Virus record (IMG/VR): IMGVR_UViG_3300046003_006038
Coordinates: 64,001-128,000 of that record
Source: a virus
Lineage: Duplodnaviria > Heunggongvirae > Uroviricota > Caudoviricetes
Strand: one strand, 5' to 3'
Length of the DNA stretch: 64,000 nt
Under the pieces are notes generated by a model, which saw only the letters and a list, made by a program, of their open reading frames with translations, was not told where the DNA came from and did not search any database. Of the stretch, positions 1-64,000 are shown one piece after another (within the stretch, counting starts at the first letter, position 1; each line of letters begins with the position of its first letter). A program made the position numbers and the translations under genes.

Positions 1-473
1 TCTTGATACTCTTTGCTGCCAATATCTTGTGGAAATGTAGGATTGAAAGTAAGAGTGATTGTTCGGTAAGGTTTAAAATTTTCAGGATTATATATTAAAG
101 GTCCAAATGTGCATCCCTCTTTTACCGGTTTGAAAATCACTGTAGGGTCGTACATTTTTGGAGAAAACATAATTTGGTAAACATATGCGGTTTTTCCTTC
201 ATATGTTGGGCCTTCATCTAATAGCTTATGTGTGGACGTTTGAAAAGCCTTACCTGGTTCATTAGCTCCCCCAGTGTGAGTTATCCATTTTACTTCTTTA
301 AAATGGAAATGTTCTTTTAAAATCCCTTCTGCAAGTTGTCTCTGCACTTTAGACATTTCAACTACGGCAGTAGGTTCTACTACAGTTGGGGATGAATAGG
401 TAGCAAAGTGGAGTCTGTCGTCTGTGATAGGACCTAGAAGGTCAATAAATTTTTGTGTGATTTGATTTGTCAT
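1..473 (-). CDS. Hypothetical protein, runs off left edge (MTNQITQKFIDLLGPI...)
   Basis: Manually translated open frame from ATG at 473 to the window edge; starts just after queE stop. Confidence 0.6.
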   Translation of the reverse strand, partial: MTNQITQKFIDLLGPITDDRLHFATYSSPTVVEPTAVVEMSKVQRQLAEGILKEHFHFKEVKWITHTGGANEPGKAFQTSTHKLLDEGPTYEGKTAYVYQIMFSPKMYDPTVIFKPVKEGCTFGPLIYNPENFKPYRTITLTFNPTFPQDIGSKEYQ

Positions 474-477
474 AGTA

Positions 478-1260
478 TTATACTTCTCTTTGGTCTTCAA
501 ATGCAATGATGTGAGGTCTCCAAGTTAATCTGTAACCATTATCTCTAACCCAATCAAACATTTTAGGATATGATTTGAATAAAGCCTCTCTTGAATCTCC
601 TGCTGGCATGAACCATACTTTATCTTGTGGTATGTCTAATATACTAATACATGCCATAATCTCTTCCAATGCTTCTTGATCCTCTCCGTCCCATACTGGT
701 TTTAAGTGATAGTCAGAATGATAAGCAATTGATTTGGACATTGCATCATAATTAAGTCTTAGCTTGTTGTGTTGCTTAACCATTTTATCGTCGACCACAT
801 CTCCTTGAGGGGTGAGAATACCAACTCTAGGGACAGAGTTAGAAAACTTCGGAGAAATCGATAACAAGTTGATTGGGTAATCTGTTTCAAGAAAATGACT
901 TCCTTCGGTCTCAATTGTAATGAAAATATTTCTTTCATGTGCAAAATGTGTTAATTCGTTTACTAATGCTGGATGCATTGTTGGTGATCCTCCAGTTAAC
1001 ATCATCTCTGTGATGTGAGGATTCTTGTCGTATGCTTCAATTATATTCTGGAATGAATATTTTCCTTTCTCTGGATGGATTGATGTGTATGGACTATCAC
1101 ACCAGCCTCCTTCGTTGAACCAGCAGCGGTGGGTACAGCCACTTGTTCGAATTACAATTGTAGGATATCCTGCTCTACTCCCCTCACTTTGGACTGCGGA
1201 ATAAACTTCAACTATTGGTAAGATTTTATTATAATCTTCAATTCTTTTTAACTTACTCAT
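478..1260 (-). CDS. queE: 7-carboxy-7-deazaguanine synthase (radical SAM)
   Basis: VQSEGSRAG, RTSGCTHRC...WCDS radical-SAM Cys motif, MLTGGSP, TIETEG, SISPK, WRPH; queD and queC also in window. Confidence 0.9.
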   Translation of the reverse strand: MSKLKRIEDYNKILPIVEVYSAVQSEGSRAGYPTIVIRTSGCTHRCWFNEGGWCDSPYTSIHPEKGKYSFQNIIEAYDKNPHITEMMLTGGSPTMHPALVNELTHFAHERNIFITIETEGSHFLETDYPINLLSISPKFSNSVPRVGILTPQGDVVDDKMVKQHNKLRLNYDAMSKSIAYHSDYHLKPVWDGEDQEALEEIMACISILDIPQDKVWFMPAGDSREALFKSYPKMFDWVRDNGYRLTWRPHIIAFEDQREV

Positions 1261-2069
1261 ATTACGTTTTCTTTTTTTAACATTAATCTTATTTGTGTAT
1301 CACTTGTATTAAAAATTCTTCCAATTTCTGTAAAGCCTTTGTTCTGTAAATATAATGATTTTATTTCAGAAATCCTATCCCAAAGGTCATTTCTTTTAGG
1401 CTTTTTTAAATCTGCTCTACATTTTTGAGATTCTGAAGGAGATCTTTTTTCTACATTATTCTGTTTTAAAATTCTACCTATTACCTGAGGATGACATTGA
1501 TATTCTTTTGCTAGTATGTGAATACCCTCTCCTGCTTTATACCTCTCTACAATTTGTTCAGAATTAGTATTTACATCTTTTCTCATATTCCCTGATGGAT
1601 ATTTTATTTTAGATTGTTTATTTGATTCAGATTGATTTCTTCTTATATCTGAAGGGATAATTCTGTTTCGTATAACTCCTGCGTCTATTTTATATTCTTG
1701 AGCAATTTCCTCTGCACTCTCTCCTTTTTTATATCTTTCGACAATTAAATCAACATCTTTATAAACATCTAATCTTAGTGAAGCTAAAGCTACCCCAGAA
1801 GGTCCTCCTGTTCTTTGATTGTATGTATTAGGATTTATTACATACAAATAATTTACAAGTTCTATCTCTCTTAAATCTGCTTCTTCTCTAGTATTAAAAT
1901 ACTCTAAAATTTCTTTCTTAAAGTTTTTAATTCCTACTTTTTTTATCTCTTCTTTTAAAATTAAAGAAGAACTCATATAAGAATCTTCTTCAGGAAATGG
2001 ATGCGATCTTACTCCAATATATTCTCGATTGTTTAGTAAATTTGTAATTTTGTAAATGTAATGTTTCAT
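1257..2069 (-). mobile_element. GIY-YIG homing endonuclease with C-terminal repeated HTH-like domains
   Basis: YIYKITNLLNNREYIG...YMSSS...E motif set; free-standing, stop overlaps queE start. Confidence 0.85.
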
Positions 2070-2130
2070 AATATTTGTTTATTATAAATATCACAAAATT
2101 ATAAAAACATCGATGTTATTTTGGATTATT

Positions 2131-2367
2131 TTAGAGTTTTTGTATTAAAGCATCTAAAATATGTTCTGATGTTTTTCCAAAATATGTAATACTATTATCG
2201 TAATTTTGCTGAATTGCTGAATCTCCTAATCTGATTAATCTAATTGCTCCTCCGTCTGTTATGGAAGCTTTAATTCCTTTATATGCCCAACTCTCTAAAT
2301 TATCAGATAACTTTCCTTTTTCTTTTATAATGTTGAATACTATTAAAAATTTTTGCTGTTCTGTCAT
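2131..2367 (-). CDS. Hypothetical protein
   Basis: 78-aa ORF in co-oriented gene run. Confidence 0.6.
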   Translation of the reverse strand: MTEQQKFLIVFNIIKEKGKLSDNLESWAYKGIKASITDGGAIRLIRLGDSAIQQNYDNSITYFGKTSEHILDALIQKL

Positions 2368-2468
2368 AATGTTATTTATTTTTAAATGCTCTACTTCCTT
2401 CTGATTGTACTGCTGTATAAAGCTCTACAATGGGAAGTGTTTTGTTATAATCTTCTATTCTTTTCATC

Positions 2469-2696
2469 TTAATATAAATTGTATTGACAATATTTTATGT
2501 AAAATTCAGTTCTTCCTATTTCTTGTAGCTCTTCTACATACTCCCATACTTCATCGACATACTGTTCTTTTCCATATAAATCATCTCCGTACTTTAAAGT
2601 TTCAAAGTCCCATCTTTTATCGAATGCTTTTGTTGCTAAGTATATAATTTCAGTTTCTGTCATCTTATCCGATATCATAATGTTCCCAAATAGCAT
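2469..2696 (-). CDS. Hypothetical protein
   Basis: ORF track; true start probably an internal Met. Confidence 0.55.
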   Translation of the reverse strand: MLFGNIMISDKMTETEIIYLATKAFDKRWDFETLKYGDDLYGKEQYVDEVWEYVEELQEIGRTEFYIKYCQYNLY

Positions 2697-2874
2697 CTAT
2701 ATGCTCTCTTAATTTATTCATAGCAAAGGATGCTTCGTCACATAACTTTACTAGTTCTGGGTCTTCTTCTCCGTCGTATCCGTAATGCTCTACCCAATAT
2801 CCAAATCCTTCGTTATCAATTTCTCCGAATAATTGTTCTGCTTCTTCTTGTGATAGTTTAATTTCTTTGCTCAT
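2665..2874 (-). CDS. Hypothetical acidic protein
   Basis: 69-aa ORF in gene run. Confidence 0.6.
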   Translation of the reverse strand: MSKEIKLSQEEAEQLFGEIDNEGFGYWVEHYGYDGEEDPELVKLCDEASFAMNKLREHIDAIWEHYDIG

Positions 2875-2945
2875 AATTTTATTTATTAATTATTATCAAT
2901 TCGTAACTAACCTCTCCTATAAAGGTTGCTGTTGTTGTCCAATAA

Positions 2946-3407
2946 TTACTCTCCATAAGATGCTGAGTTTCTTTCATGTTCGTAGACTTCTACTTTAGTA
3001 GCTCTCACTCTTCCGTCTGTTTCTTCAAGTAAGAATGTATTGATCTTTCCATATAAGTACTCTGCAAATCTTTCACATCCTACTGATGGAAGTATTCTTA
3101 ATTGAATAATACCTTCAGCATCCATTTGTTTGAATAAAGGTAAGTAAGGATCGTCTTCAGCTACAATAGTTGTATGATCTAAAAGGTATTCAAAAAATGC
3201 TTTTGGAGAATATCCTTCGATGTTTCCGTTTGCTCTTTTCATTCCACCAAAATCCCATACCCAGTTTCTTTCGTCTAACTCTCCTTCGAACCATACTCGG
3301 AATGATACGGCATAGCCGTGAAGAAATTTACAGTGTGTACCCTCTGCTTTCCATTGACGAAAACATGCTGAGTATCCGTCGAATAATTTTGTTGATTGAA
3401 ATTTCAT
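2946..3407 (-). CDS. queD: 6-carboxy-5,6,7,8-tetrahydropterin synthase
   Basis: HCKFLHGY Zn-binding motif, WVWDFG, LDHT, CERFAE, EVYE pattern of PTPS/QueD. Confidence 0.88.
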   Translation of the reverse strand: MKFQSTKLFDGYSACFRQWKAEGTHCKFLHGYAVSFRVWFEGELDERNWVWDFGGMKRANGNIEGYSPKAFFEYLLDHTTIVAEDDPYLPLFKQMDAEGIIQLRILPSVGCERFAEYLYGKINTFLLEETDGRVRATKVEVYEHERNSASYGE

Positions 3408-3410
3408 TTG

Positions 3411-3611
3411 TTAAAATATTAAATTATAAATTGTTGTCCATATAGCAATTGTTATGGCTCCTAATAAGATCCATATAAATGCTTTTGTGTAATCTTTCTT
3501 TCCTTCTCTGATCCATACCTGTTTTTTCAACTTAACTGTTTTAGGAGTGATAACTCTCTCAGTTAACTTCATACTCAAAGCCTGTTTTACGTGATCATTA
3601 ACTTGTCTCAT
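3411..3611 (-). CDS. Small protein with C-terminal TM helix
   Basis: Hydrophobic C-terminus AFIWILLGAITIAIW. Confidence 0.55.
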   Translation of the reverse strand: MRQVNDHVKQALSMKLTERVITPKTVKLKKQVWIREGKKDYTKAFIWILLGAITIAIWTTIYNLIF

Positions 3612-3648
3612 ATCTATAATATAATAAATTTATTTTATGATTCCAAGT

Positions 3649-3987
3649 TTATTTCCAAAATAATTGAATCATCATTATACTAAAAGCTAATCCTAAACAA
3701 ATTAATGTTTTTAGAGTAAATGGTTCTTGAAACCATGAATGTGCCATGTAACTAAATACTATTGCCCCTATTGAAAACCCCATCAATCTTGATGGCCATA
3801 ACTCTCCTTCAAAATGGTCTACTAAGTATTTAACAGACATAAGGTATAGAAAGGAAATAGGCACTCCCATTAGCGAAACTGCCCATGGATGTTGTTTAAA
3901 CCACTCCCATCTAAATTGTCCTTGTAGTTGTACGAATGTAAGTATTTGAGCCAATACTCCAAAACTAAAACCTATTATAAATTTCAT
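3649..3987 (-). CDS. Small multi-pass membrane protein
   Basis: About four hydrophobic segments in 112 aa. Confidence 0.65.
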   Translation of the reverse strand: MKFIIGFSFGVLAQILTFVQLQGQFRWEWFKQHPWAVSLMGVPISFLYLMSVKYLVDHFEGELWPSRLMGFSIGAIVFSYMAHSWFQEPFTLKTLICLGLAFSIMMIQLFWK

Positions 3988-4298
3988 ATTAACTGTATTA
4001 GATAGTAACTTAACTTGTAACCCACAAATGCTCCTATAGCTGATGGTACTGGGAATATGATTAACTTTCCTAAATCTGTAACGTATTTAGGTCGGTTAAT
4101 AATAACTCCCATATAGGCGTAGTATGCTAGGTACCCTAACAAAACTGCGATATCTGTCTTTGTTGCTATAAATACAACTAGAGTTGCTCCTATGAAGGCA
4201 AAAGTAAAATTATCTCTTACTCCTTCCCAGATTTCTTTTAAAGTGGCATCTTTCCACTCTTTGACAATTTTTTTTACTTTTGCTTTTGGTGCTTTCAT
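3984..4298 (-). CDS. Membrane protein
   Basis: Basic N-terminus plus hydrophobic segments; overlapping start/stop with neighbours. Confidence 0.65.
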   Translation of the reverse strand: MKAPKAKVKKIVKEWKDATLKEIWEGVRDNFTFAFIGATLVVFIATKTDIAVLLGYLAYYAYMGVIINRPKYVTDLGKLIIFPVPSAIGAFVGYKLSYYLIQLI

Positions 4299-5017
4299 TT
4301 TTTAAATTTCCAATTATATTTTTCTGAGTTACATCTATAATTTACTAAACTTCTGGATATATTAAAAGTTTTTGCTACTTCGTTTGCGCTTGTATACTCT
4401 CTTCCTTCTACTATAACTTTTTTCGTATTTGATGGTTTAGTTGTCCGTTTGCTTGCGTACTCTCTTAGTAACTGCTTTGTCTCTTCTGAGTGTTTCTTGC
4501 CAAAGAAAGGATTATTCTCTCCTGATTTATCTAAGCATTTGATACAACTCCTAGCTGTTGAATTAATTCTAGTTCCACATTTGCAGAAAGTCTTTCCTCC
4601 TCTCCAGTTTGAGTTAGACTCTCTCTCTTTTCCGTAAACTCTATTTCTCTCTTCTTGAGTAAGTTTGTTGAGGTTATCAGCAACTGTCTTACTTCTTCGT
4701 TCGAGGATTTCTTCTTTATATGGGTGATTTGTTAAATTGTCTCCTCCTGATGCTTGAGCTCCTATGTTATATTCTGGCTTTAGATCAAGGTATTTTTGCT
4801 CTTTTATTAGCAGCTCTTCCTCTTTGCATTCTTCTTTTACTATAAATTCAAAACAACCTCTCCCATACTTATTCCAAGCTCTCTGTAGTAGTATTGAATG
4901 GTGTACTCCTTTCTCCAAAGCCTGTGTATGCTGTTCCCATCTTTTCTCAATTTGCTTAGACGATCCTATATAACTCTTCCCTGTTACTTTATTTTTAATT
5001 TCATAAATACCTATCAT
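4295..5017 (-). mobile_element. GIY-YIG homing endonuclease with NUMOD3-like repeat
   Basis: GIYEIKNKVTGKSYIGSS, NPFFGKKHSEETK; downstream of thyA. Confidence 0.9.
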
Positions 5018-5080
5018 GTGTTTTCTTTATTATAAATAGCTTGAATTTACAAAAAGTAAAAGGTAGTTCTAAAAACATGT

Positions 5081-6148
5081 CTAGTTTGAAAGAGGAAATT
5101 TTATTGTAGGATGCGATTGATAATCGTCCATGTAAAAATCACAAGGAAGTAGTCTGTTTACCAGCTCATCAAAAGTGTTGTACGGAATTTCATCCATTGC
5201 AGGACAATCGAATGTTGGTAGTGACAATCCCTCTCTCTGTATTTGCTCTCTACATCCTTCTATTTGATTTAAGTAAATGTGACAGTCTCCTAAATTCCCA
5301 ATTAACTCATCGGGAACCATGTTAGCCACCTTTGCAAGTATTTCCAGTAATAACCCATACGATGCTATATTAAATGGAATTCCTAATGGAAAATCACACG
5401 AACGTTGATTCCACATTAAAGAGATTGCTCTGGTTGGAATTTGAAATTCATCCAATGTCTCTCTAACAGAAAGAATATATGTTGAATCTCGATTTGTCTT
5501 CTCTTCAAATAATTTTCGTCTTTCTTCGTAAGTCAACTCTCTTGTATAAACTTGAAATCCATAATGACAAGGTGGAAGAACCATTTGGTCTAATTCTCCG
5601 ACATTCCAAGCATTAACCATTAATCGTCTTGAGTCTGGATTTGTTTTAAGGTCGTTGATTAGGTTTTGAATTTGGTCTATGCTACTTAATATCTTATGAC
5701 CTTCGATATCCCCATCTTTTATTTTAAATATATTTCTCCATTGCTTACCATAAATTGGACCTAGCTCACCCCACTTTTTAGCAAACTCATCATCTGTTTT
5801 GATTTTGTTGATGAAAGATTCTTTTGATTCATATTCCATTCCAACTTCCCATTCCTTAAAATGTTCTCTAGAATAATTCTTGTAAGCATCACCATCCCAA
5901 ATGTGACAATCATTATCAACAAGGAATTTAATGTTTGTATCACCTCGTAAGAACCAAAGAAGTTCTGTTACTATTGTTTTAAATGGCATTTTCTTTGTAG
6001 TCAAGAGTGGAAAACCATCTTTCATATTGTGACGTATTTGTCTTCCGAATACTGAGATTGTTCCTGTACCTGTTCTGTCTTTCTTTTCTACTCCGTTGTC
6101 AAGAATGTCTTGGAGTAAGTCTGTGTACTGTTTATCTAGTTTGTTCAT
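5081..6148 (-). CDS. thyA: Thymidylate synthase
   Basis: DRTGTGT, FPLLTTKK, ELLWFL, RRLMVNAWN, LPPCH, QRSCD...PFNIASY, GDCHIY; start placed at MNKLDKQY. Confidence 0.97.
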   Translation of the reverse strand: MNKLDKQYTDLLQDILDNGVEKKDRTGTGTISVFGRQIRHNMKDGFPLLTTKKMPFKTIVTELLWFLRGDTNIKFLVDNDCHIWDGDAYKNYSREHFKEWEVGMEYESKESFINKIKTDDEFAKKWGELGPIYGKQWRNIFKIKDGDIEGHKILSSIDQIQNLINDLKTNPDSRRLMVNAWNVGELDQMVLPPCHYGFQVYTRELTYEERRKLFEEKTNRDSTYILSVRETLDEFQIPTRAISLMWNQRSCDFPLGIPFNIASYGLLLEILAKVANMVPDELIGNLGDCHIYLNQIEGCREQIQREGLSLPTFDCPAMDEIPYNTFDELVNRLLPCDFYMDDYQSHPTIKFPLSN

Positions 6149-6348
6149 TGTATTTTTTGATTTCTCGCTATTGACCATTCAAGTAATTTTTCTGATTCTG
6201 TCTCCTTCCGTTTAAGTCGTTCAGCAAGCTCTATATGTGAAGAAGCTGCTTCATTCCAACCATACCCCATAGCACACGCTATGAGGTACATAACATCACT
6301 TTTAGATAAGGTTATTAAGTCTGTGTATTGTTTATCTATACTGTTCAT
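6145..6348 (-). CDS. Hypothetical protein whose N-terminus copies the thyA N-terminus
   Basis: MNSIDKQYTDL vs ThyA MNKLDKQYTDL. Confidence 0.55.
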   Translation of the reverse strand: MNSIDKQYTDLITLSKSDVMYLIACAMGYGWNEAASSHIELAERLKRKETESEKLLEWSIARNQKIQ

Positions 6349-6622
6349 ATTTGGCAATTGTTGCTTGCAGTTCGTGATACATTTGTTTTAATTGTGCTCC
6401 TAATTGTTCTTCAGTTGCATACTTAATAGTCTCTAAAGTAATTTGAGAATTTAGCCTAAACCATTGTGGTGGTAAGTCCTTAGATACTCCAAACCATCCT
6501 CCTTCAGTTGATCTTGCTCCACTGTCATACATCTTAACATGACAATCAAACGTTATTTCGCAAAGACGTCTTTTGTCTGCTTCGAAGTCCATAATGGGTT
6601 CTATTTTAATCTGATTGTTCAT
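6332..6622 (-). CDS. Hypothetical protein
   Basis: ORF track, tight packing. Confidence 0.6.
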   Translation of the reverse strand: MNNQIKIEPIMDFEADKRRLCEITFDCHVKMYDSGARSTEGGWFGVSKDLPPQWFRLNSQITLETIKYATEEQLGAQLKQMYHELQATIAKYEQYR

Positions 6623-6824
6623 CTTTATACTTATTAAAGGTTTGTTTTGCTTTTTCTATATTGTCAGTATCTTCCTCCAGAAAGGTCAGAATAATAAAAT
6701 TGGCTTCTTCTTCAGTACATTTTTTATCAATGATTTTAATGTATGTTTCTACATCAACTCCTAATTCTTCTGCCATACTCATGTCTAGCATATCAAATAA
6801 CCCTATTGCTTGTTTTTTACTCAT
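6606..6824 (-). CDS. Hypothetical protein
   Basis: ORF track, tight packing. Confidence 0.6.
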   Translation of the reverse strand: MSKKQAIGLFDMLDMSMAEELGVDVETYIKIIDKKCTEEEANFIILTFLEEDTDNIEKAKQTFNKYKDEQSD

Positions 6825-6825
6825 C

Positions 6826-7029
6826 TTACCAACTATCTACGTCTGTTAAATTTAATTCGTTATTTACTAAATCATTGTATACTTTTATAGTTTGACCTAT
6901 ACCACAATCTGATACTGACCAAGTCATATTACCGTATTTACCATAAATAACCTTAATAGCAGCTGCCCATTCATCGTATAGGGCTTGCTGTTTATCATTT
7001 AGTTCTATTGTTATTTTGATGTTTGCCAT
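6826..7029 (-). CDS. Hypothetical protein
   Basis: ORF track, tight packing. Confidence 0.6.
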   Translation of the reverse strand: MANIKITIELNDKQQALYDEWAAAIKVIYGKYGNMTWSVSDCGIGQTIKVYNDLVNNELNLTDVDSW

Positions 7030-7234
7030 TTTCTAAATTTTTAAGTATTGCTTTATTACTTTCATTCCATGCTTGTTCTGATAAACATTGGTACATCTCA
7101 AAGTCATCATACTTGTCTAAAAATTTTTGTACTAATTTATTTACACAGATTTTATGTGAAATAGTGGTACATGATTTAGCTACTTGAAGTATCCATTCAT
7201 ACACATCGCATTTGTTATCTGAAGCTGCTGCCAT
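6995..7234 (-). CDS. Hypothetical protein
   Basis: ORF track, tight packing. Confidence 0.55.
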   Translation of the reverse strand: MAAASDNKCDVYEWILQVAKSCTTISHKICVNKLVQKFLDKYDDFEMYQCLSEQAWNESNKAILKNLENGKHQNNNRTK

Positions 7235-7235
7235 A

Positions 7236-7439
7236 TCACTCTCTTATTGCTGTTACCATTATATATTGAGGGTCTTTGTTTTCATTGAAAAAGTATTGTA
7301 CAAACTCTACTTTATAGTTTAAACATTCCATTTCTTTTTCTATTGAGATAAACTCTCCTAGATTAGGTCTGGATTTAAAACTTTTAAAGTCATGCTCTAC
7401 TTTACCTTCATACATTAAAATATATCTTATTAGTTCCAT
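7236..7439 (-). CDS. Hypothetical protein
   Basis: ORF track, tight packing. Confidence 0.55.
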   Translation of the reverse strand: MELIRYILMYEGKVEHDFKSFKSRPNLGEFISIEKEMECLNYKVEFVQYFFNENKDPQYIMVTAIRE

Positions 7440-7441
7440 AA

Positions 7442-7663
7442 TTATAATTTACTAAATTTAATATACTCAGTGGCTTTACAAGCCTCTAAGAATCGTTTAT
7501 TTACTTGGTTAATTGAAGGTTTACGTCCAGTACGAGTTTGGAGTTTAGTTCTTGTTTTACCTTTGTGAGAAGCTTCACCCCAATTAATATAATACCAGCC
7601 TGATTCCCTAACCAGTTGTACTTCATTTCCATTTACTGTCTTACTTGCTATAAAAGTTATCAT
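7442..7663 (-). CDS. Hypothetical protein
   Basis: ORF track, tight packing. Confidence 0.55.
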   Translation of the reverse strand: MITFIASKTVNGNEVQLVRESGWYYINWGEASHKGKTRTKLQTRTGRKPSINQVNKRFLEACKATEYIKFSKL

Positions 7664-8031
7664 TTAATTCTAGTGTAAAGGTTACCTAATATGTTTTGTT
7701 TCTTACCTCTGATTTTATCTTCAAGGTCAGCTCTTTGTTTTGATACTTCTTCTTTGATTCTTTGAACAGCTCTTTCTGTCACCTTTGTATTAAGGTTAAG
7801 AGGGTAGATCTGTTTTGTATTTACAATTTCTGCTTTCTCTGTATCAATGATTAAATCAAGGTGAAGGCAAGGTACTTGAATGTAGTATTTTGAAACATCT
7901 GGATCTTTAAGAGGTGTTTCTGCTTTAGGGTGGTAAAGTAATTTAAGTATATTTCTGTACCCTCTCAAGTCTTCTTGAGTTAATTTAGTTCTAAATTTCT
8001 TAGATATCTTATTTTTAGTTTTTCTAAACAT
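7660..8031 (-). CDS. Hypothetical basic protein
   Basis: 123-aa ORF. Confidence 0.6.
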   Translation of the reverse strand: MFRKTKNKISKKFRTKLTQEDLRGYRNILKLLYHPKAETPLKDPDVSKYYIQVPCLHLDLIIDTEKAEIVNTKQIYPLNLNTKVTERAVQRIKEEVSKQRADLEDKIRGKKQNILGNLYTRIK

Positions 8032-8036
8032 AACCT

Positions 8037-8189
8037 TTATTTTTTAAAAATAATTAAAAATTTCCCAGCTCTTGATGATACTGTGTGTATTTGTGCTGTT
8101 ACTGATTGGATTGTCCAACCTTCTTTTAAATACTTGTTAATTGTATCTTCATTATCTGTTATTACAGCTTTAAATTGATATTGTGACAT
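8037..8189 (-). CDS. Small hypothetical protein (MSQYQFKAVITD...)
   Basis: Manually translated 50-aa ORF filling the gap. Confidence 0.5.
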   Translation of the reverse strand: MSQYQFKAVITDNEDTINKYLKEGWTIQSVTAQIHTVSSRAGKFLIIFKK

Positions 8190-8225
8190 AACCTTTTTGT
8201 TTTTAAATTATAGTCAATAGTTCTA

Positions 8226-8573
8226 TTATGTTTTTAAAAGAATTTTTATTTTTTCAATAACTTCATCTGTTAAAGCCTTACCCTTTACTTTTATACAATG
8301 GCTACTCCATTCATCAATTTCAGTATATTGTTTTACTTCAAACCATTCTTCCCAACCTCCAAATGCTTTGAATATATCTTCATATTCGTAATACATTTTA
8401 ACACTCATTGAAGGTATCTTTTCTCCATTAGGTAATGTAGATCCAAAATTTGGAGTATTTAAAATCATTCTACCACAAACCCCATAAGTTATGTGAAATT
8501 CAGTTCCTATTGGATATGGTGGGAAATCTTTTTTTAATACTAAAATCTTTCCTGGAGTTAATCTTTCCTTCAT
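8226..8573 (-). CDS. Hypothetical protein
   Basis: ORF track. Confidence 0.6.
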   Translation of the reverse strand: MKERLTPGKILVLKKDFPPYPIGTEFHITYGVCGRMILNTPNFGSTLPNGEKIPSMSVKMYYEYEDIFKAFGGWEEWFEVKQYTEIDEWSSHCIKVKGKALTDEVIEKIKILLKT

Positions 8574-8578
8574 AGCTT

Positions 8579-8842
8579 TTATTTAATATTTTTTAATGGA
8601 TAAGCATTTATAATACTCTTCTTTTTTACTGACGGTCTCATATCAAATGCTCCTAATTCACCTTGTTTTATTTTTACCTTAGCTTGTTCACTAGCTTGTT
8701 TTAAAGCTGCTTCTACATGATATTTAGCAAATTCAATCATTGCTTTTTCGACATCTTTAGAAAAACATACCATTTCATTGTACTTATCATTATAAAAATG
8801 ACTAATTGTAAAACTACCTTGTAAAAAATTATATGCTGTCAT
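8579..8842 (-). CDS. Hypothetical protein
   Basis: ORF track; follows promoter at 8861. Confidence 0.65.
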   Translation of the reverse strand: MTAYNFLQGSFTISHFYNDKYNEMVCFSKDVEKAMIEFAKYHVEAALKQASEQAKVKIKQGELGAFDMRPSVKKKSIINAYPLKNIK

Positions 8843-8860
8843 AACCTTTGTGTTTTAAAT

Positions 8861-8905
8861 TATACTTAAATATACGAAAAAAGACTCACGTAAGCAAGCC
8901 TTTTT
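8861..8905 (-). promoter_or_regulatory. Composite terminator hairpin plus Bacteroidota-type promoter
   Basis: Minus strand GGCTTGCTTACGTGAGTCTTTTTTCGTATATTTAAGTATA: TTG-N20-TATATTTA, resembling the -33/-7 TTG...TAnnTTTG consensus. Confidence 0.65.
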
Positions 8906-8914
8906 CTAATTATT

Positions 8915-9484
8915 TTACAAATATTTTTTCTTTAATATTACATCCCAATAACAAGTTGTGGTCTTAACTCCATCTACTGTAGAACTCCACACACATGGAA
9001 ACTTCTTTCTAGATTTTTTTATTCTTGTTTCAGGACTTCCTACTGTTTCTCTTGAATAATACAACCAGCATTCCCAGTAATGGTGAGGTTCTGTAGGAAC
9101 AAATGTTATTGCTATTTGATAACCAAAGAACACAAATGACCAAACTGGAGACCATTCAAATCTGTAGTCTGTATCTGTCCATTTTGTTTTCCAACCTAAA
9201 TCTACAAAATCAAATCCTATTTTTTTAGGAACTGATTTACTTCTTCTACTGTAATCGTAGAATAGTTTTTCAAATCCTATTTTTTTAGCATTTGGATTTT
9301 TTTCTAGTTCAGCTGTGGCTTTATCTATGGCTTCTTGAGTTGTGTACTTTCTCCATACTCTTGGTAAGAAATAAGGTGTACCAATAGCTGTTTTACCAAT
9401 ATATACTTTTGGGACTGGTGGTTTGAATGGAGAGAAGTAGACTTTCATCCATTCGAATTTTTTTAAAAAATATTTTAGTTTCAT
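8915..9484 (-). CDS. Hypothetical aromatic-rich protein
   Basis: 189-aa ORF. Confidence 0.65.
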   Translation of the reverse strand: MKLKYFLKKFEWMKVYFSPFKPPVPKVYIGKTAIGTPYFLPRVWRKYTTQEAIDKATAELEKNPNAKKIGFEKLFYDYSRRSKSVPKKIGFDFVDLGWKTKWTDTDYRFEWSPVWSFVFFGYQIAITFVPTEPHHYWECWLYYSRETVGSPETRIKKSRKKFPCVWSSTVDGVKTTTCYWDVILKKKYL

Positions 9485-9690
9485 AATCCTTTTTGGTTTT
9501 TGTAGATAACATATAAGTCGGTTATTAGTGCTTTACCATCTAAATGATGATGCGTACCACCTGGTGTAAGTACTTGATTGTTCAGCCATTTACCAAATTC
9601 CATAGCATTTTCATCTGCTATTGCTTCACAGTATTTAGCATTTTCTTTGTAATCATTATAACCATCTTCAAATTTTTCTCTTAATGTCAT
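9481..9690 (-). CDS. Hypothetical protein
   Basis: ORF track. Confidence 0.6.
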   Translation of the reverse strand: MTLREKFEDGYNDYKENAKYCEAIADENAMEFGKWLNNQVLTPGGTHHHLDGKALITDLYVIYKNQKGL

Positions 9691-9693
9691 AGC

Positions 9694-10380
9694 TTATAAA
9701 AATTCTATTTCGTTTGTTTCTTTATTCCAATCAAATGTTATTGGCTTTTGAGTGTACTCGTATTGTTCATCTAATACTGAAGCATTAAAGAAGTGAGTAT
9801 GTCCATTCCAATAATACCCGTATCCTGAATGTATGTGTCCGCAGATGTGAATTTTGGGTTTAACTACTTCTATTCTCTCTGCCAATAATTCACATCCTAA
9901 ATGATCATGTCTTCTCCCTACTACTGTATCTAATGTTCCAAAAGCTGGACCATGTGTAATTAAGATATCTGTGTTGTCAGGAATTGCTTCCCATTTACCT
10001 GCTAATCCAAATCCATTTTTTGGTAAATTGAATGCCCAGTTATAAAATTCTGGTTGCCATGGTGATCCGTAAATTTTAATTCCATCTACCATAATAGCTT
10101 CATCTTGAAGATAGTCTACATTAAGGTGTTTGTTTAACCACTCTTGTACTTCTTCAGGATGATTCTCAAACATACGATCATGATTTCCTGCTATGAAAAT
10201 TTTAGTATCATATTGCTTTAAAGAACTAAGCCAATATAAAAAATCATGAATGTCATTTTTATTATATCCTGAGTTCATAATATCTCCGGCATGGATAAGA
10301 ATATCTCCTCCAGGTAAATCTGACATTGGAATTAATCCATGTCTTGTATGTGTATCGCTCAGAACCGTTATGCGAATCAT
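9694..10380 (-). CDS. Calcineurin-like metallophosphoesterase
   Basis: SDTH, HAGD, GNHD, THGP, GHIH motifs. Confidence 0.88.
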   Translation of the reverse strand: MIRITVLSDTHTRHGLIPMSDLPGGDILIHAGDIMNSGYNKNDIHDFLYWLSSLKQYDTKIFIAGNHDRMFENHPEEVQEWLNKHLNVDYLQDEAIMVDGIKIYGSPWQPEFYNWAFNLPKNGFGLAGKWEAIPDNTDILITHGPAFGTLDTVVGRRHDHLGCELLAERIEVVKPKIHICGHIHSGYGYYWNGHTHFFNASVLDEQYEYTQKPITFDWNKETNEIEFL

Positions 10381-10583
10381 AATTTAATGTATTGTCGTTT
10401 ATATTTTGTTTGTTTCTCATTTAGTACAATGATGTATTTCTTTCCACTTTTAGTTTTGTATACTTGAAATTTCATTGTATCAATATAGTACCATTCTTGT
10501 GTATAAGAATGATCTTTGATTCTTTGTTCCACTGAACATGATGTCAGTGTTAGTAGTAGAAGGAGTGTTAATATGTATTTCAT
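10377..10583 (-). CDS. Small lipoprotein
   Basis: Hydrophobic signal ending LTSC lipobox. Confidence 0.6.
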   Translation of the reverse strand: MKYILTLLLLLTLTSCSVEQRIKDHSYTQEWYYIDTMKFQVYKTKSGKKYIIVLNEKQTKYKRQYIKL

Positions 10584-11374
10584 ATCTTATTTGTTTTTAA
10601 AATTCTTTTAATTTCCTTTAGTGCTTTAATTATGTTTTCTTCTGTTGGATAACCATATCGTGTTAATTCAAAAGCAAACCATTCTGAAAATTTCAAAACT
10701 TCTTCTTCACTATACATTTTCTTGTCTTGTTCTTGTTGCCATTTAGCACCATCTTGAAATACAACTTTTACAAGATATATTCCTAATTCTTCTGACACAT
10801 CTTGGTGCATATTCGCATATCTTTCAGTAGCTTCTTCAAGTGTTTCTTGTTTAGATTCTACTTTTGGAATGATTATTTGAGATAAATTTTCAGATTCGGT
10901 CGGTAGTTTAATTCTTAACACTTTGTTTCCAAAACTATCTAAAATAGGTTGAAGATTTGTATCATATCTATAATCAACATCAACTCTCTCACAGCTTGGA
11001 TTCTTAACAAACCATTCTAAAAACTCATCATCAATAGTTTGTACACCATCTTTGATTAAGTCTTGGTCTGTTGTTAGGATAATTTTTTTAGTTGTTGGAC
11101 ATCCTGCAATATCATTAGCATTTGCCTTTCTTAGCCACCATTTATTACCTTTTTCATCAATAAAGTTTGGAGTAGTTGCTTTAGAATTTTCATTATGAAC
11201 TTCAAAACACCAATCACCTTCTTTAATTTCTTCTGAATTAGTGATGTAGATGTTATGAGTAGGTTTAATATCTGTATGATATTTATGGAACTCGCATAAT
11301 TGCCAATTTTTATCATTTGCATTATAATACAATCTACTTGGTTTTTCCGTTGGTAATACGTGAATGTTTTTCAT
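10580..11374 (-). CDS. Modular hypothetical protein, paralog family A (copy 1)
   Basis: MKNIHVLPT...ILTTDQDLIKDGVQTIDDEFLEWFVKNPSCE...QETLEEA...WQQEQDKKMYSEEEVL. Confidence 0.75.
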   Translation of the reverse strand: MKNIHVLPTEKPSRLYYNANDKNWQLCEFHKYHTDIKPTHNIYITNSEEIKEGDWCFEVHNENSKATTPNFIDEKGNKWWLRKANANDIAGCPTTKKIILTTDQDLIKDGVQTIDDEFLEWFVKNPSCERVDVDYRYDTNLQPILDSFGNKVLRIKLPTESENLSQIIIPKVESKQETLEEATERYANMHQDVSEELGIYLVKVVFQDGAKWQQEQDKKMYSEEEVLKFSEWFAFELTRYGYPTEENIIKALKEIKRILKTNKI

Positions 11375-11390
11375 AACCTTTGTTTTAAAT

Positions 11391-11430
11391 TTATACTTAA
11401 ATATACGAAATTAAATCCGAGTTTCCAAAT
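11391..11430 (-). promoter_or_regulatory. Bacteroidota-type promoter, duplicated at 16531-16571
   Basis: TTGGAAACTCGGATTTAATTTCGTATATTTAAGTATAA upstream of paralog A. Confidence 0.6.
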
Positions 11431-11511
11431 TTTTCATTATAATTCTAAGTTTTGTGTTTCAAATTAAGTTTGGTGTAAGCATTACGTTTATACTCAGCTG
11501 TTAATTGTAAT

Positions 11512-11949
11512 TTAAACGAACGCAACCTTATGAAACATCTTTGTGTCAATCAAAGAATATAAATACACTATTGGAAGTAAGAATATATTAAACTTAGTCC
11601 CCATTTGTAAATAATTCTTATCTCTACCTGTTGAGTGATAAAATCTATTAAAACTTAAAATTTGTCTAACACAACTCCATTGTTTCATTGCATCACTCAA
11701 ACTGCAACCAAATGAATGTCTATAAACTCCGAACATTTTAAGTTTTATTGGTTCATCAAGTTTAATATATTCTCCATTCACTTTTTCATATTCTTTGATT
11801 CCGTCAATATTTTCGGAGTAAAGAACAAAACTGCAACTAACAGCAGGCCTACCTCTTCTAATTTCAGTTAATAAAACTTCAAGAGAATAAGTTAAAGGGT
11901 CTCTTAAGGGATTTTTAACTTGTTCATTGTTTAAATTTGTACTTACCAT
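11512..11949 (-). CDS. Hypothetical protein
   Basis: 145-aa ORF. Confidence 0.6.
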   Translation of the reverse strand: MVSTNLNNEQVKNPLRDPLTYSLEVLLTEIRRGRPAVSCSFVLYSENIDGIKEYEKVNGEYIKLDEPIKLKMFGVYRHSFGCSLSDAMKQWSCVRQILSFNRFYHSTGRDKNYLQMGTKFNIFLLPIVYLYSLIDTKMFHKVAFV

Positions 11950-11950
11950 A

Positions 11951-12127
11951 TTATTTGTTTTTAAATGCTAAAATAATTCTTTGAAATAAATTCATTTGTT
12001 TATAGTTGTAGTAAAAATTTATTGCTCTTGGAATACTATTTCTATGACTTTTATAATCGTTAAATGTCAAAGCATCATAATGTTGTAAATCTTCATTTCT
12101 TAATTCTTCTAAAGGTGTCTGTTTCAT
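11951..12127 (-). CDS. Small hypothetical protein ending FKNK
   Basis: Manual translation MKQTPLEELR...AFKNK*. Confidence 0.5.
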   Translation of the reverse strand: MKQTPLEELRNEDLQHYDALTFNDYKSHRNSIPRAINFYYNYKQMNLFQRIILAFKNK

Positions 12128-12141
12128 ATTTATTTGTTTTG

Positions 12142-12417
12142 TTATTTACGAACTAAATTCTCTAAAACTTCAATATGATTAAACATATAAGTAAGTGTAT
12201 TTTCCATATAATCTAATTGATTAACATAGTTATTAATATGGCTACCATCTGTTGGAGACTCAATTATTTTATTTTCTTTTAAAGGATATTCTCCTCCTAA
12301 TGAAATAGTTGAACGATGTAGTCTTTCATTTACCTCTGATAACTTTCTTAAAAGTTCTTGGTGTCTGTAATTTAAGCCTTCAAAAATTGACACTTCTTCT
12401 CCCATAATATTTTCCAT
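12142..12417 (-). CDS. Hypothetical coiled-coil protein
   Basis: ORF track. Confidence 0.6.
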   Translation of the reverse strand: MENIMGEEVSIFEGLNYRHQELLRKLSEVNERLHRSTISLGGEYPLKENKIIESPTDGSHINNYVNQLDYMENTLTYMFNHIEVLENLVRK

Positions 12418-12730
12418 AATATTTATAGCACTTATCCTTGCAATCGGATTCTTAGTTTATCTTTTATTTTGTTGAGTTAATGCTAACAAATAACCACTTA
12501 TCCACATTTGTTTTTCATTTGGAGATAGTGTTTCTCTTAACTTTTCATGTACATTTTCTTCAAATACTTTTTCTCCCAACATCATAAAATCAGCTGGATT
12601 TGGTGTTTCTTTATTTTTCATATCTTATTGTTTTTTAAATTGTTAATAAATAGACACATATAAGCACCTCTCGTTTTTAATGTGGTGGCTACGCCCACAC
12701 TTCTGTATATCTATTAATCTTATTTGTTTT
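12415..12730. repeat. ~310-bp direct repeat, copy 1 (copy 2 at ~14456-14775)
   Basis: Near-identical sequence including a 54-aa ORF and flanking structured element. Confidence 0.9.
12457..12621 (-). CDS. 54-aa protein MKNKETPNPADF..., copy 1
   Basis: Manual translation; same protein at 14504-14668. Confidence 0.6.
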   Translation of the reverse strand: MKNKETPNPADFMMLGEKVFEENVHEKLRETLSPNEKQMWISGYLLALTQQNKR

Positions 12731-12959
12731 TAAATTGTTGTAAAGTTTCCTTTAATAAATCCATTTGCTCAATATTGGTATTTCCAAACTTATATTACTG
12801 AATAATTTTTTGAGTAAATTCTAATACTTCTTCCTCACTATACCCTTGTTGTTCTTTTTCCATTTCTTTGGCTTTAATCTTAATTAGTTCCCATATTTCA
12901 GGAGTGTTATCTACATCTTCAATTCTATCTAATAACCATTCTACTGCTGTTTGTTTCAT
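12720..12959 (-). pseudogene. MKQTAVEWL-family ORF with in-frame TAA at 12795-12797
   Basis: Frame continues 24 codons past the stop to the family's FKNK* end. Confidence 0.6.
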
Positions 12960-12962
12960 ATC

Positions 12963-13739
12963 TTATTTCTTTTTAAATTGTTCAAACCATAGTTTTACGT
13001 CTTCAACATCTTCCCCCATTTGTAAAGTATATAAGAATGTTCCTAAAATATCTAATACTTCTTCCTCACTATACAATTTCTTGTCTTGTTCTTGTTGCCA
13101 TTTATAAAATAGTTGTTCTATTTCATAAGCACAACTTGGAGCATCCATTGCATCCCCATCAACATCTTTTCTCGGTATTTGTTTTACAACTGAAAAGATA
13201 GAATTAAACAATTCAGTTCTTTCTACTTTTCTAACTTCTTCAAGTGTTTCTTGTTCCTGAATTAATTTCTTCACTCCTTCCATTTTTTCTTCATTCCAAA
13301 TTTGTTGTGGTTGGATTTCTTCTTTTGGAATGATGATGTCATACATATTTTCGTAATAACTTGGTTCATCATCCACGAATCCCGCCATTAATGGTTCAAT
13401 ACCAACCTTCTCACAACTTGGATTCTTTACAAACCATTCTAAAAACTCATCATCAATAGCTTGTACACCATCTTTGATTAAGTCTTGGTCTGTTGTTATG
13501 ATGACTTTTGAAGCTCCTTCTAAATCTTTAGATAGTAAATAAGAAACTTGAACTAATCTACCATCTTGAGTGATGATATAATCATTCTCATTTATTTCTT
13601 CATCAGAAGTGATGTATATGTTTTGGCTAACAATATGTTCACTTCCATAATGAAATCCTTTTGCTAACGGCAATAATTCTTCTTTATATTTAGATAACCT
13701 ACTTGGTTTATCTGTTGGCAACAGGAATAAATTTTTCAT
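12963..13739 (-). CDS. Modular hypothetical protein, paralog family A (copy 2)
   Basis: Shares TTDQDLIKDGVQAIDDEFLEWFVKNPSCE and WQQEQDKKLYSEEEVL modules. Confidence 0.75.
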   Translation of the reverse strand: MKNLFLLPTDKPSRLSKYKEELLPLAKGFHYGSEHIVSQNIYITSDEEINENDYIITQDGRLVQVSYLLSKDLEGASKVIITTDQDLIKDGVQAIDDEFLEWFVKNPSCEKVGIEPLMAGFVDDEPSYYENMYDIIIPKEEIQPQQIWNEEKMEGVKKLIQEQETLEEVRKVERTELFNSIFSVVKQIPRKDVDGDAMDAPSCAYEIEQLFYKWQQEQDKKLYSEEEVLDILGTFLYTLQMGEDVEDVKLWFEQFKKK

Positions 13740-13741
13740 AG

Positions 13742-14023
13742 TTATTTGTTTTTAAATTCCTCAAAATTATCTTTAAAATATTGTTCGGCAACTAACCATT
13801 GGTCAAAATGATTTTTAGGATTTCTTGCAATCATATCTCCAATTTTAGGAGAACCATTTAATAAATCTGCATCAGAAATACTAACTTTTATTGGATGTTT
13901 CCAATCTCCTAAATCAGATGGTATTACAATAGCACCTACATTGTGAAAGTCTGTAATATCATTTTCTGTTACTTCTCTCATTTCTGCAATTTGAGTTCTT
14001 TTGAATTGTTTAAAATTTTTCAT
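13742..14023 (-). CDS. Hypothetical protein (KRTQIAEMR...GSPKIGDMIARNPKNHFDQWLVA)
   Basis: ORF; start placed at MKNFK just downstream of the attC-like site. Confidence 0.7.
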   Translation of the reverse strand: MKNFKQFKRTQIAEMREVTENDITDFHNVGAIVIPSDLGDWKHPIKVSISDADLLNGSPKIGDMIARNPKNHFDQWLVAEQYFKDNFEEFKNK

Positions 14024-14045
14024 TTTGTTTGAATTTAAAGCCATC

Positions 14046-14178
14046 ATATAACACTGCATTGTAACAATTGTTGGTTAAGGCTTAATTAATAATTTGTTTT
14101 TAATCGGTTAGTTTTAGTCTTTAATCAAAACATTGTGCAAGTCTAACCACAACTGACTACAATGCTTTAACGTTGTGC
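14046..14178 (-). mobile_element. attC-like integron cassette recombination site
   Basis: GCACAAC...GTTATAT core ends, 133 bp, inner arms GCATTGTAG/TTACAATGC, CAGTTGT/ACAATTG, GGTTAG/CTTAACC. Confidence 0.6.
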
Positions 14179-14219
14179 GAGATGCTACACAAACCGCATA
14201 GCATCCGACAACCAAAGAA

Positions 14220-14459
14220 TTAATTTTCGTGAGTAAAAGCTTTTGTAATCCACATTGAAGCATTTTCAATATCTGTCATTGCTAATGATTTCAATCTTCC
14301 GTGTTCGCTTCCATTTTGTTCAATAGCATCAATTCTATTTATGACTTTTGCAAGTTCATATTTTAGCTTTAAATGCTCACTACATTCATTGGTCAAGATT
14401 TCATCAAAATTAATTCGCAATCTTTTTTCTCCTAACGATAATTCTCTTTTTAATTCCAT
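14220..14459 (-). CDS. Acb2/Tad1-like helical-hairpin protein (candidate immune-signal sponge)
   Basis: SLGEKRLRINF N-terminus and GRLKSLAMTDIENASMWITKA C-terminal helix resemble the R-x-x-S/A-x-A-x-T-x-x-E/Q-x-A-x-M-W pattern of this fold; recalled similarity, not searched. Confidence 0.5.
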   Translation of the reverse strand: MELKRELSLGEKRLRINFDEILTNECSEHLKLKYELAKVINRIDAIEQNGSEHGRLKSLAMTDIENASMWITKAFTHEN

Positions 14460-14775
14460 AATATTTGTAGCACTTATCCTTGCAATCGGGTTTTTGTTTT
14501 GTTTTATCTTTTATTTTGTTGAGTTAATGCTAACAAATAACCACTTATCCACATTTGTTTTTCATTTGGAGATAGTGTTTCTCTTAACTTTTCATGTACA
14601 TTTTCTTCAAATACTTTTTCTCCCAACATCATAAAATCAGCTGGATTTGGTGTTTCTTTATTTTTCATATCTTATTGTTTTTTAAATTGTTAATAAATAG
14701 ACACATATAAGCACCTCTCGTTTTTAATGTGGTGGCTACCCCCACGCTTATACATATCTATTAGTCTTATTTGTT
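14456..14775. repeat. ~310-bp direct repeat, copy 2
   Basis: Matches 12415-12730. Confidence 0.9.
14504..14668 (-). CDS. 54-aa protein MKNKETPNPADF..., copy 2
   Basis: Manual translation. Confidence 0.6.
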   Translation of the reverse strand: MKNKETPNPADFMMLGEKVFEENVHEKLRETLSPNEKQMWISGYLLALTQQNKR

Positions 14776-14956
14776 TTATAGTTTGTTAATTTTTTTAACT
14801 TTATTAATTAAATTTTCTTCTCTTTTGGTTGGTGTGTAACTTTTCTGTAAAAACTCTATTTGATTCGCTTTAATAGGTGTTTTTAATAAAATATATTTAA
14901 ACCAAAAAATAAAAATTGAAATATTATATTTTATCTGTTTCATATCTTATTTCTTT

Positions 14957-15178
14957 TTAAATTGTAAGTTTCCACCTTTTAGAAAATTCTTCATCAGTAT
15001 TTAATTTATTAATAAATTCTTCTTCTGTGTATACAGAATAGTTTTCGTCATTAAAAAACCCATCAAATGATTCTTCTAATTTTAACCATTTTTTACTGAA
15101 ATTCCCTTCATCGAAGTTTTCACAATAGTTCTTATAAGATTCACTTATAAGGTCTGCTTTTTTGTCTGTCTGTTTCAT
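14957..15178 (-). CDS. Hypothetical acidic protein
   Basis: ORF track; bounded by repeated junction motifs. Confidence 0.6.
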   Translation of the reverse strand: MKQTDKKADLISESYKNYCENFDEGNFSKKWLKLEESFDGFFNDENYSVYTEEEFINKLNTDEEFSKRWKLTI

Positions 15179-15181
15179 ATC

Positions 15182-15283
15182 TTATTTGTTTTTAATTAAT
15201 TTATAAATTGCTCTTAATAATCCGCCAACGCAGATTACTAAACATACTTCAAAAAAATATATAAAAAAATTTAGTGCTTCCAT
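15182..15283 (-). CDS. 33-aa membrane peptide
   Basis: MEALNFFIYFFEVCLVICVGGLLRAIYKLIKNK*, between two junction motifs. Confidence 0.5.
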   Translation of the reverse strand: MEALNFFIYFFEVCLVICVGGLLRAIYKLIKNK

Positions 15284-15286
15284 ATC

Positions 15287-15616
15287 TTATTTCTTTTTAA
15301 ATTTAATACCTTTTTCTGCTAATCTTGGATAAACATAATTTTCAATTGCTGATTCCATTTCTTCTTGGTTTTTATCTTTATTGTTTACAAACCAATCAAC
15401 CATTGCTCTCATAGTTTCTTCGTAAGTTGTTTTAATTAAAACTTCAACTTCTTCATTACTATACATATTCTTGTCTTGTTCTTGTTGCCATTTAGCACCA
15501 TTATTAAATCCTAAATTATAAGCAGGTCTTTGTTTAGTATAGTTTGTTAAAATTTCACCATACCTTTCAAATTCAATTCTCTTAGCAGCTTCTTCAATTG
15601 TTTCTTTATCTGTCAT
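15287..15616 (-). CDS. Modular hypothetical protein (ETIEEAA / GAKWQQEQDKNMYS modules)
   Basis: Shares modules with family A C-termini. Confidence 0.7.
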   Translation of the reverse strand: MTDKETIEEAAKRIEFERYGEILTNYTKQRPAYNLGFNNGAKWQQEQDKNMYSNEEVEVLIKTTYEETMRAMVDWFVNNKDKNQEEMESAIENYVYPRLAEKGIKFKKK

Positions 15617-15839
15617 AATTTATGTTTTTAAAATGTTGTTCTATCATTTCTCTTGAATTATATCCTAAAGTAATTCCTACACCATCATCATTTGTTAAAA
15701 TGTAATTTAGTATCTCATTTGCAGTATTGTCTTGTTCTTGTTGTCATTCAACACCTAATTCAAAGATTGTTTTATTAAACAAAAATGGATATTCCTTTCT
15801 TGTTCTGTCAATAGCTTCTTCAATTGTTTCTTGTTTCAT
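15606..15839 (-). pseudogene. MKQETIEEA-family ORF with in-frame TGA at 15744-15746
   Basis: GVE*QQEQD where paralogs have K/EWQQEQD (TGG to TGA). Confidence 0.6.
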
Positions 15840-16515
15840 AATTTTTTATTGCTTTATCAATACATTCTCTTACAGAATTACATTTAATAACTTTAAATTT
15901 TTCAGGATTACACTCTATTTGAAATTCAATTGCATCATTAAGTCCATTTCTTAATCCTGCAAAAAATACTTCACAATAATTATCTCCTTTTGTCATAATT
16001 TTTTGAATCCAATCTAACCTTTCTTTATCTGATACTTCAATTGTTTCTTCTTTAGGTTCTTCAGGTCCACAATCACAGTATGAAGTGTGTCCACAGTAAC
16101 ATTTTGTTTGTTCTTCTTTTGGAATGATGATTTCGTAATCAAGAAAGTTATAACCATAATTACTTCCATCAGCAAATCCTTTTTGAACCTCAACAAACTC
16201 ACAACTTGGATTCTTAATAAACCATTCTAAAAACTCATCATCAATACCTGTTACATCATCATTGATTAAGTCTTGGTCTGTTGTTAAAATAACCTTTAAA
16301 GCACCTTCTAAATCCTTAGATAGTAAATAAGAAACTTGAACTAATCTACCATCTTGAGTGATGATATAATCATTCTCATCTATATCTTCATCAGAAGTGA
16401 TGTAGATGTTTACACTACAAGGACTTGAATCATATCCTTTTTCTAATCTTAAATTACCAAAAGTATCATGAAGTCTTTTTTCTTTATCTGTTGGTAATAC
16501 GTGTATGTTTTTCAT
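15820..16515 (-). CDS. Modular hypothetical protein, paralog family A (copy 3)
   Basis: MKNIHVLPTDK...LTTDQDLI...IDDEFLEWFIKNPSCE. Confidence 0.75.
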   Translation of the reverse strand: MKNIHVLPTDKEKRLHDTFGNLRLEKGYDSSPCSVNIYITSDEDIDENDYIITQDGRLVQVSYLLSKDLEGALKVILTTDQDLINDDVTGIDDEFLEWFIKNPSCEFVEVQKGFADGSNYGYNFLDYEIIIPKEEQTKCYCGHTSYCDCGPEEPKEETIEVSDKERLDWIQKIMTKGDNYCEVFFAGLRNGLNDAIEFQIECNPEKFKVIKCNSVRECIDKAIKNYETRNN

Positions 16516-16551
16516 AACCTTTGTTTTAAATTTATACTTAAATATACGAAA

Positions 16552-17037
16552 TTAAATCCGAGTTTCCAAATTTTTCATTATAATTCTATAAATTTTTTTA
16601 TCCCTATGTGGATCTCCTTTCCCAATTGCTGGGTATATTATTGTACCTGAGAATCGTTTGTAGTAGTTATTTAGAGTGTTTTGGTTCATTCTCTTTACTT
16701 TACCCCAACCCCATGAACCTTGTATGATAAAAAGACGAGCGTTTGGGAAAGTTCTTTTAATAGTATTTAATAAAATATTTATACCTGTGTCTTTGTAATT
16801 ATCATTTACTCCAATACATACACTTACACTTTTAACTGCAGGAGATACATGGTAATTACGTATTTTACTATTCAATTCAATAACGCCTATGCCTGATTGG
16901 CATAAGCGTTTTATCTGTTTGATTTCAGTTGAATGTTTGGCTAATAGGTATGTTTGTGAATCACCTATTAGGATATGTTCTTGACTGAAAGTAAAGACTG
17001 AGAATAGTATGAATATGTATTTGGTTAGTCCCACCAT
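16552..17037 (-). CDS. SGNH/GDSL-like hydrolase with signal peptide
   Basis: ILIGDSQT block I and IGVND block III; hydrophobic N-terminus. Confidence 0.65.
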   Translation of the reverse strand: MVGLTKYIFILFSVFTFSQEHILIGDSQTYLLAKHSTEIKQIKRLCQSGIGVIELNSKIRNYHVSPAVKSVSVCIGVNDNYKDTGINILLNTIKRTFPNARLFIIQGSWGWGKVKRMNQNTLNNYYKRFSGTIIYPAIGKGDPHRDKKIYRIIMKNLETRI

Positions 17038-17642
17038 TTTTCAATTTCTGACTCCATTATTTTAAATAATAGCTTTCTTGCTCGGTCGTGGTTGATATGG
17101 GCAATATTCATGGCTATAATTCTTTTCATTTCACTCTCATCTCTTCCATCTAATGTAAATGGACCTTCTCCTTTTAAAACTCGTTTATAGACTAAAGGAT
17201 ATTTTTTAAAGAACTCATCATACTTTTCCCATACTTCTTCTGAATTGTATAATGAATTTCCTGTTCCATCATTACATGGTGTGAGCCATACTCTGTCTTT
17301 ACCATAGTCCATGTACTCCATGGCATATGTTTCATCTTGTACTTTTTCAATTAAAGAAACACATAATCTCATTCTACGAGCATCTTGTTGGGCTCGAGTA
17401 TGCCAGTTCCTATCACCAATATAATTGGCTTGTGATTTGAGTTTATGTTTTAAAACTTCAAAGATATAGTGAGAATCCCAATTTCTATCTTTCCAGATGA
17501 TTGGTAACCAATACCATAGATTCTTTACTCCATTTTTAAAGTACTTGTGATAGTATTTACCATCATGGTTCCACCACAGCCATATTCTTCTAAAGAAGTT
17601 TGGTCTTGGTCTGTTTTTTATTTCTTCGAAAAAGTCTTCCAT
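17025..17642 (-). CDS. Hypothetical protein
   Basis: 205-aa ORF. Confidence 0.7.
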   Translation of the reverse strand: MEDFFEEIKNRPRPNFFRRIWLWWNHDGKYYHKYFKNGVKNLWYWLPIIWKDRNWDSHYIFEVLKHKLKSQANYIGDRNWHTRAQQDARRMRLCVSLIEKVQDETYAMEYMDYGKDRVWLTPCNDGTGNSLYNSEEVWEKYDEFFKKYPLVYKRVLKGEGPFTLDGRDESEMKRIIAMNIAHINHDRARKLLFKIMESEIEKWWD

Positions 17643-17732
17643 ATTAATTACTTCCTTTATTTATTAAATAATACCATAACCATATTATTCGGGGTCTTAT
17701 GAATTCATAAGCTGCCCATATTAAAATCCATT

Positions 17733-18089
17733 TCATAGTTTAAATAATTCGTATGTAGAATTTTCTGTATTAAATTTTACATAGTCCTCTCTTTGTTCTA
17801 CAATTGATATTACTGGGGTTGTTTGCCAAGTAAAGTACATATTAAATGGAGACATGATTAAACTTCTATCAATAGCTATTTCTTGAAAATCTGCTTTATA
17901 TTTTCCTTCCTCATCAAACTCTAACCATTTTATAGCTAAAGATGTTTTTGTTAAACCATCTCTATCTCTTACTAGTTTGTAGTTAGGTTCTAATTCTTTC
18001 CCAAATATAGACTTAAATGCTTCATCTAGATCAAACTTACCTTCCTCATTTTGAGTTAGTAATATTTTTGGTTGTGCTCCTGATATCAT
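17733..18089 (-). CDS. Hypothetical protein
   Basis: ORF track. Confidence 0.65.
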   Translation of the reverse strand: MISGAQPKILLTQNEEGKFDLDEAFKSIFGKELEPNYKLVRDRDGLTKTSLAIKWLEFDEEGKYKADFQEIAIDRSLIMSPFNMYFTWQTTPVISIVEQREDYVKFNTENSTYELFKL

Positions 18090-18092
18090 GAT

Positions 18093-18398
18093 TTATGCTG
18101 TTATCCAATTTGTATTTCCTACTTCTATTAAGCTTTCTGATCCATCGTATTCGTCTATTTGAAATTGTTCTCCTTCATTAAGCCATTGTATTTCTAGATT
18201 TTTTACACCTCCTGTGTATGCTTCAGGCCACATTAATTTTACAAATTCAATAGCTTCTTGTATTTGTTGTTTTTCAATTAAATCAACTAATGTTGGGTGG
18301 AAGATTGCTTCTAATGGAGCACCCCATGTGTAAAATCCTGCTCCGTATCCTGGTGATATTAGTACTGCTACTTTTCCGTTTCTTATTACTTTTTCCAT
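18093..18398 (-). CDS. Hypothetical protein (VAVLISPGYGAG...IDEYDGSE)
   Basis: ORF track. Confidence 0.7.
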   Translation of the reverse strand: MEKVIRNGKVAVLISPGYGAGFYTWGAPLEAIFHPTLVDLIEKQQIQEAIEFVKLMWPEAYTGGVKNLEIQWLNEGEQFQIDEYDGSESLIEVGNTNWITA

Positions 18399-18403
18399 TA
18401 TTT

Positions 18404-18625
18404 TTAAAGTGTATTTTCTATTAATCCTAATTTATTTAAAAATTGTTCACATTCTTCTTTAGTGTCAGCTGAGAAGATGTTAGTTTCTATTGCTCCTTTT
18501 TCTCTAAATCCAATTGCAGCTTCTATGTAATATCCTGTAATTTCTGCTTTTTCTCTTCTAGTTAAGGGTTTCTTATACCTTGTCCTTATATGAGCATAGA
18601 TAATTTTATCTTTGTTTATCCACAT
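18404..18625 (-). CDS. Hypothetical protein
   Basis: ORF track. Confidence 0.55.
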   Translation of the reverse strand: MWINKDKIIYAHIRTRYKKPLTRREKAEITGYYIEAAIGFREKGAIETNIFSADTKEECEQFLNKLGLIENTL

Positions 18626-19001
18626 TTTCTTTTACAATTTCTATTAATTTTTTAAGACATTCAAGTTCAGCTTCAAATACTCCCATATTACAACCACCTA
18701 AAAATAAAGAATAATAATCCTCATTGTAACTAATTGTCCATTTGTTGGTAAAATGTTTATCTTTATTTGCTAATGCTAATAACCATCTAAACGCTTGTTG
18801 GTAAAGTAGTGCAGTACATAAACCTGCCTTTTTAGCCATTTGATTGTTTTTAAATCCAATCATAGACCAACCACTTTTATTATGTGAAGTTGATAAAGTT
18901 GTTTTAACTCCATCAAACACCCAGTATACAAAACAAGGTTCATCAAATCCTAATTCTTTTAAAGCAAGTGCTTGTTCGTAAGGTACAAATTCTTTATTCA
19001 T
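18606..19001 (-). CDS. Hypothetical protein, tandem paralog B1
   Basis: KEFVPYEQALALKELGFDEPCF...EAELECLKKLIEIVK. Confidence 0.7.
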   Translation of the reverse strand: MNKEFVPYEQALALKELGFDEPCFVYWVFDGVKTTLSTSHNKSGWSMIGFKNNQMAKKAGLCTALLYQQAFRWLLALANKDKHFTNKWTISYNEDYYSLFLGGCNMGVFEAELECLKKLIEIVKENVDKQR

Positions 19002-19446
19002 TGTTATTTTGTTTTACAATTTCTATTAATTTTTTAAGACATTCAAGTTCTGCTTCTTCGTAAGTTTGATATTCGGAAACTTTACCTAAACCTACACCTC
19101 TCCTTACCTTAGATACTGAATATAAACCATTCAAATTTGGATATATCCAACTATCAATTTGATATTTCTTTCTAAACCATCTAAATGCTTGTGAGAATGT
19201 TGGTATTGATGTTATTCTTGAAACAGAATCACCTAAACTTTCTAATCCTTTTTTAACTCTTTCTTCATTATTGTCAAAAATACTACCAACATCAACTTTT
19301 ATAGAATTATAATCTCTTGATTGAGTAGGATTATCAAATAAAATTTTATATTCTTGATGATGATAAAAATAAGCAAAACAAGGTTCATCAAATCCTAATT
19401 CTTTTAAAGCAAATGCTTGTTCGTATGGTATAAATTCTTTTTCCAT
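18994..19446 (-). CDS. Hypothetical protein, tandem paralog B2
   Basis: KEFIPYEQAFALKELGFDEPCF...EAELECLKKLIEIVK. Confidence 0.7.
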   Translation of the reverse strand: MEKEFIPYEQAFALKELGFDEPCFAYFYHHQEYKILFDNPTQSRDYNSIKVDVGSIFDNNEERVKKGLESLGDSVSRITSIPTFSQAFRWFRKKYQIDSWIYPNLNGLYSVSKVRRGVGLGKVSEYQTYEEAELECLKKLIEIVKQNNNE

Positions 19447-19447
19447 G

Positions 19448-20011
19448 TTAATTGAATTTACTTTTTAAATCTTGTTTTTTAATAATCTGTTTCAATCTCT
19501 GAACATATGTTTTATCCTCAGCATAATTCTGTTTCAAATATTCAAAGTACTCTCCTTCAGTTTTAATATCTGAAAGATAGGTTGAATAGTATAGAGCGTA
19601 GTCGCAGACACAATCTTGCCATGAATCATAGTAGGCATGCTCTCTATTTGTACCTTTTGCTAAATTAGCTCTTAATTTAGCTTCTCTCATGCCGAACATG
19701 TTATTGTTCTCTAAAAAGATAGTTGATTTGAAATGACCTGATTCTAATTTAGCTTGTGCTAAGATAATGTGAGGGTATCTGAAATTTAATTGATCAATTT
19801 TTTCAATTAATTTCTGTTCTGAGAATTCATTGTATTCTCTAATCACAATTAGTTTATCTTCTGTTGTTAGATTTTGGATTGGATCAATAGGTTTTGATGT
19901 GAATCCTAACATTAGAATTAATCCTATAGTAGCTCCTATTCCTACTAATGTTTTACTCGTGACATTTACTTTTTCAGGTAATAATGTTTCTTTGTTGAAT
20001 TTGTAATACAT
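19448..20011 (-). CDS. Glucosaminidase/muramidase (GH73-like) with N-terminal TM anchor
   Basis: ILAQAKLESG...NNNMFGM...YAEDKTY motifs. Confidence 0.75.
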   Translation of the reverse strand: MYYKFNKETLLPEKVNVTSKTLVGIGATIGLILMLGFTSKPIDPIQNLTTEDKLIVIREYNEFSEQKLIEKIDQLNFRYPHIILAQAKLESGHFKSTIFLENNNMFGMREAKLRANLAKGTNREHAYYDSWQDCVCDYALYYSTYLSDIKTEGEYFEYLKQNYAEDKTYVQRLKQIIKKQDLKSKFN

Positions 20012-20029
20012 AACCTTTGGTTTTAAATT

Positions 20030-20073
20030 TATACTTAAATATATGAAAAAAAGCCTGCGTAAGCAAGCTTTTT
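20030..20073 (-). promoter_or_regulatory. Composite terminator/promoter element
   Basis: AAAGCTTGC-TTAC-GCAGGCTTTTTTT-CATATATTTAAGTATA. Confidence 0.65.
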
Positions 20074-20169
20074 GTTAATTATTTTCTATTTTTCCAGTAA
20101 TCTAAAAATCTATCTTTAAAAATAATTATAAAGGCTATGACTATTGTTATTAATACTGCTATCATAATT

Positions 20170-20427
20170 TTATTTGTTTAAAAATAAATCATCACCATTT
20201 GGTATATCAACTAGTAATGGAATGTTCACTTTAACATTATTCTCCCAAAATAGTTTTTCCAATTGTTCATCGGTAAGATAAACCTTACCTTCTACTTGGT
20301 CTTCGTTAAGATGCCAAGTTACATCATTGGGTCTACCATCATTCCATTGAATTTCTGTTCTAACATATGTAGTTCCATCTACTTCACATAACCAAGGTTG
20401 TCTTGTTTCTAATTTTTTAATTTTCAT
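20170..20427 (-). CDS. Hypothetical protein
   Basis: ORF track. Confidence 0.6.
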   Translation of the reverse strand: MKIKKLETRQPWLCEVDGTTYVRTEIQWNDGRPNDVTWHLNEDQVEGKVYLTDEQLEKLFWENNVKVNIPLLVDIPNGDDLFLNK

Positions 20428-20431
20428 AATA

Positions 20432-20614
20432 CTATTTTTTTAAGAGTTTGTTTATTTTCTTTTGATAAAAATTTGATAAATCCAATAAATGTCTATCAAA
20501 AGCTGCTCTTTCAGAAAATATTAATTTTTTAAGTTTTTCTTTTTTAGTTAGTTTAGTAACCTTAGTCGTTTTCTCTAATTTAGGCCTAAAACATATTGTT
20601 GGTACATACCCCAT
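20432..20614 (-). CDS. Hypothetical basic protein
   Basis: ORF track. Confidence 0.55.
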   Translation of the reverse strand: MGYVPTICFRPKLEKTTKVTKLTKKEKLKKLIFSERAAFDRHLLDLSNFYQKKINKLLKK

Positions 20615-20618
20615 AATA

Positions 20619-20702
20619 TTATTTGTTTTTAAATTTGTTTTTCGTTAGTATAGTAATAACAACACATAGTATCAACCAAAATATTATAAACTTAATACTC
20701 AT
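20619..20702 (-). CDS. 27-aa membrane peptide
   Basis: MSIKFIIFWLILCVVITILTKNKFKNK*. Confidence 0.45.
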   Translation of the reverse strand: MSIKFIIFWLILCVVITILTKNKFKNK

Positions 20703-20705
20703 ATC

Positions 20706-20900
20706 TTATTTATTTTTAAATGTTTCGTTATAGTAATCAATACCTGAATTGCTCCAAATTTCATTGTTTGGATTAATCCTATAAGCATCTTGAATATGTT
20801 GTTTTTCCATTTCTTTGGCTTGTTCCTCATCTTGTCTTGGAACTGGACTACCATATTTTCTTAGTTCAGCTACTAACCATTCTACTGCTGTTTGTTTCAT
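20706..20900 (-). CDS. MKQTAVEWL-family protein
   Basis: Shared N-terminus and QAKEMEK module; ends FKNK. Confidence 0.7.
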   Translation of the reverse strand: MKQTAVEWLVAELRKYGSPVPRQDEEQAKEMEKQHIQDAYRINPNNEIWSNSGIDYYNETFKNK

Positions 20901-20903
20901 ATC

Positions 20904-21125
20904 TTATTTCTTTTTAAATTTTAAACTAAATTTTTTTGCATCAGGATATTTTTCCTTATACATTTTTCTTACTCTAATTTTAATGAGATTTTGTATTTGT
21001 TTATCATTCATCCATAAGTACTTCTTTTCTGTTCTTGTATCACAAATTATAATTACTTCTTCGTGTAAAAGAAATGGATGACCATTTTTCCACTCATAAA
21101 ACCATTTTTTAAATCTTTCTAACAT
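20904..21125 (-). CDS. Hypothetical protein
   Basis: ORF track; ends FKKK. Confidence 0.6.
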   Translation of the reverse strand: MLERFKKWFYEWKNGHPFLLHEEVIIICDTRTEKKYLWMNDKQIQNLIKIRVRKMYKEKYPDAKKFSLKFKKK

Positions 21126-21130
21126 AGCTT

Positions 21131-21280
21131 TTATTTGTTTTCAAATTCTTTATTCCAATCGCTCATACTCCATTTAATATATCTATCTCTTGCTTTTTCA
21201 TACTTTCTATTGCTTACTTCTAATCCTATAAAGCATAGAGCCATTATAGAGAATAATATTAAAATTAAAATTTGTTCCAT
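21131..21280 (-). CDS. 49-aa membrane peptide
   Basis: MEQILILILFSIMALCFIGLEV...EFENK*. Confidence 0.5.
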   Translation of the reverse strand: MEQILILILFSIMALCFIGLEVSNRKYEKARDRYIKWSMSDWNKEFENK

Positions 21281-21283
21281 ATC

Positions 21284-21379
21284 TTATTTGTTTTTAAAAA
21301 TATACTTAATTATTATTTCAAATATCGGTACTATAAAAAATAACATTAATAATGCTATTCCACCTGCTAAACCTTCCAT
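21284..21379 (-). CDS. 31-aa membrane peptide
   Basis: MEGLAGGIALLMLFFIVPIFEIIIKYIFKNK*. Confidence 0.5.
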   Translation of the reverse strand: MEGLAGGIALLMLFFIVPIFEIIIKYIFKNK

Positions 21380-21569
21380 ATCTTATTTGTTTTTAAATTA
21401 TAAATCAGTAAAAATCTATATTAGTATCATTACTTTTTAAAGTAATTTTACTTGTTGAGTATTTAAACTTTGTGGTAACAGTTCTTTTTGTAACTTTTAA
21501 AATTATACCTTCTCCTTTAGTTGGAGAATTTATAATCATACCTTCTTTTAAATCTATTATTTTCATAAC

Positions 21570-21848
21570 TTATTTATTTTTAAATTTTGACATAATCTCA
21601 TCAAACTTTTTACCACTTTGAGGGTTTGGATTGCCAATATTATCAATAGTCCAATTAACTATTTCGTTGGCAATCAATTCCACCTCCACGTCGCTAAATC
21701 CTTTTTGTTCCTTTTCCATTTCTTTGGCTTGTTCAATAACTTTATTAAATTCTGTTTCCAAAAATCTAATTATACCATCCATATCGGTTGATGAACTTTT
21801 GATTTGATTTAATTCATCTTGTAACCATTCTACTGCTGTTTGTTTCAT
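21570..21848 (-). CDS. MKQTAVEWL-family protein
   Basis: Shared N-terminus, QAKEMEKEQ module, FKNK end. Confidence 0.7.
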   Translation of the reverse strand: MKQTAVEWLQDELNQIKSSSTDMDGIIRFLETEFNKVIEQAKEMEKEQKGFSDVEVELIANEIVNWTIDNIGNPNPQSGKKFDEIMSKFKNK

Positions 21849-21861
21849 ATCTTATTTGTTT

Positions 21862-22131
21862 TTATAGTTTTTGAAATGTTTTACCTGACTCCATAACAAT
21901 ATAGTACTTATTACTCGTATATAATGGCTGTACTCCTTGTACATATGATATAATAAAACCGTATAATTCGTACTCATCATCTGAGTGTACGTCAATATGT
22001 TCTTCTAAATAAGAATTATACGTTAATTTAAAGTTCTCAGGACTTTTGCTTTTTAATATGACTTTGTATAAGTCCCCTAAATAATAATTCTGCTCGTCAC
22101 CACTTGGGTGCAATACTCTTAATGTGTACAT
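21862..22131 (-). CDS. Hypothetical protein
   Basis: ORF track. Confidence 0.6.
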   Translation of the reverse strand: MYTLRVLHPSGDEQNYYLGDLYKVILKSKSPENFKLTYNSYLEEHIDVHSDDEYELYGFIISYVQGVQPLYTSNKYYIVMESGKTFQKL

Positions 22132-22191
22132 ATGTGTATAAATTTATGTATATTGCCTACTCTATTCAGTTTTCAGCTTCCCTGTTTTTAA

Positions 22192-22233
22192 TAATTAAAT
22201 ATACGAAAAAAAGCCTGCGTAAGCAAGCCTTTT
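22192..22233 (-). promoter_or_regulatory. Composite terminator/promoter element
   Basis: AAAGGCTTGC-TTAC-GCAGGCTTTTTTT-CGTATATTTA. Confidence 0.65.
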
Positions 22234-22238
22234 TGTAA

Positions 22239-22916
22239 TTATTTTTCAGAATATTTCCAAATAAATCCTCCTGCGCTCTTTACCTTACCTTTACAACAAG
22301 CATTTATATTAGCTGCATCTATGTTTAATCTCCTAGAAGCTTCGGCTCCTGAGTTCCATGCTTGTAACAGTGTTCCTGCTTTACTGAATTGTGCTATCGG
22401 TTTTGTGTTCCTTTTATTCTTTTCAGATACATCTGGCCTCTTTACTCCCTTATTTCCGTTAGCAATTCCCTTATTCCAAGGTGCTTTCCCTTTAGCTGCC
22501 AGGTTAGGAACTCCTTTCAGTGGGCTTGGCCTACCTTTTAGCGGACTAGTCTTTCCTGTTAGTAGTTCTGCATTTGCTATACTTTTTTCTATTTTTAACC
22601 TCTCATATACCCTTGTGCTAACCTTATACAATCTCGACTGTGTTTTACTATGTCTAAAGACCATTTGCCAGGCAGCATGTTTTAACTTATATTCCTTAGG
22701 GTAAATTTCTACAAGAAGTAGGTGTGCTAAAAAATGCTCTCTCGCTGTTAGGAGCACTATGTTTGGATGCGTCCTCCATTGTGTTGTTTCACCTTCTCCT
22801 CCCATACATTTTGGAATGATGTGGTGTCTTTCGTAATAGGCTCCACTTTTTTCTTTTGTCCTGTTCTCTCTCTTTGCTCGATCAATTATTTGATCATAAA
22901 TTCTTTGGTAATTCAT
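22239..22916 (-). mobile_element. HNH-type homing endonuclease with NUMOD1-like C-terminus
   Basis: YYERHHIIPK...NIVLLTAREHFLAH; IAQFSKAG...INACCKGKVKSAGGFIWKY; paralog of 41471-42058. Confidence 0.8.
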
Positions 22917-23024
22917 AATAAAAAAAGCTATGGCTTTCGAGGTGGATGTCTCTACTTGCCTATAGCTTTAGTTGATATTTTCAGTATATATGTAGCATCC
23001 ACTCTACATATATAAATAGTAACT
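22917..23024 (-). ncRNA. Conserved two-hairpin kissing-loop element upstream of HNH gene (copy 1)
   Basis: Compensatory base changes versus copy at 42059-42165. Confidence 0.75.
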
Positions 23025-23046
23025 TTTTATGGAAAACACTGTTTAT

Positions 23047-23697
23047 TTACACTTCAACCTCGTGATGATCTTTAGGAAGTGAAGACTTTTTAATAGGCCT
23101 GTCTTTAAGTATTTCTACGACTTCATCCATTGATATAGGCTCTAAGCCATTTCCTTCACATCCTACATCCATTGCTCTCCCTTCCATAACTCTAAGATGA
23201 GGAGGTAAGTGTACATGCCCAAAAAGATGCATTACTTTCTGATTCATACTATCCCAGCTAATAATAGGGAAATGCATACATACAAATCTAAATTTTTCTA
23301 CTGTTGCTTTATTAGGATATCTTCTAACATCTAATTTTAGATAATGTTGAACAGATGAAAATAATCTTTGTATATTCTCCTTATTACGGGAGATGTGATC
23401 ATCGTGGTTTCCTAAAACTAAGTGAATGTTTTTACAGTTGATTTGACTTCTGAATTCTTCAATCTTGTCAAATCCTCCAAATGACCAGTCACCTAAGTGG
23501 ATTAAGATATCATCTTCACCGACCATGTTGTTAATGTTATCAACTAGTCTCTGGTTCATATCTTGCAATGAATCAAACTTACGAGCATATCCATCATTCA
23601 CTGACCAGTTTGTAGTAGCACTACAAATGTTCGAGTGTGAGTAATGTGTGTCTGATGTAAAGAACAATTGTTGTCCTTTTTCTAATACTAGTTTCAT
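23047..23697 (-). CDS. Calcineurin-like phosphoesterase
   Basis: TSDTH, HLGD, GNHD, MHFP, FGHVH motifs. Confidence 0.85.
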   Translation of the reverse strand: MKLVLEKGQQLFFTSDTHYSHSNICSATTNWSVNDGYARKFDSLQDMNQRLVDNINNMVGEDDILIHLGDWSFGGFDKIEEFRSQINCKNIHLVLGNHDDHISRNKENIQRLFSSVQHYLKLDVRRYPNKATVEKFRFVCMHFPIISWDSMNQKVMHLFGHVHLPPHLRVMEGRAMDVGCEGNGLEPISMDEVVEILKDRPIKKSSLPKDHHEVEV

Positions 23698-23698
23698 T

Positions 23699-23941
23699 TT
23701 ATTCCTCTATATTAACTGGAAATAACATATTTCCTTTTATTGATATTTTTCTACTTGCCAGGAGATCTATTTCTAGGTCTGCACTGTATAATGCTCTTTT
23801 AGTAACCTCTACATCCATTGTTACTGTCTTTTCGTTTATTTTACTTACAGTACCTATTCGTACATAAGTAAATCCATTTTCATTTCTAGAGTATCCGTAT
23901 CGCTGACCTATTTGGATCTCTATTCCTAATGCGTCTTTCAT
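23699..23941 (-). CDS. Hypothetical protein
   Basis: ORF track. Confidence 0.6.
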   Translation of the reverse strand: MKDALGIEIQIGQRYGYSRNENGFTYVRIGTVSKINEKTVTMDVEVTKRALYSADLEIDLLASRKISIKGNMLFPVNIEE

Positions 23942-23946
23942 AGCTA

Positions 23947-24393
23947 CTACCCTACTATTTCAGTTAACATTGCTGTAATTACTGAGTATTGATTCATATA
24001 CTCGTCATATTCCTCTTTAGTGATCTTAATCATTTCTCTTAAATCTTCTTTAGAGAAACTATCATGAGTAGTGTTAGGTTTAAATGTTCTGTAGAATATA
24101 TCTCTTTCTGAAAATGATAATTTACTTCCTTTGGCATAATATACTAATGACCAGTCCGTACATCTTTCAGTTCGTGTTATCTCCTTTATATGATAAACGT
24201 TTAATGTTTTACCAAACATATGTTCTTTATCAATAACTTTTAAATATGTGTCAGCAAACTCTTCCTTAATTTGATTAAAATCGTCTACTTCTTTTTGTTC
24301 AGCAATACGTCTATCATTTTCAATTGCTTCTCTTAATTGAGCAATTGTTAAATTCTGATCATATTTTGCTATAATTTCTAATATTCTACTCAT
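23947..24393 (-). CDS. Hypothetical protein
   Basis: ORF track; follows promoter 24411. Confidence 0.65.
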   Translation of the reverse strand: MSRILEIIAKYDQNLTIAQLREAIENDRRIAEQKEVDDFNQIKEEFADTYLKVIDKEHMFGKTLNVYHIKEITRTERCTDWSLVYYAKGSKLSFSERDIFYRTFKPNTTHDSFSKEDLREMIKITKEEYDEYMNQYSVITAMLTEIVG

Positions 24394-24410
24394 AACATTT
24401 ACTTATTAAC

Positions 24411-24454
24411 TATACCTAAATATACGAATAAAAGCCTGCCGAAGCAAGCTTTTT
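24411..24454 (-). promoter_or_regulatory. Composite terminator/promoter element
   Basis: AAAGCTTGC-TTCG-GCAGGCTTTT-ATTCGTATATTTAGGTATA. Confidence 0.65.
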
Positions 24455-24476
24455 GTTAATTATTTTTTAAAAAATA

Positions 24477-24780
24477 TGTTGTCGGGGAGAGAAAGTATAT
24501 AGACGATGTCAAATACTAAATCAAAATCAAAGACCTTCCTCTACCTCAAAGGCAAAGACAAAAACTAAGTCTCTTTTCGATAGCCAATTATCTGTCTAGT
24601 GGTAAAGATTTCTCTTTCTCTATGAGATTTCAGTAACTTGTCTATCTGTTGAGTTCTATCTCAGTTTTATAAAGGTTGTAGTGGAAGCGAAAGATGTAAG
24701 GCATAAAGCCATTTGTCATAGTATGATTAATTAAATCTTATCTTGCTATAATTTATAATAAATCTTCCTACTCCCGACAT
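24477..24780 (-). ncRNA. Candidate ~300-nt structured ncRNA
   Basis: ORF-free; ends pair (GTCGGGAGTAGGAAG / CTTTCTCTCCCCGAC); internal complementary tracts. Confidence 0.5.
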
Positions 24781-24826
24781 AAAACTTTGGGGTATCGGCT
24801 TGTGCTTAGTCCCTCAGTACCATATG

Positions 24827-25021
24827 TTATTTTATTACTTCTACTAAGGTAGGATTAATATACAAATGCATTAATATTCCTGCCTTTTCCGAGTCAAGTC
24901 CTATTATCCAATTCTCATCTAGATTCTTGATATCGTCTTTAGTAATTAAAAAGTCATGTATATACTCACTTTGTTTAAGTATTTCTTGCTTTAATTCTTC
25001 AGATTCAACTAATATTTTCAT
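24827..25021 (-). CDS. Hypothetical protein
   Basis: ORF track. Confidence 0.55.
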   Translation of the reverse strand: MKILVESEELKQEILKQSEYIHDFLITKDDIKNLDENWIIGLDSEKAGILMHLYINPTLVEVIK

Positions 25022-25022
25022 A

Positions 25023-25934
25023 TTATTTTAAATTTTTCAAAAACATATCAATTACAGACTGGAATCTAGCATCAACATCAATTTTCATATTAGCTGCTTC
25101 TTTGATTCTTTCTTGACGTTTTGCTTCAAACTCATTAGAAGCTTTTCTAAAATCAGCTCTCCATTTCTCTAACGCTGCATTATAGTCAGCATCTTGTTTG
25201 CCGTTTACTTCATTCAATTCAGCTTGAATCTGTGCTCTCTCATTAGCAATACGAGCATTTTCAGTTGTTACTGAGTTCTTTACTTTAGATTTAAAGTAAT
25301 TAACTTTTTGCTCATAGTTTCTATGAAGACCGGCTAACTCTTCGTGAATTGCAAGCAACTCTTCTGAGGTGTGGTGAATAGAAACTTTCATAGGAGTTTT
25401 CTTTCCTACTTCAATTTCCATAAACTCTAAAGTCTTAATGGTAGGTAATTCACTTCTTAATTTATCCAATTTACCTCCTTTGTGGATAAATTGTCCAATA
25501 TGTGAAGCGTAAGCTTCTGCTTCTAAGTATTCGTTATACTCTGCTGTAGTCAATTGAGACCATCCCCATTCCTCATCTACTGAAAAAGGTAAAACTTTAG
25601 TTACAGCTTTAGGTTTTTCTGGAGCTAGTACGGTATAGTCAAAGTCCTCAAATTGAACATCTTTGATTAAAGAATCTTTAGCTTTGATGTTCTCCATCAA
25701 GAATGCTTGAGTGGCAGATAATCTTGCTTTCTCAATTAATAATTCTACTACGTTTGCTGGAATTGGATTTCCCTGAGTCTCAGTATAAGTCTCCTCTCCT
25801 ATTTTTAATACTTTGGAAACGTTATTGATATCAGCCAATTTTGCTGTAATATCTTTTGAACGTTGATTGCACAAATTTGAGATTGATTGTGCTTGAGACA
25901 TTGATAACCCTTTTGTAGATAACGAATTTTTCAT
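25023..25934 (-). CDS. Coiled-coil-rich hypothetical protein (MKNSLSTKGLSMSQAQSISNLCNQR...)
   Basis: 303-aa ORF, helical, no recognised motif. Confidence 0.75.
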   Translation of the reverse strand: MKNSLSTKGLSMSQAQSISNLCNQRSKDITAKLADINNVSKVLKIGEETYTETQGNPIPANVVELLIEKARLSATQAFLMENIKAKDSLIKDVQFEDFDYTVLAPEKPKAVTKVLPFSVDEEWGWSQLTTAEYNEYLEAEAYASHIGQFIHKGGKLDKLRSELPTIKTLEFMEIEVGKKTPMKVSIHHTSEELLAIHEELAGLHRNYEQKVNYFKSKVKNSVTTENARIANERAQIQAELNEVNGKQDADYNAALEKWRADFRKASNEFEAKRQERIKEAANMKIDVDARFQSVIDMFLKNLK

Positions 25935-25949
25935 AACTATGATTTTTAT

Positions 25950-26165
25950 TTAATTATTTCTATATGTTTTTACTGGTTCTTTTAATGGAAATTCTGGGTT
26001 GTCAATAAAACCTAAGAATATACAATTCCTTCTTTTTCCTTTAACATCACAAAATCTCCAATCTGTTGTAAGATCTATATTAGATAGATCGCCCATAAAT
26101 AGCCTAGTATGTGTTGTCCATGCTAATTGCTCTTTTACTTCAATACTAAATACAGACCAGACCAT
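25950..26165 (-). CDS. Hypothetical protein
   Basis: ORF track. Confidence 0.5.
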   Translation of the reverse strand: MVWSVFSIEVKEQLAWTTHTRLFMGDLSNIDLTTDWRFCDVKGKRRNCIFLGFIDNPEFPLKEPVKTYRNN

Positions 26166-26232
26166 ATTACCTTTATTTTTATTTAATATAAGAAGAAAGG
26201 TTCAGGTTTCCAAACCTTTCTCCGAATATTTC

Positions 26233-26466
26233 TTATTGGTGATGCTTGATATACCTCCCATGTTTGTCTACTCTGACATTCATTCTTGTTAAATCAAAAT
26301 ACCAATTGTTAAACTTACCCAAGCTTGATTTTTGTCTTGCTTGTAGGTTTGCAGATTTTTCTGCTTCTTCTCGTCCGTTCTCTGTTGTTTCAACAAAAAA
26401 CGTGGGAGCCTGAACACCAGTCATGCTGGTTGGGACTACTCTCCAAATTCTCAATTTCTGAGTCAT
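26233..26466 (-). CDS. Hypothetical protein
   Basis: ORF track. Confidence 0.6.
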   Translation of the reverse strand: MTQKLRIWRVVPTSMTGVQAPTFFVETTENGREEAEKSANLQARQKSSLGKFNNWYFDLTRMNVRVDKHGRYIKHHQ

Positions 26467-26531
26467 AAGTTAGCTAACAGCTAACCTACATTGGAGTTGA
26501 AGGAATTGACCTCATATTGGATAAAATTTTG

Positions 26532-26605
26532 TGGTCCATGCAGGACTCGAACCTGCGACCTTCTCGTTATGAGCGAGCTGCTCTAACCGTCTGAGCTAAA
26601 AGACC
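26532..26605 (-). tRNA. tRNA(CAT), Ile2-like body
   Basis: Cloverleaf, loop CTCATAA, GGTC..TTAGCTCAG..GGTTAGAGCA pattern; Met vs Ile2 not resolvable by eye. Confidence 0.85.
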
Positions 26606-26710
26606 AAGTAAACTAAATGTGTTATAAGGCGATTGTGGTCACACTATATAAAGCAGCTTCTTCTTTGTACCCTCTGCAGTGGGTGTCTGGCACCGACATT
26701 TAGTTCTTTG

Positions 26711-26780
26711 TAGCGTAGCGTGGACTCGAACCACCCCCCAAGCTTATGAGACTTAGATGCAACCTTTACACTTTAACGCA
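26711..26780 (-). tRNA. tRNA-Met(CAT), degenerate acceptor stem
   Basis: Loop CTCATAA, TTCGAGT T-loop; 1:72 and other acceptor mismatches. Confidence 0.65.
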
Positions 26781-26789
26781 GTTTATAAG

Positions 26790-26861
26790 CGGCTCTAGAG
26801 GGAATCGAACCCTCGTCTCCTGGGCGACAACCAAGCATCCATACCACTGGACCATAGAGCC
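26790..26861 (-). tRNA. tRNA-Asp(GTC)
   Basis: Cloverleaf, loop TTGTCGC. Confidence 0.9.
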
Positions 26862-26917
26862 AAATTTACTTGTCTGTTCCAAGTTGTCAAACCTGTCAAG
26901 AGTCGGTTAAGCTTCAG

Positions 26918-26992
26918 TGGAGACAATGGGAATCGAACCCATCACAAAAACATTGCAAGTGTTTTTCGCCAAGCCTTGGTACATGTGCCCCC
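26918..26992 (-). tRNA. tRNA-Ala(TGC)
   Basis: Loop CTTGCAA, G3:U70. Confidence 0.9.
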
Positions 26993-27103
26993 AATTTACC
27001 TGTCTATTCCAGGTTGTCAAGGTATTGTTATTACGAGTGTACCTTAACCTCGTGTTCACCTTTTTCACACCAGAGGTTGTGAACAATGGCCTTTCTGGTT
27101 TTG

Positions 27104-27175
27104 TACTGCGTACGGGATTCGAACCCGTGCCTTATCATAGAAAGTGATACGTGTTTACCCCTTCACTAACGCAGC
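27104..27175 (-). tRNA. tRNA-Glu(TTC)
   Basis: Loop CTTTCTA. Confidence 0.9.
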
Positions 27176-27226
27176 AGATTGTGGGTATATGTTCATCACA
27201 TATTCTTGGGTTCCCACACACCCTTG

Positions 27227-27300
27227 AGCAATGTACCGGTCTCGAACCGGTCTTATTCCACATTGGAAGTGTGGTGCCATACCTACTAGGCGAACATTGC
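27227..27300 (-). tRNA. tRNA-Gly(TCC)
   Basis: Loop CTTCCAA. Confidence 0.9.
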
Positions 27301-27385
27301 AATTGAAGATGAATCTCAGCCTTGTATACTGAATGGATCCTTTAATTTAATCACTAACCCTAGGTGTGATCGAATTCATCTTTTG

Positions 27386-27457
27386 AGCTTCTGCGAGGAA
27401 TCGAACCCCGTTTTCTTGAGTACAAATCAAGTACATTACCATTTATGTTTCAGAAGC
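27386..27457 (-). tRNA. tRNA-Thr(TGT)
   Basis: Loop TTTGTAC. Confidence 0.9.
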
Positions 27458-27462
27458 AAATT

Positions 27463-27530
27463 AATTAGAGCCGGTTCTCGTATCCGTTCTGCAGGTTAGC
27501 CCCTGCTGCTTTACTATAAGCTAACTCTAA
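27463..27530 (-). ncRNA. Non-canonical tRNA-like cloverleaf (6-nt anticodon loop GGCTAA)
   Basis: Four arms fold; T-loop TACGAGA, no U33. Confidence 0.55.
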
Positions 27531-27535
27531 TTTTG

Positions 27536-27611
27536 TACACCTGGTGGGAGTCGAACCCACAAAATCTTCTGATCCTAAGTCAGACGGCTTTTCCTGTTTG
27601 CCCACAGGTGC
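27536..27611 (-). tRNA. tRNA-Leu(TAG)
   Basis: Loop CTTAGGA; short variable region. Confidence 0.85.
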
Positions 27612-27716
27612 AATTTATTTTATCTAATACTTCAATGATCTTATTTCTATACTATAAAGATACGGACTTTATTTCTTTATAGCAACTTTTTTTCAATTTT
27701 TTTTAATCTTTTTTTG

Positions 27717-27788
27717 AGGTCCTCCAGAGAATCGAACTCTGAATCCTACGGTTTGCAATCGTGGAGCTTTACCATCAGCCTGAGGACC
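27717..27788 (-). tRNA. tRNA-Cys(GCA)
   Basis: Loop TTGCAAA, U73. Confidence 0.85.
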
Positions 27789-28093
27789 ATTAAAACACAC
27801 ATCCATCAAGATTGGGATAACTTCATACTACACCCCCATTACGAGGATACCCTCACTACTTCAAACAGCCCATTCTGCACTTTATATATTGAGCCTAAGT
27901 AGTTACTCTATTATTCTTCATTATCATACTCAACAAACATAACACCTCTTGATAGTGTTGTAATAATAATCAATATGTTACTAAGTTAGTTACCACTTTT
28001 TACTAAAGTTTTGAACTTTATATTACTTATTTGTCTTTCTATGTGCGCTTATTTCTTATACTTAAATATACGAACTTTATTTCGTTTCTGCAA

Positions 28094-28600
28094 CTAAAAG
28101 AATAAAAATGTTTCCCATTCTTTAGGAATATCTTGAACCTGTCTTAGTAACATTAAATAATGTGGTCGTTTAGGTTCTGGGATGTCTTTTCCATATTCTT
28201 CTAATGTTAAATCTGCTTTTTCATGATTACATGTTCTACAAGCTGTAACTAAATTATCCCATGAATCTTTTCCTCCTTTTGATTGAGGAATGACATGATC
28301 CAATGTTAGTGTTCTTTGATTTGAACTACCACAGTAAACACATTCGTAATTATCTCTCTTATAGACATTTTCTCTATTTAGAGGTACTTTGTGAATATTT
28401 TGTTTAACATAACTAAATACTCTAATGATAGAAGGTTTAAAAATTTCCAATTTTGGATTTACTAAACCAAATGTTTCTGGATGTTCAGCTATTACTTCTG
28501 CATTACCTTTGTAAGAAATCACAAATGCTCTTTCTACTGGTATGATACTTCTGGCGATAAAGCTCGAATCCACTACTAGTGCTTTTTGATACTTACTCAT
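28094..28600 (-). CDS. HNH endonuclease (McrA-like)
   Basis: RDNYECVYCG...LTLDHVIP..KGG...NLVTACRTCN. Confidence 0.88.
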   Translation of the reverse strand: MSKYQKALVVDSSFIARSIIPVERAFVISYKGNAEVIAEHPETFGLVNPKLEIFKPSIIRVFSYVKQNIHKVPLNRENVYKRDNYECVYCGSSNQRTLTLDHVIPQSKGGKDSWDNLVTACRTCNHEKADLTLEEYGKDIPEPKRPHYLMLLRQVQDIPKEWETFLFF

Positions 28601-28633
28601 GATTTACTTTTTTTAATGAAACAATATATTTTG

Positions 28634-28704
28634 TGGAGTATTTGGGACTCGAACCCAGGCCTTGCAGCGTCTACTGCCTGCACATCCACTTGTGCTTTTA
28701 CCCC
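28634..28704 (-). tRNA. Atypical tRNA: Ala-type acceptor (G3:U70, A73) with 6-nt loop TAGACG
   Basis: Good D and T arms; anticodon loop non-canonical. Confidence 0.55.
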
Positions 28705-28775
28705 AATTTCTTCAGGAGAAACTGGTAAGGGGTAACCTAACGGAATTTAATCCTTACTTTGTTCTCCGTCTTCTG

Positions 28776-28846
28776 CGCGAACCCGAGGAATCGAACCTCG
28801 CCATGACAGTTTTGGAGACCGCACCGACACCTTGTCTGTGGAACGC
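28776..28846 (-). tRNA. tRNA-Trp(CCA)
   Basis: Loop CTCCAAA; two U-U mismatches in acceptor. Confidence 0.75.
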
Positions 28847-28934
28847 ATTTGTGGGTAGGATCAGTTGCGCATCTGCCTACCGAGACCATCAATTTAAAAT
28901 AAGACTTCATATTTCAGTGATCAATGACACCTTG

Positions 28935-29006
28935 AACCCATACCTGGACTCGAACCAGGACTGAAACGTTAGAAGCGTTTAGTTCTTCCGATTAAACTAT
29001 ACGGGC
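28935..29006 (-). tRNA. tRNA-Arg(TCT)
   Basis: Loop CTTCTAA. Confidence 0.9.
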
Positions 29007-29011
29007 AGTTG

Positions 29012-29083
29012 AGGTCTTAGTAGGAGTCGAACCTACGTTCTATCGTTCGTAGCGATAAGTTTTTCCAATTAAACTATAAGACC
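29012..29083 (-). tRNA. tRNA-Arg(ACG)
   Basis: Loop CTACGAA. Confidence 0.9.
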
Positions 29084-29088
29084 AATTG

Positions 29089-29161
29089 TATCCCTGACTG
29101 GAGTCGAACCAGCAGCTTACGAGGCTTAAACTCGTTGTGTTTACCATTTCACCACAGGGAT
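29089..29161 (-). tRNA. tRNA-Leu(TAA)
   Basis: Loop TTTAAGC; 5-nt variable region. Confidence 0.85.
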
Positions 29162-29168
29162 GTTTTTG

Positions 29169-29240
29169 GGTGTAAGGACGGTACCGCCCCGTCTTCTCAA
29201 GATTCACAGTCTTGCACTTCACTAAAAAGCTTCGAACACC
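29169..29240 (-). tRNA. tRNA-His(GTG)
   Basis: Loop CTGTGAA, G-1:C73; T-loop GGCGGTA. Confidence 0.8.
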
Positions 29241-29246
29241 ATATTG

Positions 29247-29316
29247 TACCGACTCCAGGTTATGCTCCTGGCTGAGAATACTTATGAGATATCCTCGATC
29301 ACTAGATCAAGTCGGC
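29247..29316 (-). tRNA. tRNA-Met(CAT)
   Basis: Loop CTCATAA; T-loop AGCATAA. Confidence 0.75.
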
Positions 29317-29446
29317 AGTTGATAGGGAACCCCTTAACCTATCGTTGTACTATATGATTTTAAAGTGTCTTACCACGGGCCCCGTTCGTACTTTCATCTC
29401 CTGTGTTCCTTAAACACGTTGTGAGGACGGTGAAGAGGTTTTTTTG

Positions 29447-29531
29447 AGGAAAGAATCAGAATCGAACTGAATCCGGTTACCCGAACGCCTCGCTTAGCAG
29501 GCGGACTCAACACCATGTTGATTTACTTTCC
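29447..29531 (-). tRNA. tRNA-Ser(GCT)
   Basis: Loop CTGCTAA, long variable arm. Confidence 0.85.
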
Positions 29532-29537
29532 ATTTTG

Positions 29538-29609
29538 TACTCCTAGGAAGAATTGAACTTCCATTTCATCCTTATCAGAGATGTGTGCTAACCATTCTAC
29601 TATAGGAGC
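29538..29609 (-). tRNA. tRNA-Ile(GAT)
   Basis: Loop CTGATAA. Confidence 0.9.
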
Positions 29610-29617
29610 AATTTTTG

Positions 29618-29692
29618 CTGATCTGACAGGACTCGAACCTGCTATCCTAGGTTTAACAAACCTCCGCTGTATACCACTTAAGCTTCAGATCA
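29618..29692 (-). tRNA. tRNA-Asn(GTT)
   Basis: Loop TTGTTAA. Confidence 0.9.
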
Positions 29693-29700
29693 ATTTATTG

Positions 29701-29773
29701 TGGACCCTGTAGGAATCGAACCTACTCCTCTAGTTCTTCAGACTAGCGTACGCACCAGCTATACAAAAGGTCC
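29701..29773 (-). tRNA. tRNA-Phe(GAA)
   Basis: Loop CTGAAGA. Confidence 0.9.
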
Positions 29774-29852
29774 CAGTGAGCGTTACTTTCTATTTATACT
29801 AATAAGTCCTGCTGGACCTATATGGGGTTTCAACCCATACCTCTCCTTTCAG

Positions 29853-29935
29853 TGGGATACTGTGGAATCGAACCACACGCTTCTTAGGGCAACGATTTTA
29901 CAGACCGCTTATCACACCAGTGACTGAAGCATCCC
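29853..29935 (-). tRNA. tRNA-Tyr(GTA)
   Basis: Loop CTGTAAA, long variable arm. Confidence 0.9.
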
Positions 29936-29938
29936 AAT

Positions 29939-30583
29939 TTATTTTATTTTTCGACCTAATCTCCATCCTTCTGGGATTGTGTCTCCTTTGGGTATTTTTT
30001 TATTTCCTATCTCATTTGTAATCCAACAAGTCCCATATTGAGAATTAGTAACTCCTGTACCTGCGTGCTTATGAGATTGTTTCATTTTTTCAATAGAATC
30101 TTGAGTATGTCTTCTTCCTGCCCAATGTCCTTTATTCATATTCTCTCTACTACCTTCTCTATACTCTTTTTTTCTCTGTTCTCGAATTACCTCAGTAAGG
30201 TATTTTCTAAACTCTTGATTTTTCCATTTTTCCTGCATATAGCTCTTTGCAGCTATCTTTCCTTTTTCTCTTACTTCTTCAGACCATCCTCCCGAACCTC
30301 CTTGTTTTAAATTTAAACAGTTTGGATTTTTTAAATCCTGTTCTGTTATTAAATTAATTTCAGCTCGAACTAATTCTTCTCTTGAATCAAATTGCTCTAG
30401 TATTTCAAACTTAAAATTGTCTCTACCGTATTTATTTAGTTCGTAGTATAGTCTTTTACCACTTCCTAAATAACCATCATCTATACGGTTAGTTGAATGC
30501 ATTCCCAGGTAATACCTGCCGTTTATAAGATTTGTTGTCTTATATGTGAAATGAAATCTCTTATTCTCTTTGATGTTAGCCAT
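29939..30583 (-). mobile_element. GIY-YIG homing endonuclease inside tRNA cluster
   Basis: FTYKTTNLINGRYYLG...YLGSG...E; placement parallels T4 segB in its tRNA cluster. Confidence 0.88.
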
Positions 30584-30629
30584 ATCTATTCTTTATTATA
30601 AATAGGCTAACTTTTCAAAAAGTCTACAG

Positions 30630-30700
30630 TACCTCGTGATAGAATCGAACTATCGCCATTTGCATGTAAAACAAATACGCTACCATTACGCCAACGAGGC
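30630..30700 (-). tRNA. tRNA-Val(TAC)
   Basis: Loop TTTACAT. Confidence 0.9.
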
Positions 30701-30708
30701 AATTTTTG

Positions 30709-30780
30709 TACCCCCACCAAGAATCGAACTTGGATTCCTATATTAAAAGTATAGTACTTTAGCCGTTAAGTTATAGGGGC
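30709..30780 (-). tRNA. tRNA-Lys(TTT)
   Basis: Loop CTTTTAA. Confidence 0.9.
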
Positions 30781-30786
30781 AATTTG

Positions 30787-30862
30787 TCTGATAGGCAAGA
30801 TTCGAACTTGCGTGCTCTGCGGTCCAAGTGCAGCGAGATAAACCGGACTCCTCTACTACCAG
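30787..30862 (-). tRNA. tRNA-Pro(TGG)
   Basis: Loop CTTGGAC. Confidence 0.88.
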
Positions 30863-30871
30863 AAATTATTG

Positions 30872-30943
30872 ATGGCTTATCGGGATTCGAACCCAAACTA
30901 AAACAGTCAAAGTGTTTTGTGCTAACCGTTACACTATAAGCCA
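30872..30943 (-). tRNA. tRNA-Gln(TTG)
   Basis: Loop CTTTGAC. Confidence 0.9.
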
Positions 30944-30949
30944 ATGTTG

Positions 30950-31033
30950 CGGAAGAGACAGGATTCGAACCTGCAACCCGAATACACGGGCGACGATTTT
31001 CAAGACCGCTTGACAACCGCTGTCCACTCTTCC
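30950..31033 (-). tRNA. tRNA-Ser(TGA)
   Basis: Loop CTTGAAA, long variable arm. Confidence 0.9.
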
Positions 31034-31505
31034 TTTTTACTTTATCTCAATATGTCAATGAACTCTTATTCTTTATTTCAATACTTAAAGATACAATCTT
31101 TATTTCTTTCTAGCAACTTTTTTTTAATTTATTTTAAAAAAAAACTCGAATCTTTTTTATTTGATCCGAGCTTCTTATTAGAATTTATATGTTATAATTT
31201 CTTATATCATACCTCGGTACCTCCTTGTTTCGGTTCGTTATTATATGCGCTAAAGCCCATAATCACATCACCACATAATATCTGCGACCACGTATTAAGT
31301 GCTCTACTCATTATTGTAGTTAAATCTTGATGTATGTTTTTTATTGCTTTCATTTTACTTTTGTTCTATATATAAATATACTACTTTTTTAATTCCAAGA
31401 CAACAGTCTATTGAATTTATTTTAAATTATTTTTATTTGTGTTTTTATATATTATAAATATACGAACTTTTATTTTAAAAAACAACTACTGTTCTTTGGA
31501 TTAAT

Positions 31506-31817
31506 TTATCCTTTTATTAATTTTTTTTTCTTAACTGGCTCACATCCATCACTATTAATTGATGTAAGTTTCTGTTCTAATTTATCTACTCTGGAGTCTG
31601 TGTGTCTTAGACATTCTCTGTAGATTTGATCTACTCTGTCGATTTCTTGATCTATTCTACGATTTACAGATTGATCATTTTGATGAATCCAATCTTGGTT
31701 TCCTGAGATTGCTTTTTCAAGTTCTCTTACTTTGCTTGCTGTCTTAAACGCTACCACAACCCCCCATCCAAGGAGAGCTATACCAACACCTAAAACAAAT
31801 GCTAAAATTTGTTCCAT
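31506..31817 (-). CDS. Membrane-anchored coiled-coil protein
   Basis: N-terminal TM then heptad-rich region. Confidence 0.65.
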   Translation of the reverse strand: MEQILAFVLGVGIALLGWGVVVAFKTASKVRELEKAISGNQDWIHQNDQSVNRRIDQEIDRVDQIYRECLRHTDSRVDKLEQKLTSINSDGCEPVKKKKLIKG

Positions 31818-31857
31818 AATTTATAATTTTTATTTCAAAGAACAGTAGTTTAATTTG

Positions 31858-31961
31858 TAGTCAGGACAGGATTCGAACCTGTAAGCCTTTGCACGTTACC
31901 CCACGTCTACCGGCTATTCAATCGGAGGTAATTTAGCGTATCCCAATTCCGCCACCTGACT
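31858..31961 (-). ncRNA. tRNA-Leu-like shell with rebuilt anticodon/variable region
   Basis: AGTCAGG/CCTGACT-A acceptor, Leu-type D arm, canonical T arm, no canonical anticodon loop. Confidence 0.7.
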
Positions 31962-32019
31962 ATATACTTGTCTTTCCAAGTTGTCATCAATTCCATGTCT
32001 AAGTCTATTGAGAACCTTG

Positions 32020-32124
32020 TAGTCAGGGCAGGATTCGAACCTGCACAACTTGTTTGTCTGTTGGAACAAGTAATCCCAATGGTTGCGACCCATACACTGC
32101 GTTTACCAATTTCGCCACCTGACT
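32020..32124 (-). ncRNA. Second tRNA-Leu-like shell with different insert
   Basis: Same acceptor/D/T arms as 31858-31961; ATGG-GTCGCAA-CCAT hairpin and 7-bp variable arm. Confidence 0.7.
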
Positions 32125-32497
32125 ATTTGCAATTAATGCAAGAGAATATGTAACAATTTAGCACCCTCTTTCTTATCAACAGCATCGGTTGACATAGCTA
32201 TCCAAAGAGTAGGGTCACGTAGGATTGGGTCTTTAATATTTTAGATGTTACTTTCTGACCATCACTACTTGCTGAGACCTCATTTGTGTTGTTAGGGGTC
32301 AGGGTCTTATGCTATCGCAGACACTTTGTTTTTCTTCACACCTACTCCACATTCCTTTCTCAAGGGAACAACACATCTACCATTACTGATAGTATCTTTA
32401 TGTAAATTATTTTGTTCTCAATTGAACTTATTTTTTATTGAGGTACTCTTCCTCACTTCTGACATTTACAAAGGTATTCAATGTTTAACCTTAATTT

Positions 32498-32587
32498 GGA
32501 GTCGATACGGGATTTGAACCCGTATCTCGAGGCAGCCTCGATGTTACCCTAATGGTGGTATTTATTCCCACTTACACCAATCGACTC
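32498..32587 (-). ncRNA. tRNA-like RNA with 7+6-bp acceptor/T stack and minimal anticodon arm
   Basis: GAGTCGA/TCGACTC, TACGGG-TTCAAAT-CCCGTA, TCGAGG/CCTCGA variable arm. Confidence 0.6.
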
Positions 32588-32710
32588 TTTATTACCAACC
32601 TTGGTCTTTCAGGGTTTCTGATTGAGTGCAATAAGTGACGCCTTCCTACTATAAACCCTTGTTCGGAAATTAATACACTCTACTTCTCAATTAACAGCGA
32701 GCATTGGTAA

Positions 32711-32887
32711 TTATTTTACAGCTGTAGTATCTACTTTTACTGTGTCAACTGAAGTTGAATCTACTTTTACTGAATCAACTACTACTGCTGTTGAGTCTAT
32801 TGTTGATGTTTCTGCTGTGTTTACTTGGTTACAACTTGTAATTGTTAAACCTGCTACTAATGCTAATACTAAAAATTTTGTTTTCAT
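32711..32887 (-). CDS. 58-aa lipoprotein with D-(S/T)-x repeats
   Basis: MKTKFLVLALVAGLTITSC lipobox; DST, DSV, DST, DTV, DTT; own promoter at ~32910. Confidence 0.75.
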   Translation of the reverse strand: MKTKFLVLALVAGLTITSCNQVNTAETSTIDSTAVVVDSVKVDSTSVDTVKVDTTAVK

Positions 32888-32946
32888 TTTCTATTTGTTA
32901 ATTAATTTATGTTTAAATATACGAAATTCATTTTTGAAAACCAAAC

Positions 32947-33819
32947 TTATTTTGAATGGTTATCTAATACTTTTGTTACTTCTGTTACTACATGTTCCCA
33001 TGTTACTGGACCACTTTCGTCTGCATAAGGAGCTGGATCAGGTCTTCCTAATTTAATAAATGCTTCTACTCTTTCAACTGATGAAGCCGATTTGTAGTCT
33101 GAGTACCATTTACCTCCTTTAAAAGCATGAGTTTCATATGGGATAAAAATTGGCTTATAGGAAGTATTAGTTCTTTTATAAACTTCATCAAAATCTAATC
33201 CTAACTCTTCACATAATACTTCTCCATCTTGTAAAATGGTAAATTTATCTCCTTCTAAATAAGGTGTAAAATAACCTACTCTTTCTGCTTCCCAGTTTCC
33301 AATTCTAAAAGCTGCATCATCTGCATCTCTGAATTCTTGTCTACAATCTGGATAAATTGCATGATCACCTGCGTGAATACCCATTGCAATATCACAAGTC
33401 TCTCCTGTACGATTTGCAACTGATAAAGCTACTGCTTGAGTAATAGAAGCAAATATTTTGTTTCTGTTAGGAACAACTGTTGCTTTCATATTATCTTCTG
33501 CATAATGACCTTCTGGTACTTCTTCACCTCCTGTTACTAAAGCTGAGTCTAATAAATCAACTAATCCATTTAATTGAATTTGACGGTAATTGATTTCAGG
33601 GAAAGGACTCTTGTATTCTAATAACGTTTCGTTATCACCTTCTTGATTAATGTAATTTACTAATGATTGAGCTCTCTCTAACTCTACTCTGTGTTTTTGA
33701 CCATAGTCAAATGAAATAGCTGTTACACTATCATACTCTTTTAGACATCTAAGTAACAAAGTACTTGAGTCCATCCCGCCGCTGGCGCTAACAACTACGT
33801 GTCGTTTTGCTTTTTGCAT
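32947..33819 (-). CDS. queC: 7-cyano-7-deazaguanine synthase
   Basis: SGGMDS, SFDYGQKH, VPNRN, HAGDHAIYPDCR motifs. Confidence 0.93.
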   Translation of the reverse strand: MQKAKRHVVVSASGGMDSSTLLLRCLKEYDSVTAISFDYGQKHRVELERAQSLVNYINQEGDNETLLEYKSPFPEINYRQIQLNGLVDLLDSALVTGGEEVPEGHYAEDNMKATVVPNRNKIFASITQAVALSVANRTGETCDIAMGIHAGDHAIYPDCRQEFRDADDAAFRIGNWEAERVGYFTPYLEGDKFTILQDGEVLCEELGLDFDEVYKRTNTSYKPIFIPYETHAFKGGKWYSDYKSASSVERVEAFIKLGRPDPAPYADESGPVTWEHVVTEVTKVLDNHSK

Positions 33820-33878
33820 AAAAATTATTTTATAACTGCTACAGTATGTTCTGGATAGTAGCTTAATCCTTTTTTAAT

Positions 33879-34400
33879 TTATGAATTTTGTTTGAATTTT
33901 CCAATAAATCTTCCATGAATTTTTTCATGACACGGAACACATACTGTTAATCCATTTTCAATATCAAATGCTTTCGAAAAATCCTCACTAAATGGAATAA
34001 TATGATGAGCTTGTAGAAACCCTTTTGAACCACATTTTTGACATGTAAAATGATCTCTTTCAAATACTAATTTTCTCCATTCCAACAATCTTGGATCATT
34101 TCTCCTCTTTTGATTGGTATTTGTTATTCCACCTTTCCAGTTATTATTTGCTGGGCCTGTTTGATTTCTCCCGTAAGCTGGATTTTCAGGGCCCTTTTTA
34201 AATCTTGTCTTTTTATTAGCTTCAGAATCTTTCATAGATTTTGAAAGGTTCTTACAATGCTCCTCTGTCTTTTTTCTGCCTAATAAATTACTAGATATTA
34301 ACTTACTTTTACATTCCTTACCACAGGTCTTGTAATTATCCCAATGCTGTGTTTCAAATACGTTATTACATATTAGACAAGTCTTTTTTACCTTTGCCAT
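33879..34400 (-). mobile_element. HNH homing endonuclease with Zn-finger/NUMOD3-like N-terminus
   Basis: ERDHFTCQKCG...AHHIIP...NGLTVCVPCHEKIH. Confidence 0.85.
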
Positions 34401-34442
34401 AGCTTTTATTATAAATAGCTATTCCTCCAGAAAAACTTCCTA

Positions 34443-34688
34443 CTATAATTGATAACTTTGACGATCTCCTAAGGAAGGTTCTACTTCTGATTGTTGAGTT
34501 TTAAAGTACTCCTGTAAGAACTCTCTACGATATAGTAATACTTCTCCTTTGTATCGAGTATTGCTAATTTCTCTTCTACCTATTTTTTCATTTGCTTTAC
34601 CAGCTGCTGTTGCTACTTGCTTCCCTAATTCACCTCCTGCTGCATAACCTAAGTAATCGTATAACGATATTAATCCTGTTTCTTCCAT
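34443..34688 (-). CDS. Hypothetical protein
   Basis: ORF track. Confidence 0.65.
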   Translation of the reverse strand: MEETGLISLYDYLGYAAGGELGKQVATAAGKANEKIGRREISNTRYKGEVLLYRREFLQEYFKTQQSEVEPSLGDRQSYQL

Positions 34689-34819
34689 ATTGAATTTATT
34701 TTATATTTAATGTACGAAATACTTCCTCCTACTGCAACAAAAAATGCAGAAATATTTAACAGACTTGGATGCCAGTGGTCACCGCAAATCCCTAGTGCGT
34801 GTCTTAATGCTTCTCCCAT
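34670..34819 (-). CDS. Small hypothetical protein (MGEALRHALGICGDHWHP...)
   Basis: Manual 49-aa translation filling the gap. Confidence 0.45.
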   Translation of the reverse strand: MGEALRHALGICGDHWHPSLLNISAFFVAVGGSISYIKYKINSIWKKQD

Positions 34820-34821
34820 TT

Positions 34822-35133
34822 TTATGCATCAATTGTAGTCATTGTTTTCATTTTCTCCTGCACTTCGTTCCAAGTATTTATATACTCTTTAATTGATGTA
34901 AAGTGTTTTTTACTATCTACATTTAGTAGTTCTCTTGAAATAACTTTTAAGGCAAAATTAAAAGTGGAGGGATAGCATACTGTTCTTAAGTACGGTTTAT
35001 CGTCCTTACCTCTATTTACCCGTTCGTAGATTGTATATCCTCCGCTACTTGATTTTGTAATGAAAAATGGTTCCATAATCGGATCTTCGATGAGTGTATC
35101 ATCTGCTGGTATTGAGTCTGGGTTTCGTAACAT
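34822..35133 (-). CDS. Hypothetical protein
   Basis: ORF track. Confidence 0.65.
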   Translation of the reverse strand: MLRNPDSIPADDTLIEDPIMEPFFITKSSSGGYTIYERVNRGKDDKPYLRTVCYPSTFNFALKVISRELLNVDSKKHFTSIKEYINTWNEVQEKMKTMTTIDA

Positions 35134-35139
35134 TTGTTT

Positions 35140-35403
35140 TTATTTTAAGATTAATTCTTTTAATTGCTCTTCTGAAAGTCTTCCTGGTTGAGCTTTAATT
35201 TCTTTTCCATCTTCAAGAACAACTGTGTGAGGAATTCCTCTCACTTTATACTGTCCTGATAGGTTATCCGGATCTTCTTCGACATTAATTTCTAAGAATT
35301 CAATGTCTCCCTGTAATTCTTCCCTTACTTTTGTGAAGGTTGGTCCATATATTCTACATGGTCCGCACCAGTTTGCATAAAATTTAATTACCTGCTTTGC
35401 CAT
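35140..35403 (-). CDS. trxA: Thioredoxin
   Basis: FYANWCGPC, VRGIP; near nrdAB. Confidence 0.9.
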   Translation of the reverse strand: MAKQVIKFYANWCGPCRIYGPTFTKVREELQGDIEFLEINVEEDPDNLSGQYKVRGIPHTVVLEDGKEIKAQPGRLSEEQLKELILK

Positions 35404-35542
35404 ATGCTCCTTTTGATTTGTAGTGATCAGCTTTGCTGAATTTGCTTTGTGACTGTTCTTTCTTAGGTAATACTGTTCTTCCTAAGGTTGGAATCCATTC
35501 CATTAATTGAGTGTACATACTCCTTGCTGAATTTTTAGACAT
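35384..35542 (-). CDS. Small basic hypothetical protein (MSKNSARSMYTQLMEW...)
   Basis: Manual 52-aa translation. Confidence 0.5.
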   Translation of the reverse strand: MSKNSARSMYTQLMEWIPTLGRTVLPKKEQSQSKFSKADHYKSKGAYGKAGN

Positions 35543-35595
35543 AGATTTTATTTTTGATTATTATTTAATATAGGAAATTTATTTAACAAATACAA

Positions 35596-35802
35596 CTATT
35601 TTTCTACTTTTTTTATGCCTCCCCACTTTAGCATGTTGTTTATTCTATTTTCTAACGTACCAAAATCCCCTACCTCTATGCAATAGGTAAGTTGGCTTAA
35701 TTGGAATTCTCTGGTACTGTTAGGATCTTTTTCATCCCAGTACTCTGGATCTAATTCGTATTTTTGATTTTTGTATGTAATTGTATATTTCTTATCTTTC
35801 AT
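35596..35802 (-). CDS. Hypothetical protein
   Basis: ORF track; follows promoter. Confidence 0.6.
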   Translation of the reverse strand: MKDKKYTITYKNQKYELDPEYWDEKDPNSTREFQLSQLTYCIEVGDFGTLENRINNMLKWGGIKKVEK

Positions 35803-35805
35803 ATA

Positions 35806-35848
35806 ATGTAATATATGAAAAAAAGCTTACCGAAGCAAGCTTTTTTTT
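35806..35848 (-). promoter_or_regulatory. Composite terminator/promoter element
   Basis: AAAGCTTGC-TTCG-GTAAGCTTTTTTT-CATATATTA. Confidence 0.6.
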
Positions 35849-35850
35849 AA

Positions 35851-36330
35851 CTATTTTTCATATACTTCAGCTTTATTTGAATCTACAGCAATTTCGTGAA
35901 AAACTACTCGCCCTTGTTCAATTGCCTTTTTTATATTCTTCTGTTTTGTAGATAGGGAAGAACTTCCACTTTTTACTTCAATAAAGTGTACTTCACATTT
36001 TGTTTTGCTGTCTGTGTGAGTGAATCCCACATAGTCAATTGGCATTCCGATAAACACCACATCTTCAGGTGGTAGTGGAAATTTTGTCATGAAAGGAACA
36101 AAATGTTCTATGCTCTTTCCCCAATTTACTGCTGAAGATCTGAATGTTGAGTCTTTCCTTACTTTTGCTTTTTCGATAATGTGAGCAGCTGCCGTTTCTT
36201 CAATCTGTTTTTTTAGCTGTGTTACCTCATGCACATATTCTCTTAGTTTTACAGTTAGTAAAAAAATTACGCTTGCTAGAAATAGTGAAATAATTAATAG
36301 TGTCATATTTTTAATTTTTTTATCCGTCAC
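35851..36330 (-). CDS. PD-(D/E)xK Holliday-junction-resolvase-like endonuclease with N-terminal TM
   Basis: GKSIEHFVPF...FIGMPIDYVGF...FIEVKSG...KQKNIK. Confidence 0.75.
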   Translation of the reverse strand: MTDKKIKNMTLLIISLFLASVIFLLTVKLREYVHEVTQLKKQIEETAAAHIIEKAKVRKDSTFRSSAVNWGKSIEHFVPFMTKFPLPPEDVVFIGMPIDYVGFTHTDSKTKCEVHFIEVKSGSSSLSTKQKNIKKAIEQGRVVFHEIAVDSNKAEVYEK

Positions 36331-38029
36331 AGCTTAAACAGTCTTCAGAAGTTCTACTTCCAATGTCCCCATTTATGACAGAATCCGTTCGTAAATAATA
36401 TAACGTTTTTAATCCAAGTTTCCAAGCTGTCTGGTGAACAAGGTTTATGAATTTAGGACTATCACTTGGATCGAATGCTAAGTTTAGTGATTGAGCTTGA
36501 TCTACGTATTTCTGTCTTACTGAAGCCTGTTCTACTAAAGCCAATTGGTTTATTTCTGCAAATGTTAAGAATACTTCCTTATCGTCAAACGGCATAATGT
36601 CTTCCGGTAGATTTGCAATTGATCCTCTATCTTTAAGAATCTGTTGCCATACTTCTTCTGAGTTATGTCCTTTGTCTTCTAAATACTTTTCTAATACTGG
36701 GTTCTTTCTAATGAAAGTTCCTTTAGAAGAATTAAATGTATAGACATTTGCTGGGATTGGTTCAATACCTGCTGATACTCCTCCTGAGATTGTTGAGTTA
36801 GAAACTGTTGGAGCAATTGCAATTAAATGCGTATTTCTCATTCCTGTTCCTTTACACCAGATTGGCTCCCCATACTCTTCAGCTAATTTTCTAGAAGCTG
36901 CTTCTGCTTGTGTTTTAATTTGAGAGAAAATTCTATTTGTCCAAGAAGTAGATGCAATTGAATTAAATGGCAATCCTTTTGCTTGTAAGAATGAATGCCA
37001 TCCTAAAACTCCTAACCCTAATGCTCTTCCTTTCTTAGCTGATCTATGTGCTCTAATTAAAGAATCTTTACCATTTGTTTTAACTAAGAACTCTTCTAAT
37101 ACTCCATCTAAGAAATAGATTGCTGTTTCAACTAAATCAGTATCTTTCCACTCATCGTATTTTGTAATATTCAAAGAAGATAAACAACAAACAAATGAAT
37201 GCTCTTCATCAGTATGTAATGCAATCTCTGAACAAATGTTTGTCATTGTTACATCTAAATTATTCTTAACGTATGCTGGTGGATTAGCGTTGTTAACATT
37301 ATCCTTAAACATAATATAAGGTTCTCCTGTTTCAACTCTTGATTTTAAAATCTCAACCCATAGTTCCATTGCTTCTGGATCTCTATGGTCTAACCTCTGC
37401 ATAAATTTATCATCAATAGAAACACATTGGTGTAAATTTAAACACTGACGGTTTGGATCTCCTTGAGGTCTTCTAATACGTAAAAACTCTTTTATATCTT
37501 CGTGATTGATATCTAAGTTTACAGAAGCTGCTCCTCTACGAACTGATCCTTGATTTGTAGCAATGATAGTTGAATCATAGATCTTAGCCCAAGGTACAAT
37601 TCCTTCTGAGTTACCGGTATCGCCATTTGCGATCTTTTTCCCTCTTCCTCTAACTCTGTTTAACCCTATACCAACTCCTCCTCCTAAAGAGGTAAGTCTC
37701 ATTAGTTCTGCATTAGTTAACCCTATCCCTCTGATTGAATCAGGAGTATCTATACCGAAACATGAGATTGGTAATCCTTTATCTGTTCCAGTGTTTGATA
37801 GTACAGGTGAAGCTAGGTTTAACCAACCCTTCCACATATACTTAAAAAATTTGTTTGCTAGATCTGGTCGATCTAATCTCTTAGCTACTGCATCAGCAAC
37901 TCTTCTGTAAGCTTTCTTTGGATTCTCATCAGGCAATAAATATCCGTTTGAAATTGTTGCCAAAGATACTTCATTCATCCATTCCGGATAATCTACACCT
38001 GGTTTCCAGGCACTGTAATCTACTCCCAT
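36320..38029 (-). CDS. nrdA: Class I ribonucleotide reductase alpha subunit (no ATP cone)
   Basis: SPVLSN, PISCF, GGGVG, TNICSEI, LGLGVLG, IAPT, KTLYY, C-terminal CLSC. Confidence 0.95.
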   Translation of the reverse strand: MGVDYSAWKPGVDYPEWMNEVSLATISNGYLLPDENPKKAYRRVADAVAKRLDRPDLANKFFKYMWKGWLNLASPVLSNTGTDKGLPISCFGIDTPDSIRGIGLTNAELMRLTSLGGGVGIGLNRVRGRGKKIANGDTGNSEGIVPWAKIYDSTIIATNQGSVRRGAASVNLDINHEDIKEFLRIRRPQGDPNRQCLNLHQCVSIDDKFMQRLDHRDPEAMELWVEILKSRVETGEPYIMFKDNVNNANPPAYVKNNLDVTMTNICSEIALHTDEEHSFVCCLSSLNITKYDEWKDTDLVETAIYFLDGVLEEFLVKTNGKDSLIRAHRSAKKGRALGLGVLGWHSFLQAKGLPFNSIASTSWTNRIFSQIKTQAEAASRKLAEEYGEPIWCKGTGMRNTHLIAIAPTVSNSTISGGVSAGIEPIPANVYTFNSSKGTFIRKNPVLEKYLEDKGHNSEEVWQQILKDRGSIANLPEDIMPFDDKEVFLTFAEINQLALVEQASVRQKYVDQAQSLNLAFDPSDSPKFINLVHQTAWKLGLKTLYYLRTDSVINGDIGSRTSEDCLSCDG

Positions 38030-38038
38030 AAAATTAAA

Positions 38039-39016
38039 TTAAAATGCGTTGTCCCAATCCATATGCCCTTTGGCATAATTTGTTACTCTATTTGCGAAAA
38101 AATCTGTATGCTGTTTTCCTGCTACTACAGCATCAAACCACAACATTTGCTTTAAAGCTCCTTTATCAATTTGATCTGAAGGTATTAGAGGTTTTAGTCC
38201 TAAATCTCCCATCTTAGTATTTACTCTGTGTTTGATAAAGTTTTTTAATTCCTCTTTAGATAAGTTCTCTAAATCTCCCATTTCAAATACTTTATCTATA
38301 AAATTAAATTCTAATTCTAGAGCAAGGGTTGCTGCTTGCCTAATATCGTTGATAAGTCTTTCTGTCTTTAGTTCTGGATACTCTTCCATTAAGGTTCTGA
38401 ATAACCAGCATCCTGCCTCAGAGTGAAGTGATTCATCTCTCACAGACCACTCTACGATTTGTCCTACTCCTTTTAATTTGTTTCTCATTTTAAATGATAA
38501 CAATACTGCAAAAGAAGAGAATAGGTTTACTCCTTCGGTAAATGCTGAGAATATTGCTAGTGATCTAGCTGCTTCATGCCAGTCTGTTTCTCCTGCATTT
38601 CCGTCTCTAACATCCATTAGAGATTGAATTTTAGCTGCAGTTGATTCGTCTTCCAAGAATTCTGCGAAATTATCCAAACCTAATTGCTCGTTTAATAGAG
38701 CATATGCTTCAGCATGGATTGTTTCAAAGGCTCCAAAGGTAGTCGCCATCATAATAACTTCAGGTTTTCTAAACCATTTTGTTACTAAAGATGTCCAGTA
38801 ATCATTTACTACTGTTTCTGTTTGTGCAAACCCTTTTAGAATTCCTCCTATAAGATTCTTTTCGTGTGGTTTAAGGTTTGAATTCCAATCTGTTACGTCT
38901 TGTGACATTGGAACTTCTGTATGTAACCAGTGCGCTTGGTGCGCTTTAAGCCAGTAATCGTGTGCTTGTGGGTATTCAAATGGTTTGTAAACTATGCGTT
39001 CGTCTTTTAGACTCAT
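38039..39016 (-). CDS. nrdB: Class I ribonucleotide reductase beta subunit
   Basis: ETIHAEAY, EGVNLFSSF, RDESLH di-metal motifs. Confidence 0.95.
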   Translation of the reverse strand: MSLKDERIVYKPFEYPQAHDYWLKAHQAHWLHTEVPMSQDVTDWNSNLKPHEKNLIGGILKGFAQTETVVNDYWTSLVTKWFRKPEVIMMATTFGAFETIHAEAYALLNEQLGLDNFAEFLEDESTAAKIQSLMDVRDGNAGETDWHEAARSLAIFSAFTEGVNLFSSFAVLLSFKMRNKLKGVGQIVEWSVRDESLHSEAGCWLFRTLMEEYPELKTERLINDIRQAATLALELEFNFIDKVFEMGDLENLSKEELKNFIKHRVNTKMGDLGLKPLIPSDQIDKGALKQMLWFDAVVAGKQHTDFFANRVTNYAKGHMDWDNAF

Positions 39017-39069
39017 ATTCGCTTTTTTTTAAAGGGTTATAGATTATGACTGTAGAAATAAATAGGCTT

Positions 39070-40422
39070 TTAGACTGGAATTTGAGATTCTAATTCAAAG
39101 AACTTATTAGCAATATCTTTGTAACTCCCTCTCTGTTTATCCCCTGATTCGTCTATCAACATGTTACCTAAAATTTCTATATGTCCGTTATTTGTATCAA
39201 CTTTTGCATCCCAAGTCATACCGTCCATTCCGTATCTGTTCTTCATAACGTGAATTCTTCCCGTTCCTAAAACCTTATCTTCTTTCATTCTTGATAAAGA
39301 TAAACAAACGTCTGCTACCATCATCTTATCGTAAGAACCTGCTGCTTTATCACCTTCAATAACTGAATCCTTAGCACCCATTCTATTAACTTGAGATGGT
39401 GTTAGAATAGGAATTTGTAGTTCCTTAGCTAATCCCTTTGTTGCAATAAATACATCATCAATTTCATCTTTTCTCTCTGTGAAACGAGATTTCGAAGGTG
39501 CTTTTAAATAATCGACATAGTCAATAACAATCATATCTGGTTTATGATCCATATCAATACATTTCTGGATATGAGATTTAATTGTGTTAATTGAAGCTCC
39601 TTTTGGAGGATACTCTTTTACAATAAGTTTTCCTTTTAGTTTACCTACAATCTTCTCAACTTCTCCTCTATGTTTATTTACTTCTTCAATTCCATATCCT
39701 GTAAAGTAACAGTCAAAACGTTTTCCTACATAATCCTCTCCAAGCTCTAAAGTATAGTAATTTACATTGTAGCCCAGTAGTACTGCATGTGCTGCTGCTG
39801 CAACCATTGTCCAAGACTTTCCTCCTCCGGGATTACCGAACATAATAACTAAATCTCCAGGTCCAAATCCTCCTCCAATAGTTTCATTCATAATCGGCCA
39901 AGGTGTTGGAATAGTTGGTCTGTAGTTTTCTCTATAACGACTCTCTACATCTTTGTTGTACTCATGCCCCATATTTTTATCCATACCAGCTCTCATAGCT
40001 CTTTCAATCAATCCTCTAATACCGTCAAAGTCTCCTTGGTTTAAAAGGTCTGCTGAGTTTAGTAATGCTGCTTTAAGTTCTTGGTTTTTTGCAAATGTAG
40101 TAAATTCTTCTACAACGTATGCTAAATCTTCCTGAGTTGCTTCGTAACAGTTTCTTAATTCAGATTTAACTGCTACTTGTAGTATATCATTTTCTACTTT
40201 CTGTAATTCAATTTTTAATGCTTCTAATGAAATTGTAGTATGATATTTGTCGTAATACTTAATTGTAGTTTCTAGAATCCATTTATGTGCATCTGAATCG
40301 AAGTAATCCGGTCTTAACAAATCTCTTGTGTTAAGTAAGAATTTCTTATCCGTTAATAATGCCCCTAATACCTTTAATTGGAATCCTTTCCCGTAGGAAG
40401 ATAGTTTTGCTAATGATGTCAT
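39070..40422 (-). CDS. Replicative SF4 helicase (DnaB/T4 gp41-like)
   Basis: GNPGGGKS Walker A, IVIDYVD, SQVNR, KNRYG. Confidence 0.92.
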   Translation of the reverse strand: MTSLAKLSSYGKGFQLKVLGALLTDKKFLLNTRDLLRPDYFDSDAHKWILETTIKYYDKYHTTISLEALKIELQKVENDILQVAVKSELRNCYEATQEDLAYVVEEFTTFAKNQELKAALLNSADLLNQGDFDGIRGLIERAMRAGMDKNMGHEYNKDVESRYRENYRPTIPTPWPIMNETIGGGFGPGDLVIMFGNPGGGKSWTMVAAAAHAVLLGYNVNYYTLELGEDYVGKRFDCYFTGYGIEEVNKHRGEVEKIVGKLKGKLIVKEYPPKGASINTIKSHIQKCIDMDHKPDMIVIDYVDYLKAPSKSRFTERKDEIDDVFIATKGLAKELQIPILTPSQVNRMGAKDSVIEGDKAAGSYDKMMVADVCLSLSRMKEDKVLGTGRIHVMKNRYGMDGMTWDAKVDTNNGHIEILGNMLIDESGDKQRGSYKDIANKFFELESQIPV

Positions 40423-40442
40423 ACAACTTATTTTATTATAAC

Positions 40443-41468
40443 TTATTTTTTATATGTCGAAAGCGGTCTGAATAATTCTAACCATCCTTCAACGTTTTTG
40501 TTTAAAGCTTCGATTTGATCTGCCTCTAACATGTTTAAAAAAGTAACAACCTGTAATGCCGGTGTTGGCTCTTTTATCTTATCTAATATATGAACTATTT
40601 CGTAATCTCCCAACCTTGGCTGTAAAAGATTCATCAATTCATAGTTAGTTTTTACCTTTTCCCATTCATATATGATTTTTGCAAAAACTTTCTTATCCTG
40701 TAATCCTTTTTCACAAACTTCATAAATATCCTCTAAAGAAAAGCCTGGTTTGTTCTCTAATCCTGGAAATTCTTTTATAAGTGTTTTAGGTCCTAACCCT
40801 TTTATTCCTGTAAGGTTATCTGAGTTATCACCTAGAAGTGCTTTCATTATTAGGTAATTCTCAGGAATCATACCTATTTCTTCCTGTACCTCTTTTTTTC
40901 CATAGGTTTTTTTCTTAATAGGGGAATAAACCTTAATGTTTTCATCCACTATTTGTAAAAAATCCTTATCAGAAGAAACGATTGTTACCTTCTTATTATT
41001 AGCTCCAAATTTCTGAGCTAGGTAAGATATGGTATCATCTGCTTCTATTTTGTCTATAGAGATTAAGGTGATAGGAAGGCATTGTAAGTATTCTACTAGT
41101 CTATGCATTTGCATAGTCATTGATGCGTACTCATCTTCTTTATCATCAAACAGTTCCCAATTAGTAATCCTTTTAATGTTTCTATTTGCTTTGTATTCCG
41201 GGTCAATATTTTTTCTACTTGAAGAAGAAGCTTGTCCGTCAAATACGCAAATGATTCTGGTAGGGTCAATTGTTCTCATCAAGAATCCTAACGATCTCAA
41301 GAAACCTACCAATCCTCCTGTATGATGGCCTTGAGGATTAATTGATTGTAGCATTGCAAAACTTCTAATAAACGTATTCATCGAATCTACAATAAGTACG
41401 TGATCATTTAGCTTTCTGTCAGGCCTTTTTTCTAATCCTTTTAGGATTTCACTATAACTTTTTTCCAT
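40443..41468 (-). CDS. 5'-3' exonuclease / flap endonuclease (RNase H-like, PolA N-terminal family)
   Basis: VDSMN, FDG, YKANR, EADD, SSDKDFLQ, GDNSDNLTGIKGLG; start at MEKSY. Confidence 0.92.
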   Translation of the reverse strand: MEKSYSEILKGLEKRPDRKLNDHVLIVDSMNTFIRSFAMLQSINPQGHHTGGLVGFLRSLGFLMRTIDPTRIICVFDGQASSSSRKNIDPEYKANRNIKRITNWELFDDKEDEYASMTMQMHRLVEYLQCLPITLISIDKIEADDTISYLAQKFGANNKKVTIVSSDKDFLQIVDENIKVYSPIKKKTYGKKEVQEEIGMIPENYLIMKALLGDNSDNLTGIKGLGPKTLIKEFPGLENKPGFSLEDIYEVCEKGLQDKKVFAKIIYEWEKVKTNYELMNLLQPRLGDYEIVHILDKIKEPTPALQVVTFLNMLEADQIEALNKNVEGWLELFRPLSTYKK

Positions 41469-41470
41469 TT

Positions 41471-42058
41471 TTATAAATATTTCCACACAAACCCTCCTGC
41501 TGTTTTTTGTCTTCCTTTTAAACAATCTACTATTGTAGTTATACCTGTTTGTACTTTTGCTTTTTTGGCAGACGAGTATTTTGCCACAAAATCTCCACTT
41601 GGAGTCAGTTGCTGTACTGGTTTTGATCGTATCTCCGAAAGTATTTTCCTACTTGCAAGCATTGCATCTGTTGGATTTTTATTCTTTTCTAGTAACGTAT
41701 TTGAAACTTTTAAATTCTGTTCTTGTGTTCTTACTATCAATTTATTTCTTTCCGACGATATTTTTGCAGTAGATGCTTTTACCTCTTGGTAGATTTTTGC
41801 AGACTTTTTCTCTCCTACTCTATTTGCCATTCGCATAAATGCATAAGCTCTTGCTTGTGTAGCAGATACTGTATATAGTAGCAAATGTGATATATAATGC
41901 TCTTTTGCTGTTAACAATACTAGGTTTTCCTTTCTATTAGATCCTCCTTCACTTCTAGGAATTATGTGGTGATTTTCGTAATAGATCCCTTGTCCTTTTT
42001 TTCTCTGCTCTTTTTTTGCTCGATCAATTATTTGATCATAAATTCTTTGATAATTCAT
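41471..42058 (-). mobile_element. HNH-type homing endonuclease with NUMOD1-like C-terminus
   Basis: MNYQRIYDQIIDRAK...YYENHHIIP..EGG...NLVLLTAKEHYISH; paralog of 22239-22916. Confidence 0.82.
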
Positions 42059-42165
42059 AATAAAAAAAGCTTAGGTTTTCGGGGTAACGGACCCTACTCA
42101 CCATAAGCTTTAGTTGGTATTTTATGTATATTTGTAGCCGTTACCCTACATATATAAATAGCAAC
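42059..42165 (-). ncRNA. Conserved two-hairpin kissing-loop element upstream of HNH gene (copy 2)
   Basis: Same fold as 22917-23024 with compensatory changes. Confidence 0.75.
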
Positions 42166-42177
42166 TTTTATTAGTAA

Positions 42178-43254
42178 TTAATCATCACTTATTCCAATAT
42201 CTCTAATATCCTCTCCTACTTCGGCCTCTACCGCTACCTCGAAGTCCATTGATCCTAAAATACCTGACCAGGTTCCTTTGTAAGTGTCTTTGTAGTTGTC
42301 GATAGCTTTCTTCTCATCTTCGATGAAACCGTGCTGGGTCATTACAATTGCACCTCTGGATTGAATACCATTGATGTGATTCTTCTCAACTTGAACTTTA
42401 GTCTTCTTAGCAAATTCATACTCCTTACCTTTGGCGATTGCTTTAATCTTAGAAGTGCCTGAGTTTGTAATATTACCGAATGTCACAATTAGAGTTGCAT
42501 CATACCACATTGCCATTCCTCCTTTATTCTGAAGTTTAGGCTGTCCCATTGGATGCTCAGGTTTCATAGTCCATACCTTGTTGATTGCAACTAAAGTATT
42601 TGTGTACTTGCTCCCTTCTTTTCTTGATAACAAAACCTTCTGGTTTAGGTTATTTCCGAATTGAGTTGACATTGCTCCTGCATTCCATTCGTTATTGTTC
42701 TTATTTGACCTAACAGATAAGTCACATGGAACAGATCCAACTGAATCCCAGAAGAAACATAAGTCATAAGGTAGGTTTCCTTTCTTTTGTTCGTCAATTA
42801 AATCTAGGATGTATGCTGCTACATCTTCGATAGTATTTAAACTTCCCCTATCTGCATATAAGAAGAATCCTTGATAGTCAGTAATCTCTCCTGTGTCCTC
42901 GTCAATCACTTCTTCTACTTCTAATCCCATAGTTTGAGCATGTGGCCATGACCATTTCATCTCAGTAATAATGAATACTGGTAGTATACCTCTTTTCTGT
43001 GCAGATACAGCAGCTTCAAGTAGAAGTGTTGTCTTACCTGTATCAGAATGCCCTCTTAATAGGGTAATGTGTCCTGTTGGAATACCAGGTAAAGATACAA
43101 TATCTTGAAAAGCTTTTGAAACAGGAATCCAATCCTGGGTTTTAAACTTGACTGATTGTGAACTAAAGCCCTTATTCTTTTTGAATTTGTCTAAACTAAA
43201 ACCGCCTTTGATTATTTCGCTAGCGGTTTTTGCTGTTTCTTTTTTTGCTCCCAT
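42178..43254 (-). CDS. recA: RecA/UvsX-like recombinase
   Basis: GHSDTGKT Walker A, FFWDSVG, KVQVEKN. Confidence 0.85.
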   Translation of the reverse strand: MGAKKETAKTASEIIKGGFSLDKFKKNKGFSSQSVKFKTQDWIPVSKAFQDIVSLPGIPTGHITLLRGHSDTGKTTLLLEAAVSAQKRGILPVFIITEMKWSWPHAQTMGLEVEEVIDEDTGEITDYQGFFLYADRGSLNTIEDVAAYILDLIDEQKKGNLPYDLCFFWDSVGSVPCDLSVRSNKNNNEWNAGAMSTQFGNNLNQKVLLSRKEGSKYTNTLVAINKVWTMKPEHPMGQPKLQNKGGMAMWYDATLIVTFGNITNSGTSKIKAIAKGKEYEFAKKTKVQVEKNHINGIQSRGAIVMTQHGFIEDEKKAIDNYKDTYKGTWSGILGSMDFEVAVEAEVGEDIRDIGISDD

Positions 43255-43256
43255 TC

Positions 43257-44108
43257 TTAGTTGAATAAATCGTCAAATTTAGAAACTGTACTCTTGTTCC
43301 CTGCTGTTGCATTCTCTAGAGTGAAATCTGTTTTATTACTCCCCAAGGTTTTGTCTAAGTCAGTTTCCTCTGCTTGTACTGGTGCTGGTGCGACTGGTGC
43401 GATTGATTCTGCTGCTACTGGAGCCGGAGATGTTACTTCTTCTCCTGGGTTAAGGTACTCCTGTAATTTTTTCTTAATGAAGTCATAATCGTATTGAGTT
43501 TGTACTTCTAAAGCATTTGGTTGTTCTTTTAGCCATAAATCAACTTGCGTGTTATCGTCTGATAAAGCGGTTTGTTTAGGTTTAATACGAACTGTAGTAG
43601 TCGGGAATTGACCTGGTCCTGCTGCTGGTGTAGTTTCAACAACCATGTCCCATCCATTAATTACATCTGTAAAGTCCCCAATATCTTCATCCTCTGCTAA
43701 AGCCAATAATGCTTTATAGATGTTGATACCGAATGACCAAAGACGTACTCCTTTATCTTCTTCACCTCTTACAATAACAGGTGCAAAATATCTTGATTTA
43801 GGAGATAACTTTCCAGATAATGACCAGTTGTCTTTATCAGAAGTCTTTCTTAATTCTTTTACAAATTCTTCGATTGGATCTTGTTTGCCGTAATTCGACA
43901 ATGACATCATAGGGAACTTCCCGATGTTGTAGTGCAGTTTCAATTCTGTGAAAGGATCTGCAGCATTAAAAGCTGAAGGTACAATTCTAATTGTTGATTT
44001 TCCGTTTGCAGGTCTCCAGTAGATCTTATCGAAGTCTACTTTCTCACGGTCTTGATTTCCGGTGCTGTTTAGAGCGGCCAGTTTTGCTTTAATAGCATTA
44101 ATGTCCAT
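43257..44108 (-). CDS. Single-stranded DNA-binding protein (T4 gp32-like)
   Basis: IRIVP...LWSFG..IY...D...G.D; acidic FDDLFN C-terminus. Confidence 0.8.
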   Translation of the reverse strand: MDINAIKAKLAALNSTGNQDREKVDFDKIYWRPANGKSTIRIVPSAFNAADPFTELKLHYNIGKFPMMSLSNYGKQDPIEEFVKELRKTSDKDNWSLSGKLSPKSRYFAPVIVRGEEDKGVRLWSFGINIYKALLALAEDEDIGDFTDVINGWDMVVETTPAAGPGQFPTTTVRIKPKQTALSDDNTQVDLWLKEQPNALEVQTQYDYDFIKKKLQEYLNPGEEVTSPAPVAAESIAPVAPAPVQAEETDLDKTLGSNKTDFTLENATAGNKSTVSKFDDLFN

Positions 44109-44173
44109 AATGTAACTGATTTTAATTAAAACTTTTATTTATATAATATATGAAAAAAGTTGCAATAATACAA

Positions 44174-44629
44174 CTATAATTCTATAATTCTGAATAATTT
44201 TGTGTTGACTCTTTTTAGTTCTGCACCTTTTGTAAGTAGTATACAGTTTTGGTAGTCATTCCAATTCACTTTGTAGTTTGTATCTAAAATTCCTCCATTT
44301 AAGGACTCGATTAGACGGTTCAGTGAATTAATTGTGTATAGTGTATTTGATTCCTTCTTTCTATGTACTAGTATAGTATTTTCTAAGAAATTAGAAACGT
44401 TTCCAAATTCTACGTTATATGTACAGATATATTCATCTTGGCTCTTTGAATAAAGAACGAAAATTTTGTTATAAATGATCTTATACTTGTTCTGTATTGT
44501 ACTTAAAATCTCCTCTAACTGCTGTTCTGAAGAAAAAGTACAAAATAACTTGTTGCTCATGTCGGCTGCATTAAAATTGTATTCGATATCGTAATCGAAC
44601 ATTACTGGCGTTACATTATTCTGTATCAT
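44174..44629 (-). CDS. Hypothetical protein
   Basis: 151-aa ORF within replication module. Confidence 0.7.
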   Translation of the reverse strand: MIQNNVTPVMFDYDIEYNFNAADMSNKLFCTFSSEQQLEEILSTIQNKYKIIYNKIFVLYSKSQDEYICTYNVEFGNVSNFLENTILVHRKKESNTLYTINSLNRLIESLNGGILDTNYKVNWNDYQNCILLTKGAELKRVNTKLFRIIEL

Positions 44630-44688
44630 TTATAAATATGTTTTTATTTTATAAAACTAAATTGTTACTATATTTGTTGTTTCTTGTA

Positions 44689-45339
44689 TTATTGCTTATA
44701 TGTCCAATAATATCCTGCACAGCTATTTCCCTTTCCACTTACCACTCTATGTATGTCTCCTGGGCCTCTCTTTACACTCTTAGCTGCTGATATTATTGAA
44801 TCCCATGTACTTATCTGGATAGTTCTGTCTTTGCTCCACTGTACTACTTCTCTCTTTCTGCCCTCGTTCTGTCCTCCGTAAGGTTTTAATACTCCTAATT
44901 GTTTTTCTCTATTCTGCCTTTTGTGCTCTTCCGTTATCACCTTACCTGTATGTACTCTTTTATTTCTTTCGGAAACATCCGGTCTTGGCCCTCTATTCTT
45001 TCCTTTCATTGTTAGTGCTCTCTGCCTATTTGATTCTTCAGAATTTTTTCCCGTCTTGTCAAGCGTTGTTGTTAGTTTACAATTTAACCCTAACTGTCCT
45101 AAAACATCATAAAACTCTTGCCAATACCTTTCTCGATTATTTAACAAATCTGTTGGACATTCTTCCAGTATCTCTGTATTATGATTTTCCCATCCATATT
45201 TTTTTAATGAATTATATAACTGTATTTGGTTTTTACAATTTGATAACCTCTTGTACTCGTTTAATCTTTGTTGAAGATTTATACTTTGCCCAATATATAC
45301 TTTTCCTTTTGGATTTGTTATTTTATAAATTCCTACCAT
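44689..45339 (-). mobile_element. GIY-YIG homing endonuclease with NUMOD1-like C-terminus
   Basis: GIYKITNPKGKVYIGQS; CAGYYWTY. Confidence 0.9.
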
Positions 45340-45388
45340 GTTTTATTATAAATAGCACTAAAAGTCAAAAACAATTGTGTCATACTTT

Positions 45389-46714
45389 CTATAAATCAAA
45401 TGAAATTCCATACTTCACCTTAACAGGGTATTTTCCTTTTTGTGAAAGAATCAACTCTAACTCCTCTAGTGTATCCTTCCCATCCTCTTTTGCAAAATCT
45501 ATTAACATGGCATCGTAGGTATAAAGTGCTAAGCTACTTTTTTTATCTTGAAGAAACATAAGCACATCTTTTAATATAAGAATATTTCTTGAGGTTTCCA
45601 AGCTCTGCATCATATAGTTCATAAGCTTTTGAGGATGCATATCTGGGAGGTTTTGTGTAAATCTTTTTCCTGATATTGGATCTTCTACATATCCTTGTTC
45701 TTTAAATTGCTTCCAGAGGCCGTTTATATAATTCTGAATCTTATCAAAGATTTCTAAAAAAGCATACTCAGGTGGAATCTTTCCATAAATGGCGTGAAAG
45801 TTAATCTGTTTTGCTTTTGTATATTCATCTTCAGCTATTTCATCTTTTCCGAAATAAAGTCTAGCTAATTGTATATGTGCCGACTCATCTGTTAATTCAT
45901 ACCCGATCTGTTCGCATAATAGCCTTAAATGGTATCCGTCAAAGTCCATTTCTACAAATACATCGTTTTGAGGAATGATTGCTTTTCTAAATTCAGGTGC
46001 TTTTGGTATTGCTGCAAAATTTACCGAATTAAAAGCATTTGTTGGACGAGAGGTTGTATTGTAGAGGTTATATGAAGTATAAATTATATTATTGTCAATA
46101 CTGTAGACAGGATTGTTTGGTTTAAACAGTTCTAGGAAAGATTGATATGTTATTCTCAATCCAGCTCTCTCAATCATAAAGAAAACAGACGTTGCAGTTT
46201 TATTGTAAAAATCAAAGCCATTTGGTATTGTAATATGCAATATCTTTTCTAAATACCTATAATTCTCCTCACATTTTTCAAATAGTTTTGATATTGGAAT
46301 TATAGCATTTATTTCTTTAAAATCGTGAAAACGGTTGTAGTACCAGTTGCAAGTTGAATTAGATCTTGGAAGTTCAAGCCTATTGAAGGAAGTCATTGAA
46401 TAAAGTAGGGAAAGATCTATAACATCCTTTGTTATAAAGTGGTACATTAATTCTTTCTTATCAAATGTATAAAGTGTTATGTACTCCTCCAATATATCAG
46501 AGACACGTTCTTTTGTTAGATTTAATCCTTCGTCATGACTTACCGGTATTATGTATCCTTCGTGATGATCTAAAGGCCTTAAGTAAACTGCTACAGTGGT
46601 TGTAAGAAGTGGGTGGTAGTTATCATTTGAAGATATAACTTCTACATAACCTCCTTTCTTTCCTAATTTTTTTAGAAGCTCTATTTGCTCCTCTGACTCT
46701 ACTATATAAAACAT
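45389..46714 (-). CDS. polA: Compact family-A DNA polymerase
   Basis: Motif A DFDGYHLR, motif B AKQINFHAIYG, motif C TYDA. Confidence 0.8.
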   Translation of the reverse strand: MFYIVESEEQIELLKKLGKKGGYVEVISSNDNYHPLLTTTVAVYLRPLDHHEGYIIPVSHDEGLNLTKERVSDILEEYITLYTFDKKELMYHFITKDVIDLSLLYSMTSFNRLELPRSNSTCNWYYNRFHDFKEINAIIPISKLFEKCEENYRYLEKILHITIPNGFDFYNKTATSVFFMIERAGLRITYQSFLELFKPNNPVYSIDNNIIYTSYNLYNTTSRPTNAFNSVNFAAIPKAPEFRKAIIPQNDVFVEMDFDGYHLRLLCEQIGYELTDESAHIQLARLYFGKDEIAEDEYTKAKQINFHAIYGKIPPEYAFLEIFDKIQNYINGLWKQFKEQGYVEDPISGKRFTQNLPDMHPQKLMNYMMQSLETSRNILILKDVLMFLQDKKSSLALYTYDAMLIDFAKEDGKDTLEELELILSQKGKYPVKVKYGISFDL

Positions 46715-46731
46715 TTTCTATAACCTTTTAT

Positions 46732-46768
46732 ATAATATAAGAAAAAAAGCCTGCATAAGCAAGCCTTC
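46732..46768 (-). promoter_or_regulatory. Composite terminator/promoter element
   Basis: AAGGCTTGC-TTAT-GCAGGCTTTTTTT-CTTATATTA. Confidence 0.6.
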
Positions 46769-46770
46769 TT

Positions 46771-47445
46771 TTATTTCTTTGTATCAAAATTTGCCTTTCG
46801 GGAATTTTCTAGTTCTAGTCCTGGGTCTTGTATTATAATTGTGTTTGAGGACAGTTCGTTTAGTGTTACAGGGATAGGCTCTTCGACAAGTAGCGAATAG
46901 TCTGTTATAAATGTCGAGATTCCTGGCATGTTCTTTTCTAGTGCTGTAATAGCTTTTCTATTTTTAGATGCTGCTCCTTCGTACGGATACCCACTTAGGA
47001 ATGTGTCTTGTGCCGGTCCTTTGATTATCCAGTCTGTTTGCACAAACCTCTTGTTAGGTAGTTCTCTCTGTGCTTGTAAATAGAGTTCTCTATCTGTCTC
47101 TATAATTTTGTTATCATTTTTATCTTGAATAAAATACCTTGTAGTAAAACCGTTTTCCTTGTCTATTGAGGATGTTTTTGGTTTGAAGAATCCTTTGGCT
47201 AAAGCTGCTAATAGCGCAAATATACTTGCTTTTGCTCCTTTGTTTACGATACCTTCCGTTTGTACTTTTAAAATTTCTGCTCCTCCTTGTTGTGGAGATT
47301 TTCCTGAATAAAATTTTCCCCTAGAAGCTTCTATATAAAATCCAATGTAGTCTTCCCCGGTATCTCTTGTCTTATACTCCCCTCCTGAGGTGTATTTAGG
47401 TTCCGTGTAGCTGGTTTTTGGTATGTATCTTTTAAACTTTGACAT
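46771..47445 (-). CDS. Hypothetical protein, last gene of structural operon
   Basis: ORF track, position. Confidence 0.65.
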   Translation of the reverse strand: MSKFKRYIPKTSYTEPKYTSGGEYKTRDTGEDYIGFYIEASRGKFYSGKSPQQGGAEILKVQTEGIVNKGAKASIFALLAALAKGFFKPKTSSIDKENGFTTRYFIQDKNDNKIIETDRELYLQAQRELPNKRFVQTDWIIKGPAQDTFLSGYPYEGAASKNRKAITALEKNMPGISTFITDYSLLVEEPIPVTLNELSSNTIIIQDPGLELENSRKANFDTKK

Positions 47446-50144
47446 TATGATAAATAATCTTTTGGTTTTGTAAGTTTGGTTACTTTAGGGTAATTTTTCT
47501 GCAGGCTTGCCACTACACTTCCTATATACCCATTTGTATCATTTTCGTTAGGCGGTGCATAGGTATACATAAATTGTGCTATCGTAGGAGGAGTTCCTGC
47601 TTTCCATTTTTGACTTTTTTCTATTAAGTTCTGATTACCAGATGTAACTGGCATTTTCCCCGTGCTCCACTTCTTGATTTTTTTTTCAACCAATGCTTGT
47701 GCACCCTTTTCTGCAGTAGAAAATCTTGCAAATCTACCTCCTGGCTCTATGGTTACTTTTGGATCTATTGCTTTTAGGGATTCACTGTAATCTAAGTTAC
47801 CTGGGTTGTTATTTCTATATGATCTTGATCCTTTACCTCCGTTCACATTTGGCAACCACCCTTCTTTAGTTCCTATAACAAGTGCAAATTCGTATTCAAA
47901 AGTACCTGCTGTATATCCTGCATTCTTTAATACTGTTCTCAGTAATGCACTCCCCTTAACCGGTGCAGAGGTAAGGCCTTGTCTCTCTGTTGTTGAAACA
48001 CCTGTAGCTGACTGGTTGTCGTTAAAATCTCCTGCTGTCTGGATCTTATCTCCTGGTTTAAGTACAATTGTCTGTGCTTTTAGTTGAGTTGTCCATTTAT
48101 TACTTCCTATTGTATGGTTTACTCCTGTTACAATAAATCCTAATACTTGATCGTACTTATCTGGCATTATACCTTTGTTTATCTTAAAGGCTTGTCCAAT
48201 TTTAATACCCGATATTCCTTCCATGTCGATATTAACCTCAAATGGAACAATTCCTGCTGGTCCTGCTGTTGCTCCTGATGCTGCTGACTCTTCTGTATAT
48301 GTCTGAATATATGTTTTGGTAAAGTCTGCATAATCAACCCTTGCAGCAGTAAATTTCTCTGGGTCGTATTTTCCTGAGTAAAATTCCTTCAGTGTTGTAA
48401 ATGTCTTGTTATATCTCTCGGCTTGCTGTTTCTTTCTCTGTTCCTCAACACTTTCCTTTGAAGAAGCATCTGCAGTTGTGTTTATAAACTTACTGCCTAA
48501 GATTCTATCAGTCAATCCTTCGTTCCATCTAAATAAAGCTTCAGCTTCTATACCTACATCTGAGCCGTTGTTTTGAGCAGAAACTGCTACCATTGTACTC
48601 AGTGCTGGCGATAATTTAGTTGTAAAGTCAAAATTTGTTAGAGTTGATTTTAGTCCTGTTACATTTAGGGTAGGAGTCTCTTCTTCTGAGTCTGAAGTTC
48701 TAACTTTTCTGTCTACTATATAGTATGTAAATTCATCTTCTTCGTAATGTAATGCTAACTCGTTATAGTCTCCCCCTAGTGCATCGGTGATTTTTGGTAA
48801 TATCCCATCAAATAACTTTATCAATGTTCTACTTCCTTTTTCCGGAGTATTTACGAGTGTTGTAATTGCTTCTCCAAGTATATTTACATTAACCCATATA
48901 TTTAAAATCTCATCAGAAGACGTTCCGTTTAATGTCCCCCTTAGTGCTTCTATAATACTCGGGTATAGTTGCCCAGAAGCCCATTTCTTTGTAGAAGGGG
49001 ATAGTATTAAACAAGTACCTGGATCACTTGATACGTGGTAGTCGTATGTTCTATACCTACATAACTGTATGTCCGACTCTTCTCCTATTTTAGCAATTTT
49101 TGTATTTAGTTTTATTACAGACTTCTTATCTTTGTCACAAGGTAGTATAGCGTTAACCAATGCACAGAAACTACCAAGTTGCATATACACAAATTTATTT
49201 GGCGATTTTGTAGCTGACTTTGCATCCACCGGGGTAAGGGTTTCTACAGCCTGTTGTGCTATATTTATACCTGTTATTCCGTTTACTTTTTCATAATTTT
49301 CAATGAAATTTTTATGCTTAGTCTTTAAAGTTTCGTACACATTTCCTACTCCATCGGTAGTAGCTTTTTCTATAAGAGTCTTAAAAGCTGCTTCTAACAT
49401 GGTAGCACTTACAGTCTTCCCTTCCTCTTCTTGGTTACCTGGAAATGTTCCTGTTCCGACATCTATAGTTAAAGATTCTATAATCTCTCCGATTGATATT
49501 AATGTTGTTGTACAATCATACCCTCCATCCTGTCTATACTTCCAAGAAAAGTTTTTTATGAATCCAAATATACCGTCGTAGTTATATCCTGAATCTTGCT
49601 TTAATTTATTAATTTCTTTGTAGATATCTTCCTTTGTTGTACCTTCTGTAAACATTGAAGATACTGTACTCGGTGTTGTCACAAAATTGTCTACTCCCTT
49701 ATAGTATACACTATGTCCCCATTCCAGTAAGGCTGAGAATCCCGGTCTCATGTACAGTAATTCTAATTCCTGTAGTTGTGAAACATCCCAACAGTTAAAT
49801 GTAATTGTAGCTTCTTTTAAAACTCCAAACCTGTTAATGGCACGAATCTGTACTCCTGTAATACCTGGCATAGGCCTAAACCCTAATCCGGCTGAGAAGT
49901 TACTATATGTCTTATCCCCAAATCTTCCTTTAGTTCCTCCTATAAATACGTACTTGTTTGCTAGTTCACTAGATCCTCCGGCATTCACCGAGGATGTTAG
50001 TTTTACCCATCCGGTTTTGCTGTTTAGGTATTGTATGTTTTGATCTGTTCTACCTTCTTTTTTAGAAAAGACATCACTTCTCAAATTTAACTGATTCAAT
50101 ACTTCCTTGTCAAAAGGACCTCCTATAACTTTACTGCTTGGCAT
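47445..50144 (-). CDS. Large baseplate/hub-like virion protein with C-terminal lysozyme-like domain
   Basis: EGW...RSYRNNNPGNL...FARFSTAEKG; position in baseplate module. Confidence 0.6.
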   Translation of the reverse strand: MPSSKVIGGPFDKEVLNQLNLRSDVFSKKEGRTDQNIQYLNSKTGWVKLTSSVNAGGSSELANKYVFIGGTKGRFGDKTYSNFSAGLGFRPMPGITGVQIRAINRFGVLKEATITFNCWDVSQLQELELLYMRPGFSALLEWGHSVYYKGVDNFVTTPSTVSSMFTEGTTKEDIYKEINKLKQDSGYNYDGIFGFIKNFSWKYRQDGGYDCTTTLISIGEIIESLTIDVGTGTFPGNQEEEGKTVSATMLEAAFKTLIEKATTDGVGNVYETLKTKHKNFIENYEKVNGITGINIAQQAVETLTPVDAKSATKSPNKFVYMQLGSFCALVNAILPCDKDKKSVIKLNTKIAKIGEESDIQLCRYRTYDYHVSSDPGTCLILSPSTKKWASGQLYPSIIEALRGTLNGTSSDEILNIWVNVNILGEAITTLVNTPEKGSRTLIKLFDGILPKITDALGGDYNELALHYEEDEFTYYIVDRKVRTSDSEEETPTLNVTGLKSTLTNFDFTTKLSPALSTMVAVSAQNNGSDVGIEAEALFRWNEGLTDRILGSKFINTTADASSKESVEEQRKKQQAERYNKTFTTLKEFYSGKYDPEKFTAARVDYADFTKTYIQTYTEESAASGATAGPAGIVPFEVNIDMEGISGIKIGQAFKINKGIMPDKYDQVLGFIVTGVNHTIGSNKWTTQLKAQTIVLKPGDKIQTAGDFNDNQSATGVSTTERQGLTSAPVKGSALLRTVLKNAGYTAGTFEYEFALVIGTKEGWLPNVNGGKGSRSYRNNNPGNLDYSESLKAIDPKVTIEPGGRFARFSTAEKGAQALVEKKIKKWSTGKMPVTSGNQNLIEKSQKWKAGTPPTIAQFMYTYAPPNENDTNGYIGSVVASLQKNYPKVTKLTKPKDYLS

Positions 50145-50150
50145 TTTTTT

Positions 50151-50447
50151 CTATCTATTAAGGTTTATATAGTTACTCACTGCTAAGTCTTTATCGGCAG
50201 GTATTCTAATCTGAACTCCTGGCTGTACTATTAATGATGCTTTTTCAGAAGTATTTGCAGCTGCGATTATCCACCACAAAGTGCTGTCTCCGTAGAACTG
50301 CTGTGCTAACCTATCGTACCTATCTCCTGCTGTTGTTATTATATAAAAGTCTTCAGAGGTTGGAGGTATTTCTGGATATAGTGTTGTTCTCCTATAAGGC
50401 TTTCCTGTAGGTGATTTTGTTAAAGGTACTGTGTCGTATCGTTTCAT
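50151..50447 (-). CDS. LysM-like baseplate protein
   Basis: GDRYDRLAQQFYGDSTLWWIIAAAN...GVQIRIP. Confidence 0.75.
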   Translation of the reverse strand: MKRYDTVPLTKSPTGKPYRRTTLYPEIPPTSEDFYIITTAGDRYDRLAQQFYGDSTLWWIIAAANTSEKASLIVQPGVQIRIPADKDLAVSNYINLNR

Positions 50448-51931
50448 TCTATAAAGCTATTATTTCCATTTGTACCAGCTGTAAAGTATTTTTTAAGTCC
50501 TGTTTCTGGTGTGAATGTATGTATTGGCGTAAAGTCTATGCTACAGTCCATTACCATTGGCAGTTCCTGCATTGTAGTATCTCCTTCTCCTTCTGGTTCT
50601 AGCATTGCTATTTCCCAAGGATATTCTACATTCCAAGAATAGTTTACACTATTCATTACTCCTGGTAGTTCGTATATATAATCTCCTACTGTCATCTTTA
50701 CTATAGTTCCTCTCATAAATTGACCATTGTCGGCATATGTAGGTGCTGTTGAAGATGCTAAGTATATCATTTTTTGATATAATGGCTTCATCTCAGATCT
50801 TGTTGCAGCTGCTATTTTAAAAGATAAGCTAATTTTTCTCTGAAAGCCACCGTATACTTGAAAATCTTCTCCTCTACCTAAGTACTTTGTTGGATTCCAC
50901 TGCCCTGTATAGTTGTCTGAGAAGTTATCGAGGAATGCTCTGAAGTACAGTACTTTTGTCTCTGTAGGAGTTATTACGTGGAATCTAAATTTTACAATAT
51001 CTCTTCCTTCCTCTTCCCCATTTACTTTTGCTGTAACAGGTGCTTGTGCATTTAGTTTATCTATTTCTGCTTTTGTTGCAGAAGTCGTCCAGTATATGTT
51101 ATTACTTTTATTTTCATCTTTTCTAGCTCCTTGATCTCCCAGCAGAATTCTGTTTTCCTTTAGTACATTTCCGTTCTTAGTAACTCTTTTAGACTGTATA
51201 TCGATATAACTTCCTGAAGCAGTTCCGATAGGTCCTGTATAAGATCCTTCTACTGTCTGGTGATCCACACTACCTTCTATCCTGTTTTGAGTGTATGCCG
51301 GATTTGGCTGTCCTGCTGCTACTTTAGTTTGCGAGTAGCTAGAAGTTGTAGAATATTGAGATGATTCTGTAAATCCCGGTATTAATTGTACTGTGTCTCC
51401 TGATGGAAAGTTTGATTCAATTTTTCCTTCAATTTTCTCTCCTTTCAATGCAAGGGGTGCTCCTTCTACACCTCCTGCTCCAAAAAATTGGGCAAAAGCA
51501 CTTGTAGTATTTCCTCCTGATGGTTGTAAGTATGTATCTGTTCTAAAGGCGTACACAAAGTGTGTGCCTGTTCCGTTTACAGGAACTTGTGCAAGAGTCG
51601 ATCCTACAATTTTGGCTGTTTGTTTAACTGTCTCTAGTCCCTGCTTTACAATAGCACCTGCTAAGCTTTTCCCCTTATCCCTATTCTTCTGTAACTTATC
51701 TTGAATATTTACTTGCTGAAGTAGTGCTTGATTACCTAAAAACTTCAATCCAGGACGGTCAATAAGCATTTTTCCGATTCTAGTTAAATCGTCTACACGC
51801 TTTGCTATTTGCATATCGACTTGGTTACTAGAAGGAGGGTTATTTATGTCCTTAGTAACGTAGGGCGTATCGCTTCCATAACGGAGACTTTTAAGGTCTG
51901 TTTGGAGATTTATTAATCCTGGTGATGCCAT
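50444..51931 (-). CDS. Putative baseplate/tail-tube-associated structural protein
   Basis: YFRAFLDNFSDNYTGQW...GR; follows tape measure. Confidence 0.55.
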   Translation of the reverse strand: MASPGLINLQTDLKSLRYGSDTPYVTKDINNPPSSNQVDMQIAKRVDDLTRIGKMLIDRPGLKFLGNQALLQQVNIQDKLQKNRDKGKSLAGAIVKQGLETVKQTAKIVGSTLAQVPVNGTGTHFVYAFRTDTYLQPSGGNTTSAFAQFFGAGGVEGAPLALKGEKIEGKIESNFPSGDTVQLIPGFTESSQYSTTSSYSQTKVAAGQPNPAYTQNRIEGSVDHQTVEGSYTGPIGTASGSYIDIQSKRVTKNGNVLKENRILLGDQGARKDENKSNNIYWTTSATKAEIDKLNAQAPVTAKVNGEEEGRDIVKFRFHVITPTETKVLYFRAFLDNFSDNYTGQWNPTKYLGRGEDFQVYGGFQRKISLSFKIAAATRSEMKPLYQKMIYLASSTAPTYADNGQFMRGTIVKMTVGDYIYELPGVMNSVNYSWNVEYPWEIAMLEPEGEGDTTMQELPMVMDCSIDFTPIHTFTPETGLKKYFTAGTNGNNSFIE

Positions 51932-51943
51932 ATAGTTTATCTA

Positions 51944-52153
51944 TTATCCTGGTGGATTATCTAGGTATTTTGAAGGTGTTGCTCCGTCTAAATCCAATGC
52001 AGAAGGAGCTGGTACCGGTACTGTTTGTGTCGGTGTTCCGTTGATTGAATATTTAAAGTGTAAACTTGAGTTAGGATTTGCACTCGGTATTTGCGAAGGT
52101 GTTGCTCCGTCCAATCCTAAATTACTTGTTGGTAATAAGTCTAATAGTCCCAT
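51944..52153 (-). CDS. Small hypothetical protein with repeated LDGATPS
   Basis: ORF track; TATTTATA motif upstream. Confidence 0.6.
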   Translation of the reverse strand: MGLLDLLPTSNLGLDGATPSQIPSANPNSSLHFKYSINGTPTQTVPVPAPSALDLDGATPSKYLDNPPG

Positions 52154-52178
52154 ATTGTTTATTTTTATTATAAATAGC

Positions 52179-54797
52179 TTACCCTACTGAATGTAGGTTT
52201 AAGCCGATTGATTCGTTTAATTTGTTTGGTCCAATGTAAATATTTTGACCTTGTTTAACTGCTTGTATTAATTCATCTATTTTAGCATAGAACTCTCTTA
52301 ATGGTACAACTGCTTCCGGCCCTGCTTCTCCTACTATTGCTCTGGTAGCTCCTGATACAATTCCACCTGTTGCAAATTTTCTCGGTTCCTCTCCCTTTTC
52401 CGGGGAAGATTCGAAGATAGGTCTAACTGCTCCTCCTAATGCTCCAGCTGCATCTGGGAATGTTCCTGCAATCCATTTGAAAAGTGCATCTCCTCCTATA
52501 CTTCCTATAATAGTTCCTATTGGTCCTCCTAATGCTGTACCTACTGCACCTCCCAGTATTCCCCCTAATCCTCCCATAACAATTTTACCAATTTGTTGAT
52601 TTATTGCTTCTTTTCCTAGTGGATTACCTTTATCATCTATAGGATTTTCAAGTAGTGACTTAATATCTTGGTATGCAAAAAATCCTGTCAGTATTGTATT
52701 TAGTCCTGGTATTTTTTTCAATGCTGTTTTTAGGAATCCCCCTACTCCGCCCATTCCTTTTATAGAAGATTTTAGTGCTGTGAAAGGGTTAAGTTTAGAT
52801 ACCATGTTTTTTGCTCCAGAAAATAGGTTTTTAAAAAAACCACCTCCTCCTCCTGCAGCTGCACCTCCTGCACTCGCTGTCCCGGCACCTGCTCCGCCTG
52901 CAGTTCCCGCTCCAGCGCTACTTGCTGCGGCAGCAACTCCTCCGCCTCCGCCTCCGGCTGCTGTTGTTGCTGATGTAACTTTACCTGACATACCTTTAAA
53001 CATGTTTCCTAGGTTCTTTACCATTCCTCCTAGTTTGGCAGGTCCCATTAGTGCAGTCATTAGTATTAGCCCTTTCGTGATTAGTTCTACATTTTTTCCT
53101 ATAAATTCAAATGCTGCTGCTATTGGTTTTAGTATTATATTAAGCTTGTCCATAGCCTCCCCCATTTTTGTCATGGCTTCAGCTTGTTTATCTGCTACTG
53201 TTTGGTTCTGTCTCTGCTCTATTAACGCCTTACTTCCTAGATCTTTCTGCAATTTTTGCATAGCTTCCTTAGCCTTATCTAGCTTCCCTTGTTGTTCGAG
53301 AAGTTTAATTCTTTCAAGTTCTTTATCTACTGCTTCATCTAGGGAAGCTTTATCTTTAACTTTGAAAGATGCCATAGCTTTAGCTTCTGCAGACATATTT
53401 GCCATCTGGTCTAACTGCAATCCATAGGCTTTAGCAATTGCTTCCTGTTCTAATACTGTTTTAGCAGCATCGAATTTTTGTAATGCTTGATCTTCTTGTA
53501 AAGCTTTTGCTAATGCTTCTTGATCTCCCATCAAAGCAGCAGCTCTTGCTTTTTCGTTGTTAATCTCTTTTCCTGATAGTAGTTCTGCTTCTAATTCTGC
53601 TGCAATAGATTCTTCGAAGTTTAACATGTTCTTTCCTGCAGCTGCAATTTCTTCTATACTACTCCCTAACTTTTTAGCTTCTATACTTGCTTGAGCTAAA
53701 CTCTTACCTTGTCCTTGAATTAAAGCTTTTGTAGCATTACTTGTTTTCGATATATCCTTGGTTATCGCTTTATAATCAATTCCTAACTTATTTCTCTTAT
53801 TTGAAAGTATAACTTCTCCTGTTATGCTTTCAACCATTTCTGTATAATCCTGGTTTGTACCTGCTGCGTATATTGCTAATGAATTAGCCTCTTCGCTAGA
53901 CATTCCTAGGTACTTAGTTTGAGTTGCTAATGTTTTAGCGGTTTCTTGAGAGATTACTGCAGATGTACCTAAAGCGTTTGAAAAACCTACTACAGAATCT
54001 GTTAAATCCTTCCCTGTAAGTCCTTGAATAGATCTTGCTGCCTTATTCATAGACATAACCATTCTATCACTTTCTTCCCTGCTTACATTTAGGTTTCTCC
54101 CTATCGCTACGGTTCTTTCATCAAAATCTTTTAATCCTGATACTATCTTGCCTATTGTAAATGCAGCTATGAATTTAGTAAAGACTCCTCCTAATTGCTT
54201 AGCACCGGCTGCAAATCCGTTTTTACCTTCTGCAGCTGCGTTTCTAGCAGCATCTGAAGCTTTTTGAAATTCTCCAAAAACTTTGCTTAGTACTGGAACA
54301 TCTTTTACAAGGTCTGATAGGTTATCAAAAAATTTAGACTGTTTACTTATTTCTTCAAAGGTAGTTTTTAACTTATCCGCATGCTCTACACTTGCTTCAA
54401 TTGTCTTATCGACCTCTTTTAGTCCCTGTAGTGATTTTTCAATATACTCTCTCTCTGCTCCTCTTGCATTAACAAGTTTATCCTGTAGGTATCCTATCTT
54501 AGACTGTATTCTAGATTGTTCCTGTTGTAATTTTGTTAAATCTTTTAAAAACTTTGTCTCTTCTCTTCTATCCTTTAACTGTTCTGCAGTATATCCCGAC
54601 AGTGTTCTACCTAGACTTACTGCTTCTCTGAAGTTCTCTGTATAATTTTTTGCTGAATCTCCAGTAAATCTTTCTGCTTCTTTTGCATTCTCTCCTAATA
54701 CTTTTGTAAGATCGTTTAATACTGCAACTAATTCTGTTGAAGCTTTATTAAATTCTTGTAGATCTTGAGTAGTACTTGTAATAGTCTTTTTTGCCAT
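52179..54797 (-). CDS. Tail tape measure protein
   Basis: Long helical protein, NFEESIAAELEAELLSG, Gly/Ala-rich TM-like C-terminal part; after chaperone genes. Confidence 0.8.
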   Translation of the reverse strand: MAKKTITSTTQDLQEFNKASTELVAVLNDLTKVLGENAKEAERFTGDSAKNYTENFREAVSLGRTLSGYTAEQLKDRREETKFLKDLTKLQQEQSRIQSKIGYLQDKLVNARGAEREYIEKSLQGLKEVDKTIEASVEHADKLKTTFEEISKQSKFFDNLSDLVKDVPVLSKVFGEFQKASDAARNAAAEGKNGFAAGAKQLGGVFTKFIAAFTIGKIVSGLKDFDERTVAIGRNLNVSREESDRMVMSMNKAARSIQGLTGKDLTDSVVGFSNALGTSAVISQETAKTLATQTKYLGMSSEEANSLAIYAAGTNQDYTEMVESITGEVILSNKRNKLGIDYKAITKDISKTSNATKALIQGQGKSLAQASIEAKKLGSSIEEIAAAGKNMLNFEESIAAELEAELLSGKEINNEKARAAALMGDQEALAKALQEDQALQKFDAAKTVLEQEAIAKAYGLQLDQMANMSAEAKAMASFKVKDKASLDEAVDKELERIKLLEQQGKLDKAKEAMQKLQKDLGSKALIEQRQNQTVADKQAEAMTKMGEAMDKLNIILKPIAAAFEFIGKNVELITKGLILMTALMGPAKLGGMVKNLGNMFKGMSGKVTSATTAAGGGGGGVAAAASSAGAGTAGGAGAGTASAGGAAAGGGGGFFKNLFSGAKNMVSKLNPFTALKSSIKGMGGVGGFLKTALKKIPGLNTILTGFFAYQDIKSLLENPIDDKGNPLGKEAINQQIGKIVMGGLGGILGGAVGTALGGPIGTIIGSIGGDALFKWIAGTFPDAAGALGGAVRPIFESSPEKGEEPRKFATGGIVSGATRAIVGEAGPEAVVPLREFYAKIDELIQAVKQGQNIYIGPNKLNESIGLNLHSVG

Positions 54798-54835
54798 TTT
54801 TTAAGAATAGTATTTAATATAAATAGAAAAAGATA

Positions 54836-55057
54836 TCACTTTTGTGATACCTTTGTCTGATATGTAGGTTTCATACGGTTATTTTCATTTCTCAGAAGTT
54901 CTGCCATCTGTTTTCCCTGTTCTACAGCGTTCTCTGCACTATCTCCTTTATTAGTCTCTTCGTAAGCTTCTACAATCTTATTGTATATAAACCTTCTTGT
55001 AGACACCGGTAGGTTGTAAACATCAAACCATGTATACCCTCCTTTTCCGTAGAACAC
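54836..55057 (-). CDS. Tail assembly chaperone C-terminal extension (+1 frame)
   Basis: GGYTWFDVYNLP; frame open upstream to ~55130 with no ATG. Confidence 0.65.
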   Translation of the reverse strand: MFYGKGGYTWFDVYNLPVSTRRFIYNKIVEAYEETNKGDSAENAVEQGKQMAELLRNENNRMKPTYQTKVSQK

Positions 55058-55088
55058 TATTTCATGTATCTGTGTAAAGAGTTTTAAC

Positions 55089-55835
55089 CTATACTCCTGC
55101 GTCAGGCCAAAAAAAGCTAATCCCTATAGGTAGATCGACGTCCTCCTCTTCGCCTTCACTATTTATTACAGATACTTTCATATTTAAGTCTGGAGATATT
55201 TCTGAATAATATTTTCTAAAGGCTCTAATGTCCATTGCTAAGAAGTACTGATTTACAAACTCTCTAATATCTTTTCTTTCTATACTTCCGTTAACAGATG
55301 TTATTAGATGTGCTAGCCTTACAGTAACTTCGTTCTTACTATCTTTATTTAGCTTCTGCAAACCTTTTATTTCCTGATCTATTCTACCTTCATCGCTGTG
55401 GGTAAGTATTTTAAATGTTATTTGATTTCCTGTATTTGGTAGGGTAAATCCAAACTCGTTTTTTGTAGCTTTTTCAAAATCCGGGTGTAGTGGTTTGGGC
55501 TGTATTGTAGATAAGTCTATTGATTGAGGTATTTTATCGTATTCAAATTCATAACTAGCACCGTAAGATAGAATTCTAGCAGCTATCATAATTGCATTCT
55601 TATCTCCTACTAGTAACTCTCCGTAATCAATAGGAGTTACAATTAAAGACTGTAAAAGTTTATCTATTACAGTTCCCTGTTTGATGTAGTTAGTATTTGT
55701 AATGATATCCTCTTCGCGAGCTGTCATATACTTCATTTCGATTTTCCCTGATGCTAGTGGAGAGTCTTTTGGGTAAAGAAGTCCTTTTGAAGGAAGATCT
55801 ACTGTTTCAGTAGGTAGTTTAAATTTTTGTTCCAT
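55089..55835 (-). CDS. Tail/baseplate assembly chaperone (T4 gp26-like)
   Basis: LPTETVDLPSKG...MKYMTAREEDI; between tube and tape measure. Confidence 0.7.
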   Translation of the reverse strand: MEQKFKLPTETVDLPSKGLLYPKDSPLASGKIEMKYMTAREEDIITNTNYIKQGTVIDKLLQSLIVTPIDYGELLVGDKNAIMIAARILSYGASYEFEYDKIPQSIDLSTIQPKPLHPDFEKATKNEFGFTLPNTGNQITFKILTHSDEGRIDQEIKGLQKLNKDSKNEVTVRLAHLITSVNGSIERKDIREFVNQYFLAMDIRAFRKYYSEISPDLNMKVSVINSEGEEEDVDLPIGISFFWPDAGV

Positions 55836-55963
55836 AAATTTTATTTGTTAGTAACTAGTTCTATATATAAATATATGAAGAAAACTTTTTTAAAACAACA
55901 AAGCCTATCTACAATGAAGTAAATAGGCATATAGTTTGAAAAGTAGTAGTTAACTACACAACA

Positions 55964-56452
55964 TCAATAATTTAAGACACAGTAATCCATTGCTACTGAA
56001 ATCTGAATCTCTACTAATCCATCTGCTGAGGTCCAGTCAAATTGGCCAAAGTCGCCTTTTGTTAAGAAAGCTCCTTTGATAATCCATTCTCCCACAATAT
56101 CTCCTACAGGACCTAAGATGTTTAAAGTTAAATCTTTCTTATAGAAATCTGAATAACCTGCTCTACCAGTTACTGATTCATACCCTAGACGAGCCCATTC
56201 CATTACAGCTTGTGCTCCAGAAGGAGTGATTGGTGAATATAAAGTCATATCCATATCTTGCCACTCTCTTTTACCTCTTATTTTTCTGTAAGAGTTGATG
56301 TGATCAAGTTTAATAACTCCATCTTGAAAAGAAGGTGCTTTCACGTTTTTAACCATGAATGCTGGGATATTGTCTATATACATTACGAACCTGTGTTGAA
56401 CCATTGGTTCAAAAGCTCTAAACATTATTTCATTAGGATCTAATACTGCCAT
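55964..56452 (-). CDS. Tail tube protein (T4 gp19-like)
   Basis: EPMVQHRF...GKREWQD...IIKGAF; directly after sheath. Confidence 0.85.
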   Translation of the reverse strand: MAVLDPNEIMFRAFEPMVQHRFVMYIDNIPAFMVKNVKAPSFQDGVIKLDHINSYRKIRGKREWQDMDMTLYSPITPSGAQAVMEWARLGYESVTGRAGYSDFYKKDLTLNILGPVGDIVGEWIIKGAFLTKGDFGQFDWTSADGLVEIQISVAMDYCVLNY

Positions 56453-56497
56453 TTTATTTTCTTATTATTTAATTATAAATATCTACTGTTTAGATTC

Positions 56498-58291
56498 TTA
56501 TGCAAATGTTGCTCCTGTTGGTTCAATTGTAAAGTCTAACACAACGAATTCAATTGTTTTAGTTGGTTGAATAAAGATCTGACCTACTAATTGATTTCTA
56601 TCTACAACATCTGCTGTGTTGTTTGAATCGTCCATTACCACTCTATATGCATAAAGTCCCTGTCTTTGTACTACTGATTCTAAATATGGATTTACCGTCG
56701 CTAAGAATCTATTTCTAGTTGCTATACTATTCTGTTCAAATACTAAGTTTCTTGCTTGGTCACCGATAAACTTCTTAAGTTCTATTAACAATCTTCTAAC
56801 GTTTACTCTATCTAAAGCTGATGCTTTTGTTTGTAATGTTTTCTGTCCGAATACTGAAATACCTGTTCCTGGGAATGTAGCAATTGGATTTACTTTTCCT
56901 AAGTATAATGTATCTCTATCTCCTTTTGTTAATTTTCTTTCTGCTTGAATAACTCCTGCTAAACCTCCTCTTACAAGTCCTGCTGGTGCAAACCATGGTG
57001 CTGAAGCATTATCTGTAAATGCATATACTCCTGGGATTACTGTTCCTGCTGGTGCATATTCGTTTCTACCTGTAGCTGACTGTACTTGTACCCAAGGCCA
57101 GTAAGTTGCTGCATATGAACTATTAATTGCTGCTGCTTGAGTTGTTACAGCTGATATTACAGATCCTGTTGGAACTAAGTCCACTACTGCAATACAGTCT
57201 CCTCTATCTTCTGCTAAAGAGATAACCGAGTCAATTACGTTTTTAGCATTTCTAGTACCACCTCCTTGTGCTGTTGTACCATATACCAATCCCGGTGTAG
57301 ATATTATGTTGTACTGGTATTCATCTCTATTTGATAATAATGAAATAGCTGTTGCATAGTTATCCCCTACCAGCCCTTGTGCATCTGTAGTTGTAGTACC
57401 GGTTCCTAAACTTGCAAAATAAGTAGCTCCTGATTTAACAGCTCCTGTTGCATTGTAAAATGATCCCGATGTTGCTACCGGTAATGAAGCTGAGTATGAA
57501 GTATTTGCTGAATCTCTATTTACAGTTATTCCGTCTGTACTTAGGTAGTTCGGTGTAGCTAGATTTACTGCACTTACTCTAACGAAGTTTGACCTATTAG
57601 GGTAAGTTCCTTCTTTATAAATGTACGATGTTGTTCCATCTGTACCTACTCTTGTATATTGATTACCAATTACTGCTTCAATATAGTTTGTTGAATTTGG
57701 ATCTAAAGATACATTAGTAAATGTTTCAAGAGTTATTGGATTATTTGTATTATCATCCCCCTGTCTTATAAGTAATGTAAATGTTCCTTGAGCATTATTA
57801 ACATTTTGAATTTGCCATCTTATATTATCAGCTGAACCTGTTGTTAAAGATCCATCAGGGTTGATATAGGAAGCTCCTCCTGATATAGCACTTGTTACTG
57901 TTGCTGCGTTATTGTACATTGCCCCTTTTCCTAGAGTTTTAAGTTCAAAAGGTTGAGTGCTTGCTTTTGCAGATGATGAAATATGTGTACTAGTTGCTGA
58001 ATCATATGCTCCTGATACAACTCTTGTAATTAATGCTGTTCCTCCTCCTTGAGAAAAATAATTTTTTACCGCTACAGAAGTTAGAAATTCGTAGTTTGAA
58101 GAACCTGATGTAAATGTCTCACCGAACTTTCTTGTGAAGTCGTTGTAAGAGGTAACAATAGTAGGCTGATTATCCGGTCCTTTTACTGTTGGTCCAATGA
58201 ATGCTGCTCCTGCTTGTACTGGTGCCGGTGTTATGAAGGAGATGTCATTCTCTCTTGTCAACACTCCTGGAGAAATAATTGATTCTGCCAT
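56498..58291 (-). CDS. Contractile tail sheath protein
   Basis: ISPGVLTRE, WFAPAGLVRG, VNPI, FGQKT, DRVNVRRL, PTKTIEF. Confidence 0.93.
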   Translation of the reverse strand: MAESIISPGVLTRENDISFITPAPVQAGAAFIGPTVKGPDNQPTIVTSYNDFTRKFGETFTSGSSNYEFLTSVAVKNYFSQGGGTALITRVVSGAYDSATSTHISSSAKASTQPFELKTLGKGAMYNNAATVTSAISGGASYINPDGSLTTGSADNIRWQIQNVNNAQGTFTLLIRQGDDNTNNPITLETFTNVSLDPNSTNYIEAVIGNQYTRVGTDGTTSYIYKEGTYPNRSNFVRVSAVNLATPNYLSTDGITVNRDSANTSYSASLPVATSGSFYNATGAVKSGATYFASLGTGTTTTDAQGLVGDNYATAISLLSNRDEYQYNIISTPGLVYGTTAQGGGTRNAKNVIDSVISLAEDRGDCIAVVDLVPTGSVISAVTTQAAAINSSYAATYWPWVQVQSATGRNEYAPAGTVIPGVYAFTDNASAPWFAPAGLVRGGLAGVIQAERKLTKGDRDTLYLGKVNPIATFPGTGISVFGQKTLQTKASALDRVNVRRLLIELKKFIGDQARNLVFEQNSIATRNRFLATVNPYLESVVQRQGLYAYRVVMDDSNNTADVVDRNQLVGQIFIQPTKTIEFVVLDFTIEPTGATFA

Positions 58292-58420
58292 GTTTTTTGT
58301 TTAGTTTAATTTGATTTTACAAAGATGTTTTTATTAAAAATAAGCACACCTTGTTTACGTAGGTATTCTATTTTCTAATAAATAGCAAAGTGTAGTCGAA
58401 ACCTTTATTATAAATGTTCA

Positions 58421-58672
58421 CTATATCGGTATTATTTCTCCTGTATCGATGTCGATTGAACACTTTCCATATATTTGCTCAAGGTGCTGTGCAAGTGCTT
58501 CTGATTGTTGCTGTATTTGTGCAAGCATGTTGTGCACCTCTCGCTGTCTTATTTTTATGTTTAGCTTTTCAACTTCAATAATTCCTAGTTGAGTTATTAT
58601 TTGCTTTTCCTGTTGCTGTAACTCTTGTAATTGCTGCAGTTCTTGTTGTTGTAACTTTGTTTGTTTTTCCAT
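58421..58672 (-). CDS. Gln-rich coiled-coil hypothetical protein
   Basis: ORF track. Confidence 0.65.
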   Translation of the reverse strand: MEKQTKLQQQELQQLQELQQQEKQIITQLGIIEVEKLNIKIRQREVHNMLAQIQQQSEALAQHLEQIYGKCSIDIDTGEIIPI

Positions 58673-58683
58673 AACGTTCGTTT

Positions 58684-58875
58684 TTACTCTAATGTTTCAG
58701 GTAGTTCTTCTACATATTCCATGTCACTTGCAAGTGATGGGTGTGCTAATATATAATGATTATTATCAATTAAGTAAATATCACTCCATTTCATTCCGTT
58801 TTGGTATTTTTGATTTTGTGATACCTGTATGTTATAGTTTTCACACTGTTGGTAAGTCCCTTTGTAATGTTTCAT
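58684..58875 (-). CDS. Hypothetical protein
   Basis: ORF track. Confidence 0.55.
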   Translation of the reverse strand: MKHYKGTYQQCENYNIQVSQNQKYQNGMKWSDIYLIDNNHYILAHPSLASDMEYVEELPETLE

Positions 58876-58877
58876 AA

Positions 58878-60266
58878 TTAGTATAGATTATAGTAACTAT
58901 TAATTTTAGTAGATAATGAAGATGTAAATGATGATACACTTCCTGTGTACATTATTTTTTCAATTAAATTATTTAAAGATGCTACCGCATTTAGTGGTTT
59001 TGTTAAATAAATATTAAATCCTAGTTGGAGGTTTGTAGCGCTTATTAACTTAGCATCGTAGGTTGCAGGTCCTGATGGGTATATTTGGTTCCATCCTTGA
59101 CCTCTAGTTGACCCTGATATTATACTTGTGTTAATGCTATATATTGGCGATCCTACCCCAGAACCTATACTTGTACTAGTTGAACCAGATTGAAATAATC
59201 CGTAATATCTTACACTAGGATTTGTTGTATACCCCGTGTACAGAGTTTGGGAGCCCGGATTTGAGTGATTGTATACTTGAAAATCATTTAACACTGATGC
59301 TGAGAGGAAGTTTTGCATAGTAAATCCTGTTGTAGAATATATACTTTGATTAATTCCTACAGCATTATTAGCATTTGAAGCTGTGGGGAAATATTGCACC
59401 CCAAAAGCATTTACTTCTACTACTGCGGGTTGAGCGGTTACTGTATTTGCTTGCATATGTCTATTATTTTCACTTTGATCATACCAAGTCCGTACTCGTG
59501 CTCTCCCACCTACAAATCCTACTGTTTTTATATAGGCTTCAACATATTGTTCAAAATTATAATTAGTTGACCCTGATATTAGCAAAATTCCTGTAACTTC
59601 TACAGTATTGGATGTCTGTGTAGTAGTTTTGCGTATTCCCCAGTTTGTTCCTCCCGTTCCTGTTACTGTGTATTCTGATTTACATAAGTAAAAGTTATTA
59701 TCTAAAGATTGTGAATTAAAGTTTGTCCCAGGTTGGGTAGCCATTAAATGTATATAGTCGCTAGCTGTATCATTAGGTCCAAATTTTAAAATTCCGTTAT
59801 CTGTTCTTTTTGCAACAGAATACATTGTATATGTACCTGCACCTACAAATGGAGAAGACGGATATACTACCCCAAGGAATTGTGATGTTACAGTTTTACC
59901 TTGATTATTTAATACAGTTGTACCATCAAATGTAATGGAAGTACTCCCCGATGTTATCGAGCCGGAGTTAAATGTTGAAAAAGTAATATTTGACCTAGTA
60001 CCCTCTCCAGGATCTGTTGCGGGTTCAGAATATCTCCAAATATTTGTCTGAGTTCCTATAAAGTTTGATATAGAACCTGTGTCTAATTTCCCTCCTACAA
60101 AGTTTATATCTAATTCAGCATTATCTTTATCTCGTATAATCTTCATGCAAGGTCCTGTATATGTGCCACTTAATTTTCTTAACGAATATGCAGCGTATGA
60201 ACCTGTAAATTGATTTAAAATATACGAGCCCTTTATGTAACTTGATGCTATTATTCCTGGATTCAT
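58878..60266 (-). CDS. Virion/receptor-binding-type protein with beta-sandwich (LamG/ConA-like) domain
   Basis: AAYSLRKL...IIRDKDNAELDI and VRTWYDQS..RH motifs; S/T/G/N rich. Confidence 0.55.
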   Translation of the reverse strand: MNPGIIASSYIKGSYILNQFTGSYAAYSLRKLSGTYTGPCMKIIRDKDNAELDINFVGGKLDTGSISNFIGTQTNIWRYSEPATDPGEGTRSNITFSTFNSGSITSGSTSITFDGTTVLNNQGKTVTSQFLGVVYPSSPFVGAGTYTMYSVAKRTDNGILKFGPNDTASDYIHLMATQPGTNFNSQSLDNNFYLCKSEYTVTGTGGTNWGIRKTTTQTSNTVEVTGILLISGSTNYNFEQYVEAYIKTVGFVGGRARVRTWYDQSENNRHMQANTVTAQPAVVEVNAFGVQYFPTASNANNAVGINQSIYSTTGFTMQNFLSASVLNDFQVYNHSNPGSQTLYTGYTTNPSVRYYGLFQSGSTSTSIGSGVGSPIYSINTSIISGSTRGQGWNQIYPSGPATYDAKLISATNLQLGFNIYLTKPLNAVASLNNLIEKIMYTGSVSSFTSSLSTKINSYYNLY

Positions 60267-60276
60267 AACTTTATTT

Positions 60277-63153
60277 TTATGCTTGTTCTAGTCTTCCGTA
60301 TAACATGTATTCTTCTGCTCCTATCCAATCTATTGCAAATACTGAGTATTGTTCTGCCGTTTTTGCATTTTCTGTTGCTGCTGTTCTTATTGTAACTCCT
60401 GAACCTGTTACAAATGATAGTTGTCCTGTTCCTAGTTGCTTACCTTCAAATCTACTTCCTATTTGTAAATTTGGAGGTATTGTTACTGTTGTAGCTGTAC
60501 TTGAAGTAAAATGTAAAATTCTACCAGTATCTTGTTGTTGAAGGGTATAGTTAATTGACCCTGTTGATAAAATATCTTTAAATAAAGAGATAGACCCTGT
60601 TCCAAACAAAGAACCTGTAAGTGAAGTTGCTTGTAAAGATCCTGTTAATCCGTATAAACCTGATAATTGTCTTGTATTAATCCAAACACTACCACTTCTT
60701 ACTAGTAGTTGACCTGTAGTTAGTGATCCGGTATTTATTAATACGTTATGTAATTCATCAATTTCATATCCATTATCTATCTTAACAAAAATCTTACCGT
60801 TATTTGCATGAGCATATTCTACAAATCCAATAATAACTGTATGCTGTGGTGCTTGTGGTTTTATGTTTGTAAGATATCCTGGTGTGGTTGAAGATAAGTA
60901 CAGTACATCACCGTCTACCCATGTCTCTCCCTGTAATGCACCTGTTGTATTTATTTTTCGTACTTGACCTGAAAGTGTTATAAATCCTTCTTGATTTACA
61001 TCTATATTTTCAGTAACAACACCTAGAGTTGTAGCTGAGTTATCGTCGTTATCACCTTGCGCTAATACTACTGCTAGTCGTCCACCTTGAGCTCCCCCTT
61101 CAGCAACTGACCTAATACGAACAACACGGTAATCGGCTTCCAATAAATTACCTCCTGTTTTATTTACAACTCTAGCTACCTCTTCTTGTCCTATCTGTAA
61201 AGTTACATTACTTCCTTTTAGTCCTATATCTAAAGTGCCATCGGTATCATTCCAACTTAGTCGTCCTGCTACAGGTTGTGTGGCGGTGTAAGAAGTATTA
61301 AAATCAATGTAATCTACATTGTTAATTGAACCTGATACGGTAGGATTAACGTTATAGGAAGATGTTAAAGCATATGATGCTGTAGTTGCTCTTGACGCAG
61401 ATACTGCAAATGAAGCACTTAACCCATTCAATGCATAAGAAGCTGTTCCTAATAATGAACCTGTAAAGGAACTTGAAATGAAAGTCGACGCAAAGATACT
61501 CCCACTAACATGTAAATTGTATTGTGGATTAAATGTATTAATACCGACTCTTCCATTTGCTACTGAAGAGGAAAAGGCATTGCCGGTGGTTGTTGAGTAA
61601 GAACCTGTTGCAAATATTAATCCTCCTAAATTTATACAGTGTCTAGATTGGGAAGGTAAACTTATATTTGTACCTATTATAATATTATTAGTATTTATAG
61701 TTCTAGTCCCCGATCCATTGTTCCCAACATTATAACCTATTAATGTAGAATATGAAGCACTAACCGCTGTTCTACCAGCACTGTTTCCTAAGAAGTTTGA
61801 ATTATTAGCATTAGTAGCCTGATATCCGGAGTTTTGACCTAAGAAGTTTGAATTATTAGCATTAGTAGCCTGATATCCGGAGTTTTGACCTAAGAAGTTT
61901 GAAAGACTAGCATTAGTAGCTCCTTCTCCGACACCACTTCCTAAGAAGTTTGAATTACTAGCATTGGTAGCTTGGTATCCGACACCACTTCCTAAGAAGT
62001 TTGAATCATTGGCATTGGTTGCTTCTTGTCCAGCTTGAGGTCCTAAGAAGTTCGAACTACCGGCATTAGTAGCCTGATATCCGGCACTGTTTCCTAAGAA
62101 GTTCGAATTACTAGCACCTGATGCATATCTTCCAGCATTACTTCCTAAGAAGTTTGAATCATTGGCATTGGTAGCATTTTGTCCTGCTTGAGGTCCTAAG
62201 AAGTTTGAATTACTGGCAGTAGTGTATGCTCCGGCACTGGTTCCTAAGAAGTTTGAACCATCAGCACCAGAAGCCGAAAAGCCGGCTTGGTTACCTAAAA
62301 ATATACTATTTGCATTGGATGGTCTTTCTTGGATAACATCGAAGTACGGGGTACCTGCAGGTGGATTTGTTGAGTAAAGTGTATCGTACTCAACAGATAT
62401 TGGATAACTCGATGTAGTAGCATTTTGTGCAAATGATGCTGTTCCTAATAATGACCCTGTAATAGAAGGTGCTTCTAAATAATTACCAACAAAACCTTCA
62501 CCAGTTTCAATGTATTTATCAGAATATGTTGTATTAGTTTGTATTCTTAGAAAATTTTGCTCATTAGTATTTTTATCACTATTAAGGATATCAATCGTAC
62601 TAGATTTTAATTGTACCTGTTGTTCATAAGCACCATTGTCCGCTGCTAATGTAACTATGCCTATATCAGTTTGTATTTTACCAAAATCTGTACCTGAAGT
62701 ATTTTGTATAGTGGAGGTGTTTAGTGTAGTATTTATTGAACTTCCAATAGATGCTCCATTAGGATCACCACCTAATGATACGCCAAATCCTTCTTCAACA
62801 TTAGCTATTATGTTTATAGATTGTGATGGATAGTTAAAGTCATTATTTGATATATCATTAAATAGGATCTGTCTATTATTTACCCCAAATGGATAATCTG
62901 TACCAAATAAAGCTGTTTTATTACCACTAGTACCCCAATTTGATATAAATCCTTGTGTTGCTGTAACACTTCCTGTTACTGTTTGGTTTCCTATAAAAAT
63001 ATTTGAACCTGTAGTTGCAAATGAACCTGTATCAATAGTTGTTCCACCTGCGTTTAGAGCATAGGAAGCTGTTGCAGAATAAGAAGCACTCACAGCATTC
63101 TGTGCCCAAGATGCTGTTGCAATTTGTTTACCTTGTATTAAGTTTATTGCCAT
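60277..63153 (-). CDS. Tail fibre / adhesin-like protein with 17-aa repeats
   Basis: SNFLGxxAGxxATNA repeats, TASYA/GSL linkers, multi-domain. Confidence 0.7.
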   Translation of the reverse strand: MAINLIQGKQIATASWAQNAVSASYSATASYALNAGGTTIDTGSFATTGSNIFIGNQTVTGSVTATQGFISNWGTSGNKTALFGTDYPFGVNNRQILFNDISNNDFNYPSQSINIIANVEEGFGVSLGGDPNGASIGSSINTTLNTSTIQNTSGTDFGKIQTDIGIVTLAADNGAYEQQVQLKSSTIDILNSDKNTNEQNFLRIQTNTTYSDKYIETGEGFVGNYLEAPSITGSLLGTASFAQNATTSSYPISVEYDTLYSTNPPAGTPYFDVIQERPSNANSIFLGNQAGFSASGADGSNFLGTSAGAYTTASNSNFLGPQAGQNATNANDSNFLGSNAGRYASGASNSNFLGNSAGYQATNAGSSNFLGPQAGQEATNANDSNFLGSGVGYQATNASNSNFLGSGVGEGATNASLSNFLGQNSGYQATNANNSNFLGQNSGYQATNANNSNFLGNSAGRTAVSASYSTLIGYNVGNNGSGTRTINTNNIIIGTNISLPSQSRHCINLGGLIFATGSYSTTTGNAFSSSVANGRVGINTFNPQYNLHVSGSIFASTFISSSFTGSLLGTASYALNGLSASFAVSASRATTASYALTSSYNVNPTVSGSINNVDYIDFNTSYTATQPVAGRLSWNDTDGTLDIGLKGSNVTLQIGQEEVARVVNKTGGNLLEADYRVVRIRSVAEGGAQGGRLAVVLAQGDNDDNSATTLGVVTENIDVNQEGFITLSGQVRKINTTGALQGETWVDGDVLYLSSTTPGYLTNIKPQAPQHTVIIGFVEYAHANNGKIFVKIDNGYEIDELHNVLINTGSLTTGQLLVRSGSVWINTRQLSGLYGLTGSLQATSLTGSLFGTGSISLFKDILSTGSINYTLQQQDTGRILHFTSSTATTVTIPPNLQIGSRFEGKQLGTGQLSFVTGSGVTIRTAATENAKTAEQYSVFAIDWIGAEEYMLYGRLEQA
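61785..62300 (-). repeat. About ten tandem 51-bp repeats in fibre gene
   Basis: CCTAAGAAGTT(T/C)GAA recurs every 51 nt; two adjacent units nearly identical. Confidence 0.9.
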
Positions 63154-63155
63154 TG

Positions 63156-64000
63156 TTAGTTAAATTTTCCTACTAATAGTACCTGATCTGTTGCTTCTAA
63201 TGTAAATCCTAAATTTGTAAATGTTACAACTATGTTTGCTGAGGATTGTATTATTGATGTTATGTTGTCTGATGGGATTGCAACTCCATTTATGAATACT
63301 TGAAAATCCTGTTTCTGTATTGCTGGAAAGCCTGTTGGCGGTGTTGCTATGGTTTTGTTAGTGAACGTAGCTGTTGTACTTGCTACCGTATTTGCCAATG
63401 CTGTTGACTGCAATCCTACATATGCTATTTGTTCTACCGTCATTCCTGTTACTCCTGTTCCTCCTCCTGTATTTCCAGTTGCTCCTGTAAATGCTGTGTC
63501 GAAGAATCTCGTCGGTGCCTGTGCTGTTGATGTTGCTGCTCTTGCATTCAGTACTTCAATTGATCCTGCTGTTTCTATCCCAAATTTTAAAGCTGCTTTT
63601 GAATAGAATTTATTTGGATTTGCTATGGACGTGTTTATACTATCTGATACAATATATCCTCCTATTTTAATTGTAAAGGTTGTCTTTACTGTTCTATCTC
63701 CTCCTTGTATAAGTTCTGTAGTTGTGGTATAATTGTCAATTGATGCTCTAAATTTAAACCTCTCCGGGTCCCCCCAGTATGAATCAGATGCAAAGTTGAT
63801 ACTTTCTACTATTGCATTCATCTGTTCTATATACTCTGTAAAGATCGTACAAGAGTATACCAGGTTTACGTAGTCTGGTATAATCACTCCGTAATACTCC
63901 TTTACCGGTACCCTATTTGTTAGTATTCCGAATTGGTCGTATATGTTTTTTTGTGAGTATTTTTTTTCAAAGACTCCGAAATGTAGTGGATTATTTGCAT
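63156..64000 (-). CDS. Neck/tail-completion-like structural protein, 5' part outside window
   Basis: Frame stays open from ORF-track start 63887 to the window edge (..ANNPLHFGVFEKKYSQKNIYD..); PDYVNLVY...QMNAIVE pattern. Confidence 0.6.
   Translation of the reverse strand, partial: ANNPLHFGVFEKKYSQKNIYDQFGILTNRVPVKEYYGVIIPDYVNLVYSCTIFTEYIEQMNAIVESINFASDSYWGDPERFKFRASIDNYTTTTELIQGGDRTVKTTFTIKIGGYIVSDSINTSIANPNKFYSKAALKFGIETAGSIEVLNARAATSTAQAPTRFFDTAFTGATGNTGGGTGVTGMTVEQIAYVGLQSTALANTVASTTATFTNKTIATPPTGFPAIQKQDFQVFINGVAIPSDNITSIIQSSANIVVTFTNLGFTLEATDQVLLVGKFN

Follow-up and report, generated by a model that had tools for sequence, protein, structure and literature searches.

How do RNA structures hold down the expression of phage nuclease genes? 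In the T4 family, such structures lie in cis, 5′ of nuclease genes (I-TevI, I-TevII, I-TevIII, segB, and mobE of Aeh1); terminators occur in mobE and segF, and a further hairpin belongs to seg43(25) (PMC2988022). The genes concerned are free-standing or intron-borne, the hairpins are combined with phage promoters, and expression is held down (PMC2988022). The leader described here likewise combines a promoter with a cis RNA structure 5′ of nuclease genes, and may likewise hold their expression down. It departs from the T4-family hairpins in several respects. Those are single stems over the ribosome-binding site with a late promoter inside the stem, whereas in our leader the start codon lies outside the fold (PMC2988022). 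Moreover, its promoter precedes the entire fold, which is built from two hairpins with a covarying 7-bp loop–loop helix and a sarcin–ricin loop, and this homologous module is common to many unrelated nuclease genes.

Other known systems resemble the leader in part. In the lambdoid PR′–6S RNA–tR′ unit, which is governed by Q antitermination, a promoter is followed by a terminator within ~100–200 nt, gating the genes behind. That unit is similar in that a short RNA results unless the polymerase is modified and in that it stands before gated genes, but it gates a late operon, whereas the leader in this lineage would gate single mobile genes. We know of no Q-like factor or site for the leader and of no kissing contact in the lambdoid unit. 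Loops that pair via all or nearly all of their bases, with the resulting helix stacked between the stems, are familiar from ColE1 RNA I–RNA II and from the L2–L3 contact of purine riboswitches, and antisense systems differ from one another in their loop letters but preserve the complementarity. The ColE1 contact is intermolecular, whereas the one considered here would lie within one RNA and join a 5′ hairpin to the tip of a terminator-like hairpin; the purine-riboswitch contact has conserved letters around a ligand pocket, whereas the leader's letters are free. Finally, the PeSLs of T4-type phages, short repeated modules of an early promoter and a stem-loop that accompany modular gene shuffling, also place a promoter and a hairpin at gene borders; to our knowledge, neither loop–loop pairing nor a terminator tail has been described for them.

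The window—that is, the whole 64,000-nt stretch of DNA that was analyzed—contains two copies of the leader, both on the minus strand. Copy 1 (22920–23018, or 22920–23027 with the upstream promoter piece) ends 3 nt before the ATG of HNH endonuclease gene 1 (22239–22916, minus strand), the cargo of cassette 1, which encodes a 225-aa, I-HmuI-like protein with a NUMOD-like C-terminal domain. Copy 2 (42062–42160, or 42062–42169 with the promoter piece) ends 3 nt before the ATG of HNH endonuclease gene 2 (41471–42058, minus strand; 195 aa), which is the cargo of cassette 2 and lies between the recombinase and 5′–3′ exonuclease genes. The two stretches, promoter pieces included, are ~86% identical, and the two HNH proteins share 35% identity. 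The order of parts is the same in both copies: AAAAGTT(A/G)C, TATTTATA, TAT, hairpin 1, a linker of ~22 nt, hairpin 2, T7, ATT, and ATG.

The promoter of copy 1 (23011–23027, minus strand, as are all features that follow) comprises a conserved AAAAGTTAC upstream piece and a TATTTATA box at 23011–23018; the box ends 3 nt before the core of hairpin 1, which is the site of the Bacteroidota TAnnTTTG box in other copies. Hairpin 1 (22992–23007) consists of GTAG (23004–23007), the loop A+GTGGATG (22996–23003), and CTAC (22992–22995). An A/U-rich, single-stranded linker (22970–22991) leads to hairpin 2 (22924–22969), which reads AAAGCTAT-A-GGC-AAGTA-GAG-(A CATCCAC)-CTC-GAAA-GCC-ATAGCTTT and is followed by T7, ATT, and the ATG at 22916. 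Its basal stem pairs GCTAT-A-GGC (22958–22966) with GCCATAGC (22927–22934), its internal loop sets AAGTA (22953–22957) against GAAA (22935–22938), and its tip stem, GAG/CTC (22950–22952 and 22939–22941), closes an end loop, A+CATCCAC (22942–22949), whose word at 22942–22948 pairs with 22996–23002. The T-run (22920–22926) forms a terminator-like tail directly after hairpin 2, with the ATG 3 nt downstream. Copy 2 has its promoter at 42153–42169 (AAAAGTTGC plus a TATTTATA box at 42153–42160), hairpin 1 at 42134–42149 (GTAG, the loop G+GTAACGG [42138–42144], and CTAC), hairpin 2 at 42066–42111 (basal stem GCTTA-T-GGT/ACCTAAGC, GAGTA/GAAA internal loop, GGG/CCC tip stem, and the loop T+CCGTTAC [42084–42090]), and a T-run at 42062–42068, again with the ATG 3 nt downstream. 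In both copies, the basal stem of hairpin 2 has a single bulge, (A/G)AGTA faces GAAA across the internal loop, the tip stem comprises 3 bp, and the end loop comprises 8 nt.

An initial annotation, made from the window's sequence, had proposed this two-hairpin layout in front of both HNH genes, and sequence checks together with RNAfold, which predicts the two hairpins in each copy (z = −3.7 and −2.8), bear it out. The loop words are exactly complementary over 7 nt (GTGGATG/CATCCAC in copy 1 and GTAACGG/CCGTTAC in copy 2), and the compensatory changes that it had listed between copies 1 and 2, in 4 of the 7 loop–loop pairs and in 4 stem pairs of hairpin 2, are all correct. It had drawn hairpin 1 with 11 bp; the hairpin exists, but its extension to TATATATGTAG/CTACATATATA is private to copy 1, and the conserved stem has 4–5 bp. 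RNAfold also offered an outer helix, AGUU.../...AACU, around hairpin 1, which we dropped as it is not kept in relatives (e.g., loci L008 and L010). The AAAGTTGC piece is instead assigned to the promoter, because leaders of a second, unrelated family (see below) are preceded by AAAGTTGC too. A leader peptide was likewise rejected, copy 1 having merely a 5-codon, unconserved open reading frame. There is no third copy in the window or in the 167-kb genome by pattern search and covariance model, and no other kissing-loop leader was found in that genome by covariance model and generic loop scan.

Is the leader a real element or a coincidence of folding? Its architecture alone is not above chance: a generic scan for 7-nt complementary loops with closing stems and a T-run returned 2 matches in the genome, and shuffled genomes gave 1.5 on average. 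It is homology and covariation that decisively carry the case. Thirteen of 80 loci encoding HNH homologues have the leader, and every one of the thirteen has matching loop words of its own. We then scanned viral contigs for the hairpin-2 core, irrespective of the downstream gene, and obtained 111 stretches; pooled with the window and the HNH-homologue loci, these matches gave 91 distinct sequences, 84 of them true copies. In every true copy (84/84), the loop of an upstream hairpin contains 7 nt perfectly complementary to loop 2, with 24 different words among the copies; none of the remaining 7 sequences, which are chance matches in coding DNA, has such a complement (0/7). IMG samples from fresh water supplied many of the copies. 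Bacterial genomes yielded 94 pattern matches, 7 with a complement of at least 6 nt and a single real copy. The latter lies on a contig of 2.5 kb, probably phage DNA, within a Bacteroidia bin. Searches of cultured phages by blastn with either subfamily gave no match.

We aligned 77 distinct copies with MAFFT without reference to structure (alignment A3) and found a fold with four helices. All seven pairs of the kissing helix have changed on both sides, with 100% of the cells paired and no G·U in 532 cells; in hairpin 1, 4/4 stem pairs covary, and 99% of the cells are paired. Eight of the nine pairs in the basal stem of hairpin 2 covary, many as U·G; the lower percentage of pairing there is an alignment artifact, as the one-base bulge of the cassette subfamily shifts the register. 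The tip stem changes from GAG/CUC to GGG/CCC, and to AGG/CCU in one relative (L310). Covariation over the whole structure was 0.546 versus 0.182 in shuffles, none of which (0/500) scored as high, and sliding the partners by one to three columns reduced it to 0.11 or less. The 13 copies that were reached only via HNH homologues, and are thus independent of the DNA pattern, give the same picture. The covariation first noticed between two copies therefore extends both to these homologue copies and to the 77-copy alignment.

The kissing helix is richer in G+C than the rest of the element (62% versus 35%) and has a duplex energy of about −9 kcal/mol, while the linker varies in length (usually 14–24 nt) and is unconserved in sequence. 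Across the 77 copies, loop–loop complementarity stops at 7 bp, bounded by both stems, which fits a loop–loop helix and not an alternative long stem formed from both 7-mers; the latter was rejected for this reason. Judged by its covariation, the contact is a kissing loop: two stem-closed loops with covarying complementary bases. The letters of the loop words appear to be arbitrary, with selection acting on complementarity alone. At two positions of the basal stem, U·G is the commonest pair (51/77 and 29/77 copies). These U·G pairs, the asymmetric internal loop, and the one-sided T-run indicate that the element acts as RNA of the gene's sense strand; the initial annotation's view of a structured, RNA-level element with a covarying loop–loop pair is thus upheld, the U·G pairs fitting the sense strand only.

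Between its two helices, hairpin 2 sets AGUA opposite GAA, and at the level of sequence this is the sarcin–ricin, or loop E, motif, as had been annotated: the leader's R-AGUA/GAA-A agrees with the canonical AGUA/GAA consensus (PMC1865062). The 13 pattern-independent copies all have the AGUA/GAAA loop unchanged; in the 84 pattern-derived copies, its invariance is built in by the search pattern. The motif is nevertheless not essential to the design. A second leader family, unrelated in sequence and represented by ~28 distinct copies, has the same layout in front of HNH and GIY-YIG genes—a promoter box, a hairpin with a 7-nt loop, a long hairpin with a complementary loop, a T-run, and the nuclease gene—and lacks the sarcin–ricin loop. 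The general principle is therefore the loop–loop contact with a terminator-like hairpin, not the sarcin–ricin motif. The second family is recognized by the motif TATTTATTATAGATAG ... TCTATAATAAACTTATT GGxCC ..., with loop–loop complements of 7–9 nt and a T-run, and was seen at loci L005, L014, L032, L038, L041, L048–L050, and L067 and ~28 times among L331–L438. Yet other HNH-homologue loci (L006, L007, L031, L035, L012, L016, and L015) have a single hairpin containing the TATTTATA box, followed by a T-run and the ATG, which is the classical T4-like promoter-in-hairpin arrangement.

Has the leader been described before? With Rfam 15 at the gathering threshold, the window returned only tRNAs and the DUF805b RNA, both elsewhere than the leader. 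The best match to the element itself, at E values up to 10, reached 22 bits versus thresholds of 40–90; RT-19 and other families stayed below the gathering threshold, and ten other copy-bearing loci gave no match. These nulls argue against hammerhead, twister, pistol, hatchet, and HEARO RNAs and against known riboswitches. A full-text literature search found no description of the motif. A survey of IMG/VR reported thousands of covarying candidate RNAs that precede phage genes, a terminator being predicted for 1241 of the candidates (PMC10690425); its text does not describe the motif, which might be among its unnamed candidates. The leader thus appears to be an uncatalogued RNA family, well supported by covariation. 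It adds a textbook case of tertiary-contact covariation to the small set of phage cis-regulatory RNAs, and it comes from Bacteroidota phages, in which gene control is almost unstudied.

How did the leader reach its two positions in this genome? The nearest cultured relative of the phage is Flavobacterium phage vB_FspM_immuto. At the site following the phosphoesterase gene, leader and nuclease gene are both missing from 29 of 32 relatives, which continue with the next gene within 3–16 nt or with other genes. The loci that do have a nuclease gene there (the window, L004, L310, and L321; 4/33 loci) all have the leader and differ from one another in both nuclease and loop word. The recombinase and 5′–3′ exonuclease genes overlap in 69 of 72 relatives, and at this second site the leader is confined to the window and the three relatives where a nuclease gene has been inserted (4/73 loci). 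None of four complete relatives, immuto included, has a copy. Leader and nuclease gene are thus jointly present or absent at two sites, as parts of a mobile cassette. Since the leader in this lineage occurs only where a nuclease gene has been inserted, it forms the 5′ part of the mobile cassette that carries a homing-endonuclease gene in this Flavobacterium-type, T4-like phage. A group I intron context was rejected, the flanking genes being complete and the cassettes intergenic. Directly after the HNH1 stop codon lies a canonical intrinsic terminator (22207–22234, minus strand; 12-bp stem, 4-nt loop, and T-run), and the DUF805b RNA (RF02914; 22154–22186, minus strand; 38.8 bits, above threshold) follows between this terminator and the next open reading frame (start 22131). 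Both are present in a nuclease-free relative (L307) and so belong to the resident DNA rather than to the cassette.

Where does the leader RNA begin and end? In 78 of 84 copies, a promoter box ends 3–5 nt before the conserved stem of hairpin 1; it is the Bacteroidota −7 box TAnnTTTG in small phages and TATTTATA in the T4-like subfamily. The sequence TATTTATA(A/T)TAAA also sits 12–22 nt before many start codons on the window's coding (minus) strand, and this recurrence marks TATTTATA as the phage's own promoter box. Given the position of the box, the RNA most likely starts at hairpin 1. The initial annotation had seen a promoter-like motif overlapping the 5′ arm of this hairpin: the box is indeed there, just upstream, but it overlaps only the stem extension private to copy 1, and ending where it does, it leaves no case for an embedded late promoter whose transcripts would miss the 5′ arm. 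At the other end, a T-run of at least four follows hairpin 2 directly in 82 of 84 copies, most often with 6 T. Whereas the T-run stays attached to the stem, the ATG lies anywhere from 3 to 38 nt away; the run is therefore part of the hairpin rather than of the start site. There is no space for a second promoter ahead of the ATG. As in intrinsic terminators, a G+C-rich basal stem (9–12 bp) leads directly into the U-run; the hairpin is not of the canonical compact kind, however, having 46 nt, a 5 × 4 internal loop, and an 8-nt end loop. A consensus terminator scan does not call hairpin 2 and does call the canonical terminator after HNH1.

We favor, with somewhat better than even confidence, the reading that the leader is a promoter-proximal attenuator in which the kissing contact staples a terminator hairpin. 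The phage promoter (AAAGTTGC-TATTTATA) would start the RNA at or just before the short 5′-terminal hairpin, and hairpin 2 with its U-run would constitute an intrinsic terminator right behind the promoter. Once loop 2 leaves the polymerase, the kissing contact could form, its seven Watson–Crick pairs joining the hairpins into one compact, probably coaxially stacked fold; it would staple the tip of the long hairpin so that the basal stem zips while the polymerase sits on the U-run. Most transcripts would end there as a short RNA, and few, or only those made under certain conditions, would enter the nuclease gene. Polymerases reading through from genes upstream would be halted at the leader as well, and a potentially harmful nuclease would stay low and insulated. 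Such a role fits what is known of T4, where nuclease genes are restrained by hairpins, by terminators (~30% termination in the case of mobE), and by promoter placement (PMC2988022).

Several observations argue against strong termination. Hairpin 2 is atypical in its length and internal loop, as noted above, and no separate promoter is evident for the exonuclease gene behind HNH2: the sole TATTTATA box before it (41472–41479, minus strand), which overlaps the last HNH2 codons, ends 3 nt before the exonuclease ATG and is too close for the usual spacing. Constitutive strong termination would starve this gene, which suggests that termination may be leaky or conditional, or that the leader has another role. 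In a nearest-neighbor model, the basal stem has about −12 kcal/mol without the tip, so the kissing contact would be thermodynamically unneeded. Moreover, other nuclease genes in the window seem to be served by a plain promoter. Three open reading frames on the minus strand, at ~45337, 5017, and 2069, begin with MVGIYKITNP, MIGIYEIKNK, and MKHYIYKITN, predicted GIY-YIG-like N-termini; all three have a plain TATTTATA box and no leader, so the leader is not used by every nuclease gene of the phage.

A stronger version of the attenuator, in which the kissing contact is a switchable terminator lock that a factor opens or closes to time the gene behind, seems to us unlikely; it would amount to a novel type of transcription gate. 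The factor could be a host or phage protein that reads the sarcin–ricin module or the stacked loop–loop helix, or an RNA complementary to the 7-nt word. If this were true, the freely chosen word would give each cassette in a genome a private address. More generally, if the kissing contact controls termination, the leader offers a compact, ~90-nt design whose arbitrary 7-nt words could be reused in orthogonal attenuators.

Alternatively, the leader might work on the mRNA rather than on its synthesis, which we consider doubtful but by no means far-fetched. The 5′ hairpin and the kissing fold would then guard against 5′-end-dependent decay or, in a host without Shine–Dalgarno pairing, set the rate of translation initiation, and the U-run would serve as an unstructured landing site beside the start codon. 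Hairpin 1 does stand at the predicted 5′ end of the RNA, the ATG of the cassette subfamily always lies 3–4 nt past the U-run, and expression of the downstream exonuclease requires that transcripts pass the leader; in the T4 family, a very stable hairpin of unknown role is located just upstream of the seg43(25) start (PMC2988022). Other subfamilies, however, keep the U-run on the stem with the ATG 11–38 nt off, the start regions of the phage's other genes are A-rich and not U-rich, and a stem followed by 6–8 U is the standard signature of a terminator. The initial annotation had pointed to the leader hairpins of T4 I-TevI-type genes; sequestration of the start region as in those genes is unsupported here, since hairpin 2 does not include the ATG, which comes 3 nt after the U-run.

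Could the terminated ~90-nt RNA itself be the product? It would then be an abundant, trans-acting small phage RNA, working via a protein bound to the sarcin–ricin module or by pairing through the A/U-rich linker, and expression of the gene behind would be a by-product of read-through. In its layout of hairpin, A/U-rich stretch, terminator hairpin, and U-tail, the leader recalls bacterial small RNAs; the succession of promoter and terminator, the compact and nuclease-resistant-looking fold, and the constancy of AGUA/GAAA in the 13 pattern-independent copies would all suit such a product. We nonetheless think it improbable: a same-direction gene always follows within 3–38 nt with no promoter between, the linker is unconserved in sequence, the second leader family shares the design but not the sarcin–ricin motif, and complete relatives manage without any leader.

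Which genes, then, stand behind the leader? The initial annotation had tied it to this HNH family as a dedicated module, such as a scaffold RNA to which a protein binds, a ribozyme, or a translational switch; binding by the HNH protein could also serve autoregulation. The presence of both genomic copies in front of paralogous HNH genes favors that view, as does the fact that the leader and the first ~45 nt of the open reading frame are far more conserved than the remaining protein (35% identical). The distribution of downstream genes already contradicts it, and we give it very little credence. Besides the I-HmuI-like HNH genes, the leader precedes at least five nuclease families, as well as nonnuclease genes: the nuclease-type genes behind it encode NUMOD4+HNH_3, GIY-YIG with NUMOD3, DUF723/treble-clef, and EndoVII-like proteins and a NUMOD1 protein, and in small phages with host-type promoters, it stands before genes for replisome organizers, a transcription regulator, and small unknown proteins. 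Conversely, ~55 of the 80 HNH-homologue loci are without such a leader. Nothing supports a ribozyme or an HNH-specific scaffold RNA, there being no Rfam ribozyme match and few conserved bases outside the sarcin–ricin loop, and the conserved start of the open reading frame is explained by the protein, MNYQRIYDQI being kept even in a GC-rich homologue (L062). In sum, what the initial annotation had observed is confirmed, and its interpretation was right in part and wrong in the tie to the HNH family.

The loop words tell the same story. The word GTCGTAG occurs with HNH and GIY-YIG genes and GTCGGAG with GIY-YIG and HNH genes and a Cys-rich open reading frame, while different words are found at one insertion site; the letters thus hold no protein or site information, and we rejected the idea that a word is a guide or address for a target site or protein. 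Pairs of copies within one genome differ in their words in all cases (9/9), but by our estimate chance alone gives roughly even odds of this with 24 words, and we draw no conclusion from it. That unrelated homing-endonuclease families travel with a common, exchangeable expression module bears on how selfish nucleases are made tolerable for the phage that carries them.

It is most improbable that the element is instead a DNA-level signal, its inverted 7-mers and hairpins working in cruciform or single-stranded DNA to mark the cassette for recombination or homing, for instance: the lack of G·U in the loop–loop cells would be expected of DNA-level complementarity or of template-switch correction, and the element does sit at the 5′ border of a mobile cassette, but basal-stem U·G is common on the sense strand only, the internal loop is strand-specific and the U-run one-sided, the position relative to the promoter is fixed, and the leader also precedes nonmobile genes of small phages.

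Three further observations concern single loci. The HNH open reading frame behind the leader at L326 (G002:C1, ~62229–62320) has just 44 codons; the nuclease gene has probably decayed there, whereas the leader is intact. On the minus strand of the window, two identical stretches of ~95 nt, each with a TATTTATT box and an open reading frame starting MKNKETPNP..., lie ~2 kb apart at ~12652 and ~14699, as a local duplication. An array of 21 tRNA genes occupies 26532–32124 on the same strand.

Follow-up and report, generated by a model that had tools for sequence, protein, structure and literature searches.

Two tRNA-shaped genes at the head of a phage tRNA array

As read from their own sequences and those of their homologues, two neighbouring genes on the minus strand of a phage genome (copy 1 and copy 2) form a real, selected pair of RNAs that do not decode. 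The pair belongs to a known and unexplained kind, the tRNA-shaped stable RNAs of phages, and the notable points here are the modularity and the deep conservation of the copy 2 insert. Our main reading, to which a probability of roughly 0.63 is given, is that the operon transcript would be cut by the host enzymes that mature tRNAs into stable RNAs and that the insert would act in trans.

The window is the whole stretch of DNA that was analysed (64,000 nucleotides). Both copies are carried by a virus record of 167,382 bp that is rated complete and has repeated ends. The host is probably Flavobacterium, since the ribonucleotide reductase and the QueC of the phage share 96.8% and 84.4% identity, respectively, with those of Flavobacterium phage vB_FspM_immuto (immuto). 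Both copies are located at the head of the tRNA array, with queC on one side and an ORF of 103 aa on the other. This ORF marks the slot where other shells sit in related phages. A profile search of the phage detected no gene for a LeuRS-type synthetase, a CCA enzyme, Ro60 or RtcB; without its own LeuRS-type synthetase or CCA enzyme, the phage would depend on host enzymes to act on the shells. The features are as follows.

31858..31961, minus strand: copy 1, 104 nt; tRNA-Leu-type shell with a 52-nt insert; encoded C74 at 31857
32020..32124, minus strand: copy 2, 105 nt; same shell with a conserved 53-nt insert
26.5-31.0 kb of the window, minus strand: tRNA array
31506..31817, minus strand: 103-aa ORF without Pfam match, directly downstream of copy 1

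Both copies share a 7-bp acceptor stem (AGTCAGG/CCTGACT) with A73 followed by C, a D arm with a 3-bp stem and a class II-type loop, and a perfect T arm. Both have the tertiary core of U8-A14, A15-U48 and G18/G19 with the T loop, and both encode C74 as the ordinary tRNAs of the phage do. The copies are identical at 23 of 26 nt at the 5' end and 23 of 25 nt at the 3' end. Their middles (52 and 53 nt) are unrelated, as 831 of 1000 shuffles align equally well. The initial annotation had described two genes of about 104 nt with an acceptor stem, a D arm, a T arm and A73 around unrelated middles; this description, in which only the D arm was called Leu-type, is confirmed (104 and 105 nt), and all stems that it named are present in the sequence. 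The D arm matches the tRNA-Leu of Bacteroidota genomes, and a bacterial class II tRNA-Leu is the likely ancestor of the shell.

The ordinary tRNA scoring that had been suggested as a check does not recover the pair, as ARAGORN at default settings calls neither copy. The Rfam tRNA model scores 33.4 bits for copy 1 and 44.3 bits for copy 2, with 46 nt and 45 nt of the middle skipped, respectively. Beyond tRNA, neither insert has a match in Rfam, even at E 10. A guide or antisense role inside the phage was rejected, as the inserts match the rest of the phage genome exactly over no more than 10-14 nt, in single hits. No cultured phage with copy 1 or copy 2 was found by BLAST. Parts of the region occur in 24 RNA runs as assembled contigs, which carry no RNA ends or levels. 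Four of these runs include relatives as well as contigs with the shell ends around other middles.

Selection on the shell as a folded RNA

At least 331 distinct copies of the shell were identified from about 220 viral loci, with a median length of 105 nt. Up to about ten copies are present per locus, and their ends are nearly identical. The acceptor stem was fixed by the search patterns, and the other positions were scored only in the subsets where they had been left free. At these free positions, U8 is conserved in 98%, A14/A15 in 85%, U48 in 95%, A73 in 87% and C74 in 95%. The ordinary tRNAs of the same phages have C74 in 98% and A73 in 68%, and the full CCA is rarely encoded. The presence of C74 without the full CCA, as in these ordinary tRNAs, suggests that the shells end as tRNAs awaiting CCA addition.

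Single transitions in the acceptor stem gave G·U pairs 47 times and A·C pairs 6 times (p = 6e-9). The T stem exhibits 58 G·U against 2 A·C pairs and 63 compensatory double changes. The tertiary pair 15:48 also covaries, with G-C observed 8 times against 0.6 expected. The shell frame is under selection as a folded RNA of its own strand, because neither a DNA repeat nor a pseudogene would show the excess of G·U over A·C and the covarying 15:48 pair. The initial annotation had proposed a tRNA-Leu-derived chassis with variable payloads; the homologues support it, and the alignment in which random decay was to be looked for shows conserved structure and no random decay.

The same covariation counts refute the reading of both copies as decayed tRNA-Leu pseudogenes, which is hardly credible. 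The failure of ARAGORN to call the copies and the absence of an anticodon arm agree with decay, but all stems are intact and covarying, and the inserts are longer than any anticodon arm and unrelated to one. It is also very unlikely that the shells are a selfish or neutral tRNA-derived DNA repeat that spreads by recombination with filler inside. Such a repeat would explain the number of copies per locus with their nearly identical ends, the junctions between relatives that fall inside the shell and the cultured relative that has no shells. However, compensatory changes and an excess of G·U pairs relative to A·C that is specific to one strand indicate selection on a folded RNA, and the copy 2 insert persists on unrelated shells, so that this explanation is largely refuted for copy 2.

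The middles of 256 family copies form 223 BLAST clusters, which is an upper bound on the number of insert types. On average the inserts exceed the DNA around them in structure only modestly (mean z -0.77 against -0.30 in the flanks). As most inserts have modest structure and no homologue in the sample, copy 2 may be atypical of the family. Pseudoknots are in modest excess across the family (12% best-of-20 versus 6.6% in the flanks), and a pseudoknot as a family-wide rule was rejected on these values. The earlier idea of swapped-in domains holds, as different inserts occupy one slot in related phages, but the core is not hypervariable throughout: the copy 2 insert outlasts the sequence of its shell. 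The shell end was also found at 22 places in bacterial genomes, all on contigs of metagenome-assembled genomes, which may be of phage origin. The family is described neither in Rfam nor in the literature searched (mostly outside subscription journals).

The insert of copy 2

The insert of copy 2 has 23 distinct homologues on 11 different acceptor stems, from contigs of 31-60% GC. By this distribution the insert is old. A73 is present in 10 of the 11 acceptor types, and three of the 11 encode CCA. The homologues are mostly single genes between co-oriented ORFs, and no neighbouring gene is conserved. The core pattern of copy 2 was found in none of 401 genomes of the Flavobacterium phylum. Two structures were recognised within the insert.

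32079..32093, minus strand: copy 2 hairpin, 4-bp stem ending in two G-C pairs, loop GUCGCAA
32048..32078, minus strand: probable H-type pseudoknot of copy 2, with stem 1 UGG/CCA, stem 2 ACUUG/CAAGU and an A-rich loop 3

The layout consists of the hairpin, then UGGG, then the inner helix with CCA inside its loop. The GUCGCAA loop was fixed in three of the four search patterns used for copy 2 homologues; when it was left free, all 10 hits still had the same loop, and one of these hits was a new and distant sequence. The core bases outside the search pattern are also invariant, and one pair of the hairpin stem occurs as three pair types. The hairpin starts 5 nt from the D stem, a spacer that prevents it from occupying the anticodon position, and loop position 1 is G. 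It appears to resemble a T arm more than an anticodon arm, judging from the two closing G-C pairs and U-C-G at loop positions 2-4.

In the alignment of 20 sequences, 7 of 7 acceptor pairs and 5 of 5 stem 2 pairs change on both sides. This level of covariation is reached by none of 500 shuffles, and slid registers also fall short; related sequences can beat shuffles, and the acceptor stems in this alignment are unrelated. Stem 2 occurs as 12 distinct sequences, which form 5-8 bp in their own helix versus 4.1 in cross pairings, and the helix closes a loop of 10-14 nt that holds conserved bases. Stem 1 is paired in 98% of cases without compensatory change. The more distant hits L240 and L250 carry CGU/ACG at apparently the same places as UGG/CCA. 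A compact H-type pseudoknot formed by UGG and CCA is therefore given as probable, because this pairing is so widely kept and yet never covaries. The elements ATGG-GTCGCAA-CCAT and ACTTGTT/AACAAGT named in the initial annotation are both in the sequence, but the second, described there as a 7-bp arm, is better read as a pseudoknot helix of 5-6 bp.

A preQ1 riboswitch was considered and rejected, as Rfam gave no match and queC, which lies upstream in the window, does not neighbour most copy 2 homologues. Hairpins with a GUCGC(A/U)A loop were also seen in other shells with different downstream modules (L210:3366-3480, L240:5814-5918, L250:870-975 and L239:12079-12189). In L272:1-1136, a unit of 1025 bp is tandemly repeated between two identical copy 2 genes, so that either the unit was amplified when shells recombined or the repeat is an artefact of assembly.

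The insert of copy 1

One structural feature was noted within the insert of copy 1.

31896..31931, minus strand: possible stem of copy 1, 7 bp (TTACCTC/GGGGTAA) closing a 22-nt loop, with the pairing seen in the sequence

The initial annotation had read this pairing as an extended stem. The pairing is present in the sequence, but it is absent from the minimum-energy fold (z -0.97); the inner 7-bp stem of copy 1 is thus possible and is not favoured by folding predictions. The insert exhibits no pseudoknot signal (118 of 200 shuffles are as good), and no arm with a short loop stands in front of the T stem. The only homologue found is L235, with 2 differences in 107 nt. Two matches of 18 nt to the middle of copy 1 (L236 and L237) lie outside any shell and were taken as chance.

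Other RNAs of the locus and exchange among relatives

Further features were identified around the two copies and at one place outside the window.

C1:9549-9635, minus strand: third shell copy, outside the window; 35-nt insert, z -3.5
32498..32587, minus strand: anticodon-less tRNA-like RNA of another type, with G-1/C73, a class II core and a covarying extra arm of 5-6 bp
31966..31985, minus strand: leader hairpin of 5 bp with a GAAAGA loop, 4 nt upstream of copy 1; z -3.8
32125..32497, minus strand: ORF-poor spacer, partly conserved in other phages

The third shell copy is flanked by two copies of a promoter-like repeat. Its insert is also present in L013, L032 and the related phage L293, where the acceptor is unrelated and carries U73. 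The RNA of the other type is labelled tRNA-??? by ARAGORN, and from its sequence it reads best as G-1:C73 (His-like ends) with an encoded C74; a Sec-like stem of 8 bp was not favoured. Homologues of it that keep the stems with other letters occur in L222 and in the cultured phage immuto, where the gene is annotated as tRNA-Cys. A pattern search with the exact 3' end of this RNA gave no homologues.

The 5-bp leader hairpin recurs before tRNA-Ala and tRNA-Asp (window 26999-27018 and 26869-26888, minus strand) and, in other genomes, before many shells. Its loop is of the GAA(C/T)AGA type and its stem covaries among other phages. Of its 24 distinct occurrences, 15 lie at most 25 nt upstream of a shell. 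It is possibly a processing signal. Rfam gave no match for it; the model freshwater-2 (RF02980) has no match at the leader hairpin and none above the cut-off genome-wide.

The ORF-poor stretches at 32125-32497 and 32587-32715 (minus strand) are 84% identical over 230 nt in L025 and 88-90% identical over 95 nt in L224, L033 and L031. They are bracketed by shells and are candidate non-coding RNAs. These spacers bear on an alternative in which the shells serve as punctuation, that is, as cleavage signals that free neighbouring non-coding RNAs and pieces of mRNA from a long transcript, with the insert secondary. In all 131 cases a nearby tRNA has the orientation of the shell, 121 of 311 copies are followed by an ORF that starts at most 50 nt downstream, and the conserved spacers bracketed by shells agree with this role. 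An ordinary tRNA would suffice for it, however, and the invariant bases of copy 2 across unrelated gene neighbourhoods would be left unexplained. We consider punctuation improbable.

In L153, the 3' end of the shell, the flank and the 103-aa ORF are conserved, and the insert and everything upstream are different. In immuto, the third RNA type (the one at 32498-32587) runs directly into the same flank, with the junction at the T arm/3' end; about 640 nt, which in the window hold both copies and the spacer, are missing, and no such shell was found anywhere in the immuto genome. In L222, copy 2 is upstream of the third RNA type, not downstream as in the window. By genome comparison, copies 1 and 2 are accessory, since the cultured relative immuto has neither. 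The junctions in L153 and immuto and the changed order in L222 suggest that the copies move by exchange at the constant ends of the shell.

Leucine identity and decoding

[quoted passage not shown] Both copies share with bacterial class II tRNA-Leu the D arm, U8-A14, A15-U48, the T arm and a 7-bp acceptor stem with A73, followed by the encoded C74. Unlike class II tRNA-Leu, the copies, at 104-105 nt, have no anticodon arm (neither exhibits a 5-bp anticodon stem with a 7-nt Leu loop) and no normal variable arm with a short loop.

One alternative is that host LeuRS charges the RNA and that the work is done by its 3' end, whether charged or not, through EF-Tu binding, donation of leucine outside the ribosome or a starvation signal. 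In its favour, A73, U8-A14, G18/G19 and A15-U48 are kept in both copies, the anticodon arm is not needed by LeuRS (PMC2377443), the D arm is like that of Bacteroidota tRNA-Leu, and A73 accompanies the copy 2 insert on all acceptor types but one. However, L244 carries the copy 2 insert on a class I shell that has G15-C48 and C73, the shell around this insert in L273 has an eroded core, the insert of the third copy is found with U73 (L293), the variable-arm orientation relevant to LeuRS (PMC2377443) is not kept, and A73 is the commonest discriminator in these phages anyway (68%). A leucylated mimic is therefore judged unlikely, though less so than punctuation.

The LeuRS-readable shell of the initial annotation stands as regards A73 and the core, but leucylation as its purpose is weakened. 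Leucine identity is not obligatory, given C73 in L244 and U73 in L293; charging of copies 1 and 2 is possible, but these insert types persist without a need for it. In the sequences compared, what always persists is the paired acceptor stacked on the T arm, which is the part read by tRNA-processing enzymes (PMC3753655).

Decoding by copies 1 and 2 is unlikely on sequence grounds, as no anticodon arm is kept. A canonical anticodon arm after the D stem was found in 5 of 256 family copies, and 7-nt loops of the U/purine type show no enrichment (18, against 15.9 in shuffles). Calls as tRNA were obtained for 62 of 311 shell copies, with scattered anticodons. The idea of a mistranslating or frameshifting tRNA, for example one in which the CGC loop of copy 2 acts as an Ala anticodon reading GCG, is highly improbable and is not supported. 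The loop does have 7 nt, with U at its second position and a terminal AA, and allo-tRNAs with mismatched anticodons function in translation (PMC7609411). Nevertheless, the hairpin has a 4-bp stem, is separated from the D stem by 5 nt, begins its loop with G and is followed by a pseudoknot, canonical arms are rare and U/purine loops not enriched in the family, and GCG is the rarest Ala codon of the phage (72 of 2400).

Comparison with known RNAs

By sequence comparison, copies 1 and 2 do not belong to any of tRNA-Leu, allo-tRNAs, tmRNA, intron-containing tRNAs and type III antitoxins. Allo-tRNAs and selC* tRNAs (PMC7609411) are likewise non-canonical, tRNA-shaped metagenomic RNAs, some of them not used in translation, but their acceptor domains are 8/4 or 9/3 and an anticodon arm is present, whereas the copies have 7/5 and no such arm. 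A tmRNA was rejected, as pair 3-70 of the copies is U-A and not G3·U70, the length is 105 nt and no Rfam tmRNA match was obtained. An intron-containing tRNA was also rejected, as ARAGORN with introns and a relaxed threshold calls neither copy alone; the only call joins across both copies and stands among many noise calls.

The closest natural precedent in architecture and setting is the species 1 RNA of T4 (rnaC), a small stable RNA from a phage tRNA cluster that has no known function (PMC3014915, PMC9697503). Like the copies, rnaC (NC_000866 T4s001) has an acceptor-like stem and a perfect T arm around an unrelated middle, which in rnaC measures about 100 nt. Unlike the shells, it has no Leu-type D arm and its middle is not homologous; the copy 2 model aligned only to its 3' part, at 19 bits. 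Among the T-even phages seen, each genome has a single rnaC and its middle hardly varies, whereas the shells are multi-copy with hundreds of inserts. No match to copy 1 or copy 2 was found in the T-even phages.

The species 2 RNA of T4 (rnaD) has a 5' hairpin tip, GG-GUCGCUA-CC, that is one base from that of copy 2. The tip is invariant in nine T-even copies and is followed by a variable insert. Unlike the copies, rnaD is not enclosed in a tRNA shell, the match of its hairpin by itself does not reach significance (E 0.33), and the proposed analogue of the pseudoknot is broken in phage UPEC01. A full homology of rnaD with copy 2 was rejected, as only the hairpin tip is shared and the rest differs; a module shared by both hairpins is a lead only. 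The rnaD sequences (L274:754-872; L275-L282) have constant ends and a middle that differs among T4, T2 and JS98, so that rnaD is also frame-like.

The ToxI type III antitoxin RNAs and pseudo-ToxI decoys (PMC5086642, PMC3475682) are small H-type pseudoknots, as is probable in copy 2, and they provide a precedent for a phage-made pseudoknot decoy against a host defence nuclease. In contrast to ToxI, copy 2 is a single unit in a tRNA shell without tandem repeats or an adjacent toxin gene, and a comparison with the type III antitoxin models gave no Rfam hit. The likeness to ToxI is an analogy of mechanism only.

The engineered tRNA scaffold of Ponchon and Dardel (PMC3753655) keeps the acceptor, D and T arms and uses the anticodon region as the insertion site, as the copies do, and its RNA is matured by host machinery, as is proposed here. 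The scaffold is artificial and its insert extends an intact anticodon stem, whereas both inner arms are replaced in the phage copies.

Proposed mechanism

Copies 1 and 2 are accessory genes of the phage, and their products would be stable non-coding RNAs that resemble the engineered tRNA scaffold in design. The upper half of a tRNA would be formed by the acceptor stem with the D and T arms, which suffice for the processing of inserted RNAs in E. coli (PMC3753655). Host RNase P, 3' trimming and CCA addition would then cut the RNA from the operon transcript, and the matured shell RNA would be left nuclease-resistant. The insert, which replaces the anticodon and variable arms, would be the working part; in copy 2 this part would consist of a hairpin and a compact pseudoknot. 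Its exposed bases are invariant on a frame that covaries freely, which suggests recognition by a protein or ligand. Within this phage group, the shell would be homogenised to one sequence, and relatives would exchange, gain or lose inserts at its constant ends.

A tentative extension is that copy 2 is a decoy for a host RNA-binding protein of defence or translation. A defence decoy would fit accessory, exchangeable genes and has a precedent in pseudo-ToxI (PMC5086642). Slightly more doubtful is a modular phage platform, in which a tRNA-shaped frame matured by the host carries a large set of interchangeable folded inserts that serve as decoys or aptamers for different host proteins. If so, the targets may be, for example, RNA-recognising defence nucleases, and the platform would correspond, at the RNA level, to the small anti-defence proteins that phages encode in their accessory regions. 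The hairpin and pseudoknot of copy 2 would be one ancient member of it, with a loop shared with the species 2 RNA of T4.

If the inserts are working parts, nature has built the tRNA scaffold of laboratory RNA production and stocked it with many folded modules, and the long-unexplained stable RNAs of T4 would acquire a testable frame. Annotation tools miss the shells or assign false anticodons to them, so that a large class of RNAs in phages stays hidden. The phage immuto (Flavobacterium strain LMO8), which has the third RNA type and neither copy 1 nor copy 2, is a possible natural null.

Other features of the tRNA array

The two real tRNA-Leu genes of the phage (window 27535-27611 and 29088-29161, minus strand) have short variable loops (type I). 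The long-armed tRNA-Leu of Bacteroidota differ from these short genes, and similar short genes recur in related phages. Two irregular tRNA-like genes (window 28633-28704 and 28775-28846, minus strand) were seen only at a relaxed ARAGORN threshold; one is without a clear anticodon and one is Trp-like. Two HNH endonuclease genes and one GIY-YIG-like endonuclease gene are located in or beside the array (window 28094-28600, 29939-30583 and 33879-34400, minus strand). An Rfam DUF805b motif that scores above gathering is located at 22154-22186 of the window (minus strand).
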